Shown piece after piece: positions 1-64,000 of a stretch of DNA of 64,000 nt (the stretch's first letter is position 1; the number at the start of each line of letters is the position of its first letter). The stretch covers positions 65,784,001 to 65,848,000 of the forward strand of contig CM052816.1 in assembly GCA_028534125.1 (NCBI GenBank). The letters are read 5' to 3'. This stretch comes from Lama glama (Eukaryota). The translations under genes and the position numbers were made by a program. Below the pieces are notes generated by a model. That model had not been told where the DNA came from, ran no database searches, and was given only the letters and a program-made list of their open reading frames with translations.

Positions 1-3000
1 AAATAACATGAGACTAGATCATTTGACTTATTATAGGAGATATTTTACTCAAATTCAGTCCCATATGAGAAAGCTTCCTCCACCTGCCCTGGACAGTAGA
101 GGTCTTACCACAAGAGAGAGAGCTGAAAGACAGTCTTGTCCCAAGAGACAGAGAAGCATAATGGAGATGCTTTGTCTCCTCTTATGCTTACAGCTCACCT
201 TCCTAATTCTGAGTTTATGAGGACCTTTCTCTCCCTCTGGTGATTGTATGCTAGGATTTAGTACCACATTTAGGAAAGAAGCCCCTGCCATCAAAATATC
301 CAAATACAGCACCAGAGTTCCAATACTTTAATAGGAGGCACAAGCATGTATCATCAAGGTAGAGGAATCATTTAATCACAGCATGAATCATAGTATGTCT
401 TCAGTAAACATTAATTACCTTTCCTTCCTCTGGAAATGACATTCAGTACTCTCTAACTCGCCTAAGACCTTAACTATCTGGAGGCCATTTTCTTGCATGC
501 CAGGACCACATCATTCCAAGCTTTTTCTTGTGATATTTGCCCTTCCTGGAATATTTCCCCTTACCTTCTTCTCATACAAATCTTGCAGGGCTTTTTTTTT
601 TTTTAGGTCAGACCAACCCCACAAGATCTTTTATCTAATTGAACCCCACGGTGATGTCACCTCTTCTTTGTACGTCTATGATTTGTCTATACCAATCATT
701 TTTTTCAATTAAATATACAATAAAATGTTTTGGTATGGAGATGTTGTCTTCCCTGAAAGAAAAGAACCATGATTTTCTCTTTAAACTTAAAAAAAATTCA
801 TCACCATGCATAACACAGGGCTACGTATGTAGGAGACAAAGAATAATACGGTAATAATCTAGTAAATAATCTGTGAATGTCTGAAATATCTGTTCATTAA
901 TCCATTCACTCAAAAGACATAAGCACCTTGTCAGGCATTGCTAGATATTCAAGCACAGAAATAAAACAATGATAGAGAACCACTTATTGTGAATACGAAA
1001 GTTTTAGATAAAGAAGAGGTGTTAGAAATAGCTTTTTAAGAAATCGGTTTGGTAAACTCATATATCCAAGATTATAGAGAGCCATCTTGTGGACAGTTCA
1101 GTTTCTCACCCAAAAAACATCTTTAGATAAAGTCTAGCTGCAGAATTTTTTTTTAAGTATATTAAAACTGTATATAATTAAGTATATTTAACCAATTCCC
1201 ATAAGTTAATAGTCTTTACACTATTTCTTTTTATTTCCTTAGCAAAGAAATAATTGTCATACCATGACTTACAACATTTTACATAAAACATCTTTTAGAA
1301 TTGTGGTCAGAAAATAAGAGTCCTTATAGATTACCTCCTCCAATGATCAATCACTTTTGGGGCTTTAATGATGATTTGAAAATCTGATTAAATCTATGGT
1401 TTGCTCCCTCGAGAAATGCAAATATACACACAATTTTTCTTTACCAGCTCTCCACAGTTTACTCATGAACCTGTTCATGGACTTCATATTTTAAACTCCT
1501 GTATTTTATGATACACAAGAAGGTATAGAAGATTTTGGGGTGAAAACAAAGATTTGATACCATTATTTCTTCACCCTCAGAGGCTCATCGTCATACAACT
1601 TCATAGAATAGATGAATAAATCATTATGAAATATTTTTCCTATACTGAGTCCCTCAGCTAAGTCTTAATATTTATAGTTTTTAGTTTCTTAAAGTTCCTG
1701 ACATCAACAAAGGTATAATTTTTATACTAGGCTCATGTCATTGTGTCAAAATCCTTGGTGTTTCTTCTCTCCAAAATAAAAGATGTATTTTGGAACTACA
1801 CTTAGCCTTGAACCCACATTCATGGGTAGATGATCCATGGCAGTATGAGGTTGATACATTTGGGGGAAAAGGTCCTTTTTTTTTGTATATACATATGTTA
1901 CCCTACATATAGACATACAATCACACTGCTAGTTCTCTGTTTCCTCTTTCTTTCTCATTAGGAAACCAGGTGCATTCACAAAAGTCACCTCTTTTGGTTG
2001 GGACCATTGGAGCTGTTTTTTTTTCTTTTCTTAACATTTATGAGAGTTTATGTTTCCTTCATCTCTTTCTCATCATTAGGAACTCTAGTAGCCTAAGTCA
2101 GTACATCCCCAAGTAAGTCCTGTGGGGTGCTAGTTCCGTATAATATCAACAGGTGCTGCATGCAGAATGATTCTATGGTCAAATAAGTTGTGATTCACAA
2201 AACTAAACTGATGTATAACTGTAAGATTCCTAAAGTCTGTAACAAATCAAATAAGTATTTTAAATCTCCAACAGAGACACCATGTGCAATATTCCAAACT
2301 TTATAAAATATGGAACTTACCTGTTTCTCTGTTTTCAGTGTATCTAATGGGGTTGATGTTCCACAGAAAACATTTTGGAAATACAAAGATAGATTTAAAA
2401 ATATACAGAGATTTCTTGAACAAATTTCAGGATGGTGAGAAATTGACTTCTAGTGAAAAATATTGTGGAAGAGGAAATTTTACATTAGATGATCATAATT
2501 CAAGTATTTGTAACCTTATTTTAACTTAGCAGGCAATTTGATCTAACAGATAAAAGCACTTACTTGAAAGTTGACATGGTTTATTCCTCAGTACAGGCGT
2601 ACTCTTTTTCAAGTGATTAGCAGTTATTTTACCTCTCCAGTTAATGCAAAACAATTCTTGTAGGAGTAATAGAAACACTATGACGGGTATAAAACTCACT
2701 TTAAGATGCCTTGTGCATCAATTCCCAAGTAGTATTCTGAAAGATGACTTACTCTGTTATTAACTGATGTCCAGAGGGAAAAGGTTCAATGATTCTGCAA
2801 ATATTCTCCATCTTCTAGGGTAGACACATTCGAATTATTATATCCAAAGCTCTTAGAAGCCCTGCAGTAAAATTTTTTTTCTTTAAAATTGTCAAGCCAT
2901 ACCTTCCAAATTATTCGACTCTCTAGTCTTTTCCTTATTTTTATTATTCAACTGAACTCTTAAAATTTCAAAAATGAGTGTTCCAGGCAACAGTTCAGGA

Positions 3001-3098
3001 AATGTTCTTCTGCCTTTTTCTGTTTTTAATACATAAAATTATTTTTAAATCCACATTAATAGAGAAGAGCAATTGCATGTATAATCTAAAAAGTATGG

Positions 3099-3272
3099 AA
3101 GGAGGGTATAAATCAGTGACAGAGTGTGTGACTAACATGCATGAAGTCCTGGGTTCATTCCTCAATACCTCCATTATAAATAGATAAACAAACAAACAAA
3201 CAAACAAACCTAATTATCCCCCCTAAAAATAAATACAATAAAGTAGAATTTAAAAGAAATAAGTTTAAAAAT
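3099..3272 (+). mobile_element. tRNA-derived SINE (camelid vic-1-like)
   Basis: GGAGGGTATAAATCAGTG...GGGTTCATTCC A/B-box head, (AAAC)n, CCTAATTA-CCCCC, A-rich tail, degenerate TSD ending in tatgga. Confidence 0.85.
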
Positions 3273-4139
3273 TAAAACTATGGACTTCTGATTAATGGTG
3301 GTGAATTGACTATATGCATTCATGTCATCTACAATTAAATAGAGGGATTTAAAAGAAAGAGCATGAGAATACGAAAGAAGATTACCTTGTCCCACCCAAC
3401 CACCCATTCTCATCCTCAGCTCCTGCCACAGAATACTCAAGGTTAATTTTCTGAAGAAATGTTATTTAAAACACCCAGCCCTCAAAGAGCAGATGTGGCA
3501 AGTGTCTGGTTGTGATGGACTGAAACAAGCAATGAAAGGAATGCCTGTGTTGTGGTCCGATTCTCCGGGAAGCAGGCTCTGAGACTGAGGTGTATGTTGT
3601 TTATGGGGATGTACTCTCAGTACTGACACTTCCAGGGTGAGGAGGGGAAGAGGATTAAAGCCTCAGTGGAGGCCTCAGCTGACCCAATGGCAAATGTGAG
3701 CTACCATTTGGAAAAAAAAGAAATTAATACAAAGAAGATTGCACAGGTGAAAAAAAAAAAAAGGCAGTTACTGACTCCAAGAAAAACAGAAGTTATACCA
3801 TAAGGGAAATATAATCCTATTACCTATGTAGTAAATAAGATTTATATAGTAAATATATGCAAACCGTGATTATAAATTTAACTGAAAACTGTGATTTAAC
3901 TAGGTGAAAGAAGGGAAGTGGGGTTAGTATAAGAGAATTAAATATATCTCTAATATAACAAGACATGAATTGATAATAGCTAAAAATTTCAAGATCATGA
4001 AAGTACAATATCTGCATATGACTTAGAATTAGTTAAGTACCAACAGAAACAAAATGATTTGCAAAAAGGCATTCAGAGTAGGCACGATAAATTTTTCACA
4101 AGTCTTTGAGTATAATTTTTATTAATTTGTAATTTCTCT

Positions 4140-4491
4140 ATTCACCACGATGGGTTGAGTTAAGCTGCCTTAACAATCAACCTCTGAATCGTATAACAAA
4201 GGTTGACTTTTTTTCCCATACTACCTGTCATCACTTGGGAGCTATGCTCTGTAGCTACCTTACTGGTATGGAGGCCGACCAAGAGTTGGCATCTTAGACT
4301 TTGCTGGTCTCTCTGGCAGAAGGAAGAAAGAGTGGAGGTTCTCACACCAGCAGTTCAATGTTTGTCCACACATGACTCATGAGTTTGGCTAGAACTAATC
4401 ATATGGCCCCATTCAGCCACAAGAGGTTTATTAAGTGCTCCTGGTAGAAGGACAGCTGGATATATTAGCCAACAACTCTAATGACTACCAC
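4140..4491 (-). mobile_element. Old MaLR LTR (MLT1-like)
   Basis: TTGGCTAGAACTAATCATATGGCCCCATTCAGCCACAAG...ACTACCACA terminus. Confidence 0.65.
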
Positions 4492-4558
4492 AATTTCTCT
4501 CACCAAAATTAAGTGAAAGTAAAATGACTTACTTCTAGCTAAAACAAATTCCTTAAAT

Positions 4559-5058
4559 NNNNNNNNNNNNNNNNNNNNNNNNNNNNNNNNNNNNNNNNNN
4601 NNNNNNNNNNNNNNNNNNNNNNNNNNNNNNNNNNNNNNNNNNNNNNNNNNNNNNNNNNNNNNNNNNNNNNNNNNNNNNNNNNNNNNNNNNNNNNNNNNNN
4701 NNNNNNNNNNNNNNNNNNNNNNNNNNNNNNNNNNNNNNNNNNNNNNNNNNNNNNNNNNNNNNNNNNNNNNNNNNNNNNNNNNNNNNNNNNNNNNNNNNNN
4801 NNNNNNNNNNNNNNNNNNNNNNNNNNNNNNNNNNNNNNNNNNNNNNNNNNNNNNNNNNNNNNNNNNNNNNNNNNNNNNNNNNNNNNNNNNNNNNNNNNNN
4901 NNNNNNNNNNNNNNNNNNNNNNNNNNNNNNNNNNNNNNNNNNNNNNNNNNNNNNNNNNNNNNNNNNNNNNNNNNNNNNNNNNNNNNNNNNNNNNNNNNNN
5001 NNNNNNNNNNNNNNNNNNNNNNNNNNNNNNNNNNNNNNNNNNNNNNNNNNNNNNNNNN
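4559..5058. other. Assembly gap (500 N) with identical 94-bp flanks
   Basis: Run of N; 4465-4558 is identical to 5059-5152. Confidence 0.97.
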
Positions 5059-5324
5059 TTAGCCAACAACTCTAATGACTACCACAATTTCTCTCACCAA
5101 AATTAAGTGAAAGTAAAATGACTTACTTCTAGCTAAAACAAATTCCTTAAATATTAATGATTCATATATGTGATCAAATACACAAACATTTGTATAATAA
5201 ATATATGAAATAAATATATATATTAAATATATTAAGTAAAAATGTGAATAAAATATGTAAATAAAAATATTTACAATTATATATGTATAATTTATATTTT
5301 TTATATTTGGCTCTTCTATGCATG

Positions 5325-5830
5325 CTTTATTTATTTATTCCTTAAACAAATGTTTTTTGAATCTTTTCCATTTATTGGGCATTATTACAGGTCCCAGGTA
5401 TTCAACTGTGAGCAATGCAGACAGAACCCCCTGTTTTTATGTAGCTTATATAGGGGCAGGGAGACTCAGTAAACATAAGTTGCATGATGTTCTGTTATGT
5501 GTTGGAAGGTTACAGGTACTGGGGAAAGACAGTGCATAAGAAGGGGAGCTAAAAGTAAGACCAAAGGTGTATGGTTAGAATTTTAAATAGGGAAGTCAGT
5601 TAGTCCTCACTGAGAAAAGTGAGGCAAGGCTTGAAGAGGATGAGGGTTGGGCAGTGTGGATCCCTGGACAGAGTGAGCAGCAAATGCAAACGCCCTGAGT
5701 CAGGAGCACCCTGGCTGTTTCCTGGAAGAAGAGGAGGCTGGTGAGACTTCAATGAGAGAATGAAAGTGACAGTAGTAGGGGACCCAATGCGCATCTGTGG
5801 GACATAGAGGCTGTGCTAAAGACCTCTATC
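5325..5830 (-). mobile_element. L2 fragment
   Basis: Starts TTTATTCCTTAAACAAATGTTTTTTGAA (reverse of the L2 3' end); purine-rich body with AAATGCAAACGCCCTGAG. Confidence 0.75.
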
Positions 5831-6084
5831 CTCAGTTAATTATTTGAATTCTAGGTGAAATGCTTCAACTTCTAATGAAAAATACATTGCTCAGTATTTG
5901 GAAGATGACTAATATTTCATAGAAGCCAAACTTGGTCACATTATGAAGAAGACAGAAAAATGTAGAATCTATTTTTTCGATTCATTTTAATTTGACTAAG
6001 GCTCTTCCATGCTTTATATGCTGTACCAAACACCTATCCTTCTACAAGTACAGGCATAAAATGAAGTTTACAGAAAGTCAAGGA

Positions 6085-6270
6085 GGCAACTAATATTTAC
6101 TGAGCTTCTACAGCATTACCTCATTTAATGCCTAGGCAAATAGAAAGTCCTCATTTTACAGATGAGAATACTGAGTCTCAAGGGGTATAAACTGATTTGA
6201 ATTATCAAGCTATAGTAGAACTGGAATTTAATCTCAGGTCGGTCCCCCTGAAGCATTTTTCACCATTGTT
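6085..6270 (-). mobile_element. MIR
   Basis: CTCATTTTACAGATGAGAATACTGAG core. Confidence 0.7.
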
Positions 6271-6553
6271 TATATTTGACTCCCCAAAATATGTTTTGCA
6301 GTTCATTGATTTCCTGGTCCAGGGAATTATTTATGTTTTTGTTCTAAAACTCATCTGCTAGGCTGAGACTACCCATAGAGAGAATTGGCCTTTAGAGATC
6401 ATCACTGCCGCCCTATTGCCATCTACAAGAACTAGAAAGCATTATTTACAGAGAATAATCCACACAGTGATAATTAAGTATTAACTGTATTTATGATGAC
6501 AATTTTGTCTAATTTACTAAAGAAAAAAGAATTAAAATGCACTCAGATTTGAG

Positions 6554-6629
6554 ATTTACTGTCCTTTTTTTTCCCTTTTCTTTTGCAGGTAAGTTTGGAA
6601 ATTATTTTGCTAATGGAAGAGAGGTATGG
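6554..6629 (+). other. PDE4D: Candidate recursive splice site (3'ss directly followed by 5'ss) with a 35-nt RS-exon
   Basis: tttAc branch-like motif (A6558), AG-free pyrimidine tract 6562-6584, CAG|GTAAGT at 6588|6589, alternative donor GAG|GTATGG at 6623|6624. Same strand as PDE4D. Confidence 0.7.
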
Positions 6630-7972
6630 TGTCACTTTTTTGCTGAATTTAATTTTGATTGCTTTTAACATTGGGTTTGAAAGATGATGCGTCTCACCTT
6701 GCATTTTGTTGTGGTTGTGGTTGTTTTGTTGTTGCAAATATTTGTAAGTTAACATTGTGGGTTTAAGTTATTCAATTCATGAGTTTTAAGTATGTGAGTC
6801 CATAAAGTGATCTATGCATTTTGTATTTTGGTTTGTATTTAAATAATTTCTATGCCAGATACAAGGAAAGAGATTGTATTGGGAGGATGAGGGAAATACA
6901 AGAGTAGATAATATGAATGCAGTGGGAGTCTGTAAGGCTGAGAAGGGCAGCAACCTTCAGCTCTGGGCGCGTAATCTACAATGACCATGGCTGTGTGTCA
7001 GAAAAATAAGATGTCTTTTCATGAGCAGAGGTAATCAGCCAGAGACTGCTTTTTAAACCCTTGGTTTCATGTTTTCTTCTATTATTTTACAACATATCTG
7101 ACCAGGGTATTGCTGATGCGTATCTTTGAAAAAGGTATGGCTGTAACCATTTTGAACTAGAAGTCAGATTTTAAGTTAGAAAGCAATAAAATACATTCAC
7201 TTCCTGAAAGCCATCTGGAAAAAAGCAATAATGAACTATAATTAGCTATTTCAGATAAGAAGAAGGATATTTCAATAAATCTTCTAGAGAAGATAAACTA
7301 TCAGAAAGGCTTAGGAAGATGTAGGATTTGTACTGAGGAAAGAAAGTAGCCTCTTAAGTGTCCCCCGCACAGGACTGTGGCTTTATTATTGTGCACTGTG
7401 TTTTCATTCACATAAGAAAGAAGTGATTGTGTGGATCTGAATCAGGCAGAAAACTGAAGTAAACTCTATGCTAATTATAAATGGTGTGTTTACCTTATTC
7501 TAGAAAGAGTGTATGGGTTTGTAAAAGTATTAAATATATAAAAATAAAGAGAGACAGGGGCACTAAATCTACTCCTAGTCTAAGTTCTTCCTCATCAGTA
7601 GGAGATGATGTAGCTCAGGAGGCAAGAGAGTTCTTGGGCCCCTGGTCCTGATGGGTAAAGAAATTTGATCTCATTCTATTCTCTTTGATATAATCATAAC
7701 AATAACAAATTCATCAGGGTAGAGTTAACTGTTATCACTCTGAGTAAATTTACAACAATCAAGGAGTTCAGATGTTTTCACTGAGAAAATACAAATCTGG
7801 TATTTGAACCACAAAGTTCGTTGGCCTGCAACTCTCTTCATTTTAACTAGTATTCTAGTGTTTGATGGATAGGAGGGGAATTAAAGGATATTGGCAAATG
7901 TCATGACATGTTTGGAAAATACATGTATTTTTTTTTCCTCTTCTAATCTAAGTGTCAGAGAGATTCTTTAAC

Positions 7973-8180
7973 CCAGGGAGGGATCAGTAAAATTTTTCTC
8001 TGAGGAGCCAGATACTAAATATTTTAGACTTTGCAGGACATAAGGCATCTGTGGTACAACTCTGCCATTGTAGAACAAAGGTAGCCATCCATAGAGAAAA
8101 TGTAATGGATTAGCATGGCGTGTTCCAATAAAGCTTTATTTACAAAAACAGGTGGTGGGTAGAATTTGCCCTGTGGTAGG
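7973..8180 (+). mobile_element. hAT-Charlie MITE (MER58A-like)
   Basis: GAGCCAGATACTAAATATTTTAGACTTTGCAGG...GTGTTCCAATAAAGCTTTATTTACAAAAACAGGTGGTGGG. Confidence 0.8.
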
Positions 8181-8879
8181 TGTGAAATGAAATGAAAGAT
8201 TTTAAGTCATCTTTAAGATTTTGGAGACAGCGTATCTGTTGGCCACCTTCTGCTGTAGATACACCTCTGGTATAAATAGGAATGAACTGGTGTTCGTCTC
8301 TCATTTAGAAACAGGTTAAAACCTCTCAAAAGCTTTGATGAATTTAAACACTAGAGGGCACAAAAGGATGTTTTTAAGTCAGGGACCTTTGGTAAACAGA
8401 AGTCTGCAATTTTGAAAAACTGCCTCAAGTCAAGTGATGTGACCTCAATGTGCATAATTTGTCAGAAATATTGGCCTGCAGTTGCAGTGACCTCACCGGC
8501 CACAAGAACTTGAAGTGGCTGACCAACTCTGTGTTGCTATAATAATAGCTATATGTCCTTTTTTTTTTTTCTCAGTTGCTTGCTTTTGGCCTTTTCATAA
8601 AATGTGGACAAAACTGAGAATTTATGTGGTAGAATTATTTTCCACCTTATACGAGAAGAATCCTTTTTTGATTGCTCTGGGTTCTGACTATTTTCATGAG
8701 GTAAAAGTCTTCTCTGTAGTAAGGAACAAGCTATTTTCAATTATCTTATGTTTTCCAAATCCTTAAAAAAGTCATAAATAAAACAATGCATAAAAATATA
8801 GTTTTACTTTGATTTTTGAAATCAGTTGAGGGTTTTACTTGAGAAAAATTATTAAAAATCATCAGGAGCCTTAAGCCTC

Positions 8880-9360
8880 AAAAATACTCCTATCCTTTAA
8901 TCCAGTAATTCTACTCATAGGTATTTGGATTATGAAATTAATCTGAGATATTAAAAAGATTTATGTTCAAAGATACTCACCACAAAAGTACTTACAATAT
9001 TAAAAACCTCCATATAATATAAACCTGCCACATAAATATTGAAAGAAATTTTGATATTAGACTCAGATAATGGGATCTTATCAACTATTGCAAATAGTTT
9101 CAAATAACTTTAAATATGTGGGAAATTGCATATAGGATAACATAAAAGGCAAAGCAGAATCCAAAATCATATACCCCAAAGTCTCAATTGAATGTTAAAA
9201 TCAGATGCATATATATGAATGTACACTTAAAAATAAGAAAGAAAATGATCCAGAGGACTTACCTCTGGCTGTAGATGATTTTTGTTTTCTTTTCACTTTT
9301 CTTCATTTTCCATCTTTTCTGTAAGGAATATTCATCATTTATATAGTTATAAAAAATAAA
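8880..9360 (+). mobile_element. Old L1 (L1ME-like) 3' fragment
   Basis: CCTTTAATCCAGTAATTCTACTCATAGGTATTT...GTTCAAAGATACTCACCACA resembles a degenerate L1 3' region. Confidence 0.6.
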
Positions 9361-10365
9361 TGTTACTCAAACAGAAAACTATTTCAGCCTTCTCATACGG
9401 TACTTTTTTGGATATGGTTTTTAGGTCAGTGCTGGTAAAAGTCAGCAAGTTATAAGAAAAGTATATTATTTTATGCATCAGAAAATCCATTTAAATTAAT
9501 TATTGATTGTTAGGCAGACACATCAATAGAGTCACCTTTTTAGGCCTGCAGGACAGGCTTTCGTGTTGCGGTTGAGTTGCCATGCACTTGGCAGTAAGAG
9601 GGCACAGAGGCAGGGCGGAGGAGACCAGCGAAGCAAGGACTTTCTGGAAAGCCTGTGGTGCTGAGTTTAGCACAGAAATCCCCTGTAAGGTCCTGCACTG
9701 TGGTCAATTAGGACATTTGCACCAGGCACACACTCCTCTGGTCCTTCACAGTCTGCCTGGTGCCCTGGCCTTTCCCTGCTACTGAACTTCACAGACTGTG
9801 TAGGGGGAGGGGCTAGAGACAGAAATGGGAGATTGAAGGATGTTAAACTGGGCTGTGCCCTGAGCACAGAATTTCTTAGAAATGGCTTTGCATAGCATAT
9901 TAAAGGAAATCCCATAAATAATACTGGGAAAAATACCACAATCATGGTGCAAAGTGAAAACTTAACACTAGTGTTCAGTTGAGCTTTTTCTCAAGATATT
10001 TTTAATAGCATGAATTATTACTAAAAATGTAGTTTTCTCTTTCTTATTTTATGAAAAGATACCTGGTTGTAGTATGGTGACTACAGTTAATAATTCTGGA
10101 AAAAGAGAAGGTATCTGAAAGAGTGAACATAGCATGAGAAAAAAAGGCACAAAGGTTGAGTTGCACAGAGTAATTGTTTTCATAATTCACTGTGGGTTTT
10201 GTAAATTTCCTTGGAGCTCTTAATCTCTGGTACCTAGGAGATTGAGAGCCACGTCCACTTTTACCTGGCAAATAATTTGATGAACTGAGTGAAAAGATGG
10301 AATTGAGATAACCTAAGGCCATCAAATAACTCTTTTGACTTAATTTTCTCTGTATGCAATGTTCT

Positions 10366-10510
10366 TTTTAAACAATTTTTTTACTATTTTTTAAAAATTT
10401 TTGTAGGGGAAGTAATTAGGTTTCTTTATTTATTTTTAGAGGAGGTACTGGGGATTGAACCTAGGACCTCATACCTGCTAAGCTCTACCACTTGAGCTAT
10501 ACCCTCCCCC
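10366..10510 (-). mobile_element. tRNA-derived SINE (vic-1-like)
   Basis: Reverse complement of GGGGGAGGGTATAGCTCAAGTGGTAGAG...GGTTCAATCCCCAGTACC; CAATGTTCT on both sides as TSD. Confidence 0.88.
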
Positions 10511-11411
10511 TACAATGTTCTCTTCATTTTTAACTTTTGAACCAAACTGGCTTTTAACATAAACATAAATTCAGTCATTTGAAATTATTCACAAAGATCT
10601 GTGAGACATTCTAAAGTTGACTAGTTTATATTCTCAAATGATACTGGTTTATATACATGTGTGTATATATATGCAATGTTCTCACGCATATCAAGGTCAA
10701 ATAAAGCTGCACATTAAGCACTAGCTATTGTCCGCTGAGGAGGTGAGGAAATGGATGACGTGGCTTATCTAAACGAATTACCAAAGGAAATACAGAAGCC
10801 TTTAATCCTTTTTTGAACAAAGCAGAATTAAATATTCATCACAAGAAGGAATAGCAGAATTTAGAGCAAAATAATGAAATTTCCTTGGAGTCTGACTTCT
10901 AAGAGATTTGAGGGATCCGTTTAAGACATATTTATTTAGCTCCTACTGTGCCAGGCAGTCCCAGGGATATGTGGCCCCAGGAGGTTCACAGCCAAGTAGA
11001 ACGTTGAACGCACAGCACTCTTCTTGATAGCACATTCTCAGAAAAAGGAAGACTGCAATATGCATTAGGTCCCAAAAAAGAAACGAATTAAAGTGAAGAA
11101 TGCTTCCAGTCACTACAGATGCCTTTGACATGATTATTCCCATGTACTCACACCTGTATCTCCCCAGCTAACCCACAGCACAGTCCACCCTTGCCTTTTT
11201 TTCACTACCTTGTTTATTAGTTCTCAGATAAACTAAAGGAGGATGAATCTGAGCTTTTCGCACCTGTAGTAGGTTCACTTTCCATTCCAGAGAAACCATA
11301 GACAGACCTTTTTTCAGCTAAAGTGTGTTAGTTAATATTCACAGTAAGGACACACAGCTTCCTGAACATAAGAAATATGAAATAATACAGTTGTTGAAAA
11401 ACTATGTTGAA

Positions 11412-11702
11412 TAGATGAATAAGTCCTAGAGATCTACTGTATAATATGGTTCCTATAGTTAACAAATACTGTATCGTGCTCTTAAAACTTTCTTAAAGGG
11501 GTAGATGTCATGTTAAGTATTATTCACACACTCACACATGCACAAATCCAAAAACCAGAGACTCAAGAAAACTTTTGGAGGTGATAGATATATTTATTAC
11601 CTTGACTGTAGTGATGGTTTCACGGATGTAAATTATGTACATTAAATATGTACAGGTTTTTGCATATTAATTATACTTGAATAAAGCTGGGTTTAAAAAA
11701 AA
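11412..11702 (+). mobile_element. L1MA/L1MB-like 3' end
   Basis: AAGTCCTAGAGATCTACTGTATAATATGG...AATAAAGCTGGG-A tail; degenerate TSD AAAACTATGTTGA / AAAACCTATATTGA. Confidence 0.75.
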
Positions 11703-12189
11703 CCTATATTGATTATATATGCCAGTGTCTTGGATATTGAAAATGTGAGGGGAAAAAATTCATGACATTATCTCCCTGGCTCCAGTCATCACTGCTCCAA
11801 TCCTCGTGGAATAGAACCAAACATCAATTGTTCTAAAATTCTACTTTCATTATTTTGGTCCCTTGTTTGGAAACTTTTGATGATTTTTCACTTCTAAATG
11901 GAACAAAGGTACCATTTCTAACAGAACATTCCAAGTTTTGCACAGTCCAGTCTAAACCTGTCCTTTGTACCTTGAACTGACTACCACTGTTCATGGTGTT
12001 CTCCCCTCTGAACTCCAGTGGCCCCCCTATGCATGCATGCAGCTTGTCTCCTAGAGCCTTAGATAGATCATGCTTCTGAAGGGCAGCGACTGCTTCTGCT
12101 TGTAACAGGGCAATGCCAGTCTCAGTGTTTAGGAAATCTTTGACTAATAACTACCAGTATTAATCTCATATGATTATCAGATGAGTGAA

Positions 12190-13148
12190 TTCATCCACTA
12201 GCAAATGTGTGTTGAGCCTCTATCACTAACAGACCCTACTTTAGTTGCTGGTAAACAGCAGTGAACAAAGCAGAGTCTGTTTTCTAAAGAAACTTCATTT
12301 GTGTGTGTGGGGGGGTGGAGACAGACAATACACAAACATGTAAAATACACAAACGTGCAAAAGATAGAGTATGTCGTGATGATCAGTTTTATGAGGAAAA
12401 ATAATGCAGGGTGATGGTGGTTCTATTTTAGATTGAATAGTCAAAATAGGTAGCCCTCTCTTTTAAACTGACATTTTGATCTTAAAATGAAAGGACTATG
12501 CAGATACCTGAAGCAACAGCATTTCCGGAAGAGGAAAGAGTGAAGTGCAAAGGTCCTGAGGTAGGAGCAGGTGCACTGTGTTCAAAGAACGGAAGAAGAC
12601 AAGTATGAGTGGAACCGAGTAAGCAAGGGGAAGGAGAGAAGGGAACAAAGTCAGGAAGACAGGAAAGGGCTTTTGTCACCCATGGTAAGGAGTCTGGATT
12701 TTATCCTCAGTAGAGTGGGAAACTAGGAGAGGGTTTTGAACAAAGAAATGGCATCTATTTTCAAGGGAAGGATCACTCTGAGTATTCTGAGCGGAATAGA
12801 CTTGGAGGGAGGGTGGAAGCAGGAGAAAATGGTTAAGAATTCACTTTTGTAGTCTGGGGAAGAGAGATGGTGACCAAGGTGGTGGCATTGGAAGTGGCGA
12901 GTAGTGACCCAATTCTGGCTACAGTTTGAAAACAGAGCTGACAGTATTGGATGATGGATTTTCACATGGGGTAAAAGTAAAAGAGATGAGTCAAAGATGA
13001 TTCAAGGGCTTTGGCCTGAAAAAATTGAAAACTTGTGTTTTCATTTGCCGAGTTGGGGAAAGACGAGGGAAGAGTAGATTTAGTGGTGGGGTGATGGAGA
13101 CCTAAATCTAAAATTCAGTCTGGGCATCTTAAATCTGAGAGGCCTCCT
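12190..13148 (-). mobile_element. L2 (continues after the LTR at about 13609-13680)
   Basis: ATTCATCCACTAGCAAATG...GTGCAAAGGTCCTGAGGTAGGAG...GAGTCAAAGATGATTCAAGG typical antisense L2. Confidence 0.85.
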
Positions 13149-13608
13149 TGTGGGAAAGTCTTCAAGCCCCGCCCCACTTCCCCAGGACCCGCCCGAGTCC
13201 ACCTGCGCCTGTGGTGGGCAGATCCCGCATGTTCAGTCAGCTGCTCATCTGGGCAGCCGGGGACTTTCTCCATTCAAAACGGCTTGCTAGGCTGTGTGCA
13301 GGCTGCCCAGAGGGCTTGTGACTAAACACTCCCAGGGGCAACCCTCAGACATTGAAGGACCAGGATATACTTACACACCCCACATTTCACATGCTTCAGT
13401 ATTCACTCGAAGGGTCCCCAAGAAGGTTGAGTTCCATGTGCTCACAGTGGTCACTTGCTCATTAATGTACATTACACTGACTTTTGTCCCTTCTTGTCCC
13501 ACTTCCCAACCCCTAACTTCCTACAATTACCTCCCTGCCTCTTCTCCAAAGAAAAAACCCACACCAAGACCTTGCAGGGTCTGCCTTGGAGGAGTTCAAC
13601 TTGAGACT
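13149..13608 (+). mobile_element. Probable solo LTR (ERVL LTR16/LTR33-like) inserted in L2
   Basis: Begins with TG, GC-rich body, ends in CAGGGTCTGCCTTGGAGGAGTTCAACTTGAGAC resembling ERVL LTR termini; interrupts colinear L2 sequence. Confidence 0.6.
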
Positions 13609-14060
13609 AGTCTACATCCAAATGTCAATGTCCAAGGAGGAGGTAGATTTGCTATTTTGAAATTACGAAAAATGTCAGGGATGGAGGTATAGCTGGGAGG
13701 GATTAGTCTTTCACAAACCTGCATGAAAGCACAAGGTCTAAATATGAGTTGGTTCACACGTGTATTTATTTCTTCCTTCTCTGCCTCATGTTCTTTTTTC
13801 CATGTGAACCAGATGATGCTCATCAATGAACAGTCTGAGCTTTTGGCAGAGGCCACAGTGGATTTCTAGAGAATAGTAACCTGAGTAGTGATGACAGTTT
13901 GATTGGAAAAAAGAATTTCTTGAGAACTTCTCTTAAATCTGCATTTTCATAGAAAGCACATTGTTTTTACTTTCCTCCTATGTTAATTTGGAGTGGTTTT
14001 GGAAAAACTGGTGGAGATTATGGAAGGCAACACATGTCATCCTTTGGTGTTGGCATTACT

Positions 14061-14693
14061 GTTTTTTTCCATTTTTTTAAATTGAAATATAGTCAGTTTA
14101 CAATGTTGTGTCAATTTCTGGTATACAGCATAATGTTTCACTCATATATATATATACATATATTCCCTTTCATTTTCTTTTTCATTATAGATTACAAGAT
14201 ATTGAATATTGTGCCCTGTGCTATACAGTAGAAACTTGTTTTTTATCTATTTTATATATAGTAATATCTGCAAATCTCAAGCTCCCTTCCCTCTTCCCCC
14301 CACAGTAACTGTAACTTTGTTTTCTATGCCTGTGAGTCTTTCTGTTTAGTAAATAAGTTCATTTGTGTCTTTTTTTTTTTAGATTCCATATATGAGTGAT
14401 ATCATATGGTATTTTTCTTTCTTTTTCTGGCTTACTTCACTTAGGATAACAATCTCCAGATTCATCCATGTTGCTGCAAATGACATTATTTTATTGTTTT
14501 TAATGGCTGAGTAGTATTCCATTGTGTAAATATATCACAACTGTTTATCCAATCATCTGTTTATGAACATTTAGGTTGTTTCCATGTCTTGGCTGTTGTA
14601 AATAGTGCTTCTATGAACATTGGGGTGCATGTATCATTTCAAATGAGAGTTTCCTCCAGATATATGCCCAGGAGTAGGACTGTTGAATCATAA
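14061..14693 (-). mobile_element. 5'-truncated L1 (3' end and UTR)
   Basis: T tail, TTGAAATATAGTCAGTTTACAATGTTGTGTC, typical antisense L1 3' sequence; TSD TGGCATTACT at 14051-14060 and 14694-14703. Confidence 0.9.
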
Positions 14694-15294
14694 TGGCATT
14701 ACTTTTTAATGACAGTTTATGCTCAGCCATGCTTTTTTGCTTGCCTGGCTCAGAAGCATGTTTTGTATGATGATTTGAGCAGGAAAACAAGTAGAGGTGA
14801 ATGAGATCCTCATTAACTAGGTAGGACAGCCAGCAGCAGGCAAGGTAAACACCATACTTATTTCCAATCTGTTGTTCAACTGAATGTGAAAACAGATCAT
14901 TTTCTCTCATTCTGACTCAGAATATCAGATAAAACACAACTCTTTTTGCATACCCTATATCACATTCCAGAGTCATTTCAATTTCTTATTTCCAGCAAGC
15001 ACGCAGAATTTAATGTTTCCTGCTGAGCAGTTATCCAAATCATTGTAAATCAGTGGAGTCACTCACATAAATAAGATTTTTATTCTAACTGAAGAGTTAA
15101 TTCAAGCACATAAAAATATCCCTAACTCTGACATAATTAAAATGGTAATATTTTTATTAGTTACTACCCTGTGAAGTTTCAGGTGACTAATACATTTCCA
15201 AATGGCCCTCACAGCCATACTAACATTTTTTAATGAAATGGTTCTATATCGTTAAGCTGAATGGACAATATTTGATTTCTAATATATTCTCCAA

Positions 15295-15446
15295 TTTTTA
15301 ACTTATTTTTATTCATTTTATAAATTTTGGGGGGGAGGGGTAATTAGCTTTTATTCATTTATTTTGTTAATGGAGGTACGAGGGATTGAACCCAGGACCT
15401 TGTTCATGCTAGGCATGCTCTCTACCACTGAGCTATACCCTCCCTC
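15295..15446 (-). mobile_element. tRNA-derived SINE (vic-1-like)
   Basis: Reverse complement of GAGGGAGGGTATAGCTCAGTGGTAGAGAGCATGCCTAGCATG...GGGTTCAATCC with T-rich tail. Confidence 0.88.
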
Positions 15447-16439
15447 ACCCCCCAGTTTTGAATATTTAATTTTCTTTTGTCAAATGGAAAAACAGTATTT
15501 ATCAGAGCAAGTTTCTGAAGTAATGGGGGCAAACATGGTTGCTAATATCCTCCTACATTGAGGAAGTTCTTTTAAAAACATTCCCACTAAGAAACACAAC
15601 CGCGTGGAATATTTATGTACACGTTTAAAAATAGAGAGGTAGGATACCAGCTCTGAGAACTGCCCTACCCGTACATGCATCCTCCAGAAGTTTTAGGAGT
15701 CAGTCCCCAGATGAGGAAGGCTAAACAAGTGCCCTGGTAGATCTAGTTGAAGCTCTTGGCTCTTTCTTTGCGTGAAGCTGCAGTCCTGAAAAGCTTTCTT
15801 CACAAGAGGGAGCTGTGCATACATCTAGCTTTTTCATAGAAGTTCCTTGCAGACTGGCATGAAGGGGGTCTCTAAATTTCCAAAGAGCTTGATCTCTTTC
15901 TCTTTTTGCTTTTTTTTTTTTTTCTGGCCACAGATGTTCTACCTCTAGAAGGCAGACTGCTCTGTCTTCTCTAGTTAAATGTCTGCAGACCACATCATGC
16001 TGCTTCCAATTTGACTTTAAATCCTGTCATCCTAGGTGTTAAATGATGTGTATGCTTTCTGGCTTCACTGCGCCTCTCTGACCCTTTAATGTCTCAGCAA
16101 CATGAAAACTATGAGACATATTTAATTTAACATGGATTCAAAAGTTTGTATTCTTGACCTTCGATTGAAATTTAATCAAACTCAAAACCTAAAACTCCTA
16201 ATGGGAAAAAAGAAATTTGACTATTCAGGTTTTTTCAGTAACACATGTTTAGTTTTATTTAATTTATAAAAGTGTAATTTTTCAATGTGTGGTAGAAAAT
16301 TTGAACATTACAGGAAAGAATGTTTAAAAAGACCTATGACCCCTACCAGCCAGAGTTAACACTGTCAACATTTTGGTGTATATTTTTATTAATTGGAAGT
16401 AATTGATAAATGCTTTTCAGGAATAACTAGATTCTATTT

Positions 16440-16865
16440 AGTATCAGCATTTATAATGCACCTCTATCATGTCACAAAATTATTATTTCCTTTTTGTGAT
16501 GGGGATAGTTAAGATCCAGTCTCTTAGCAAGTTTCATGTTTACAATGCAACATTGTTGTCTGTAGGCGCTGTACTCTGTATCAGATCTCCAGGATTTATT
16601 TACCTACTAGTTGGAAATTTGTACTCTTAAATAACATCTCTCCCATTCCAGAACCCCCCAGTCCCTGGCCACCTCCATTTTACTCTGTTTTCATGAGTTC
16701 AACTTTTTTGGATTCCACGTGTAAGTGATATCATTCAGTATTTGCCTTTCTCTGTCTGACATATTTCACTAAGCATAATGTGCTGAAGGCCCATCCATGT
16801 TGTTGCAAATGGCAGGATTTCCTTCTTTCTCATGGCTGAATAATACTCCATCGTGTGTGTATGGA
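16440..16865 (-). mobile_element. L1MA-like 3' fragment
   Basis: TTTTTGGATTCCACGTGTAAGTGATATCATTCAGTATTTG...CATCCATGTTGTTGCAAATGGCAGGATTTCC antisense L1 pattern. Confidence 0.8.
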
Positions 16866-16871
16866 TATCAT

Positions 16872-16910
16872 ACACACACACACACACACACACACATACA
16901 CACACACACA
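16872..16910. repeat. (CA)n microsatellite
   Basis: Directly visible, one interruption. Confidence 0.95.
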
Positions 16911-19261
16911 ACTTTATAATGCATTTTTAACAAAGTATTAACACTAGTGTCTTCTTGAAAATGCTAGTCTATGATTTTTTGCTATTTTTGCTATTTTCTC
17001 TGAACTCTGTGATAAGTTAGTACTAGAGTTGCAAATATACATTTTTAAATGTACCTGCAGAGTCATTCCTCTGAACCCGAGATAATTAACAGTCCTTGGA
17101 GCACTGGAGAGCCAAGGCTCCTGAAATGACTCTGCAGGACTTACTCCTTCCTGGTTGGATTCTTTTCAAGCATCCAACTCCAAACATGAGCTGAGACTGT
17201 TTGGTAATTATCTGTATGAGTTCTTCAGTTTCATGGAGACTAAAATTAGGTTTCCTCTGTCACTCTTGTGATGTCATTTGACCTTGTCCTGCATCTCAAA
17301 TTGCTGAGAAATTCACAAGCTTTTTCCAATAGGCACATCAGAAATAGTAGGTGAAAAATAGATTCATTGATATTGGGGGTTATTTTTGCTTTTTTTTTAC
17401 AAAATAAAGTCTCTCTTGTCCATGACAAACTAGGCTCAACATTGATATAATATTCGTTTAAAATATAACAAAAGGAAACAAAAAATACAACCCAGAGAAA
17501 AGCCAAAGTTCCCATTTATTGAAACAACTCCTGATTTCATAGATTTTATAGGATATTTTGTATAATATCAATAACTGTATAAAATTCCCAATCATCCCAT
17601 TCCTAATTACCTGGCTAACTCATAAATTACTAAGAATTACACAGTATGGAAAAATTTAGAAAACATATTACCTAGGACTAAAGTGGAATAAGACCTCATG
17701 ATTGGCAACTTTTATCACTTCATGGGTATTGATTTTGATAATTTATAATCTTTGGCAAATCTTAGCATTTACTTTGTAATCTAATGTACTTTTGTTAATA
17801 AAATTTAGGAATTCAAATTTATTATGGTATTTACATTATATAGAAAAAACACGTTGAGTTTACCTGTCCAAAGTTTACCCTTTAAAATAGACTCAATATG
17901 AAAGCATAGAGACTTAAATTTAGGTTCATCATAATGTATTAAGGCATACATGTTATTCAGATGAATCTCATTATAACAGTCTAGTTCTCATTGTTTAAGT
18001 CCAGTGTGATAATTACCTGTTCAAAAGGAAGTTCTTAAATATTACTGGCAGAATCTAGTGGTGTTCACTATAAAATTCTTTCGACTTTTCTGAATTTTTG
18101 AAAATTTTCAAAATACTATTTTGGAAAAAAATCTCTTTTTGGTATGGCAAGAACCACATTCTACATTATTTTCTGAAACAAGTTTAAACGCCCCATCAAG
18201 TTAGTGTTTCAGGCATCTGTAATTCAGCTCATTCTGGAATATTCCAGAGCTGATTGCAGTATTTATGGCATTCTTTTTTTTTTCCTTTACTTGTAAGAGA
18301 AAAATGCCGAGGGACGGTTAGTCATTTTTAATGTATGCGCACTATTGATACATTTTATTGAGAAAATGCTGACCGTCATAGGTTAAGAGATGTTTTTATG
18401 AGGTGAGATGTTTTCCCAGTCCCAAGCTTCTATAAACAGAGACCATTTTTCTTTTGTATCCTTAGCCACTTAGCACTGACTTAGACCCACATGCGGTACT
18501 AAGCATGAAATAAGGACTTCTTTATAAATGTCTCTCTCCTGCACCCCTCCCAGTGTAACATAGCATTGAGACTAAACTGCCAGAGGAGAGGCATTTCCCC
18601 TGGGCTGGGTGCTGTGAAAGATGTTTTACCAAAAACATCTTATTTGATTTGGTTTTAATGTTAGTCATCTGGAAAATCGCCTTCTCCTTAACTATATGCA
18701 TTTTTCATAAACAAAAGCTCACATCATTGTCCATTTCTAGAAATATTTTTCGTCCCTTCTCACCCTACTTCCCTGATACTTTTTGAAAATGTAAGCCCAG
18801 TCCAATTTTTCATAAGCCTTGAGGAACAGTTTTTGGTTTATTCAGCTCTAAGCTCCGTTTAGACATAATTGTGTTTGCCATTGGTCACCAGATGCATCCC
18901 ACACAGCACCTGACACATAGTAGATGCTTAATACATATTTATGAGCAGGGGAGAAGGAGGGAGGGAGGGAAGAAAGGAAGGATGGATCGGCTGTTAAATA
19001 AATTGTTGTATGGAAACTAGCTTTCTGGGCCATGTCTTTGAGGGTTTTGTGATTTAGTTAGGTTCACTCTTAGAATGTCTACAGAAATACTTCTTGCTCC
19101 CAACATTTTGTTATATAGTGCCCAACAGACCTTACAAATCCAGTTATGGTTTTGTTTCTTTGACTGCAATTTATTTTCATTTCAAAGTAAATCCAATCTC
19201 TTGAGTCACCATAACTTGGATATCAAACTAAAAAATGTCCAATTTATGCTATACATAAATG

Positions 19262-19450
19262 ATTTTTTAATTGAAGTATAGTCAGAATGTGTCAATTTCT
19301 GATGTACAAGATAATGACCCAGTCATGCATATATATATAGATATATATATATATATATATATACATACATATATTTGCTTTCATATTCTTTGTCATTAAA
19401 GGTTATTTTAAGATATTGATTATAGTTACCGGCACTATAGAACAGAATTT
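19262..19450 (-). mobile_element. Short L1 3' end with (TA)n
   Basis: TTTTTAATTGAAGTATAGTCAG...CATATTCTTTGTCATTAAAGGTTATTTTAAGATATTGA, same family as 14061-14693. Confidence 0.8.
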
Positions 19451-19987
19451 TTTTACGCACACACATATATATATAATTGTATGTCATGTCACCTGAGCAA
19501 CAAAAGAACAACTGTAACTTCTCAAATTTACTTCTACATTTTCAAGGTAATGAGTTTACTTGAAGAACTCCCTAATTTAGAAATGGCTTATTCTCTAAAA
19601 CATAGAAGTAAGCCAGTGTTTTACTCAAGGCCACATTATTTACCACTTACCAAACTTGTAAAAGGCACTTAACTCCACTGAACCAATAGAAGTAAAATTA
19701 GTGAAGCAGTGGAAGGGTCAGAAGGTGCCTGATTGCCTTATTAATAGTCTGGTTGTGTAAATCTCTATTATAAAGTTCTTAGGTGGTTTGGAGGGATAGC
19801 TAGAAAATGGTGCCTTAAATTGTATGCATCCTGTCACAACACAAAAACTAGTAACAAAAATAAACTCTATTTTCTTTCACTGCTACTCACGCACCCAGAT
19901 TTCTGTTTTAGCTCCTAAAGAAATGCTACCATTGGCTGAATGGACTGAAAAGTGTTTATATTTCTCTTCTGTTTAAAATTGACAGAG

Positions 19988-20173
19988 AGTAGACAACAAG
20001 GTCCTACTGTACAGCACAGGGAACTATATTCAATACCTTGCAAAGGCTTATAATGAAAAAGAGTATGAAAAGCAATATGTATATATGTATACATGAATCA
20101 CTATGTTGTACACCAGAAATTAACACAACATTGTGAATCAACTATACTTCAATAAAAAATTAAATTATTAAAT
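19988..20173 (+). mobile_element. Short L1 3' end
   Basis: CAACAAGGTCCTACTGTACAGCACAGGGAACTATATTCAA...CTATACTTCAATAAAAAA; near-TSD TAAA(A/T)TT(G/T)ACAGAG. Confidence 0.88.
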
Positions 20174-22329
20174 TAAATTTACAGAGGAAAATGGAGAGTG
20201 ATACACAGTGCTACAAACACTGACATTGTATTATCGCTTTTCCTCAAGCCTTACTAAACCCTGCCAGGCCTCCTCTCTCCGCTTCTCTGTCTCCTTATCA
20301 CAGCTGAGTCCGCTCAGCCTCCAACTGCAACCTCAGTCCCAGTCCAGGCCCACAGATCAATCTTGTGCCTACAATTAGGAATCTAAAGAGCTTGGGTAAA
20401 CCACCTGCTGTGAAGACAAGATCTGAGATAGTCAAAACTGACTCAGACTCACATCGCTGTCAGAGATTAATTTTGTGATGTCAGCCAAGTTACTTAACCT
20501 CTTTGATCTTCAGATGTCTCATCTGTAAAATGGTACACAGTAATGTCTACCAGTGAGGTGGTGAAGACTTACTAAGATTATGTAACTATTATATCTGTTA
20601 TCTGTTCCTTCTGTGATAATCCAAAACTTTCTCATGGCTTAACTCTCCAAAGAAGGGACTCACCCTCATTCATTCCTTAGCTCACTTACATTCTAGGCAT
20701 GTGCTGGTTCACAGCATAGGTTTTACAGTTAAGAGAGAGCTGAGTTCTCATCTTATTCATTGAATGTGTCATCATAGGGGCAAATTAACTTTTTAAGTCT
20801 CTATTTCCTTAGCTGGAAAATAGAATAAAAACAAGACAAGCTCATAGGTATATTATTATGAGGATAATGTAACTTATATTAAGCCCATATCATACAATAA
20901 ATATGAAATAAGTGGTTGATACTATCATAGTAAAATAAGGAATTAGGAAATTACCCTGACCTTAGGATGATGTTTGCTTCACAGAAACAGGGAGTATCAG
21001 GGTGAGGAAGGGGTCTGGGGGTGACAGGTCAGCAATAAGTGCCCAGGAATGGGACCGTTTATGGGTGTTGGCTTCAATAAATGGATATCCAGATTTAGTG
21101 AGATACTGAACAATGTCATGGAAAAAGTTCATGGTGCCAAAGTTGAAGGCATGAGATTGTTGTTACTTAGAAATTCGTGGTATTTGGGGTCTTTTTTCTT
21201 TCTCCTGAGGGAGCAGTGTTTTATCTCAGCCTGGTAATTCCATCACTGCTTTTTCTTGCTTGTTAACATAGTTCCAAGAAGCTGAAAAGGCCATTTCTGC
21301 CCTTATTTGGTGCATGGGTGACAAGAAGCCCAGCAGAAGCTGGAATCAGTGCTGCAGATGCTTTTCCAATTAAACAACCTGTCTTCAGGATCCCATAAGT
21401 TTTCAAAAAAATAAATGATAATGTTCCTATATTTAGGCAAAGCACAGGATTTGGAATAATGGAGAAAAATTCCATCAGCTAAGTTTAGTAGAATCCCTTG
21501 CCACTTAATTTTTTTCAGTTCTTGTAAACAGAACCAACAGACGGTTTTCAATCTGCAAAGAAAACATTCAGCTTTTGTTATAGGATTAACCTTTCAAACA
21601 TAACAGCTTGATAGTCTATCCTTACACACTTGGGATGAAAAGATTTCAAACAGAGGGGGGAGAAAAAGACCCAACAAAACTAAAGATTGGTACCTTTTTG
21701 AAACTGGTTAAATGATATGCCTATGTACCTTGCTCATAAAGTAACCCATTTTAGAGGACAATTCTTAAAACTGGAAATGTTTCTAACAGTATAAAAAATA
21801 GTTGTCCTTGTTCCCCAAAAAGCTTACCAGCATTAGCAGTAGTGTCTAAAATTTGGGATGGCATTTGCCAAATGCTTTTATATAAATTACCCTATTCATT
21901 CTTCTCAAAAACTCTTTGCAGTGGTTTTCATTTGGACAACGTACTGAACTCAACAAGGTTGGGCAACAGTGCTCAAGGTCACATGGCAAATTCATAGCTT
22001 AACTGTGGCTCTCATTCCCCCTACCAGGGCTGCCCTGAATATTTGCCCAATGGTGTTTCATTAAAAAAAAAAAAATCCTGAGGACAGGCCTGTAATTGAT
22101 TTGGTCATAACAGTAACGGTGGTTTTTCTGGTTTTGTTATTTTATTTTATTTTATTTCACTGATTAATTGCTACAATTGTGGCTTTGTCAGAGGCATCAT
22201 CTAAAAAAAGAGAATACAGCAGTCCCACCTAAATTACCCATGGAAAAAAATTGTGCCCCTATTTCAGAACATAAAAGAATATAATGTAGGTGATGCTCTT
22301 ATTTTCAAGAGGTCCTGAGATAACTGGTT

Positions 22330-22590
22330 TATTCATTCATTAAACAAAATTATTATGACTTATTTTTCCAAGCCATTTGCTAGGTACTGGGGGTCTAGTG
22401 GGAAAGCAGGCACAATTTATGTCCTCATGATGTTTAGGTCTATCAGGGAAGCTAGACATTGAGAAGATAATTACAAATGTGCTGATAGTGACAAACAGGA
22501 AGTGCAAAGTGCTGTGGAGACATCCCTTGGTCTGGGAAAGCAGGAAAGCTTCCTGGAGGAAGTGACTTTCAAGATGAAATTCTGTATCTA
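22330..22590 (-). mobile_element. L2 fragment
   Basis: ATTCATTCATTAAACAAAATTATTATGA start and GGAAAGCTTCCTGGAGGAAGTGAC motif. Confidence 0.75.
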
Positions 22591-25107
22591 CCCTTACACT
22601 CATCGGTCAATAGCTAAGGAGGATTTTTTTCAGTCTGCAATCATGAGTACAATAATGAAAAGAAATTTTTTCTGACTTTTAAAATCTTCATATACAGAAC
22701 ATTAGACAAACATTTATTGACCCCAAAAGATTTTTACACACATTTCAAAACATCATGCTTAGCTGTTTATTTCAAGTGATTAGCCTAGATTAATTTCAAT
22801 TTTTTAAAGTATTTGTCTCTAGAAATATTTCCTGTTGACTACTTCTAAAAAGTCTCCTAGGACTTTGTCACTTACTAGACACTTAAGAAATATAACATAT
22901 CTTTCCCTTTTCTCTTATTTCTTCCCCTCTAATCTCTTTCCTTCACCCTCCATTTGCCCAGGTGTTTAGAAAGAACTCAGTGTTTTATTGGAAAGAAGAG
23001 GCTTGACCTAATTATTTTCCAAATTGCTAAACATTTCTGAAACGTGTAGATAGAAACTTTAAGTGTAGAACAAAGCACTTTGATTCACAATCTAGTTTTA
23101 TTTATCTTTTATTTGTATTTAAGCATGCCTCTTGTCATTTATTTTATTCTATGTCTTAATAATTTTAGCTCTTGAATTACATTTTATTTCTATTTGTGTC
23201 CTAGAACATACATGAATAAGAGATGCATTTGAAGCAGCTTAAAACACAGATGCTCTTAATGCTCTTAAGACTGTGGGATACTATCAATTTCTTCTGGTAC
23301 TCTGCTGGGTTACAGCTGATAGAAAGCAATTGTCCTCGACTGTGGAACATGGAATAATTGACCTCTAAGTGAAGTAGACACGTATAAGATTTAGAATGAC
23401 CATTTGAAGGCAATTCAGAGAAAATGTGAGCATTATTTTGCAGCATTTCCATTTGGAGTCATAATTGATAGCTGATTATGATACTATGTTAATATAATAA
23501 AAATTGTTTAAACTGCAATTACATATACTGAATGAATACTAGTTTTTGAAATGCACTAGTCTGGTTGTTGAATTTCCTTTCAGCTCACTCTTTTGCAACA
23601 GATCACCCTGAAAATAGAATTGTTATAATGAAACTCTTACCAGAGGTAGCCGAATCACGAACATGAAATGATAAATGAAATGAAGTTGTTTGCTTCCACC
23701 TTAACGTCTGCTGCTTTTGAGTCTGCAGCCAGCAACTATTTCAAAATACAGCATTATCCTGAACCCATATCTCTGCCTGCTCTGGTTTCCTGAGGCAATG
23801 TATTTCAACATCATGCAACCCCTCTAATATAACTGTTTCTCTGCAGTTTAGCTCAGACTTTCCACTTCCACTTGTCAAATAGTGACTTGATGTATAAATA
23901 AATGCTTATGTAGATTATGTTTAAATTCCCCTACTTATATATTTTTTAATTTTCCTCCTTTAAAATTGGGGCTTTTCAAATTTATTTCATAGTAGCAATT
24001 TCTGAGGAAATTCTGAGTCTCTGTGTCAGACACCAAAATCCAAGCTTGCCATTTTAACATCTGGAATCTTGGAACCCAAATCCCAGAAATGTTCAAGATG
24101 CAAAGACGCCTTATTTAGAGCTCTGCAGAACATGAAATCTATGTTATTGGCAGGAGGTGGGCATTTTCTTGCAATTTTAGGGAGGTTAGGAATTATGTGA
24201 ATAAGAACTGGGTGGAGGCAAAGTTTAGATTTCTGAATCTGATTTGCCCCAGTATGTAAGCTTAGTTTCCAACTTGTAGAAGAAGAGTTTGTCTCAGAGG
24301 TGGAGCATCTCTCTGTGCCATTCAATCATGCTTTTCCTAAAACTTCTTCTGGAAAATAAATGCTTCATAATATGACAGAAATTAAAATATCCAAAATATT
24401 CCTTCCCTACCCTTTAGTAAATGTGAAGTGAAAGTTATAAACAGCTACTTGAAATATAAATATAAATGACAGCGAAGGTTCATCCTAGTATACATCTAAT
24501 TTTTAAAATTTTTTTTCTAGTTGTCTAAATTCTCATGTCTGAAGTACTAGCCAGTCCCTCAAAATAATATTCATGTTTATACTTGAAATCAAGGCTTAAC
24601 TTCGCTCATTATTCAGCTCAGAAATGTTTTATTTCTGTGAACTTGCTGAAACCTGGTAACCGAGGGGGAATTCAGTGTAATTGTATGAAAGAAATGGGAA
24701 GGAGGTGATAAGTAATTATTTAAGGAGAAAAGGACATTAACATTTGCAGATACTTCTTGTGTCTGTATCCAATTTCACATTATGAAAAGGGACTAAAGTT
24801 GCCATTTTCCTAGTCATAATTTCACAGTTGCTCCATTGTTTTTATCTTGCTTAACTGCTCTAGATGCCTGCTTTCAAGAACTGATGGTGGGAGGCAGAAG
24901 GAATATTTTGGCAATAATGAAAAACACAACTTTGCATCTCCTTCAATGTACATTTCTTTTTGAAAAATGTAGACGTTCTGTAATATCTTCATTCTGTATT
25001 ACTATTATGCCTTTGTATTTTATCAGTTAGGTATCAATTAACAACATTCTTTTCAAAATGTAAATTGGCATGGACAATGACAAGTGTTAGTCAAAATGCC
25101 TGTTGCT

Positions 25108-25216
25108 CAGGGTATGAGGGACTGTGTAGTTCAGTGGTAGAGCACATGCTTGGCAAGTACAAGGTTCTGGGTTCAATCTCCAGTGCCCCCATCAGGGGAA
25201 AACAATGTATTTTTTT
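25108..25216 (+). mobile_element. tRNA-Ala-like SINE or tRNA retrocopy with 14-bp TSD
   Basis: TAGTTCAGTGGTAGAGC...GGGTTCAATCTCC head, flanked by AAATGCCTGTTGCT at 25094-25107 and 25217-25230. Confidence 0.82.
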
Positions 25217-26599
25217 AAATGCCTGTTGCTGGCTTTAGCCTTCCTAGGAAGCTAGAGTCACTCTTGCTGTGACAAGAGCAATCTGGATAACTATAAAGCA
25301 AGCAATATTTTTCTGCTTCCAATGTAGTATATATGGACTGCAGCTTTCATTTTTAAAAAACCGGTGATGCTATTTGACCTACAAAATTTTAAATGCCACC
25401 AGGCAAAATGAGAGCTCTGTATTGCACGGGAGCTGAAAGAAGTAAATCTTTGTCAGTCCTTTCCCTCTTGCTCCCTTGCTTGACTCTGTGACCACCCCTT
25501 CTCTCCCTTCCCACCAGTCTTCCCCCCTCCCCCACCAGCTTTCAGGGACATCCCCTCTCTTCACCCAGACTCCCAGTTCTTTTCCACTGTCTGGCTTCAG
25601 TCTCAGAGGATGCCATTCTCCTAAACACCAAGTTGTTCAGCTCTGTGTCAACTCTGCCAGGCCTGTGTACATTACCTAAGAGTTGTCTTGACATGGAAAT
25701 TAACTAGAATAACGGAATGAAGTGCTAACCATGGAATTTCACGCATCAGAAAGTGCAGGCTGGTGTAGATCTGGGCACCTTCTTTCAAAGAACACCAGGA
25801 GGGGGACCACCAATTTTGCTCTTGTGAAATGAGGCTCCAGACACAGAAGCAAAAATGTGGAGTTTGTGAAGCATTAAAATATTGCCAGTTGGTTCAGAGA
25901 GAATGTGTTTATTTTTGAACTCGTGGCTCCTCCGAGATCGCTGCCATTCAGCCAGCTATCATCACTCATGCACTCTTTTAGGCCATCTGTTAGATAATGA
26001 AGTGGTGAAACCATAGAAGTGTTTTCTATTGCTCACTCCCAAAGCTGAGACAGAACGTGTGGTGTTCTTGAGAACCCCTGGTATGCTGGATGCTGTTGTG
26101 AAAATAAGTGTCTTATTAACTGACTTGAGCTTTTACGGAAACTCCATGAATACTTTGGACCCCTTGGGTATATAAGAGGTAGATGGGCGAGAGGGGGCCT
26201 CAAAATTTGGCAGATGTGTGGATCATCACCAAGTTCAACTATTGGCCAGTTTTGCCCAGTTCAGAGGGGGTTAAATCACGGTTGGGCACTCCAAGCCTCT
26301 CTAATCTTATCCTGGAGAAGTGGAGTTCTGCCTTGGTTTACAGTTGAGGTCGCCAGTGGGGCAGTGTTTGGACAGGGACTGATGGAATTATGCTGTGTTG
26401 TTAACATTAAATAGCACTTGGTGGTGAGGACCGATGACGGCATTGGGGTCCTTTGACTCCTTGAGTACAATCTTGAAATATATGCCTCACCAAAATGGGA
26501 AGGGCTCAGTTTGGCTTTCATCATTTATTTGATTTGAAAGAAGGTTGTTTTAAGGGACTTATCAGAGACTTAAGAAATGTTTCTAGGGAATAGAAAATG

Positions 26600-27366
26600 G
26601 GCAAGAAAATTGATGTGTGCTGTCAGAGTCACACATTATAACTCACCCTCCAAGGTGACGCGGCAGCTCCTTGAGGGAGAAGCTGCCAAAAGCACTGAAA
26701 GTGATCTGCCTGTTTTCTTCTCACACTGACTTGCAGGGAATGCGCTGCTCTTTCAAGACCGTTAAGTCATTATGGAAGGTCTGCTAATAATGATGTTCAA
26801 CCTTGTGTCTAAGAGCAGTTAAAATGAGGAAAATGATATTTGGCAGCTGAGTTGTGTGAAATTTAGAAATCTTGGTCGAATTTCCCAGACTTGGGCATGT
26901 ATTTCCTTTTTCTAAAATAAAGACCCTCTGTTTACTTTTTTTTAACTTCACACTTGGTGGGAAGTTTCACTCAATTCAATCATACTTTTCACTGTGTGTG
27001 TGTATGTATGTGTGTGTGTGTATGTTGTGCTGTTCAGGAGTGGCATGTGACTGTGTCGTTTAATTGGAGCTCTATTTAAAAACACATTTGCAAGGGAGTG
27101 TTTCTCACGTTATTAATGAGATAAGGTCGGAGTGAAGCAAGCTGTGTCGTAAAGGGCAAGTGTCATGCAGCAGGAAGTCCTGGCCATCCTTCCAGCCCTG
27201 CTTCAGCCAGCCTGTCCCCTCCCCGGCCACACTGAGCACTGCACAGAGGAAATGCCCTCACTCAGCCATAAGTGCCTCCTGCTCCGTGTGGGGCCCTCCA
27301 GCCCCAGGGCCCTGCACCCACTCTAACTTCCTGCTGTTTCCAGCCGTCGTGGCATCTCCTTTACAA
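26600..27366 (+). promoter_or_regulatory. PDE4D: Putative PDE4D8 alternative promoter and 5'UTR
   Basis: Sequence free of interspersed repeats and locally GC/CpG-richer, directly upstream of the first coding exon. Contains TATA/MEF2-like CTATTTAAAA (27072-27081), AGATAA (27119-27124), ETS CAGGAAGT (27171-27178) and ACTTCCTG (27326-27333), and a half-CRE TGACG (26656-26660). The TSS cannot be determined from sequence. Confidence 0.6.
26993..27024. repeat. Imperfect (TG)n microsatellite upstream of the PDE4D8 exon
   Basis: tgtgtgtgtgtatgtatgtgtgtgtgtgtatg. Confidence 0.9.
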
Positions 27367-27455
27367 ATGGCATTTGTCTGGGATCCTCGGGGAGCCACAG
27401 TGCCAGGACCCTCAGCACGAGTCAAATCAAGATTGCGTTTCTCAAAGTCCTACAG
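27367..27455 (+). CDS. PDE4D: cAMP-specific phosphodiesterase 4D, isoform PDE4D8-specific first coding exon (partial CDS; splices in phase 2 to downstream common exons outside the window)
   Basis: ATG at 27367 gives MAFVWDPRGATVPGPSARVKSRLRFSKSY plus AG, then the donor CAG|GTATCG at 27455|27456. This closely matches the human PDE4D8 N-terminus as I recall it (MAFVWDPLGATVPGPSTRAKSRLRFSKSYS). The split AG codon fits the Ser at the junction with the common long-form exon (S-FDVDNG). Confidence 0.93.
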
Positions 27456-29844
27456 GTATCGCTCTTTCCTTCTTGTGGCTAGGAAGAATCTTTGTCCATC
27501 AACCTCTGTTAGCTTCAGGCCCCCTGCAAATAATCCTTTGCCCCTTCGCGTTGATCTATTCAACTTCTATTTCTTAAACTGTGTTACACTGGCGGTATGA
27601 ACTGGCAGTGTGCAAAATAGGAACTAAGAAGATGTGAACCTTAACATGGTTGGGGGGTATCTGGCACTGGCAGAAGTAGAAGGAAGTTGGCTAACTCTGA
27701 AAGCTGATTTTGGGAGTTAAAGAGTGAACTTAAAAAAGCATTTCTATAACTGGCGTCTGAAGACAAGTGTCTTAGCACGCCTAATGGACTTAATGTAGCC
27801 AAAATTGCTCACACTTTCTGTTAGCCTTTTGAATGTCAGGAAAGGATTCTTGTTTGGTTAACTGAGTAAGCAAGCAACAACAAAACACTGTGTTGTTTCA
27901 GGTCACATTCCCGTGGAAAAGTGGAAACTATCTCTGTGATCCAGGGGGCAATTCAGAGTTTTAATCTTACCCAGGAGAATTAGACACCATGAAATGGAAG
28001 TCAATATGTTAGTAATCTGTTCTTTCTAAATATTGTTGTAGAAATCATATGAAAAGTCTTGACCTCATGATCTCAACAATTTGTCAGTGACACCTTTGCT
28101 TTACATCCAAGTTAGCCTATTTCAAACAAATAACTAGAAAAAAATGACGACACAGAAAAATATTTTATTTCCTTCTTCGCTTCAGGGTTCTAGATATTTA
28201 CGTGGGAAAGACTGATTCTTCACGCATTATTTGTCTCTGATGGGTTGGTCTATAGCACTGCAAGCTATTTCATCAATAGCAAGTGGAGGTGAAACTGTCT
28301 GCAAAATCTCAAGAATAAGGTCTTTCTTATTTAGACCAAATGTAACATATCTGGAAACTATCAGGCCTATACAGAAAATGCATTAAGTTTGGAGTAAAAT
28401 GTTTTCTGATTTATTTCCGTGGAAAACATTCCAAGTTTAGATTAGAAGAATTCACAAGAATTATTTGTCTTAATTGTGAGCAATACATATATATTAGCTT
28501 CTTAAAATATAACAGAGATAATTTTTTAAAAATGTGAGCATTAATAACAAGTGCAGTATCCAGTTGTGGATAAGCTCCTAAGTAAATTAGTGGCATTCAT
28601 TATTTGATATGGAAATATTTAGTGCTTAAAATAAATGAGAATTTATATATTTAAAAAAAATTATTTGTCTTAGACTGTCAGAAAGAGAGTGCCTTTGGAA
28701 TTTTTTAAGGAACTCTAAAATCAGAGATATCAAATTATAGACTTCCCTAGTGCATAAGCAAATTTTGACAAGGGAAAAATAAAAGTTGACAGTTAAAGGT
28801 GTAAGTAGCACTTCCGTCTACTACTTTTTCAAAACAAAATAAACATTATTTATTTTTGTTAATTGTGTTAATTTGTTAAAGTTAAGAATATGATTCAACA
28901 TTAGAAATTAAATGCCTACTGTATGCTTTGCCTTCTACTGCATGCACATCTCAGGCTTCTTATGTGCTAAGTTGTATGCTCATCAAACACTTGTAAATAT
29001 TACTGTGCGTGTTTCCAACGGGTGGTGGCTTCTAGGCTCTCCTCATCACTGAGATCTGGTATCAAGTTCCTAAATACATAACTGCTGGGTATGGCGAAAG
29101 CCCTAGCACCTTGGACTAAAGAATTTCGGAAATGTCAAGAAATACAGAGTTTAAGCCCTATGGGATAATTTGCAGATATATTATAAAACTTGCCTTCTTG
29201 GTCTGCTGAAGGTTTTTCAATTTCCTTTGGTCCATTAGATCCTTTCCAAAATACAACAGGCACTGGAATGTCTAAGGATGTATTTTCTATACATTTAAAT
29301 GCCTTGCACTGCAAGTTTTAACAGGCTTCTTTCCTAACAAGTTTAAGAGGTGAGGATGACATCTTGAATAGCCATCATGGGCCAGTCTCTCTTGAAACTT
29401 GAGAGACTTTGTCACTCATTCATTTGCTTTTAATCTGAATATGAATTGCCCATGTAATGGTCAATTTAATTATTTATATGTACTGTCTTTACTGTTCTGG
29501 GAGTCCTGTTTTTGTCTCCCCATTTGAACTATACATTTTTTGAGGCCAGAGGCTCCCTTATGTGCCACGGGAATGTCATTCATGCATCTTTGATGAAGCA
29601 TCTTACTACACTTTCTTAGTTGGTATGACCCTTTTGTTCAGAAAAGCAGCTTGCTGATAGGATCAGGGCCTATCACGGCCAAGAGTCTGGTGGAAGATTC
29701 TGGAGCTGGGACAGCACGTGGATGCTCTGATCTCACATTTTCAGTGGTTTCTCTGTGCTCAAACGGATTATGCTTTCAGCCACAGCATTGTACTGACAGT
29801 AAAGAAAAAGGATGCTTATCATATAGCTTTAAACTTTTAACAGA

Positions 29845-29998
29845 TTATATAGCACAGGGAACTGTATTCAATATCTTGTAGTAACCTATAATGAAAAAGA
29901 ATATGAAAAGGAATACATGTATATATGCCTGAAACATTATGCTGTACACCAGAAATTGACACATTGTAACTGACTATACTTCAATTTAAAAAAAACAA
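29845..29998 (+). mobile_element. Short L1 3' end with perfect 14-bp TSD
   Basis: ATAGCACAGGGAACTGTATTCAATATCTTG...ACTTCAATTTAAAAAA; AAACTTTTAACAGA at 29831-29844 and 29999-30012. Confidence 0.9.
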
Positions 29999-30057
29999 AA
30001 ACTTTTAACAGACCACACCACCTCAAATGCACCATGAGTCAAAGTATTTATGTATGT

Positions 30058-30096
30058 ACACACACACACACACACGCACACACGCACACACACACT
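30058..30096. repeat. (CA)n microsatellite, imperfect
   Basis: Directly visible. Confidence 0.95.
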
Positions 30097-30303
30097 TAAA
30101 TTCTGCAGTTATCTTCTGAATGGCACAGTTTCATTGCATAGCATTACTGGAGTTAAAAGTGTTAAGCTATTTGACATAAGCATTTAAAATATCCCACAAT
30201 TTGGCAACCCAGTTTTTGTATTTCTTCATTTCTTTGTTAACATCTGAGATCCTTAAAATGTGGAAGTCACTTCAGCTTATCTTGACCTTTGAGAGGCCTT
30301 AGA

Positions 30304-30408
30304 AAGGGGGGAGGGTATAGCTCAGTGGTAGAGCACATGCTTAGCATGCACAAGGTCCTGGGTTCAATCCCTGGTACTGCCATTAAAAAAAAAAAAAGGA
30401 TAAATGCA
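30304..30408 (+). mobile_element. tRNA-Ala(AGC)-derived SINE (vic-1-like, short form)
   Basis: GGGGGGAGGGTATAGCTCAGTGGTAGAGCACATGCTTAGCATGCACAAGGTCCTGGGTTCAATCCC plus poly(A); TSD AGGCCTTAGA at 30294-30303 and 30409-30418. Confidence 0.9.
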
Positions 30409-32094
30409 AGGCCTTAGATACAATTCCACTATTGAAGCAACTGGAATACTTGGGCATTAGCCAACATTTCTGTATTGAATTTCTCCTTTACAAGTTTGTT
30501 TGTTTAAGAAAAATAATTGTATATTCTGTAAGATCCTCACACGCATCTAGGATAGTGTCATTTTTTTTTTCCCCTTTGGAGATTGAATGGATATCCTGTG
30601 TGATCCAGGTGATACACATGGCTTTAAACTGAAATGTTTTTCTTGGCATTGTTTTCCCTCCCTGGGAAAGGATGAAGGAAAGCCAAGTCTGTAGAGAGTC
30701 TTATTGGTTAAAGTAACAGCAAATCATATACATTTGATGAATGTTGATCTCTGAGAAATACCTTGGGAGTTATACAATGCTTACAAAAGAGTTGAAAGTG
30801 GTTTTTCAGCAGTGATGAGTTTGTATGTTTTGTGGGTAAAGTACACTTTTAGAGCGAGCCAAATAATGATTAACATATAGCTTATTAATCCAAATTTATT
30901 TTGATGTAGAAAGGGAGAGAGAAAGAAAGAGAGGAGAGAGAGGCACAGATACAGAGTCAGAGACAGGAAGAGGATTACATAATAAGAAGACTGTTTTCCC
31001 TCTGAGGGCCTGGATTCATTACTTTAGAGCCACACCTCTCATATCTGTTTTAGAGGAGGGAGGGGAGTGATGTACTCACATCAGATCTGAGAAAACAATG
31101 TGAATGAGTGAACTCATATTAAAGGTTTAAATATAACACCTAAAAAAAAAATGGAAGAAAATAACCTGAGAAGCAAAGAAACAACAAGGAGCTAAGACTT
31201 AGCAGGTTGGTGGACTCTGACAGCTCCCCAAGGGAACGCTGGGATATTTTGTCTTTTTAAAAACATTATTGTTTAAAATTATAGTAATATGCAAGGAAAC
31301 TTTAAATAGGAAGTTACTCTTCCAGAGATGCTCTTGTCTTCCAATCAGAACAAGTCACACAACTTTTTCCTGTCTTCTCAAACAGGCCTGTTGAAAGGGA
31401 CATTTTATGTGATGAGCATGGGATGGGTGCTATACAAATAGAACACCATCCAGGACACCTTTCTGGGCAGGTGTTTCACTGATGTCCCACAGGCGAGCAG
31501 CAGAAAGCACATTTTTCTTGCCCCTTACACTAATAGATGTCATGGGATCTACTACATAATTGAATATGTGCTGGGACAAAAAACCCTAGATAACCTTAAA
31601 TCCTCCCCTGTACTTGTCTTAGAAAGTGATGCTCAAATCTGCTATAGATCTACTATCTGGAGATTTTATAGTAGCAGATATGAGCAGGGCCCATAGGAGA
31701 ATGCAGTCTCTTAGCTCTCTTTGTTCCTACCAAAACCAAAGTTTTGCACATCAGTGGTTGTCAAGTTAAACGTCGAAATGCTCACTAGAAAATGCTGGCT
31801 AGAGCCCAAGTCTTAGAAAGAGAAATGAGTACCACCCCAACAAATCAATACATTGGAATGTACCTTTGTAAGTATCATATGAGTACCTCCTATTGTATAG
31901 CATTTTCTAAAAAATAACAGATATTAATAACTGCTCTTTTTAGTGTTCTGTTCCATAGCTTATCTCATTCAGTTTTTTAGGGTAAGTGAAGAGGATGAGT
32001 GTAATTATAAGAAAAGAAGAATTGGAGGTTCAGGGATCAGAAGTTACACAACACACATGTAGTCAGAAGTCCTGAGTAAGAGCAAGAAGATCTA

Positions 32095-32295
32095 ATTTGT
32101 GCTGAGAATTTATTTTGTGCTGTATTCCCAGGGCTGTACATATGTTATCTCATTTCATCCTGCAGAACAATCCCACCAGGGAGACTAGCAGTGCCTTTAT
32201 CTTACAGATGAGGAAGCTAGGCAGAGAGAATTTACGAAACTTGCCCAAGTTTGACCCCTGGCAGTCTGCCGTAGAGGCCAGACGTCTAGTTACTC
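32095..32295 (-). mobile_element. MIR
   Basis: ATCTCATTTCATCCTGCAGAACAATCC...TTACAGATGAGGAAGCTAG...AACTTGCCCAAG. Confidence 0.75.
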
Positions 32296-34080
32296 TCCAG
32301 CCTCCCGTTTCCTGGCTAGATCCTCTCATCACCACACAAGGAAGTTCCATAATTAGAGGTGTCATTCTAATACACTGAACTGTCCTCATTTACTTAACTC
32401 AGAATCTGCCTCTGAAAAAAGAACACCTTGTAATTTGATATAGAACAGGGCTTAGTGATCAATCAAAACATAAAATTATTAAATAATGTTTAAACAGTCT
32501 TCTAACCTGATTGAGATTGGTTTAAAGTAGTGTTAAGCAAAAGTATCCAAATATAAGTGTTTCTCAAGGGAAAGAAAAAAGAAGCTAATCAATGATTTTT
32601 GTGGCCAGCTTCTGTCTTTCACCTGGGTTTTGCTTCGTGGACTCCCATCTGGCTCATTTCATGTGGCCAGAAACACTGGTCATGTGGTTGTATTTTACTG
32701 CCAAAATGTTGCTCCTTGGCCAGCTGTTTGGAGGAGTCAGAAGGTTCTCTGAGCTACAGAGGTCGACTTCATCCTGTATCGTGCCTATTTATTCCTCTGC
32801 CACCCATTTTGAGTATTAAGATGGCATTCTCAATGACATTCCAAATTGTGAGTAATATTAGCCACATGGAAAATGAGTAAAACAGTTCCACTAATAGGCA
32901 ACACAACCATCATATGAGAATAACAGTATTGGTTACCGAGCATGGCACAGTGTGAGAGAGGAGGGAGACTTTGGCTTTAGGGCCAAACAGATCAAGCTTG
33001 AATGGCAACTCTGCTGCTTTCCTGACTGGACAATTTCCTAACCTCCATTAGCAGACTCCTTGTCTGTCAGTGGAAAATAAAAATGTCTACTTCAAAGGGC
33101 TGGTGTGCCCTTAAATGGAAAATGTACCTTAAAGTAGGCCTGCCTGCCACTTCTTTAATAGCATTGTCTCCATTTCCAATTGTGTGATGCTTCTTTTGTA
33201 AATTACTTTGAGGTTAGCTGTTATCATTGGAACCACTCTTGGTTACAGAAGAGCACATAGAGCTGGTCTATAAACAACTCCCTATAACTAACTTGCACAC
33301 AGAAAATGAAGCTCACCTTGACAGGTGTGGGGGGTAGTGGTTGAGAGAAGGTTGGCTCTCCATTTGCATTGCTGAGGTCTCAGTGTCCACACTTTCACTT
33401 CCAGCTATGAGACGCTGGTCAAGCTATTTCACATCAGTGGGCCTTAGTTTCCTTATCTGTTAAATGGAAGAATGTGAGCATTGTGTGTTAGTCGTATGTC
33501 ATGCCTGGCACATAGACAATCCTAAAATTAAGTTACTTATTATAAATACATACTAGGATGGAAGCTCCATGTGGCAGCAATTTTTATATATTTTTTCCAC
33601 CTCTGTATTGCCAGTGCCTGGATAGGTGTGTGGCATATGGTAGGTGCTGGCTGTCTATGTATTAAACGAATGATGTGATCAGCCAATGTATTTAGACCCC
33701 CGACAAGAGTGAGGATGCTCTGCTTCCTCTCCCCATATTCATGGAACAGAAGATTAAAGCTGAAGAGGCCCCAGAGCTCGTCTGCTCAACCCCATCAGCC
33801 AACATTGAAAAGCCCTAAGACCTCTCTAGCTCTTGAGTGTGTGAAGTAAATAGAATGCAAAAGACAGACATCCCAAAATAACAAATGTGTAAGCCACCTT
33901 CCCAAAAGAAAGCCTGGCAGTGAACCTGAAAAGGAGAAGCTCTGTGTGGGGCTAGAGGAACAAACTCTGTAAGAACTAATGTGACCATGAATAAAACACT
34001 TGAATACAATCAGAATTCAGACAAAAGATAGATGCGTTCATTCAGAGACCATTTGTTAAACACCAATGATAAGGATGGTG

Positions 34081-34465
34081 AGTGACATGCTGGTGAATGT
34101 TAACAGCCAGTTCTCTTTGAAGACACCAGAAAAGCTTGTGTGTTGTATCTACTGAGTTCTGTGGCAACAATTCTCCCACTAGCTCATGTCAAGCCACAGA
34201 GGTCACTAAATGTAGAGTTGGCAAGAGATGCAATAGATGTAAATAACCCACAAGAACATAGATAATAGTAAAATGCAGTCAAAATATTATGAATGATGAG
34301 TTTTGAATATTTAATACCATTCTTTCCAACATAATTTCTTTATTGGTAAGTTTATGTAATTTAACTTTTAATGATGGCGAGGTATGACAACCAACTTAGA
34401 AATACTCCTAAAAATTTTACAGTCCACTTTTGCCAACTAGTATGGATGGCTCCAGCATGCACCTG
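34081..34465 (-). mobile_element. hAT MITE (MER63-like)
   Basis: TGCTGGTGAATGTTAACAGCCAG start, GATGAGTTTTGAATATTTAATACC core, GGCTCCAGCATGCACCTG end. Confidence 0.7.
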
Positions 34466-34916
34466 TGCCTGGTACTTTATCAGCCACCTAAAAATATTTA
34501 CCTTATATTAGGAATATAATGAGGAGGAAAATGGATGGGTCTCTGCTCTCATGAAGTTTACATTCTAGTGGAGGAAGGTAGAAAATAGACAATTTAACAA
34601 CTAAATAAAATAGGGACTGGGATAGGAAATTCTTCTTGGGAAATTCAAAGGAGGCTTCTTCATAGAGAAAATAACTATTTATTTGTAAGTTAAAACATAT
34701 CCATTCCATACATCCATAAGTACATCTGTAGTACTAGGCAGACAAGATGTAACTCAGAATTGTACCAAGTTGATGGGACCATATGTACGGGTTGTAATGT
34801 CATCACTGACTGTGCTCTTGGTCAGATTAGACTCCCAGTCTCTTGAGTGAATTTGCCTTTGCTTCACCTTTATTGTAAAAATATAAGGAAGAGGAAGAGG
34901 AGGGGCAGTGTACATA

Positions 34917-34935
34917 GACCAAAAACCTATACTAG

Positions 34936-34978
<43 letters not shown>

Positions 34979-35159
34979 GGAATCCAAACATAGCACTAAA
35001 GATGGTCATCAAACCACAAGAGAACAAAAGAAGAAAGGAACACAAAAGATTAACAAAACAATTAACAAAATGGCAATAAGAACGTACGTATCAATAATCA
35101 CTTTACATGTAAATGGACTAAACCCTCCCAAAAGACATAGAGTGGCTGAATGGATACAA
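34917..35159 (+). mobile_element. Internal L1 fragment (inter-ORF spacer plus start of ORF2 endonuclease)
   Basis: ATG at 35070 gives MAIRTYVSIITLHVNGLNPPKRHRVAEWIQ, the L1 ORF2 endonuclease N-terminal motif. Confidence 0.88.
34938..34976. repeat. (CA)n microsatellite inside the L1 fragment
   Basis: Perfect CA run. Confidence 0.95.
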
Positions 35160-36377
35160 TATATTTTGAATTACATTTTTTTCATCTAATCCTCAAAAGG
35201 GTTCATATGTAGACAATATTAAAGTGAAAAAATTGAAATTTAAAAATTGATAGCAGTATTGTGTCGTATAGTAGTACCTTTTCTTCCTTGGTGTATCTGT
35301 CTATGTCTGCCCCTCAAACAGAGATGCCTTAAGCTAGAGGAATTATGTGATGAATTTTCAGTTTCCAAAAGTAATCATACAAATGTAAAATCTTGGATTA
35401 GAAGGAAAGCTAGCTAGCCAGACCAAACTTTTCCCTAACACATAAATTTTTAGGATGATGCCTGTAAATATTAGCTTTCTGATGCTTGTTGCTTGATCCC
35501 TTTTGGCAATTAACTTGTCTTTAACTGAGTTGTGGATCATCCACTGAACATTGTTATGGATAACAGAATGTGGTGGCAGAATTTGTTAATATAGGATAAC
35601 AAAATAGATTGGCTGGGAGGAGAGGTTTAACTCTAAAATATCCTTGGTTTTCAGGGATTTTTCTTTTCATGTATGGCAGTGTTTAGATAGAGAATGAAAA
35701 ACTAGCTGAATCTGATTCATGTTCTCATCCAAAGGGAAGATTTATGTCCTGTTTAAGAATCCCATTAGTTCGATGACGTAAATACGTTCTCTAATGAAAG
35801 GGTGGTCACTTTAGGGGAGAGAAAAACATAACAAAAAAAATCCTTCTGCCATCTTTGGGCTGTACTTGACAAAAAGCTCTCATCTGTGGGTTCCACGCAG
35901 TATCACTGCCCGGATCTCAGACAAACTACAAGAGGAAAACATTTCATCGCTCACATAACCATTTTATTTCTGTACCTTACTGTTTCCTGGAAAATGACTA
36001 GATATTTCCCTGCCATAACTTTCCTTAGCTCTTTGTCGTAAAGTTCAAAATGTCTTGAGCAAAGGTGGTTGCCTGTTGCCAGTGGTACTGCTGCCAGTGG
36101 GCGTGGTTTTGCCTGTCTTCCCTTGTCAAGGACAAAAATAACCCTGTACGACTTCTGTTGTATGTGCTGCTTTCCTCACCCTTGGCTGAAATACTCAGGG
36201 ACAAGGAACATCAGATTTCTCCCGCTAAAGAAATCCGTGTGAGCTGAGACAACAGAAACGTCAGGGAGATCTGACTTGCAGAAAGAAGTTACTGGCTGGG
36301 AAGACAGATTGTCTTTTGTTTGGGAATGAACTGAGAAGGCTTAATGTGTGTGTTAGCTCTATATGCCTTTAAAAAAA

Positions 36378-36435
36378 TGTACACTGGAAATTAACACAAC
36401 ATTGTAAATGGACTATACTTCAATTAAAAAAAAAC
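36378..36435 (+). mobile_element. Very short L1 3' tip
   Basis: TGTACACTGGAAATTAACACAACATTGTAAATGGACTATACTTCAATTAAAAAAAA matches the ends of the other L1 copies. Confidence 0.75.
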
Positions 36436-36589
36436 TGTATCTTGCCTTCTCAGTGTTGGTAGAAAAGGAAGGGGCTCTCTTTCTTTGTTAAATTATGTAT
36501 ATGTAACCCTTGGCACTCTTTGAGAATCTAATTAGTATATGATGGATTATGAATTGGCTAGTAAGTGAGAAAAAAATGCGTAGCTAATT

Positions 36590-37170
36590 TTACTCATGTA
36601 ATCAGTACTCAGTTCCCAAGGATACTAACTCCCAACTCATGCTTCCCTCCAGTCACTATGATTCTGAAGATAACCACTGTCTTAACTTAGAAGAGCATAG
36701 ATTTGTTTTGCTGGTTTTGTGCTTTTTATGAATGGAATTATACAATATAAACTCTTCTGTGTTGACTTCTTTTGATCAAAAGATATTTATGATAGTGATA
36801 CATTATGATAGTGAGATTTGTCTACATTGTTTTGTGTGGCTGTAGACTGTTCATTCTCATTGTGATAGTATCACATCGAGTAAATATACTGCAAATTCTA
36901 TTAGTGGTGGACACCTGGGTGTTCCAGTTTGAGGCTATTATGAAGAGAGCTGCTCTGAACATTCTAGGATGTCATTTGTTAAACAGATGTGCATGTAGTA
37001 TGGGTAAGTTTGTGTGCATACACTTATGCTGGGTGTAGTCCAAGGAGTGGAATTTCTGGGTTGTAGGTTGTATGCATGTTTTTAGCTTTTGCCAAATAGA
37101 TTTCCAAAATGGTCGTATCACTTACATAATCCCCAAAGCAGTGTTCCAGTTTTCCATGTGCTCACCAAAG
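36590..37170 (-). mobile_element. Old L1 (L1MC/ME-like) fragment
   Basis: ATAACCACTGTCTTAACT...ATGAATGGAATTATACAATAT...GTTCCAGTTTGAGGCTATTATGAA antisense old-L1 pattern. Confidence 0.7.
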
Positions 37171-39013
37171 TGTAGGCCATCGAGGTCTTCCATTTTCAAT
37201 GACAGCCTCTTAATAAAGGATTACTTAGTAATAGCAGTGTCATATAATGTGTCTTATTTATGGAGATGGATCTTCTGATCAATTGGACCTATTTTTTCAG
37301 GAATAACATGGGTAATAGTGAGCCATTCACACTCTGTTTCACATCATGATGAATAACGTAAATGTGAAATGAGTGACTATAGTAGAAAACTTGGCCAATT
37401 GTGCAGAAATAGAACTTTCTCTTTGACCCATATTCAGTTTAAATCTATGATCTTTCCCTTACATATCGTCCATATTCGTTTATCAAGAATCACTGTTAGC
37501 AAAACCAATTTGTGATCTTAATTTTAAAATTGCCATCTCTACTTCAGTTCTAGTTATATATCCTGTGCTCAGTTTAAATCCTATTTTCTCTTCCATAAAT
37601 TATTTCTTAGAAACATTGTTTTGGACTTTTCCTAAGTCATTGTAACCAGGTTAAACACAAAAACAAGTACATAGGCAATGTAAGTCACGATACAGTAAAT
37701 ATGGATTGCTTTTTTAAAGATTTTTTCAGCTCATGCACTTAAGTCAGTTTATTCCTTTGTTCCCTTTCCTCTTTCTTTGTCATTCCTGTTTTTTTTTTTA
37801 ATGTCATATTCTGGTGACATATAATCCTCTTTTGTATGTCATCGCCACTAAGGTTTATTCTAAACTGATGATATCAGTCTGACTTCTGGTGTATCAAGTA
37901 AGCGGGCTGACCCAGGTTCAGCTTGTACCGTGTTAAAATGGGATCGTTGATTTCTAGATGATGGTTGGAGAAATGCAGCATGTGTAGTAACTGTGGGTCC
38001 TAATTCTTGAAGCTTTCAAAATCCAATCCTAATGCTCTCTAATTGGTGGCATATTAGGTAGAATAATAATGGAAAGTCAAGGCAGGGAAAAGTGTATTCT
38101 AGGGGTTTCATGACATGAAATAATATATACTTTATTACCAGACAGATACTTGAAATCATGAACTTTGAAAAATAAGTGTCAGAAATTGGGAAAGGAATTA
38201 AGGATTTATAATGATTTTCTTTTAAAGTTTAATCTCTACCTTAGTGGGCTCTGGATGTTGTTATATTTAAATTTTAGATTCCTTAGAAGTGAGATTTTCC
38301 TAAAAATATAATCCTCAGAACCAGCATTTCTCAGTGCCTAAGTTATTCCCTGGGTCTGGCCAGAAGTTGTATTAATTTTTTCAGGTGGCTAAAATATTAT
38401 TTCCTCTATAAACCAAGTAGTAGCTTAGAATAGCTAGTCATTTGATCAGTGATAAATTAAAATTTATTAATGTGGCATGGTAAATTAAAGTTCCCAGGAT
38501 TCATTTTACCCAATATTTCAACCCAGCAAATGTTTCAGTAAAACTACTGGAGAAAAGCAGAATGATTGATTCTTGTTTTCAACTCCCTGTTGTCCTGCTG
38601 GCTGCCACGATAAATTATGAAACATCCAAATTCAAGAGAAGGAGGGTCACTAGGGATAAAGATCATCCTCTAAGTAAATAATCAGCCCCATATTCACTGA
38701 ATACAGATTGATCCACTGGCATAATGAAGTTCAGCCTCCACTGGAGTAACTCACTCTGAGAAGGTGCCTTATGGAAGAATCTGCAGCAAAATAAAACTTG
38801 GGAAAATAAAGTAAGCAAAGGACATGGTACTTTTCAGGCTTTATTCTTATCGTGGAAATATTTTGCCTTGCTTCTTTTTCTTTCCTGATCATTTTACTAT
38901 ATTTGAATGAATATCTAGCTTAAGTCCAGCACCAGAAATTGAAGAGAACTTAATATTTTTTCTGAAAAGAACAAGGCAATTTATAATCACATACTAAATG
39001 ATATGGCTTAGGT

Positions 39014-39178
39014 CAGTGTCTCTCAAAACTGAAGGTACACACTTAACTCCTGGGATCTTGTTCAAATGCAGGTTTTGATTGAGTAGGTCCAGGGTAGGAC
39101 CTGATATTCCATTCTACATCTCTAACAAGCTCCAAGATGCTGCTGCTAATCCTTGGACACCAGGTTGAATAGAAAGGG
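39014..39178 (+). mobile_element. hAT-Charlie MITE (MER5A-like)
   Basis: CAGTGTCTCTCAAA...CTTGTTCAAATGCAGGTTTTGATTGAGTAGGTCCAGGGTAGGACCTGA...TCTAACAAGCTCC. Confidence 0.8.
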
Positions 39179-39529
39179 TTTATGAGATAGATGTTAGAGT
39201 ATATTTTTCAGATAGAGTAAATTTTGCAAATAAATGCAAGTGTCTTACTCCATGTGAAATCAGTTTAAAAAAAAAAGCCTTTTAGTAGAATCCAAAAGTA
39301 ATCCTAATTCTTATTAGTATAGGAGAGACTTCATAATATAATCAACTGATGCAAGAACAAAATATTTAGACACTGAAAATAAATCATGAAGACTTTTGTA
39401 AATACTTCAAATAACTACATATCCACACATATCCACAGCTTTTATTAGTTTACTTCTGGCTGACAGAAAGAGTCTTAAGATGACACTGTTGAGAGGAAAG
39501 ATGAGTATGAAAGGTCATGAATGTAAGCT

Positions 39530-40850
39530 ATTTTTTCAATTGAAGTATAGTTGATTTACAATGTTGTGTTAGTTTCTGGTGTACAGCATAGTGATTCCAT
39601 AATACATATATATTCTGATTCATATTCTTTTTCATTATATGCTATTGCAAGGTATTGAATATAGTTCCCTGTGCTGTATGTTAGAACCTTGTTGTTTATC
39701 TGTTTTATATATAGTAGTTTGTATCTGCTAATCCCAAACTCCTAATATATCCCTCCCCTTCATTGCCCTTTGATAACCATAAGTTTCTTTTATATGTCTG
39801 TGAGTCTATTTCTGTCTTGTAAATAAATTCAGGTCATTTTTTTTAGATTCTACGTATAAGAGGTATCATATGATATTTGTCTTTCTCTGTCTGATTTACT
39901 TCACTTAGTATAATAATCTCTAGGTCCATCCATGTTGCTGCCATTGGCATTATTTCATTCTTTTTATGGCTGATTAATATTTCATTATATGTATATACCA
40001 CATCTTTATCCAGTCATCTGTTGATGGACATTTAGTTTACTTCCGTGGCTTGGCTATTGTAAATTGTGCTTCTGTGAACACTGGGGTACAGGTATCTTTT
40101 CAAATTAGAGTTTTTTCTGGATATATGCTCAAGAGTGAGGTTGCTAGATCATGTGGTAACTCTATTTTTGTTTTTTAAGTATCCTCCATACTGTTTTCCA
40201 TAGTAGCTGCACCAAACTACATTCCTTCCCACCAGCAGTGTAGGAGGGTTCCCCTTTCTCCACGCCCTCTCCAGCATTTATTGTTTGTGGGTTTTTTAAT
40301 GAAGTTTATTCTGACTGGTGTGAGGTGATGCCTCACTGTAGTTTTGACTTGCATTTCTCTTACAATTAGTGATATTGAGCATCTTTTCATGTGCCTATTT
40401 GCCATCTGTGTGTCTTTGGAGAAATGTCTGTTTAGGTCTTCTGCCCATTTTTGGATTGGGTTGTTTGTTTTTTTGATATTAAGCTGTAGGATCTGTTTGC
40501 ATATTTAGGAAATTAAGCCTTTGTCAGTCATATTGTTTGCAAATATTTTCTCCTATCCTGTAGGTTGTCTTTTTGTTTTGTTTATGGTTTGCTTTACTGT
40601 GCAAAAGCTTGTAAGCTGATGAGGTCCCATTTGTTTATTTTTGCTTTTATTTCTGTTGCCTTGGGAGACTGATCTAGTATAACATTGTTGTGATTTATAT
40701 CAGAATGTTTTTGCCTATGTTCTTTTCTAGGAGATTCATGGTGTCATGTCTTGTGTTTAAGTCTTTAAGCCAGTTTGAGTTTATTTTTATGTATGGTGTT
40801 CTGACGTCATTGATTTACATGCAGCTGTCCAGCTTTCCTAACACCACTTT
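39530..40850 (-). mobile_element. 5'-truncated L1, about 1.3 kb, with degenerate ORF2 C-terminus
   Basis: The minus-strand ORF 40217-40405 ([29 protein letters not shown]...[18 protein letters not shown]) is the L1 ORF2 C-terminal region; the L1 3'UTR lies toward 39530. Confidence 0.93.
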
Positions 40851-41274
40851 ACACTGTTTTTCTTGTTGGTTTTTTTTTTTTGAGACATTCAGAATGAGAT
40901 TGCCAAGACATCTTTTGCATCAAAAGCTTGGTTAATGAGTCGTCATTTTCCATGAGTGATTTAAGCCACTGAAAAAGAGCCTGGAGACGTATCTATAATA
41001 AGACTTAGAGAAACTGAATCTGATATCTAGCCCCATCCACCAGTAGGGTTTCCATTCTTGGAGAAAAGTTTGTATTGCTTCTGAGAAAGCTGACTACCAT
41101 CCTATGCCACTAGAAATATCAGTAAGGTTGTGTTAAAAACTTGATGATCACTGGCCACTTTTCGAGCATTTTATTTATCCTTAACTGTTGGTGACAGTGA
41201 ACTAAGGAGAGGGGAAGCCATGGGCCAGTACATCTTTTAGTTTTCCTTGTTTAACAATGAAAACTTAGGGGTGA

Positions 41275-41512
41275 CCAGCTATTATATATAAAATAGATAA
41301 GATAAACAGCAAGGCCCCACTGTATAGCACAGGGAACTATATTCAATACCTTGTAATACCCTATAATGAAAAAGAATATGAAAAGGAATACATATATATA
41401 TGTATGTATATGTATATACATATGTTTATATATATAACTGAATCACTATACTGTACACCAGAAATTAACACAACATTCTAAACTAACCGTACTTCAATAA
41501 AAAATTTTTTTT
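41275..41512 (+). mobile_element. Short L1 3' end
   Basis: ATAAAATAGATAA...CAAGGCCCCACTGTATAGCACAGGGAACTATATTCAA...AATAAAAAA; near-TSD AACT(T/A)AGGG(G/A)TGA. Confidence 0.88.
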
Positions 41513-42979
41513 AACTAAGGGATGATTTAATAAATGGAAATCATTTTTTATTTTAACACCTGCAAGAAAGTCCTTCCCATAAATCATTTTGTATGTTGTA
41601 AGAAGACATAATGTAGGTTTTAATATTCAAATCCAATCTCAGACTGCAATTATTTACTATTTATTATATAATTTACCATGCAAAATTTTATTTCTTATTT
41701 TTATATAAATTTTCTTCATTATCATAGTGATGGAGTCCCAGCAAGCAACATTTCTCTAGGTCACATTTACGTGGTGATCAAAATTTAAGCTATATGAGTT
41801 TTGCTTGGAAGACCAGCAACCAGCTGAGCTAGATTTCCATTCTCATCTTGGCTCTGTATACATCAGGCAGGTTACTTAACTTCTCTGGGCCTCAGCTTTC
41901 TCATGTGAAATTTAGTGTATAGACTATATAATTACTATATTCCTCTAATTTTATAGAAATAGTGTTATGGCGGTGTACGAAAACTATGACCTTGAATATA
42001 TGCCTAAATATTTCTCAGTACATCAAGCATGAATTCATTAAATCAGCACCAAGCCCAGGTAAGACTGAAGAATAGTTTGATGTCCCTCTGAACTTATAAG
42101 CAATTCAATGTTCATTGAACAAATGTAAATTGAGAACACATAATCCTCTAGATGTATAAAGTCTCAAAATTTATGCTCTCAACTCTGATATATGTTGTTT
42201 CAATCAGGGGTTGGCAGGCTTTCAAAAGTGACCCTGTTGCTAACACTACTCTTCAGAGTTATAACTGCTAGTAATAACTACTATTCAAAAAAATAATAAT
42301 TGTTATTCTGAATGCTAGTAAGTATAAGCAAGAGGGTGAGTGTGAAAATGAAGACTGATTCTTACCTGATGTTATGTATTCTGAGATTCCAAAGAAGACA
42401 CCTCCCTGATCTCTACTCTCAAGTGGATTAATGTGAAATTAATGGATTATTTACTAGTCCAGTTGGCTCAACTGGCTTATATGCAATTACTAATAATTTA
42501 AACTCTGCCACATTGCCAAATTAAAATTTAGGTGCTCTTAAGATGAACATGATAATTCTAAAATTTCAATTTAATAAATGAGAGGATTAGTGAAAATTAT
42601 ATGGAGAAGCAAATCCAAATATGGTAATTTACAGTTCAAAGGGGAAAGGTATTTGTCATCTCTCAAGAGCCACTAGACCACAAAATATCAACATTAGAGA
42701 TGAGTGCAAGCACAGGGAGAAATGATGCAGATAAGATACGCCATGTGTGGTAGATTCTGGAATTTGTCAGAGATAAGGAGTGAAGCTTAGCCTTTTCTGG
42801 GTTAAGTCTGGGATGAAATAAAATGATAGGCAATGACTATGTATTTACAAAGTTCTTTCCTGTCAAGGTCTCCAGAGATATTCAACGTCATAAGATATAT
42901 CCACATTGCTTTTAAGTACCTAATTCAGGTTAGATAACACATTGTTATCTAGAAAGAGAGTATGCAGAACATCATGCAT

Positions 42980-43215
42980 TTAAAGTGAATAGTTTAGATT
43001 TTTAATTGAGCAGAGATTCCTTTAGTTCAAATTGTAGCTCTTCATTTCGCCAGTGTATGACATTTTTTAACTTCCTTAACTATACTCGGTTTCAGTTGCC
43101 TCTGCACCTACCCCATTTACTACTGTGAGTATTGAGCGGGATAATGCATGTGTAGCCCTCTGACCAGTACCTGGCATATAGTGAGCCATCAGTTTGTGCT
43201 AGTTATCATTACTAA
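42980..43215 (+). mobile_element. MIR
   Basis: GTTCAAATTGTAGCTCTT...ATAATGCATGTG...AGTACCTGGCATATAGTGAGCC. Confidence 0.7.
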
Positions 43216-43913
43216 CAATAGGCTACAAATTTCTTTTCATTGAAGATAAATTTGAGTATGAGTAGGAAGTTCGTTTATGGAGCAAGTCTGATTCTCTGCT
43301 TTCTTTTCTATGGTGCCCATTATTAAAAAAAAAAAAAAAAAGGAAGAAGAAGAAGAAATAACAATCACCAGCCATTAACCCTTTAAAAGTGGGTGGAATT
43401 TATGCTATACATACATACAAGCATATGTGCATATATGTGTATGTTTGAATATATGTGTGTGTACATGTGTATGTGCCACTCCTAGGAAAGTTGGATTTCT
43501 CATATTTAGTAACTATTCTGAAATGTCTGTGTAGACCTAGCCAAGAGTCATGTATACAACCGATGTTCAACCTGTATTTACAGAATTTAATTTTTTTACC
43601 TTTCAAATCACAATTATTGCTTTTTCTGGTTGTCAAATGATGACAATAACCCCTTGACTTTTGTGATTTGGGCTATTATGAGGAACCCTGGGGCTTCATG
43701 GCAGGTAGTAATTTGATCCCACATACAACCAAGCTCTTCTGTGGATTTAAGTTACATAACTACTGAACGAGCCTGTCTATCACCCAGTATCCAGGTCAGA
43801 ATGTGGGTTCCTCTTTGTCATTCTTCCCTGCAAATGCAGGAACTCCAAAGTCATACACATTGAATCTGTGTAGAAAAATATCCCCCAGAAGATATCTGAC
43901 TGCTAATCTAGAC

Positions 43914-44234
43914 CTGTGTAGTCCAACAGGTAACCACAGAGCACTTGAACTATGGCTAACCCAAGTGAGATGTGCTGTAAAGCGTTTAAGTGCAAAATGC
44001 ACAGAAGATTTCAAATACTTATGGTGAACAAAAGTAAAAAATACCTTACTAGCAATTGTTATATTAATTACATGTGTCAATAATAAATTTTGCGCATATT
44101 GAGTTAAATATATTATTAAAATTAATTTCACTTGATTTTTCAGAAATCTGTTTGTATTGTGGTTTTAGAAAATTTAAAATTACACATATGGCCCCCATTC
44201 ATGGTTCCCATTATGCTTCTGTTGGACAGCACTG
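43914..44234. mobile_element. hAT-Charlie MITE (MER33/MER3-like) with 8-bp TSD
   Basis: Degenerate terminal inverted repeats (..GTCCAACA / TGTTGGACAGCACTG); TSD ATCTAGAC at 43906-43913 and 44235-44242. Confidence 0.85.
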
Positions 44235-46769
44235 ATCTAGACCAAAGTAACAAGAAAGAAAACAATAAAGATAATGATAATTCTTAGAAAAATGATGAAA
44301 AGTTTGAAATTTAAAGTGATTAATGAGATCAAATTCTATGAATCAGTTCACCATAGTCCACCATATGTTTGTTTTCAAAACAAGAAAAACTGGGGGATTT
44401 TTTATAAAGCATTCTAGTCAGTGTAGAATTGCTCAGTAAGAATTAAAACATTGGCAAACCAGGGCTGTGAATAGAAGTGAGATTCTAAGAAAGACAAGGA
44501 GACTGCAGACATTTCTATAAAGTAACAAGCAGTAAAAGCACCAATGAGAATGTTTATTTATTTCACCAAACTTTCTAAGGGAAATTATGTCCTGTAGTAT
44601 TATCAGCAGATTTGGGGGTTTCTGAAGATCCTAGATGCATTTGAATGTCAAGGATATAATGCAGTTTCCCCTGGGATTCTTACACTTAATGATCTCTTGT
44701 TAACCCCAAGATGTCGAGGCTTGGAGTAGTTCAGTAAGTCTTTCAAGGGTGCACAGCAGTTCTGATCTGTAACGGGCATTCAGATCTGTGTGACTCTAAG
44801 CTCACATGACAAAGTGTATGTGCCCTTGAGACTTTGGTTTCTGGAGCCACTCTGCTAAATAATGCTTCTATGCTCAAATAGTTTTAAGGAAAAAAACTGC
44901 CTATTCTATTTGCCCTTCAAACATTATCCATTCATTAGCATACTAAAAGCACTGGGAAGTACTGAAAAACCATTTAACTTTGTTATTTTTTTTTTCTCAA
45001 ACTTATTTTATGACACAACACCTCTTCCCTTCCACGTGCATCTGTGGATCACCAATGTATTCTGGAACTAACCTATTGGAAATCTAGAACACTATGTGGA
45101 AACACTAGAATATTTTCAACTGCCTGCTATCATCTCTCATTATTGATCACTAGGGAAAATGAGTTTGAGAAAGTATAAAATATTCAGGAAAATGTATACA
45201 TTAGTGTTCAGATGGCTCACTTCGAGCTTGATTAGAGTACCAAACCTAAGATGTAAAAATATACTTGGATGTATTGCTTGGTTATTCATATATTGATAGT
45301 ATGTGATCCAAAGAGATTCAAAGAAAGCTGTGTTTAGACCCATCACTGTCTAGGAGTCTGCTCGCCGTGGGCAAAGAGTAGGGCTTGCATCTAATGAAGC
45401 TATCCTTCTGAGTAAGAACTTCCTGGGATTTGGAAAGGCATTGATAAGATAACAGATACATCATCTCCATCAACACATAAATGGGTACACAGCTGGTGCT
45501 ACAGACATGGTTGACAAAAGTGTCATAATGTATTTCTTATTTTACATTTTTTTTAAATTTTTCAACTTTTTTCTATATATTGTGCTGAAAATGCCATGGA
45601 GGGTCATGAAAACAGACTGTTGTTAAAAGTTGCTAGAGAAGTGATACATTTGCCAGAGTTTAAGTCAAAAATAAAAGCTTATTGTTATTTAGCTCTTCTG
45701 TATTCTGAAATCAAGCATTTCTCAGGGGCACTTCTGCCCTCAGTCTGTCCCCTGAGGTCTTGGATGCTTATACTGTATACTTATACTGGAGTTTCCGATT
45801 AGCATCCTGATCATACTCCTTTTCACGTCTAACATACTTTGATTATCTTGGATTCAGAACATGATCCTCTACCTTCTTCATGGAAGAAACAATTTGGGAG
45901 CATGAGCTCAGTGGTAACAAGTTTCAAGAGCCAATGGCATACGCATTCTTTCAGCCCTGCTTAGCCAGACATACTTTGGAGATAACCAGCCCCTTTAGAT
46001 TTGACACTTCAAGGAATCCTAAAATAAACTAAACAAGGATGTGAGATTGTTGAGCCCTTGATTTCCTTGTGCAAAATTTAGTTCACTGAGGAGACTGTTT
46101 TCACCAAGTCATAGGCTACATAGTGTAATGGAAGACCTTTGTGTTGATGTAAGTTATTACTAACAGGGATTGTGGACCGAGATGCTAGCTCTAGGTTCTG
46201 TCCTGACCTTTCCGCATAGCTTGGCCTCCCTATCTTTGCCTCTGTAAGGTAGGGCTGTTTTTCTCTTTTTCTGGTCATCTCATAAGTGTGCTATGAGATT
46301 CAAACAAGATCATGCTTGTGAAATAACATAGTCTTATCATGGGAGGCAACATTTGCTGATGAGCATCACGATTGAATGGAACCTTAAAGAATCCTTAAGA
46401 GTCTGTCTGAAACATTCACGTGAAGTCATATATGAAGCCAGTGGTTCTTTTGATTTTTAACCTGTGAACTTTCTCAAGTCTCTTCCACAACATCCCTACC
46501 CATTACCAAAGAAAAGCAGTTTACAGTCATGTGTTTTGTAACATGAATGAAGATGGGAATGAAAGTAGTCAGGAAGAGGGCCCACAAGCTAGAGAAGGAT
46601 CCCAGGCCATTCCTAGCTTTGCACTAATGCCCCGTGACCTCTTAAAATTTCTTCATAACCTCTCAAAAGTCCCCAAGAATACCTTGGAGGCAGAAAAAAT
46701 GACTTTATGAAATCATTCTGAATGTTCTAGTAGTGCTGTGTGCAGTTGAGTTCAACTCAACTTCTCATC

Positions 46770-47000
46770 CAGTATAGTCCTGGTCTACGGAGTCAGATGA
46801 GGTCAGTCTACTGCCTCCTGGCTGATTCTACCACGTGCTAATTGTGTTTGTTATCTCTGCTCCAGTGTTTTTATCTGTAAATGGAAATAATAATAGTACC
46901 CAACTCACTGGGTTTTCGTAGGGATTAGTAATATAATTATGTCAAGTGCTTAGTGTAGTACCTGGCATTTGGTAAATACCCCATAAATGTTAGATGTTTA
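46770..47000 (+). mobile_element. MIR
   Basis: ATCTGTAAATGGAAATAATAATAGTACCCAACTCA...GTGCTTAG...CCTGGCA...ATAAATGTTAG. Confidence 0.8.
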
Positions 47001-47859
47001 TTTCTGCTGCTGCTGCGATGCCCAGCAAACATCATTAAAGAGGGATATTTATGAATGCCTTTCGCTTGTACTAATGCCTTTAAAGATGTACCAATAGTGC
47101 CTTTAAGGGGGTACCAAAGGGGTAATAATGCCAAACTACAGTAGGCTCCTGGCTACCAAATTCTGTTCTGGCAAAACTACAACTTGTTTTAAATGGTTCT
47201 TTGTTTTATAAAAATGAATTTAGATTGAATAGATGCTATGATCCCTTTCTTTGGCAAGCAGACCCTTCAGTTTTCAGGGTTAAGAGAAGTTTATATAGAT
47301 GTTAGCTTTTCAAGACACTACTTAGGAAACAAAACAGTTAGCTTTAGCTAAACTCAAGATACTAATTCCCAAGTCTGTGACTGTACTTGAAGAGAGTGAC
47401 TTAGATTTTGAAGGTCTTAAAGCTTCCATGTTATCTTTTTATACAAAGAATAATAATCAAACATTAATCTCTGGAGTCATTTTCAACACATACCTATGAA
47501 CGAATAGAATTCATACCTTCCTCTTTACTTCTCAGAATACTAAGATAAATTTCCTTGATAACTAAAAATGCACTTTTATCAGATTTTAAGCTTTTTAATT
47601 GTTGTAAATGTTTTCTTTAATAACACTGTCTGAATACATAACTTTAACAAATAAAATTTCCATAGAATGTATTAAACATAGTATCAGGAAAATATTCAGC
47701 ATAAGTCGTGTAAAACTTAAAAGAAATTATATGCCCAGTTCAGATATATAACAAAGCTTAGCTACATCTTAGCTGGAGAAAATGAGGCTCTTAAATTCTA
47801 TAAATCACATCAAATCAAATCATTGATCTGCTTGGCCACATACAGGTATAAAGTTGTCT

Positions 47860-48395
47860 GACCCAAATCCATGTGCCAGATGCTATTGCAGGGTCAATCA
47901 AGGAGAAAGGGCAGCTCATGCTCCAAAGAACCAAACTCCTGATGACTTTCAAGGAAGTGTTTTTAAAGGCAACATTTAGGGTGAGGGCTGCAGAGTGCAC
48001 GACTTTCTTCTGATTCTGGTGAGGTAATGGGTGATGTTTCAGGAATCTTAATCAACCTTCTGGCTCCACCCAGTCTGGGGTATCCCTGTTTCTGTTCAGC
48101 AGATAGTCACCATCCTCCACGTGGGTGGGGTCTTAGTTCCTGCAGAACAACCCAAAGATATGCATCAGATTATAATGTGTCTCCCTTGAGGAAGAACTTG
48201 GACTCTGCTTTATCACTGACTTATTGTTTCTTGACTGCTTTTCCTTTCAGCATTCCCTCGTTTCCCTATTAGTAACTGCTTGAATCTGCTCTTTGGAACT
48301 CAGGGAAAGCCTCCGAAATGGAAGCCATTTTCTACAGATAAGAAACATGGGACTTAGCGGGGCTTTTCTATCCAGCAGGACCCTGCTAGGTTTCA
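47860..48395 (-). mobile_element. ERV1-type LTR (MER41-like, partial)
   Basis: Shares the CCTCCAC-TGGGT...CTTAGTTCCTGCAG...CCCTTGAGGA...GCTTTATCACT block with 49475-50070; ends GGTTTCA. Confidence 0.7.
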
Positions 48396-49474
48396 AAAAC
48401 TTATTCTAAAGATGCTGGCAGTAACTATCAATTAATAGTCTTTTAACAAAAGGAAAAATATTTCACTTTAGCTGCATTTTTCTGGGAAATATCTTAGTGT
48501 GGGACATTCTAGACTCCAACTTCGGATAAGCTGCTAGATTTTTAAAAATAAGATTCTTACTGTTTTATATCTATATTTGAAATATCTAACTTACTGCTCC
48601 CATTTCATGTTTTTAATTTTTACTATAGCTGCCCATAGACTAATGCAATGTAAATGCACCAATCTGTGAAATGAAGTTTCAAAGAATCCCATATATACAA
48701 GCTTTTGGTAATAGAGCAAATTATTATGACAGGCAGGACTGAGGTTTAATTTGGGGTTAATTGTTTGTAAAACATCCCCTTGTGTTTTCACACAAATATT
48801 AGACCTAAATATTTGGGCTGTAAAATGTGAAAAGCCAACAGTAGACAATTTAAGAAGCACACAGGCTTGATTTACCAAAGAATTAGGCCGGGTCAGGGTG
48901 GGCTGGTTCAACAGAGGGACTGATGCAAGCAGCTTGTCTTCTGAGATCTTTGTTCATCCTTCTCCCCTTCCTGTGACCCCTGTCTCCTCAAAGCCAAAGC
49001 CCTTGCTTGTTCTATATTCTCCTTAGTCGAATCTGCTCACAGTAAATTGTAAAAAAAAAAAAAGACTCAAAGGTGTAAATAAATAGTTAGACGTAAAGGA
49101 ATGTTTTCCACCTCAGGGACTTTTGCATTCTCACATGAACTGAGCATTGAGTAGGCAGACTGAATCCCTCACGGGGTCCGATCCTGTGTCAGGGACACAG
49201 AACTTCTGGGTGGGCAGAGGGCTTGTCAGGCACTCCAGGTAATCATTTGCTACCACGGCTTATAGGTTGATGATGGAGGAGAGGAAGAAGAAGTCCGGGA
49301 AAGAGGAAAGGATTGAGGTTTAGATACATTAAGTCCAGACTATAGGCCTGGCCTCTGCTGGCTATTTTCAGTGCTAATTTGGTTAATCCTCTCCACAAAT
49401 CCAGGAGGTGGGCTTTATCATTACATACACACCCCCTTTTGTGTGAGATAATTGCTTTGAGAACAGAAATCATG

Positions 49475-50070
49475 TGATTACCTGAAAACTGGGTTCACCT
49501 CTTTGTGGGAGTCAAGCCAAAAGACACAACCACACCAAAGCGTGGGAGAAGGAAGTATTTATTATTATTTGCAGCAAGTAGGGATAACACTGGGGATCTT
49601 TCCCAAAGCAGTGTCTCCCCAAACAGCAAAATTGGGGAATTTTTAAGCTAAGGGTATATGCATATTCATGAAGGGGCTAGAGCAGAGGAGATTTCAGCAC
49701 AGAATTGGGGCAAAGGTCAACAGAGTCCAAGTCTTAGTTGTTGAAGTCGAGGGTCCGCATCATCCTTCCTTCCTCCACCTGGGTGAGAGCCTTAGTTCCT
49801 GCAGGACTCAAAGATGTATAACTACGTACATCCCTTGAGGAGAAACTAGAACTCGGCTTTATCACTATTTTTGACTGCCTTTTCTCTGTTCCTGCATTCC
49901 ATATTTCCCTTAAGATCATTAATTACTGAGACCCGTTCCATAGACTAATGCAATGTATGATGGCCAGGTTTAGACCACAAAATGGCTTAGGCCAAAAACG
50001 GCTTCTCTTATGTCAGGAAAGCCATTCCTGGTTCTCTCTCTCCAGGAACCCCCTAACCTATCTGCTTGCA
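49475..50070 (-). mobile_element. ERV1-type solo LTR inserted in a MIR
   Basis: TG...CA ends, TTTATT (minus-strand AATAAA) near 49558, homologous to 47860-48395; MIR-like sequence resumes after 50070. Confidence 0.75.
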
Positions 50071-52976
50071 GCGTGGGTAAGTGGCTTGCTGAAGGTCATA
50101 TTGCTGGTAGACAGCTAGGAAGCTGAGGTTTGAACCCTGGGCTACCTAGCTCTGCAACTAGCCTTTTTTAAACTACACCTTCTAATAACATGAACCAAAA
50201 ATGCCTTTCCAAAGATACGATAATCATTGTAAATAGGAACAAAGGGAAATCGTCCAAAAGCAGCTCAGCTGAAGTTACTGATGGACAGGAAAAAGGAAGT
50301 GCAAACTTTTTTCTACAAGCATTTCCTCTGAGGATCACGTTCCCTGGCTGTCTGGCCTGGTGAAATTATACCTTCCCTGATGGCTTGGAGCTGAGCATGC
50401 CCTTCTTTCTGTCAAGGGCAGCTTAAAGTTCATGGAATAGTTTATTTGATGCTTGTGGGTACCAATTTCAGGCAGCAAGATGCTACTTTCAGAGACTAAA
50501 TTAGCTTTCGTCAGAGTCCCAGCAAAAAGCGATACAACTAAATTGATTACTTTAAAGTGCCTTCTCAGTTATTTTATTGCTTCTTGAGCCAATTTGTTCT
50601 CCCAGTGGTGTCACTGTTACAGACTTAGTCTATTCTGTATTCTCATTTTATGAATAGGAATCATCTGACTATGGCCATAGACGTCTCATCTAGACCATTT
50701 TTCTCAGAATTACAAAGATGGGGAAAATTCCAATCCATACTTGTTCCAAATGGCAGGGAGTGGCTTAAGAACTTATTTCTGTAATCTTTTGAACTGTTTA
50801 TATTATTTATATGAATACTGCCATTGGTTGTAAGCAGGCTTGTATCTAGTCACTGATAAGGGTACGGGAAGTTGTGATAAAACCAAAGCAATCTGCTGCC
50901 ATCTAGCTTTTTCTATTTCCATCTTAAGGAGTTTCCTTCATCATTTTACAAAAAGATAATTTTTTAAAAAAGCAATTCTTCTTTCATGCCTGAGAGGGAG
51001 ACACTTGTCATGGTACCAAAGAATCTTTTTTAAAAAATTGTCCTTATTTTACTTGCGTCTTTATTTTAAATTGATCTTTGCGTAAAAATGATGGTCTAAA
51101 CTCAGTACAATAACTAAGCATCGACCCTCCCCCTCCAATAGGGACTTTTTTTTTTTTTTTTGGAGCAAAAATTAATAGCCACCACCATGACCTTGGACAG
51201 CGCTGTGAAGCCAATGCAATTCTTTGTTGCTGTCTTCCTTTTTTCCAGAGTCAGGGCACTTTTCAATGTCCACAGCTGTGTCCTCTGCAAAATGGGCACT
51301 TTGCTGTCTGAAGATGCCTACTGTTGCTATTCTCCTGCTCTGAGACCAAGGAGGCAGGATGAGCTTTAGCACCATTTCATTTATAGAGCATTTAGTCCAT
51401 CAACTGCACTGGACTGGACTGGCTCTGAGGAAACAGGTGGATAAAACAGACATGTTACTGTCCTCCCAAGTCTGACAATCATTGAACATGGCATCCCTAA
51501 ATTAAATGCATAATTTGATAAAGGGCATCAAAAGAGAAATAAAGATCCCAAGAAGATATTGTAAAGGGGAGAATCAATTGATATAGGAGTGGGAAATCAA
51601 AGCTTCTGGGAGGAAATATGTAAGAGGAGAAATGAAGTGTGAATAGGAATTAGCCAAGTGGAAAACAAAGATAGCATATTTTATGAAGAGGGAAAAATAT
51701 GTGCTAATAACATTTCAAAAAGAGGTGGGAAAAGCCAGAGGATTTACATCATTTTTACTAATGAGTAACTGGCTGACTGGTTTATCTCTTCTATGGATGC
51801 TATGCATACAGTGTGATTAATTACTAGGATATAAGAAGAAATTTATTTCCAGGAATAGGGAGGTGAGGAGGAGGCCTTGTTAATGTTATGGACCCATGTT
51901 TACATAGTTCTGCTTTGCCTGTAAACCTCGGTAAAATAATAGTGATACCAAGGGGTGGTACCATACGCTTTCCCAGTGTACTCACAGCTAATATAAAATC
52001 TAAATACCATGTAACCAGTGTGCTTACTAAGCAAACACAGTATCAAGGGAAGTCCTCTGGATTGATCACCTTCTCCAACTTGTTTCCCCTAATTCCTTCC
52101 CATTGAGTGGTTTTTGGCAGGCAAATTGCCAATCCTACAAAGGCTAGCAGATCTATGTAGAAAGGACAGTATTAAATTTGGAACCACTCGGAGATGTAAT
52201 GATTCTGTATGTTTTGTGTGTAAGGTTTGTATAAGAGAGCCCTAAAACTTAGCATGAAACAAACAGGTGAGGGTGTGTACTATTCAGCTAAGCAGTAATA
52301 TTATTCTATTTAAAGACTTTGTAGCTTTGGATAAGCATAAACAAGATCTTCAGGTTTAGAGATTTGCATACGTTCTTTAACAATGTATTATTTGCATTAC
52401 AATACATACAATTTTGTATATACTTAACGAGATTACTGGTCTGGGGTTTCAGGATGTATATAAAATACAATTAAAGTGTTACAATTAAATCTAAATCATC
52501 CCCACAAGAAATAACCCTAGCTGGTTATTTACTAAAGAATCTTGAATCTAGTAGTAGATCAAGGAAAAAACCCCCAAGGAGACTTTAATTAGAACTCTTT
52601 AGGACTTAGCAGACCTGGAACCAAAATCTCTCCATAAAAGTGAATAATGCCTTGGGCTATGTGAATTATAAAATCTGAAGCCATAAAAGCACTGCAACAG
52701 CTGATTTTAATTGCTCTGATAATGAGATGGAGAGAGGCGCACTCTGCTTCCTGAATTTATATTAGAAATAGATGGGATTCTTGCCAACGGTGTATCACAG
52801 TTGTGAGGTGTTGTGCACAGGGAATGTAAAAAATTTTTTGAAAAATTTTTAAAAACAGGTGGACAACAAACATTCTATGTCATTCTATGCCTTCACTCAT
52901 GGAGAAAGAGATTACAATAATCTTTATGTGAAAGATTATTGTGGGTTTCTCACAATGTCCCTCCTTTTCCAAATAA

Positions 52977-53120
52977 TTTTTTTTAATTAGAAGTATAGTC
53001 AGTTTACAATGTTGTATCAACTTCTGGTGTACAACATGTTTCAGTCATACATATAAATACATTTACTCGTTTCCATATTCTTTTTTAGTGTAGGTTACTA
53101 CAAGATATTGAATATAGCTC
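52977..53120 (-). mobile_element. Short L1 3' end
   Basis: TTTTTAATTAGAAGTATAGTCAGTTTACAATGTTG...CAAGATATTGAATATAG; near-TSD CCAA(A/C)TAATTTT. Confidence 0.85.
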
Positions 53121-53374
53121 CCAACTAATTTTTAATTTAACTTTTTCCCTTTTTTGAAAAATAGTTAATAATAATTCCTAAGAGAAAAGAAAGAGAACAA
53201 CAGAGAGTCTCTTACTGATGAGTGATTTCTGTGAAAACAGCCAACTCACTCTCCCTTGCTTTCTTTTGACCTAGGGAACTGGATGTGTGGGCTTGTACCC
53301 AGATTTTGATTAGGGAGCTCATTCTATGGCCATAGAAAAGCTTTTCTTAGTGGAAAATTCAAACGGTCATCGTT

Positions 53375-53868
53375 GGTATATTAGTTTTAAATGCTTTCAG
53401 CAGTAAATAACAAGAAACCGGAACTAAAAATGGCCCAAACAAATAGGAGTTACTTTTAAGTAAGTGGCCCCTGGAGGCATTTCAGCTGTTGTATGGTATT
53501 ATTACCATTTGCAAGAAGGTCAGCATCCATGCAGTGTTCCTGGCCTTTCCCTCAAGACAGCAACGTGGCTGGTGCAGCTCCAGACATCATATCTGCATTA
53601 CATGCAATCAGGGGCAGAGGGGACGGGAGAGGTCGGGAGGGACAGCTCTAGCTGTATCTACCCAATTACCAGAAACACAAAAGCCTTCCCCAAAGCCTTC
53701 AGAAGACTTCTGCTTGTAACCCAATAGCCAGAACTATGCCATATGGCCATCTCTAATGGGAAAGACATCGGAAAGTTAATGTTTGCTTTCTTGTATCTAT
53801 AACAGATGCAGCAAGGATGAAGGGAGTTGGAAAAGGCTATGAACTAGACTGTTAAGTACTTGGCCACA
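53375..53868 (-). mobile_element. Old MaLR LTR (MLT1J-like)
   Basis: TTAGTTTTAAATGCTTTCAGCAG...GGCTGGTGCAGCTCCAGACATCATATCTGCAT...GCCAGAACTATGCCATATGGCCA...GCCACA. Confidence 0.7.
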
Positions 53869-54186
53869 TTTGGCCTATATTAATGTATTGTTTTCAAAGG
53901 GTTAAGTTAACTTGATAAATTTTCTCAAGGACATGAGGATAGGGAAGAACTAAGATTTGTGCCAAATGCAGAGTAGACCTTGGAAAGAGTAAAGTGGAAG
54001 GGAAAATAAAGCAGGACTAATCTAAAAGTTCCTTGATGTCAGATCTTACGAAACTTTAGGCAAGCCAGTCACTGACAATAGACTTTAAGGTTCTCTAACC
54101 CATAGTGTAGATAACAAGAACATTTCTACTAATTTTCACAAATGTCATCAAAAAGTTGGTAAAAAAAAAAAAGTATGTGTGCTCTC

Positions 54187-54214
54187 TATATATATATGTG
54201 TATGTGTGTGTGTA

Positions 54215-54253
<39 letters not shown>
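54187..54253. repeat. Compound (TA)n(TG)n(TA)n microsatellite
   Basis: Directly visible. Confidence 0.95.
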
Positions 54254-54254
<1 letters not shown>

Positions 54255-55005
54255 AACTATTTAAAGTAAAAAAGAAATTATGTTGCTTGGAGAGAAAAAT
54301 AACCAAAATAATCATTACTGGCACTTAATCATCAAGACATGATTTAGGCATGATTTATGCATGTCTATAAGATGAACAAAAGAATAAATAATAATTGATA
54401 ATTGTTTCAGATATTTTAATCATATTAACCCCTGAAACAACTGATGTCAAGTAGGTTGGCTTTAATCAACTCAGTAAATGATTTATTCAGTACCTTTGAT
54501 GCTAGGACCCTCTGTTAAAGGGGTACCTAGGATTTAGGGAGCCAGGAAGCTGACAGAAAAAGATAAATAATATAAGAGAGAGTCAGGTACATGGGCTATG
54601 GCTTGAGGAACTGGGAACCAAGTTGTTTGGAAGGATGTGTATGTGACTGAGGAAAGGTGATGCTAAAGTAGACTTAACACTTGCTTACAGCTTTGAAGGA
54701 TGATGCCATTCCTAGAAAAATATAAGTGGACGCCACAGAAGTAGGATACAGAAGTCTATGTTTGAGTAACCCAGAGTGATTGTGTTTTATTGGACTCACA
54801 GAAAAGGAAATTTGAAAATGGTAATTTGGATTACAGGGGGTCTTGAAAGACAGAATGAGGAGATTAGCGGACAGTGGGGCTTTGGATTCTGAAGAGAGAG
54901 CCCCTGTTTAAGGAAGTGTCTGTGGTTGTGAAACACAGTTTTTATTCAAGACTATCAAAATAACTCTAGGGAAAAATAATATGGCTTTCTGAGCATGTGC
55001 CATAG

Positions 55006-55551
55006 TGTTCAGGAAAGTAAGGCATGAGAGGATGGTTATCTCCCAGGTCTCAGGAAAGTCCCTGGGATGCACGAATGAGGGTCCTTGGCTTTATACAGGA
55101 AAGAACTCAAGATTGAGCCATAGTAAAGTCAAATGTAGATTTATTTAGGGAGATACACTCTCCACAGACAGAGTGCAGGCCTTCTCAGAAGATGAGAGGC
55201 GGCCCCAGGGTATGTGGTTGTTAGTTTTTATGGGCTGGGTAATTTCATAGGCTAACAAGTGGGAGGATAGTTCCAACTATTTTGGGGAAAGGGTGGGGAT
55301 TTACTGGAGTTGGGCCCCTGCTCACTCTTTGACCGTTTATGGTCAGCCTGGGAACTATTGTGGAGCCTGGAGGAGTGTCATTTAGTGTGCTGACACATTA
55401 CAGTGAGTGTACAGTGAGGTTCAATATCTACTGGAAGTCAAATCTTCCTCCATCTTGGGCTTAGTTGGTCCTAGCCAGTTTATGTTGTATCCTCAATTAC
55501 TGTGTCATTTTTTTTTAGTGGTTGTTCCTTGCCCCCTTCCCTGCTGTCTCA
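55006..55551 (-). mobile_element. ERV1-type solo LTR
   Basis: TG...CA termini, 4-bp TSD ATAG (55002-55005, 55552-55555), minus-strand AATAAA near 55141. Confidence 0.85.
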
Positions 55552-55567
55552 ATAGGAAAAATATGAG

Positions 55568-55949
55568 GGTTATGGACTGAATTGTGTCCTCCCAAAATTT
55601 ATATGTTTAAGTCCTAACTCCAGTACCTCAGAATGTATTTGAAGATAGGGCCTTTAAAGAGGTGACTAAGGTAAAATGAGGTCATACAGATGGTCATACA
55701 TAATCCAATTGGACTGATGCTCCAATGAAAAGAGATAATTAAGATGCAGACAGGCAGAAAAGACCATGTGCAGACAAAAGGAGAAGGTGGCCATCTGCAA
55801 GTCAACGAAAGAGGCCTCCAGAAGAAACCAGTTCTGTCCACACCTTGATCTTGGATATCTAGTCTCCAGAACTGTGGGACAATAAATTTGTATTGTTTAA
55901 GCCCCCTAGTCTGTGGTGTGTGCTGTGGTAGTCCTAGCAAACTAATACA
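55568..55949 (+). mobile_element. MaLR solo LTR (MLT1A/B-like)
   Basis: GTTATGGACTGAATTGTGTCCTCCCAAAATT...AATAAATTTGTATTGTTTAAGCC...AACTAATACA; 5-bp TSD ATGAG. Confidence 0.9.
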
Positions 55950-58849
55950 ATGAGTAAATATTATTTTTGTTAAAAAAAAGTAATGAGAAAATAAACTAAA
56001 TTCATGAAAGTGGAACTAGAAAGATGGTAGTTTCTGGAAACATTGTATAGGTATAACACTGAAATTCACAACTAATGCAATGGGGTGTGGAGATGAAAAG
56101 TCAGCCATGACTTAGTTCTAAAGACTGGGAAATGGAAACGTCTAGAAGGACAGTGGGTTGATGGGGAAAAAATGATGGATATAGTTTTGGCCATGTTCCC
56201 ATAGAGGGGATGCTGGGTCCTCAGGGTAGAGGCATTCATCAAGAAGTCAGAAATGTGTGTGAGACATGAAGGCACTGATGAGATGTCCAAGGAAGCCAGT
56301 GTTGATTATAAACAGAGAAGTAACACAACCTGAACAACCAATGAATGAATTGTGTAGTTCCCTTTAAGTTGCTGAAACTATATGATTAACTATATGGCCA
56401 GTTTAGTCTGTATATGTAATTTCAGTAATAGGCAAAGTTCTTTTTATCTTAAAACCAAATAAGCAAGCTATGAGACTTTATCTTCCTAGTGTCCAATGCT
56501 TAAAATTTCTTTTGAAAAGCTAAACATTTTTTTTTGCTTTTTTGACCTTTTTACACAGAGGTAAGACCAAAAAGGCAAACACTTCATGGAAAGGTAAAAT
56601 GATGAGTTGAATTCATACAAGTATGAATATCTGAGATTAGATCCTTTCCCAAGAACAGATTTTAATTGGCGTTAGTAGAAGGTGGGAGAGTCTTAAAACA
56701 CACTTCCCCTCCTTCTGCAGGAGAGCCTGGTGCAGGAGAAAGTGATGTGAGTGCCACAAAGAACAGGTTGTCTGGGGTCAGTTTGGGGACAGCATCCAAA
56801 GATCTCACAATAGTGAAAGGATCATATTTTCCTGCTCAGGGAAAGTTGGCTTCAATTATACATTTCACTTCTGTGCCACATTTTGCTTAAAAGCTAGCCA
56901 CTGGGAAAATCAAGAAATTTAGAGTCACTTTTCCAAATCAAGAGAGTGCTCCCTGCTTTTAGCTTTTATTCCCTAAATGTCCCTCTGGTCCTCCAGAGTA
57001 ATGCTTGGCTGACGTGCTTGCATGAATTGTTTATATTGTTCGTTAATTAATGTGACGAACATATTAAAAATAGACTCCCAGTTTTCATCTTGAAGACTTA
57101 CACATAATAGCAACAACCTTTAGCAAAGTACTACATTATTCATTTATAGAATGGCTTTGACTCATTTAATAACTGTAATTAATTTGTAGATTACTTTTTG
57201 ACTTTGCACAATTATAATTTAGCATACAGAGGAAAACATTTTTGTTGCTGTCATTTAAAATTGATCAATTTCTCTTAATGTGTTCAAAACCATTTTGTTT
57301 GTAGGTAAATAAAATAGTAGTGTTGTTAAAGTGACCCAAACTTTCCAGATATTCATTTATTTCATAAATATTTTTGAATAACCACTATGTTTTAGTGCTG
57401 TAGGTGTTGGAGGGATGATGTTGAGGAAGTAGACAAGGAGAGTATGCCATGACTTGTTTTATATTCTTTCACATTCTTGTTCAACTCTTGAAGTTTAAGT
57501 ACAAATTGTAGGAGGAAGGACCAAAATCAAAGAACATAAGATGATGAAAAAAATTTTAAACCATCTTGTTTTGTCCTAGAGTGAATACAGATGTGCTCAA
57601 TTTTACATTCAGTACCTCAAGTCTTATCATGGTTGTTAATCCAAATCATGACCTTCAGGTATTATTAATACACTATGCTTAATGACAAAAGATTAACCTG
57701 TGTTTGGTATATTTCATTGTTATATTTAAGGATTTAAATAAGTATTTAGATGAAAAAGAGAAAGTTGATCAGACAATGCGATTTCTGAGAATGGTTTCTT
57801 TCTGAAGGAAGCATTTCAATTAAATTTAACTGGGGCCTTACAAGATGGTATATGTTGATGCTTTTCTCTTGGGGGTAAAGGGGCAGTTTCCTAGCAAACA
57901 ACTCCATAAAAACATTGGCATGGAACTCCCATATCTGCCATATTTGCCTGATCTTGGAGCTGTAAATCAGCACTGCTGATATAGAAGATTGTCCAGTTAG
58001 ATAAGAAACAGCAAGACTTTCCTGTCCAGTAGGTGTAGTCTCATGGAAAATCACCTCTGAATCCAACAAATAGATGCAACTCGACACAGCCTGTGGGAAA
58101 ATCCTAGCGGAAGTCCCAGACTAGTCAGTCTCCTTTTCTGCCTCACACTCTTGGATTTGGTGAAGCATCCAAAATGGCTTTCCTCTCAAGGAAGCTGCAG
58201 TCAATGATCCACTTACTGACAGACAGCAGTTTGTGGAAGGCATGGCGCAGCTGCAGTCCAGGGGCAGCAAGTTCTGCTGAACCCAGGAGATGCCCCTCTG
58301 GCTTCTTCCCAGCTTGAAGTTGGCTCAGATGAAGAGCTCAGGCTTAGAAGCTGCCAGAAAGTATTTGGCAAAGAGCCTACCTTTTTTCTCAAGTACAAGT
58401 ATTCAATTGACTTGATTCCTCAAAGAGATTTGTGAGGGTGAAAGTAAGTTCACTGTTGATGTTTAATAGCCCTGAACTTCTAATGAGGTAATGGATGTGA
58501 AAGTGATTTTTAAAGTCACAGTGCAAATACAGGACCTTCCAGTTGTTATTTCAGCACCTGAAGAAAACGTCAAAATAAAGAGGACCACAAAGTTTACCAA
58601 CATCCCATATGGGCATACTTTGTTTCACTGTTTCAGCCCTCTAAAAAGTATGGGCTCATCTAGATTGTCATTTTGTGAATTACCTCCTGAAGCTGTTTTT
58701 ATTTGTTCTCTCAGAGTGTACTTGTGGTACCTCCAACATATGATGAGCATGTCAGAAATCTCTGCTACTTTTCAAACAATATAAAACAAATGCTAGCCAA
58801 CAATCAGCCTAGAGTTTAAAGCATCATAGAATGAATGCCTGAACAACAG

Positions 58850-59095
58850 CTGCATTAATATAATACCTACTATGTGGTAGCACCATTCTAATATTTTATA
58901 TATATTAAGTACTGTATTCCTCACAATAAGCATATAAGGTCTGCATTATTATCACCCCCATTTCACAGATTTGAAAACCAAAGAATAGAGAGATGAAATG
59001 ATATGTTTCAAATCACTTAGATAGTAAATAGTAGAATCAGAGCACAAATCTACTACTGGTCTGTCTCTAGCATCTGTACAGTTAACTATTGCATC
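58850..59095 (-). mobile_element. MIR
   Basis: CCTACTATGTGG...TCCTCACAATAAG...ATTATTATCACCCCCATTTCACAGAT. Confidence 0.75.
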
Positions 59096-59558
59096 ATATT
59101 CTTTTAAGTATTAGTTTTATGAATATTGTGCTATTTCTAGTAAGAGATATAATATTTTTGTTATATATGTTTCTTCTTTGTCTTCTTCTTTGGATCTAGG
59201 ATCATATGTAATATGACCAGATTTTAGCTCATAAAAGACTTCCATGATGATTATGTATGAAATAGTTTACATTTGTAGAATACTTATATATTGTTAAATA
59301 TTTTTCCTTACCATTATCTTATTTGATCCCCTCACTAATCTTTAGAATACATAGGGCTTTATCCTTATTTTTTCAGATGAAGAAACAGATAAGAAAGATT
59401 AAACAGTTTGTTCAATTTCACATCAAGAGTTTGTAGCAGTTCTAAGACTGTAAATCAAATTCACTAGCCTTTGGTCTTTAGCACTCTTTCCAGTATATCA
59501 GACTGTTTCCTCATTTCTTTCTCTTAGAGTTTGAAAAGAAGTTTAAGAAGCCCAATAA

Positions 59559-59640
59559 GGGAGGAAGGTATAGCTCAAGTGGTAAAGCACATGCCTAGCA
59601 TGCATGGGGCCCTGGGTTCAATCCCAAGTATCTCCTCCAA

Positions 59641-59701
<61 letters not shown>

Positions 59702-59744
59702 CCTAATTACCTCCCCCCCCAAAAAAAAATAAAAAGAAGAAAAG
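59559..59744 (+). mobile_element. tRNA-derived SINE (vic-1-like) with internal (AAT)n
   Basis: tRNA-like head, (AAT)n, ACCTAATTACCTCCCCCCCC, A tail; TSD AAGAAGCCCARTAA at 59545-59558 and 59745-59758. Confidence 0.9.
59641..59696. repeat. (AAT)n microsatellite within a SINE
   Basis: Perfect AAT run; it produces the poly-Ile stretch in the spurious ORF 59531-59758. Confidence 0.97.
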
Positions 59745-60766
59745 AAGAAGCCCAGTAAAATTGGAGAAGCATTTTTTGAGAAACATTTAGAATAATTTTA
59801 GCATGCTCCTCACTAAAGTAGGTGAAAATACATTCCATAAACAATGGACTTGGTTAAGTAAGTGCACACAGCTAGGTTCCGGTTTATTAATTTTCAGTGT
59901 CTCATTTCTCAGCCTGCACAATGTGAACATTTTGACAGGACAAGTCTCAAGTGCTCTCTTGCTTTATGCTACTGCTTTTTTAAGGCAGCTCATTTGTACT
60001 TGTTCATCATCCTCTTTCTTCGCTCAGTCCCAGAAGCTGTGTTGCTAATTATTGACCCAGGCAAGCCTCAACAAGGACTAAGACGGCTAAAACTGGAGTG
60101 CTCTTGACATAGAATCACAATGTATTTTCCATTTTTCAGAAAAAGCATGGCATTTTTAGCTGTAGGGTTCAGAGACCATTATATGGGCACTTGAATTTCT
60201 GCTAAAGAATCACAACTCAGTTTTTTAAAAAAAACTTTTTTTGATATTTTCATTCACAGCCAGTTTTGGGGGGGCAGAGAGAGAGAAGAGAGAGAGAGGT
60301 TTTCTTCTCTTTCTGAATTAACATGTAAGATAGGGAAGAATAATATTCATTAATTCCATATTTATTTCTGGAAGACTTGCCAAGAGTAAAGAATAGTACT
60401 GAATTCAGTGGGAGACTTTTAGATGTCCAGATACCTTACCACAGGATCTAACACATGACAGATGCTCTGGAGATACTAGCTAAACTGAAATGAGCTATCA
60501 TATGAACTTGGAATCTGTTCAGGAAATGATGAAGTCATTGACTATATGAGAATTAGAAAGAAATTTAGGAATCATCCCATGCAGCCCTTTTATTTTAGAG
60601 GTGAAGCAATGGAGATCCAGATAGTTTCTATGAATTTTACAACAACATACATCTATTTAGAAGGAGTAACTTTTTTTTTTCATCATAACATGTTTCAGAG
60701 GTTACACATATGTCAGTATCTATAATGCAGGGCACCAGGTGAGAGGATCTGATGAAGGTTCTAGAA

Positions 60767-61071
60767 CAGTGCTACCCAAAGAAAATATAATACATACCAC
60801 ATATATAATTTAAAAAATTTTAGTAGCCACATTTAAAATGTTTTTAAACTTAATTTTAAGAATATATTTTAATTCAATATATCCCAAATATAATCTCAAC
60901 TTGTAATCAATATAAAAATTGTTAATGGTTATCTTATGTTGTTTTTTTCATACTAAGTCTTCAAAATCCGAGGTGTCTGTTATAGTTTTGACACATCTTG
61001 ATTTGGACTAGCCCAGTTTCAAGTACTTAATAGCTACATGTGGTTTGGGGCTACCTTATTAGACAGTATAG
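60767..61071. mobile_element. hAT-Charlie MITE (MER33-like), opposite orientation to 43914-44234
   Basis: CAGTGCTACCCAA...TTTTAGTAGCCACATTTAAAA...ATTAGACAGTATAG; TSD TTCTAGAA / CTCTAGAA. Confidence 0.85.
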
Positions 61072-62282
61072 CTCTAGAATGACTGGAAGAAAACAGTTAT
61101 ACATTTTTGAATCTGTAGTGCTTTTATTACTGCTTATTTTTAAAGTTTGATTTTGATGTAAAAGCATAAAAATAAAACTTAACCCAAACTGACTCAAGAT
61201 ATAAACACACTGGAATAAACCTACAACAATTAAAGAAACTGAATCAATGCTTACAATTTTAACCCCTCCCAAATTAGTAACTAAACAAACCATCAAAAAT
61301 ATTGTCTCAGATGCCTACATACTTCTCCCCAAATTTCAAGGAAGATATAACTTCTACCTTACACAAATTACATCATTTTACAAGTAACTGTCCAAAAGTA
61401 TACAATCAGTTCCATTTGCAGCACTAGTAGAAACTTTGTTAACCAGTTTTTGTTCTAATTGTGATCAAGTAATACTCTTGTTCCATAATACGCAGCAATG
61501 TCCAGATTCATTTCCTTATCAAAGTGGAGAGTTGTTTCTCATATTGATAAATGGCAAGGAGCCGCTGTTTAATAAACAGCTGTATTCATCCTCCCTGCCA
61601 TATACTTCATATTAAATGCAGATAATGAAGGTAGGAAGAAGCTTCCTATCATAAGAATCTAAGCTCACCAATTATTTTTAGAGATTTATAAACCAAAAAT
61701 GGAGGATATTTCTTTCTTGTCAGTCTCCAAATTTCTGTCTCTAACAAGAAATTCTGCAGAAGCAAAGAGACTACTGCATTGTTCAGTGTTCAAATCCACA
61801 GAAGTGACTATGGGTTTGAATATCACCTTGACCCTTTCTTGGATCTTTTTTGAGCCTAGGTGAATATGTTGGTGGGATTGTCCCCTTTTAAGTTCTTCAG
61901 CTTTTGAAGTAAAACCAGGGCTGGCATGAGAAAGAAAGGGGAAAGCAAGGTGCTGAACAGAAAGAAATTAAATTAGGTCATATTTCTGGAGGCTTCTGAA
62001 TTTGGTACAATATGGTCTCTGTGATCACTTCATACTCAGCTTTTCAAAGGACTGTTACAGGTTCACTTTATTCTCTGGCCTAGGGAATAAATCAGCAGAC
62101 TTCTACAGCCTTTTCCTTAAAAGCTGATTCTGATTCTCTGTGCAGTACCACATTGCTAGTAGTTTTCCTAATCAATCACCATAAGGCCATGCAGCCTTCT
62201 AAGATGTTTTCTTTAAATTCTTAGTTCTTTTATAGTTCCTATGTATGAGCATGAATTCTTATTAATATCAGTACAGTGGCAT

Positions 62283-62458
62283 AATCAACAAGGACCTATT
62301 GTATAGCACAGGGAACCAAATTCAGTATCTTGTAATAGCCTATAATGAAAAAGAATATGAAAAGGAATATATATATATGTGTGTATAACTGAAACACTGT
62401 GCTGTATACCAGAAAGTAACACAATGTTGTAAACCAACTATATTTCAAAGAAAAAGAA
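62283..62458 (+). mobile_element. Short L1 3' end
   Basis: CAACAAGGACCTATTGTATAGCACAGGGAACC...CAACTATATTTCAAAGAAAAA. Confidence 0.85.
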
Positions 62459-62484
62459 ATCAGTGCAGCAAGGAGATAAACGAG

Positions 62485-63078
62485 TGTGTAAGGTAGAATG
62501 CTTGTAGCTGTAACAGAAAGCTTTAACTTGGCTGGCTTAAACTGTAAGCAATCCTGGGTGGGGAGGGGCCGAGGACAGCTCAATTCACTCAGTAACTCAG
62601 TGACGTAATCAAAAGCCTGAGTCTTTTCCATCTTTATTTTTTTGCCTTCCTTGAGTGTCTGTGATTTTTCTGGCTTATTCTGTTATGATCTCAAGATGTC
62701 TGTCACAGTTCTAGCTATCAAAGGCAGAAATCCATGACTAGTGAATAAAGAATGATCTTCTTTTCTTTTTATCTTCTTTAAGAGGGAGAAAAATTCTTCC
62801 CAAACAGACCCCTCCGTGCCCACCCCACCCACCCCCTCATCTGACTTCTCTTTAGCGTCTCATTGGTCAGAATTTCATCACAAGCCAGTGCCTTAATCAA
62901 TCACTACTGCAGAAATGGTACCTTCATAATTAGCTGAGACAATCAGCTTTCCCTCATGGGCCCTGGGGCTGAGGCTCACCTCCTTATGGGTCCATGGCTG
63001 TGTAGATACTTGAATTACATTAAGGATCTAGTCAGAAGATGAAATTGCTCTTGGTTAAGCCACTTATACAGTCAGCTA
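62485..63078 (-). mobile_element. Old MaLR LTR (MLT1-like)
   Basis: AGAATGCTTGTAGCTGTAACAGAAA...CTGGCTTAAAC...TCTCATTGGTCAGAATTTCATCACA. Confidence 0.65.
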
Positions 63079-63084
63079 CGAGTT

Positions 63085-64000
63085 AATCAGAAATTGTGGT
63101 ATATAGGGTAGTAAGTGCTCTAGGGAAGCATGTAAATGCCATAGAAACACACAAGAGCACCTCTCCAGGCCTGCCAGAGCAGCGGGGGAAGGAAAGAGAG
63201 TGGTCTTCTAAAGAAAGTGTTACCTGATCTGAGACATAAAGGAAAAGAGATAACCAAGGAAAGAGTAGTGGTGAGGAGGGTGGAGAGAGGGTATCAGATG
63301 GACAGAATACCACGTGCCAATGACTGGGAATAAGAGAGAACATAATGGGTTTGGGGAGATGCAGAAAATTCAGTTGCATAAAGTAGAGAGCATAATGTGA
63401 ACATTAATCAGAAACAGGCTAGAGAAGTGTCCTGAGATAGATAATAAAAGGTCTAATTAGTCAAATAGAAATTTATACTTCATTCTGCTGCAGTGGGGAG
63501 CCAATGAAAGATTTTAAGAGCAAATGACATTATCAGATATGCACTCAAAACAATCTCTTTGGCTGTTGTGCAAAATTGGTTTGCACCTGGAGGTAGGTAG
63601 AACAGATGAGAATTAATTCCTGTCAACCCATGGGGAAATGATGATGGGGCTGCAGAGAGGTGGGTAGATTTGACTGGTATTTAGGAGCTTTGATGAAATA
63701 GGACTTGGTTAATAGGAGGTGAGAGAAGTAGAGAGCAGTAATCACTCAGATTTCTGGCTTGGGCAACTAGGAAAATGGAGAAGACATTTTATTGAGTTAA
63801 GCTCCAGATTTGGATGGGAAGAAGCTTGATTTAAATTGTAACCAATTGGTTTGAGGGGCCATTCTTTTTGAAATTCAAGAGAAATATTCCTGTTCTTAAA
63901 ACACTTTGAGACACTGAAGGCTGTATTAACCAAAAAGTGATACAGGAGAGTACTAGAGGAATTGTGATTTGTTGCCAAAGGTGATATGCGAAAGAAGAGA
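63085..64000 (-). mobile_element. L2 fragment (runs off the window end)
   Basis: GGGGAGCCAATGAAAGATTTTAAGAGCA...CAGATTTCTGGCTTGGGCAACTAGG antisense L2 pattern. Confidence 0.75.

Follow-up and report, generated by a model that had tools for sequence, protein, structure and literature searches.

A probable Lama glama counterpart of the published recursive splice site RS3 of PDE4D and its candidate 35-nt RS-exon

In an intron of PDE4D in the genome of Lama glama, a strong acceptor directly abuts a consensus donor, and a second donor follows 35 nt later. Does this arrangement represent a recursive splice site, is it the counterpart of a site already reported in human or a new one, and does it carry a built-in poison exon, as a first-pass annotation of the locus proposed? 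The underlying idea, a cryptic RS-exon that introduces a premature stop, is reportedly the model of Sibley et al. from 2015. The analyzed window is a stretch of 64,000 nt (contig CM052816.1, here C1; positions C1:65,784,001-65,848,000, plus strand), and the genomic context was covered by 200 kb upstream and by pieces of 600 and 400 bases downstream.

Anatomy of the site and chance expectation of its motif

The flagged site occupies positions 6554-6629 of the window, and its elements are collected in the table. By inspection of the sequence, the boundary 6588|6589 falls within CAG|GTAAGT, which spans 6586-6594, with AG at 6587-6588 and G at 6589. The candidate branch point TTTAC fits the pattern yUnAy, A6558 is the closest A on the 5' side of the polypyrimidine tract, and the tract is enclosed in an AG-free zone of 33 nt (6554-6586). 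The hallmark of a recursive site, a strong 3' splice site abutting YAG|GTAAGT, is found here as a 93% pyrimidine tract followed by CAG|GTAAGT. The motif positions of the first-pass annotation, including A6558, the tract, CAG|GTAAGT and GAG|GTATGG 35 nt further on, were all reproduced in the sequence. It had also placed the site in non-repeat DNA; the 501 bases round the site are single-copy, matching the 2.35-Gb genome nowhere but at their own position. A run of exactly 500 N, either an assembly gap or withheld sequence, occupies window positions 4559-5058, 1.5 kb upstream of the site. The share of the words of the stretch in RNA-labelled sequencing runs was about 0.18-0.3 (24 runs overall).

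Features of the PDE4D region of Lama glama and distances between recursive sites (window positions unless given with C1; RS3 here denotes the flagged site, the probable RS3 ortholog, and RS2 the likely RS2 ortholog)
Feature	Position or distance	Strand	Remark
PDE4D3-type first exon, end	C1:65,615,551	+	MMHVNNFPFRRHSWI(C), then TG|GTGAGT; phase 2
RS2-like site	C1:65,725,976	+	second sense-strand AGGTAAGT; tract CTTTTTGTGTTTTGTTTTCC; 58.0 kb upstream of window start
Candidate branch point TTTAC	6554..6558	+	A6558, -31 from 3' splice site (G of AG = -1)
Polypyrimidine tract	6559..6586	+	28 nt, 26 of 28 pyrimidines (93%)
Recursive splice site AG|GTAAGT	6587..6594	+	3' splice site ends at 6588, regenerated donor from 6589
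Candidate RS-exon, 35 nt	6589..6623	+	predicted; after a phase-2 exon TG-G TAA = Trp, stop
Nearest downstream donor GAG|GTATGG	6624..6629	+	9-mer 6621-6629, boundary 6623|6624
Further candidate donors TTT|GTAAGT (+155), TAA|GTATGT (+201), TAT|GTGAGT (+205)	6744..6799	+	alternative RS-exon ends
PDE4D8-type first exon, coding part	27367..27455	+	ATG at 27367; encodes MAFVWDPRGATVPGPSARVKSRLRFSKSY; ends TAC AG|gtatcg; phase 2
First common exon, start	C1:65,928,521	+	tttacag|T TTT GAT GTG GAC AAT GGC (FDVDNG)
Upstream (PDE4D3) exon end to RS2	110.4 kb		mouse 107.7 kb; human 117.9 kb
Upstream (PDE4D3) exon end to RS3	175.0 kb		mouse 172.1 kb; human 203.9 kb
RS2 to RS3	64.6 kb		mouse 64.4 kb; human 86.0 kb
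RS3 to common acceptor	137.9 kb		human 166.4 kb

Within the window, the 16-mer YYYYYYNCAGGTAAGT occurs once versus 0.01 expected, and 1 of 100 shuffles reached one match; the bare AGGTAAGT is not enriched there (3 found, 2.64 expected). Genome-wide, the 16-mer was counted 563 times versus 763 times for its reversed control and is thus no commoner than the control, so that the motif alone proves nothing and the context must decide. In the 264 kb examined, the 20 nt preceding AGGTRAG reach a pyrimidine content of 75% or more at 4 of 36 sense occurrences versus 0 of 26 antisense ones.

Position of the site within PDE4D and its orthology to RS3

The common exons of PDE4D were located by a Pfam PDE4_UCR scan together with a short degenerate pattern for FDVDNG, which matched at C1:65,928,522. 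The sequence at this match contains tttacag|T, and the start of the first common exon is therefore placed at that T, which completes TG-T (Cys) after the PDE4D3 exon and AG-T (Ser) after the PDE4D8 exon. The Pfam match at C1:65,954,686 was rejected as the first common exon since it represents the second one (VLASLRTVRNNF...). The proposal that long-form first exons end in phase 2 was checked against the common acceptor and the first exons of PDE4D3 and PDE4D8, and it held in each. The exon within the window is presumably that of PDE4D8, judging by the N-terminus of the human isoform; its ATG lies 20,778 nt downstream of the flagged site, in accordance with the annotated location on the PDE4D sense strand about 21 kb upstream of the PDE4D8 exon. 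The intron that follows the PDE4D3 exon measures 312,969 nt, versus 370,360 nt in human. On the sense strand, the flagged site lies deep within this very long intron and divides it into 175,038 and 137,932 nt, with the donor 175.0 kb and the acceptor 137.9 kb away.

Three recursive sites have been published for human PDE4D, at hg19 positions 58,981,769, 58,764,261 and 58,678,237, in introns that share the acceptor at 58,511,794 and follow exon ends 59,064,072 and 58,882,154 (Zhang et al., 2018, PMC6110456). The third of them, RS3 (chr5:58,678,237, minus strand), is also included in the sheet "230 RS sites by Sibley et al." of that study; the first-pass annotation had likewise named PDE4D among the human long genes reported to use recursive splicing. 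In the tabulated data of Zhang et al. (PMC6110456), junction reads are recorded for human RS3 once 4sU labelling reaches 120 min (80 total and 35 unique at 120 min). The site also has a saw-tooth fold change of 4.2-6.2 (p <= 6e-4), lariats whose 5' end is RS2 and whose branch points lie about 20 and about 33 nt upstream of RS3, and a PhastCons score of 0.99975. In addition, these authors dropped the sites that overlap annotated splice sites and kept RS3. The mouse Pde4d sites, for which Moon and Zhao (2022, PMC8797253) tabulate read counts and 20-nt tracts, are listed at mm10 chr13:109,333,510, 109,550,007 and 109,614,417, with upstream exon ends at 109,117,080 and 109,442,353. Based on the spacing and on the isoform probe-set order D7, D4, D5, D3, D8, D9 (PMC5342582), we infer that the upstream exons ending at 58,882,154 in human and at 109,442,353 in mouse correspond to the PDE4D3 exon. 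Supplement S4A of PMC8797253 lists two different upstream exons for the three Pde4d sites, yet the regenerated donor is ACGGTAAGT in every case. The upstream exon end in this mouse table is ACG for all three sites versus ATG in the PDE4D3-type exon of Lama glama, a mismatch that may reflect either an error made in copying the table or a difference between the species. The Duff 2015 preprint does not mention PDE4D.

The spacing of the flagged site relative to the PDE4D3 exon, an RS2-like site and the first common exon matches that of RS3 (see table), which identifies it, very probably, as the Lama glama ortholog of this known site. Conservation at the orthologous position is seen here as synteny only, namely as four spacing measures plus tract similarity: of 12 tract pairs compared, the last 20 nt of the flagged tract and the mouse RS3 tract scored highest, with 15 of 20 positions identical. 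These 20-nt tracts are low in complexity. The RS2-like site is likely the ortholog of RS2 (mouse chr13:109,550,007, human chr5:58,764,261), judging from its position and from its tract, which includes GTGTTTTGTTTT, an unusual element also present in the mouse RS2 tract. Of the 9-mers close to this RS2-like site, CCG|GTAAGA at +144 alone resembles a donor. The identity of the flagged site with RS2 itself was ruled out because 252 kb separate the published human RS2 from the acceptor. Thus, the question whether the site is the ortholog of a reported human site or a new one, which the first-pass annotation had left undecided, is answered by the published coordinates in favor of RS3.

Three mouse tract-plus-motif strings, searched in the genome with up to 3 mismatches, gave no match on contig C1 for any of the three; the tracts are too divergent for such a search, and spacing was used instead. 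In metagenome contigs, a 19-mer fitting both the mouse and the Lama tracts found 93 loci, none of which aligned past the seed (longest 41 nt), as expected of chance matches. An ortholog of RS1, expected at about 65.50-65.52 Mb of C1 (about 100-109 kb upstream of the PDE4D3 exon), was not located in the PDE4D region of C1 with the mouse tract pattern and a pattern of eight pyrimidines followed by AGGTAAGT. A third sense-strand AGGTAAGT at C1:65,690,604, with an 80% pyrimidine tract TCCTGTTGCTATATTTTTCT, is situated 75 kb past the PDE4D3 exon, and its spacing fits none of the three published PDE4D sites.

Proposed splicing route, the candidate RS-exon and rival explanations

With the anatomy, phase, intron size and synteny of the flagged site observed in the genome, we infer its use in Lama glama, and any role of the 35-nt exon, along the following lines. 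From transcripts initiated at or upstream of the PDE4D3 first exon, an intron of about 313 kb or larger would be removed stepwise. The upstream exon or RS2 would be spliced to the AG at 6588, with removal of 175 kb (65 kb from RS2), and the resulting junction would regenerate the strong donor ATG|GTAAGT; in the second step, this donor would be joined to the first common exon, 137.9 kb further on, and the mRNA would keep no sign of the site. Exon definition of the site is probably aided by the donor at +35 or by those at +155 to +205. If one of these donors were used instead of the regenerated one, TG-G-TAA would be retained in the mRNA, with a stop 17 codons into the PDE4D3 frame. PDE4D8 would never meet the site because it starts downstream. 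The core reading, a recursive site used only by isoforms that start upstream, is supported by way of a probable ortholog that has published experimental evidence. A 2026 preprint describes a single PDE4D site that is reached from five distinct upstream exons, which fits the earlier suggestion that several upstream isoforms pass through the site.

According to the RS-exon model, the downstream donor defines an exon and competes with the regenerated donor, and inclusion of the exon leads to a premature stop (Blazquez et al., 2018, PMC6224609). Any sequence starting at 6589 after the phase-2 PDE4D3 exon translates as TG-G TAA. The stop is immediate since GTAAGT follows any phase-2 exon, whichever downstream donor is used; the arithmetic behind the immediate TAA of the first-pass annotation, NNG-TAA after phase-2 ends of the PDE4D3 and PDE4D8 type, is therefore correct. 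In purely arithmetical terms, this stop would precede the last exon junction by more than 50 nt, with many exons following downstream. The donor GAG|GTATGG is consensus-like, and the near-identical 9-mer AAGGTATGG has a MaxEnt score of 9.26 in the mouse table. The poison function that had been built on this exon fared less well than the site. The recursive site stands through its orthology to the published RS3, whereas the "built-in poison RS-exon" has no data in its support: in nuclear RNA of the mouse cortex, RS3 (chr13:109,614,417) is listed with 33 up-junction reads and 0 down-junction reads within 350 nt (PMC8797253). The literature that we searched contains no report of PDE4D RS-exon inclusion, donor competition or an NMD-sensitive rise; the Sibley and Duff 2015 supplements may list a human RS-exon. 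The 35-nt poison exon is a reasonable hypothesis, which the only relevant data, those tabulated for mouse, do not support.

The most serious rival explanation, to which we give somewhat less than an even chance, accepts the recursive site and holds that its working RS-exon uses the donor at +155, +201 or +205, or none at all, so that no meaningful poison isoform is formed. The mouse read counts agree with it, as does the mouse table entry, which lists a 150-nt RS-exon with the weak donor TTGGTTTGG (score -1.65; PMC8797253). Further points in its favor are the three additional donors within 205 nt of the site that match the consensus at six of nine positions, the length of the candidate exon, which at 35 nt is shorter than any mouse RS-exon tabulated with down-junction reads (42-202 nt; PMC8797253), and the fact that a junction-supported RS-exon is present in only 50% of human saw-tooth RS sites. 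Against it, the search for downstream donors, which returned candidates at +35, +155, +201 and +205, places GAG|GTATGG as both the nearest donor and the best by consensus class, and an nAG|GTRnG donor of that class is expected 25-100 nt past a random position in the region with p of about 0.028 (about 0.03). Moreover, the regenerated ATG|GTAAGT would outcompete all downstream donors, and absent reads thus leave room for a role of these donors in exon definition. At the opposite end, the +35 donor could act as a promoter-selective switch, by which transcripts from some upstream promoters would include the 35-nt exon and be silenced by its immediate stop or re-initiate downstream; we consider this unlikely. 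If true, re-initiation would yield an N-terminally shortened enzyme, and PDE4D8 together with the first exons further downstream would escape.

Two other readings appear very improbable to us. One regards the locus as an acceptor-like tract that adjoins GTAAGT by chance and is functionless in Lama glama. The genome-wide excess of the reversed control over the 16-mer and the chance-level frequency of AGGTAAGT in the window are compatible with it; against it stand the four spacing measures, which match a site with published junction reads in human and mouse and saw-tooth and lariat signals in human, as well as the partner RS2 at the predicted distance and the high human PhastCons score. The other reading takes the site as the start of a regular cassette exon, alternative or untranslated, in stable PDE4D transcripts, and indeed some annotated cassette exons double as RS-exons (PMC6224609). 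Such an exon would bring an immediate stop in the sole available frame, no down-junction reads are listed for the mouse ortholog (PMC8797253), and RS3 was retained in the tabulated human set from which overlaps with annotated splice sites had been excluded (PMC6110456); all three points argue against a cassette exon.

Comparison with the published PDE4D recursive sites

The flagged site is a conserved recursive splice site of the textbook type that is already published for human and mouse; the only addition made here is a third mammal that retains the site together with its partner RS2 and the distance between them. Inclusion of a cryptic RS-exon at PDE4D RS3, and a regulation of the long PDE4D isoforms by it, would be of modest interest: the long forms of PDE4D are drug targets, and the published mouse data are without inclusion.

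The layout of the Lama glama site is that of the cryptic RS-exon model (PMC6224609), with an acceptor abutting a donor, a second donor downstream and a stop on inclusion. Human RS3 resides in the same gene and in the same intron, between the PDE4D3-type exon and the first common exon, and likewise comes after RS2. This intron is divided into 175 and 138 kb in Lama glama versus 204 and 166 kb at the published human site, and AGGTAAGT is positioned behind a strong acceptor in both. The candidate branch A about 31 nt upstream of the Lama glama 3' splice site compares with mapped branches about 20 and about 33 nt upstream of human RS3 (PMC6110456); the proposed branch point A6558 would thus agree with the distal human branch. 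The tabulated mouse RS3 has near-identical spacing (172.1 versus 175.0 kb from the upstream exon, and 64.4 versus 64.6 kb from RS2), the same AGGTAAGT and the similar tract described above. However, the RS-exon listed for mouse is 150 nt long and ends at a weak donor (PMC8797253), whereas the Lama glama site is followed by a consensus-like donor at +35.
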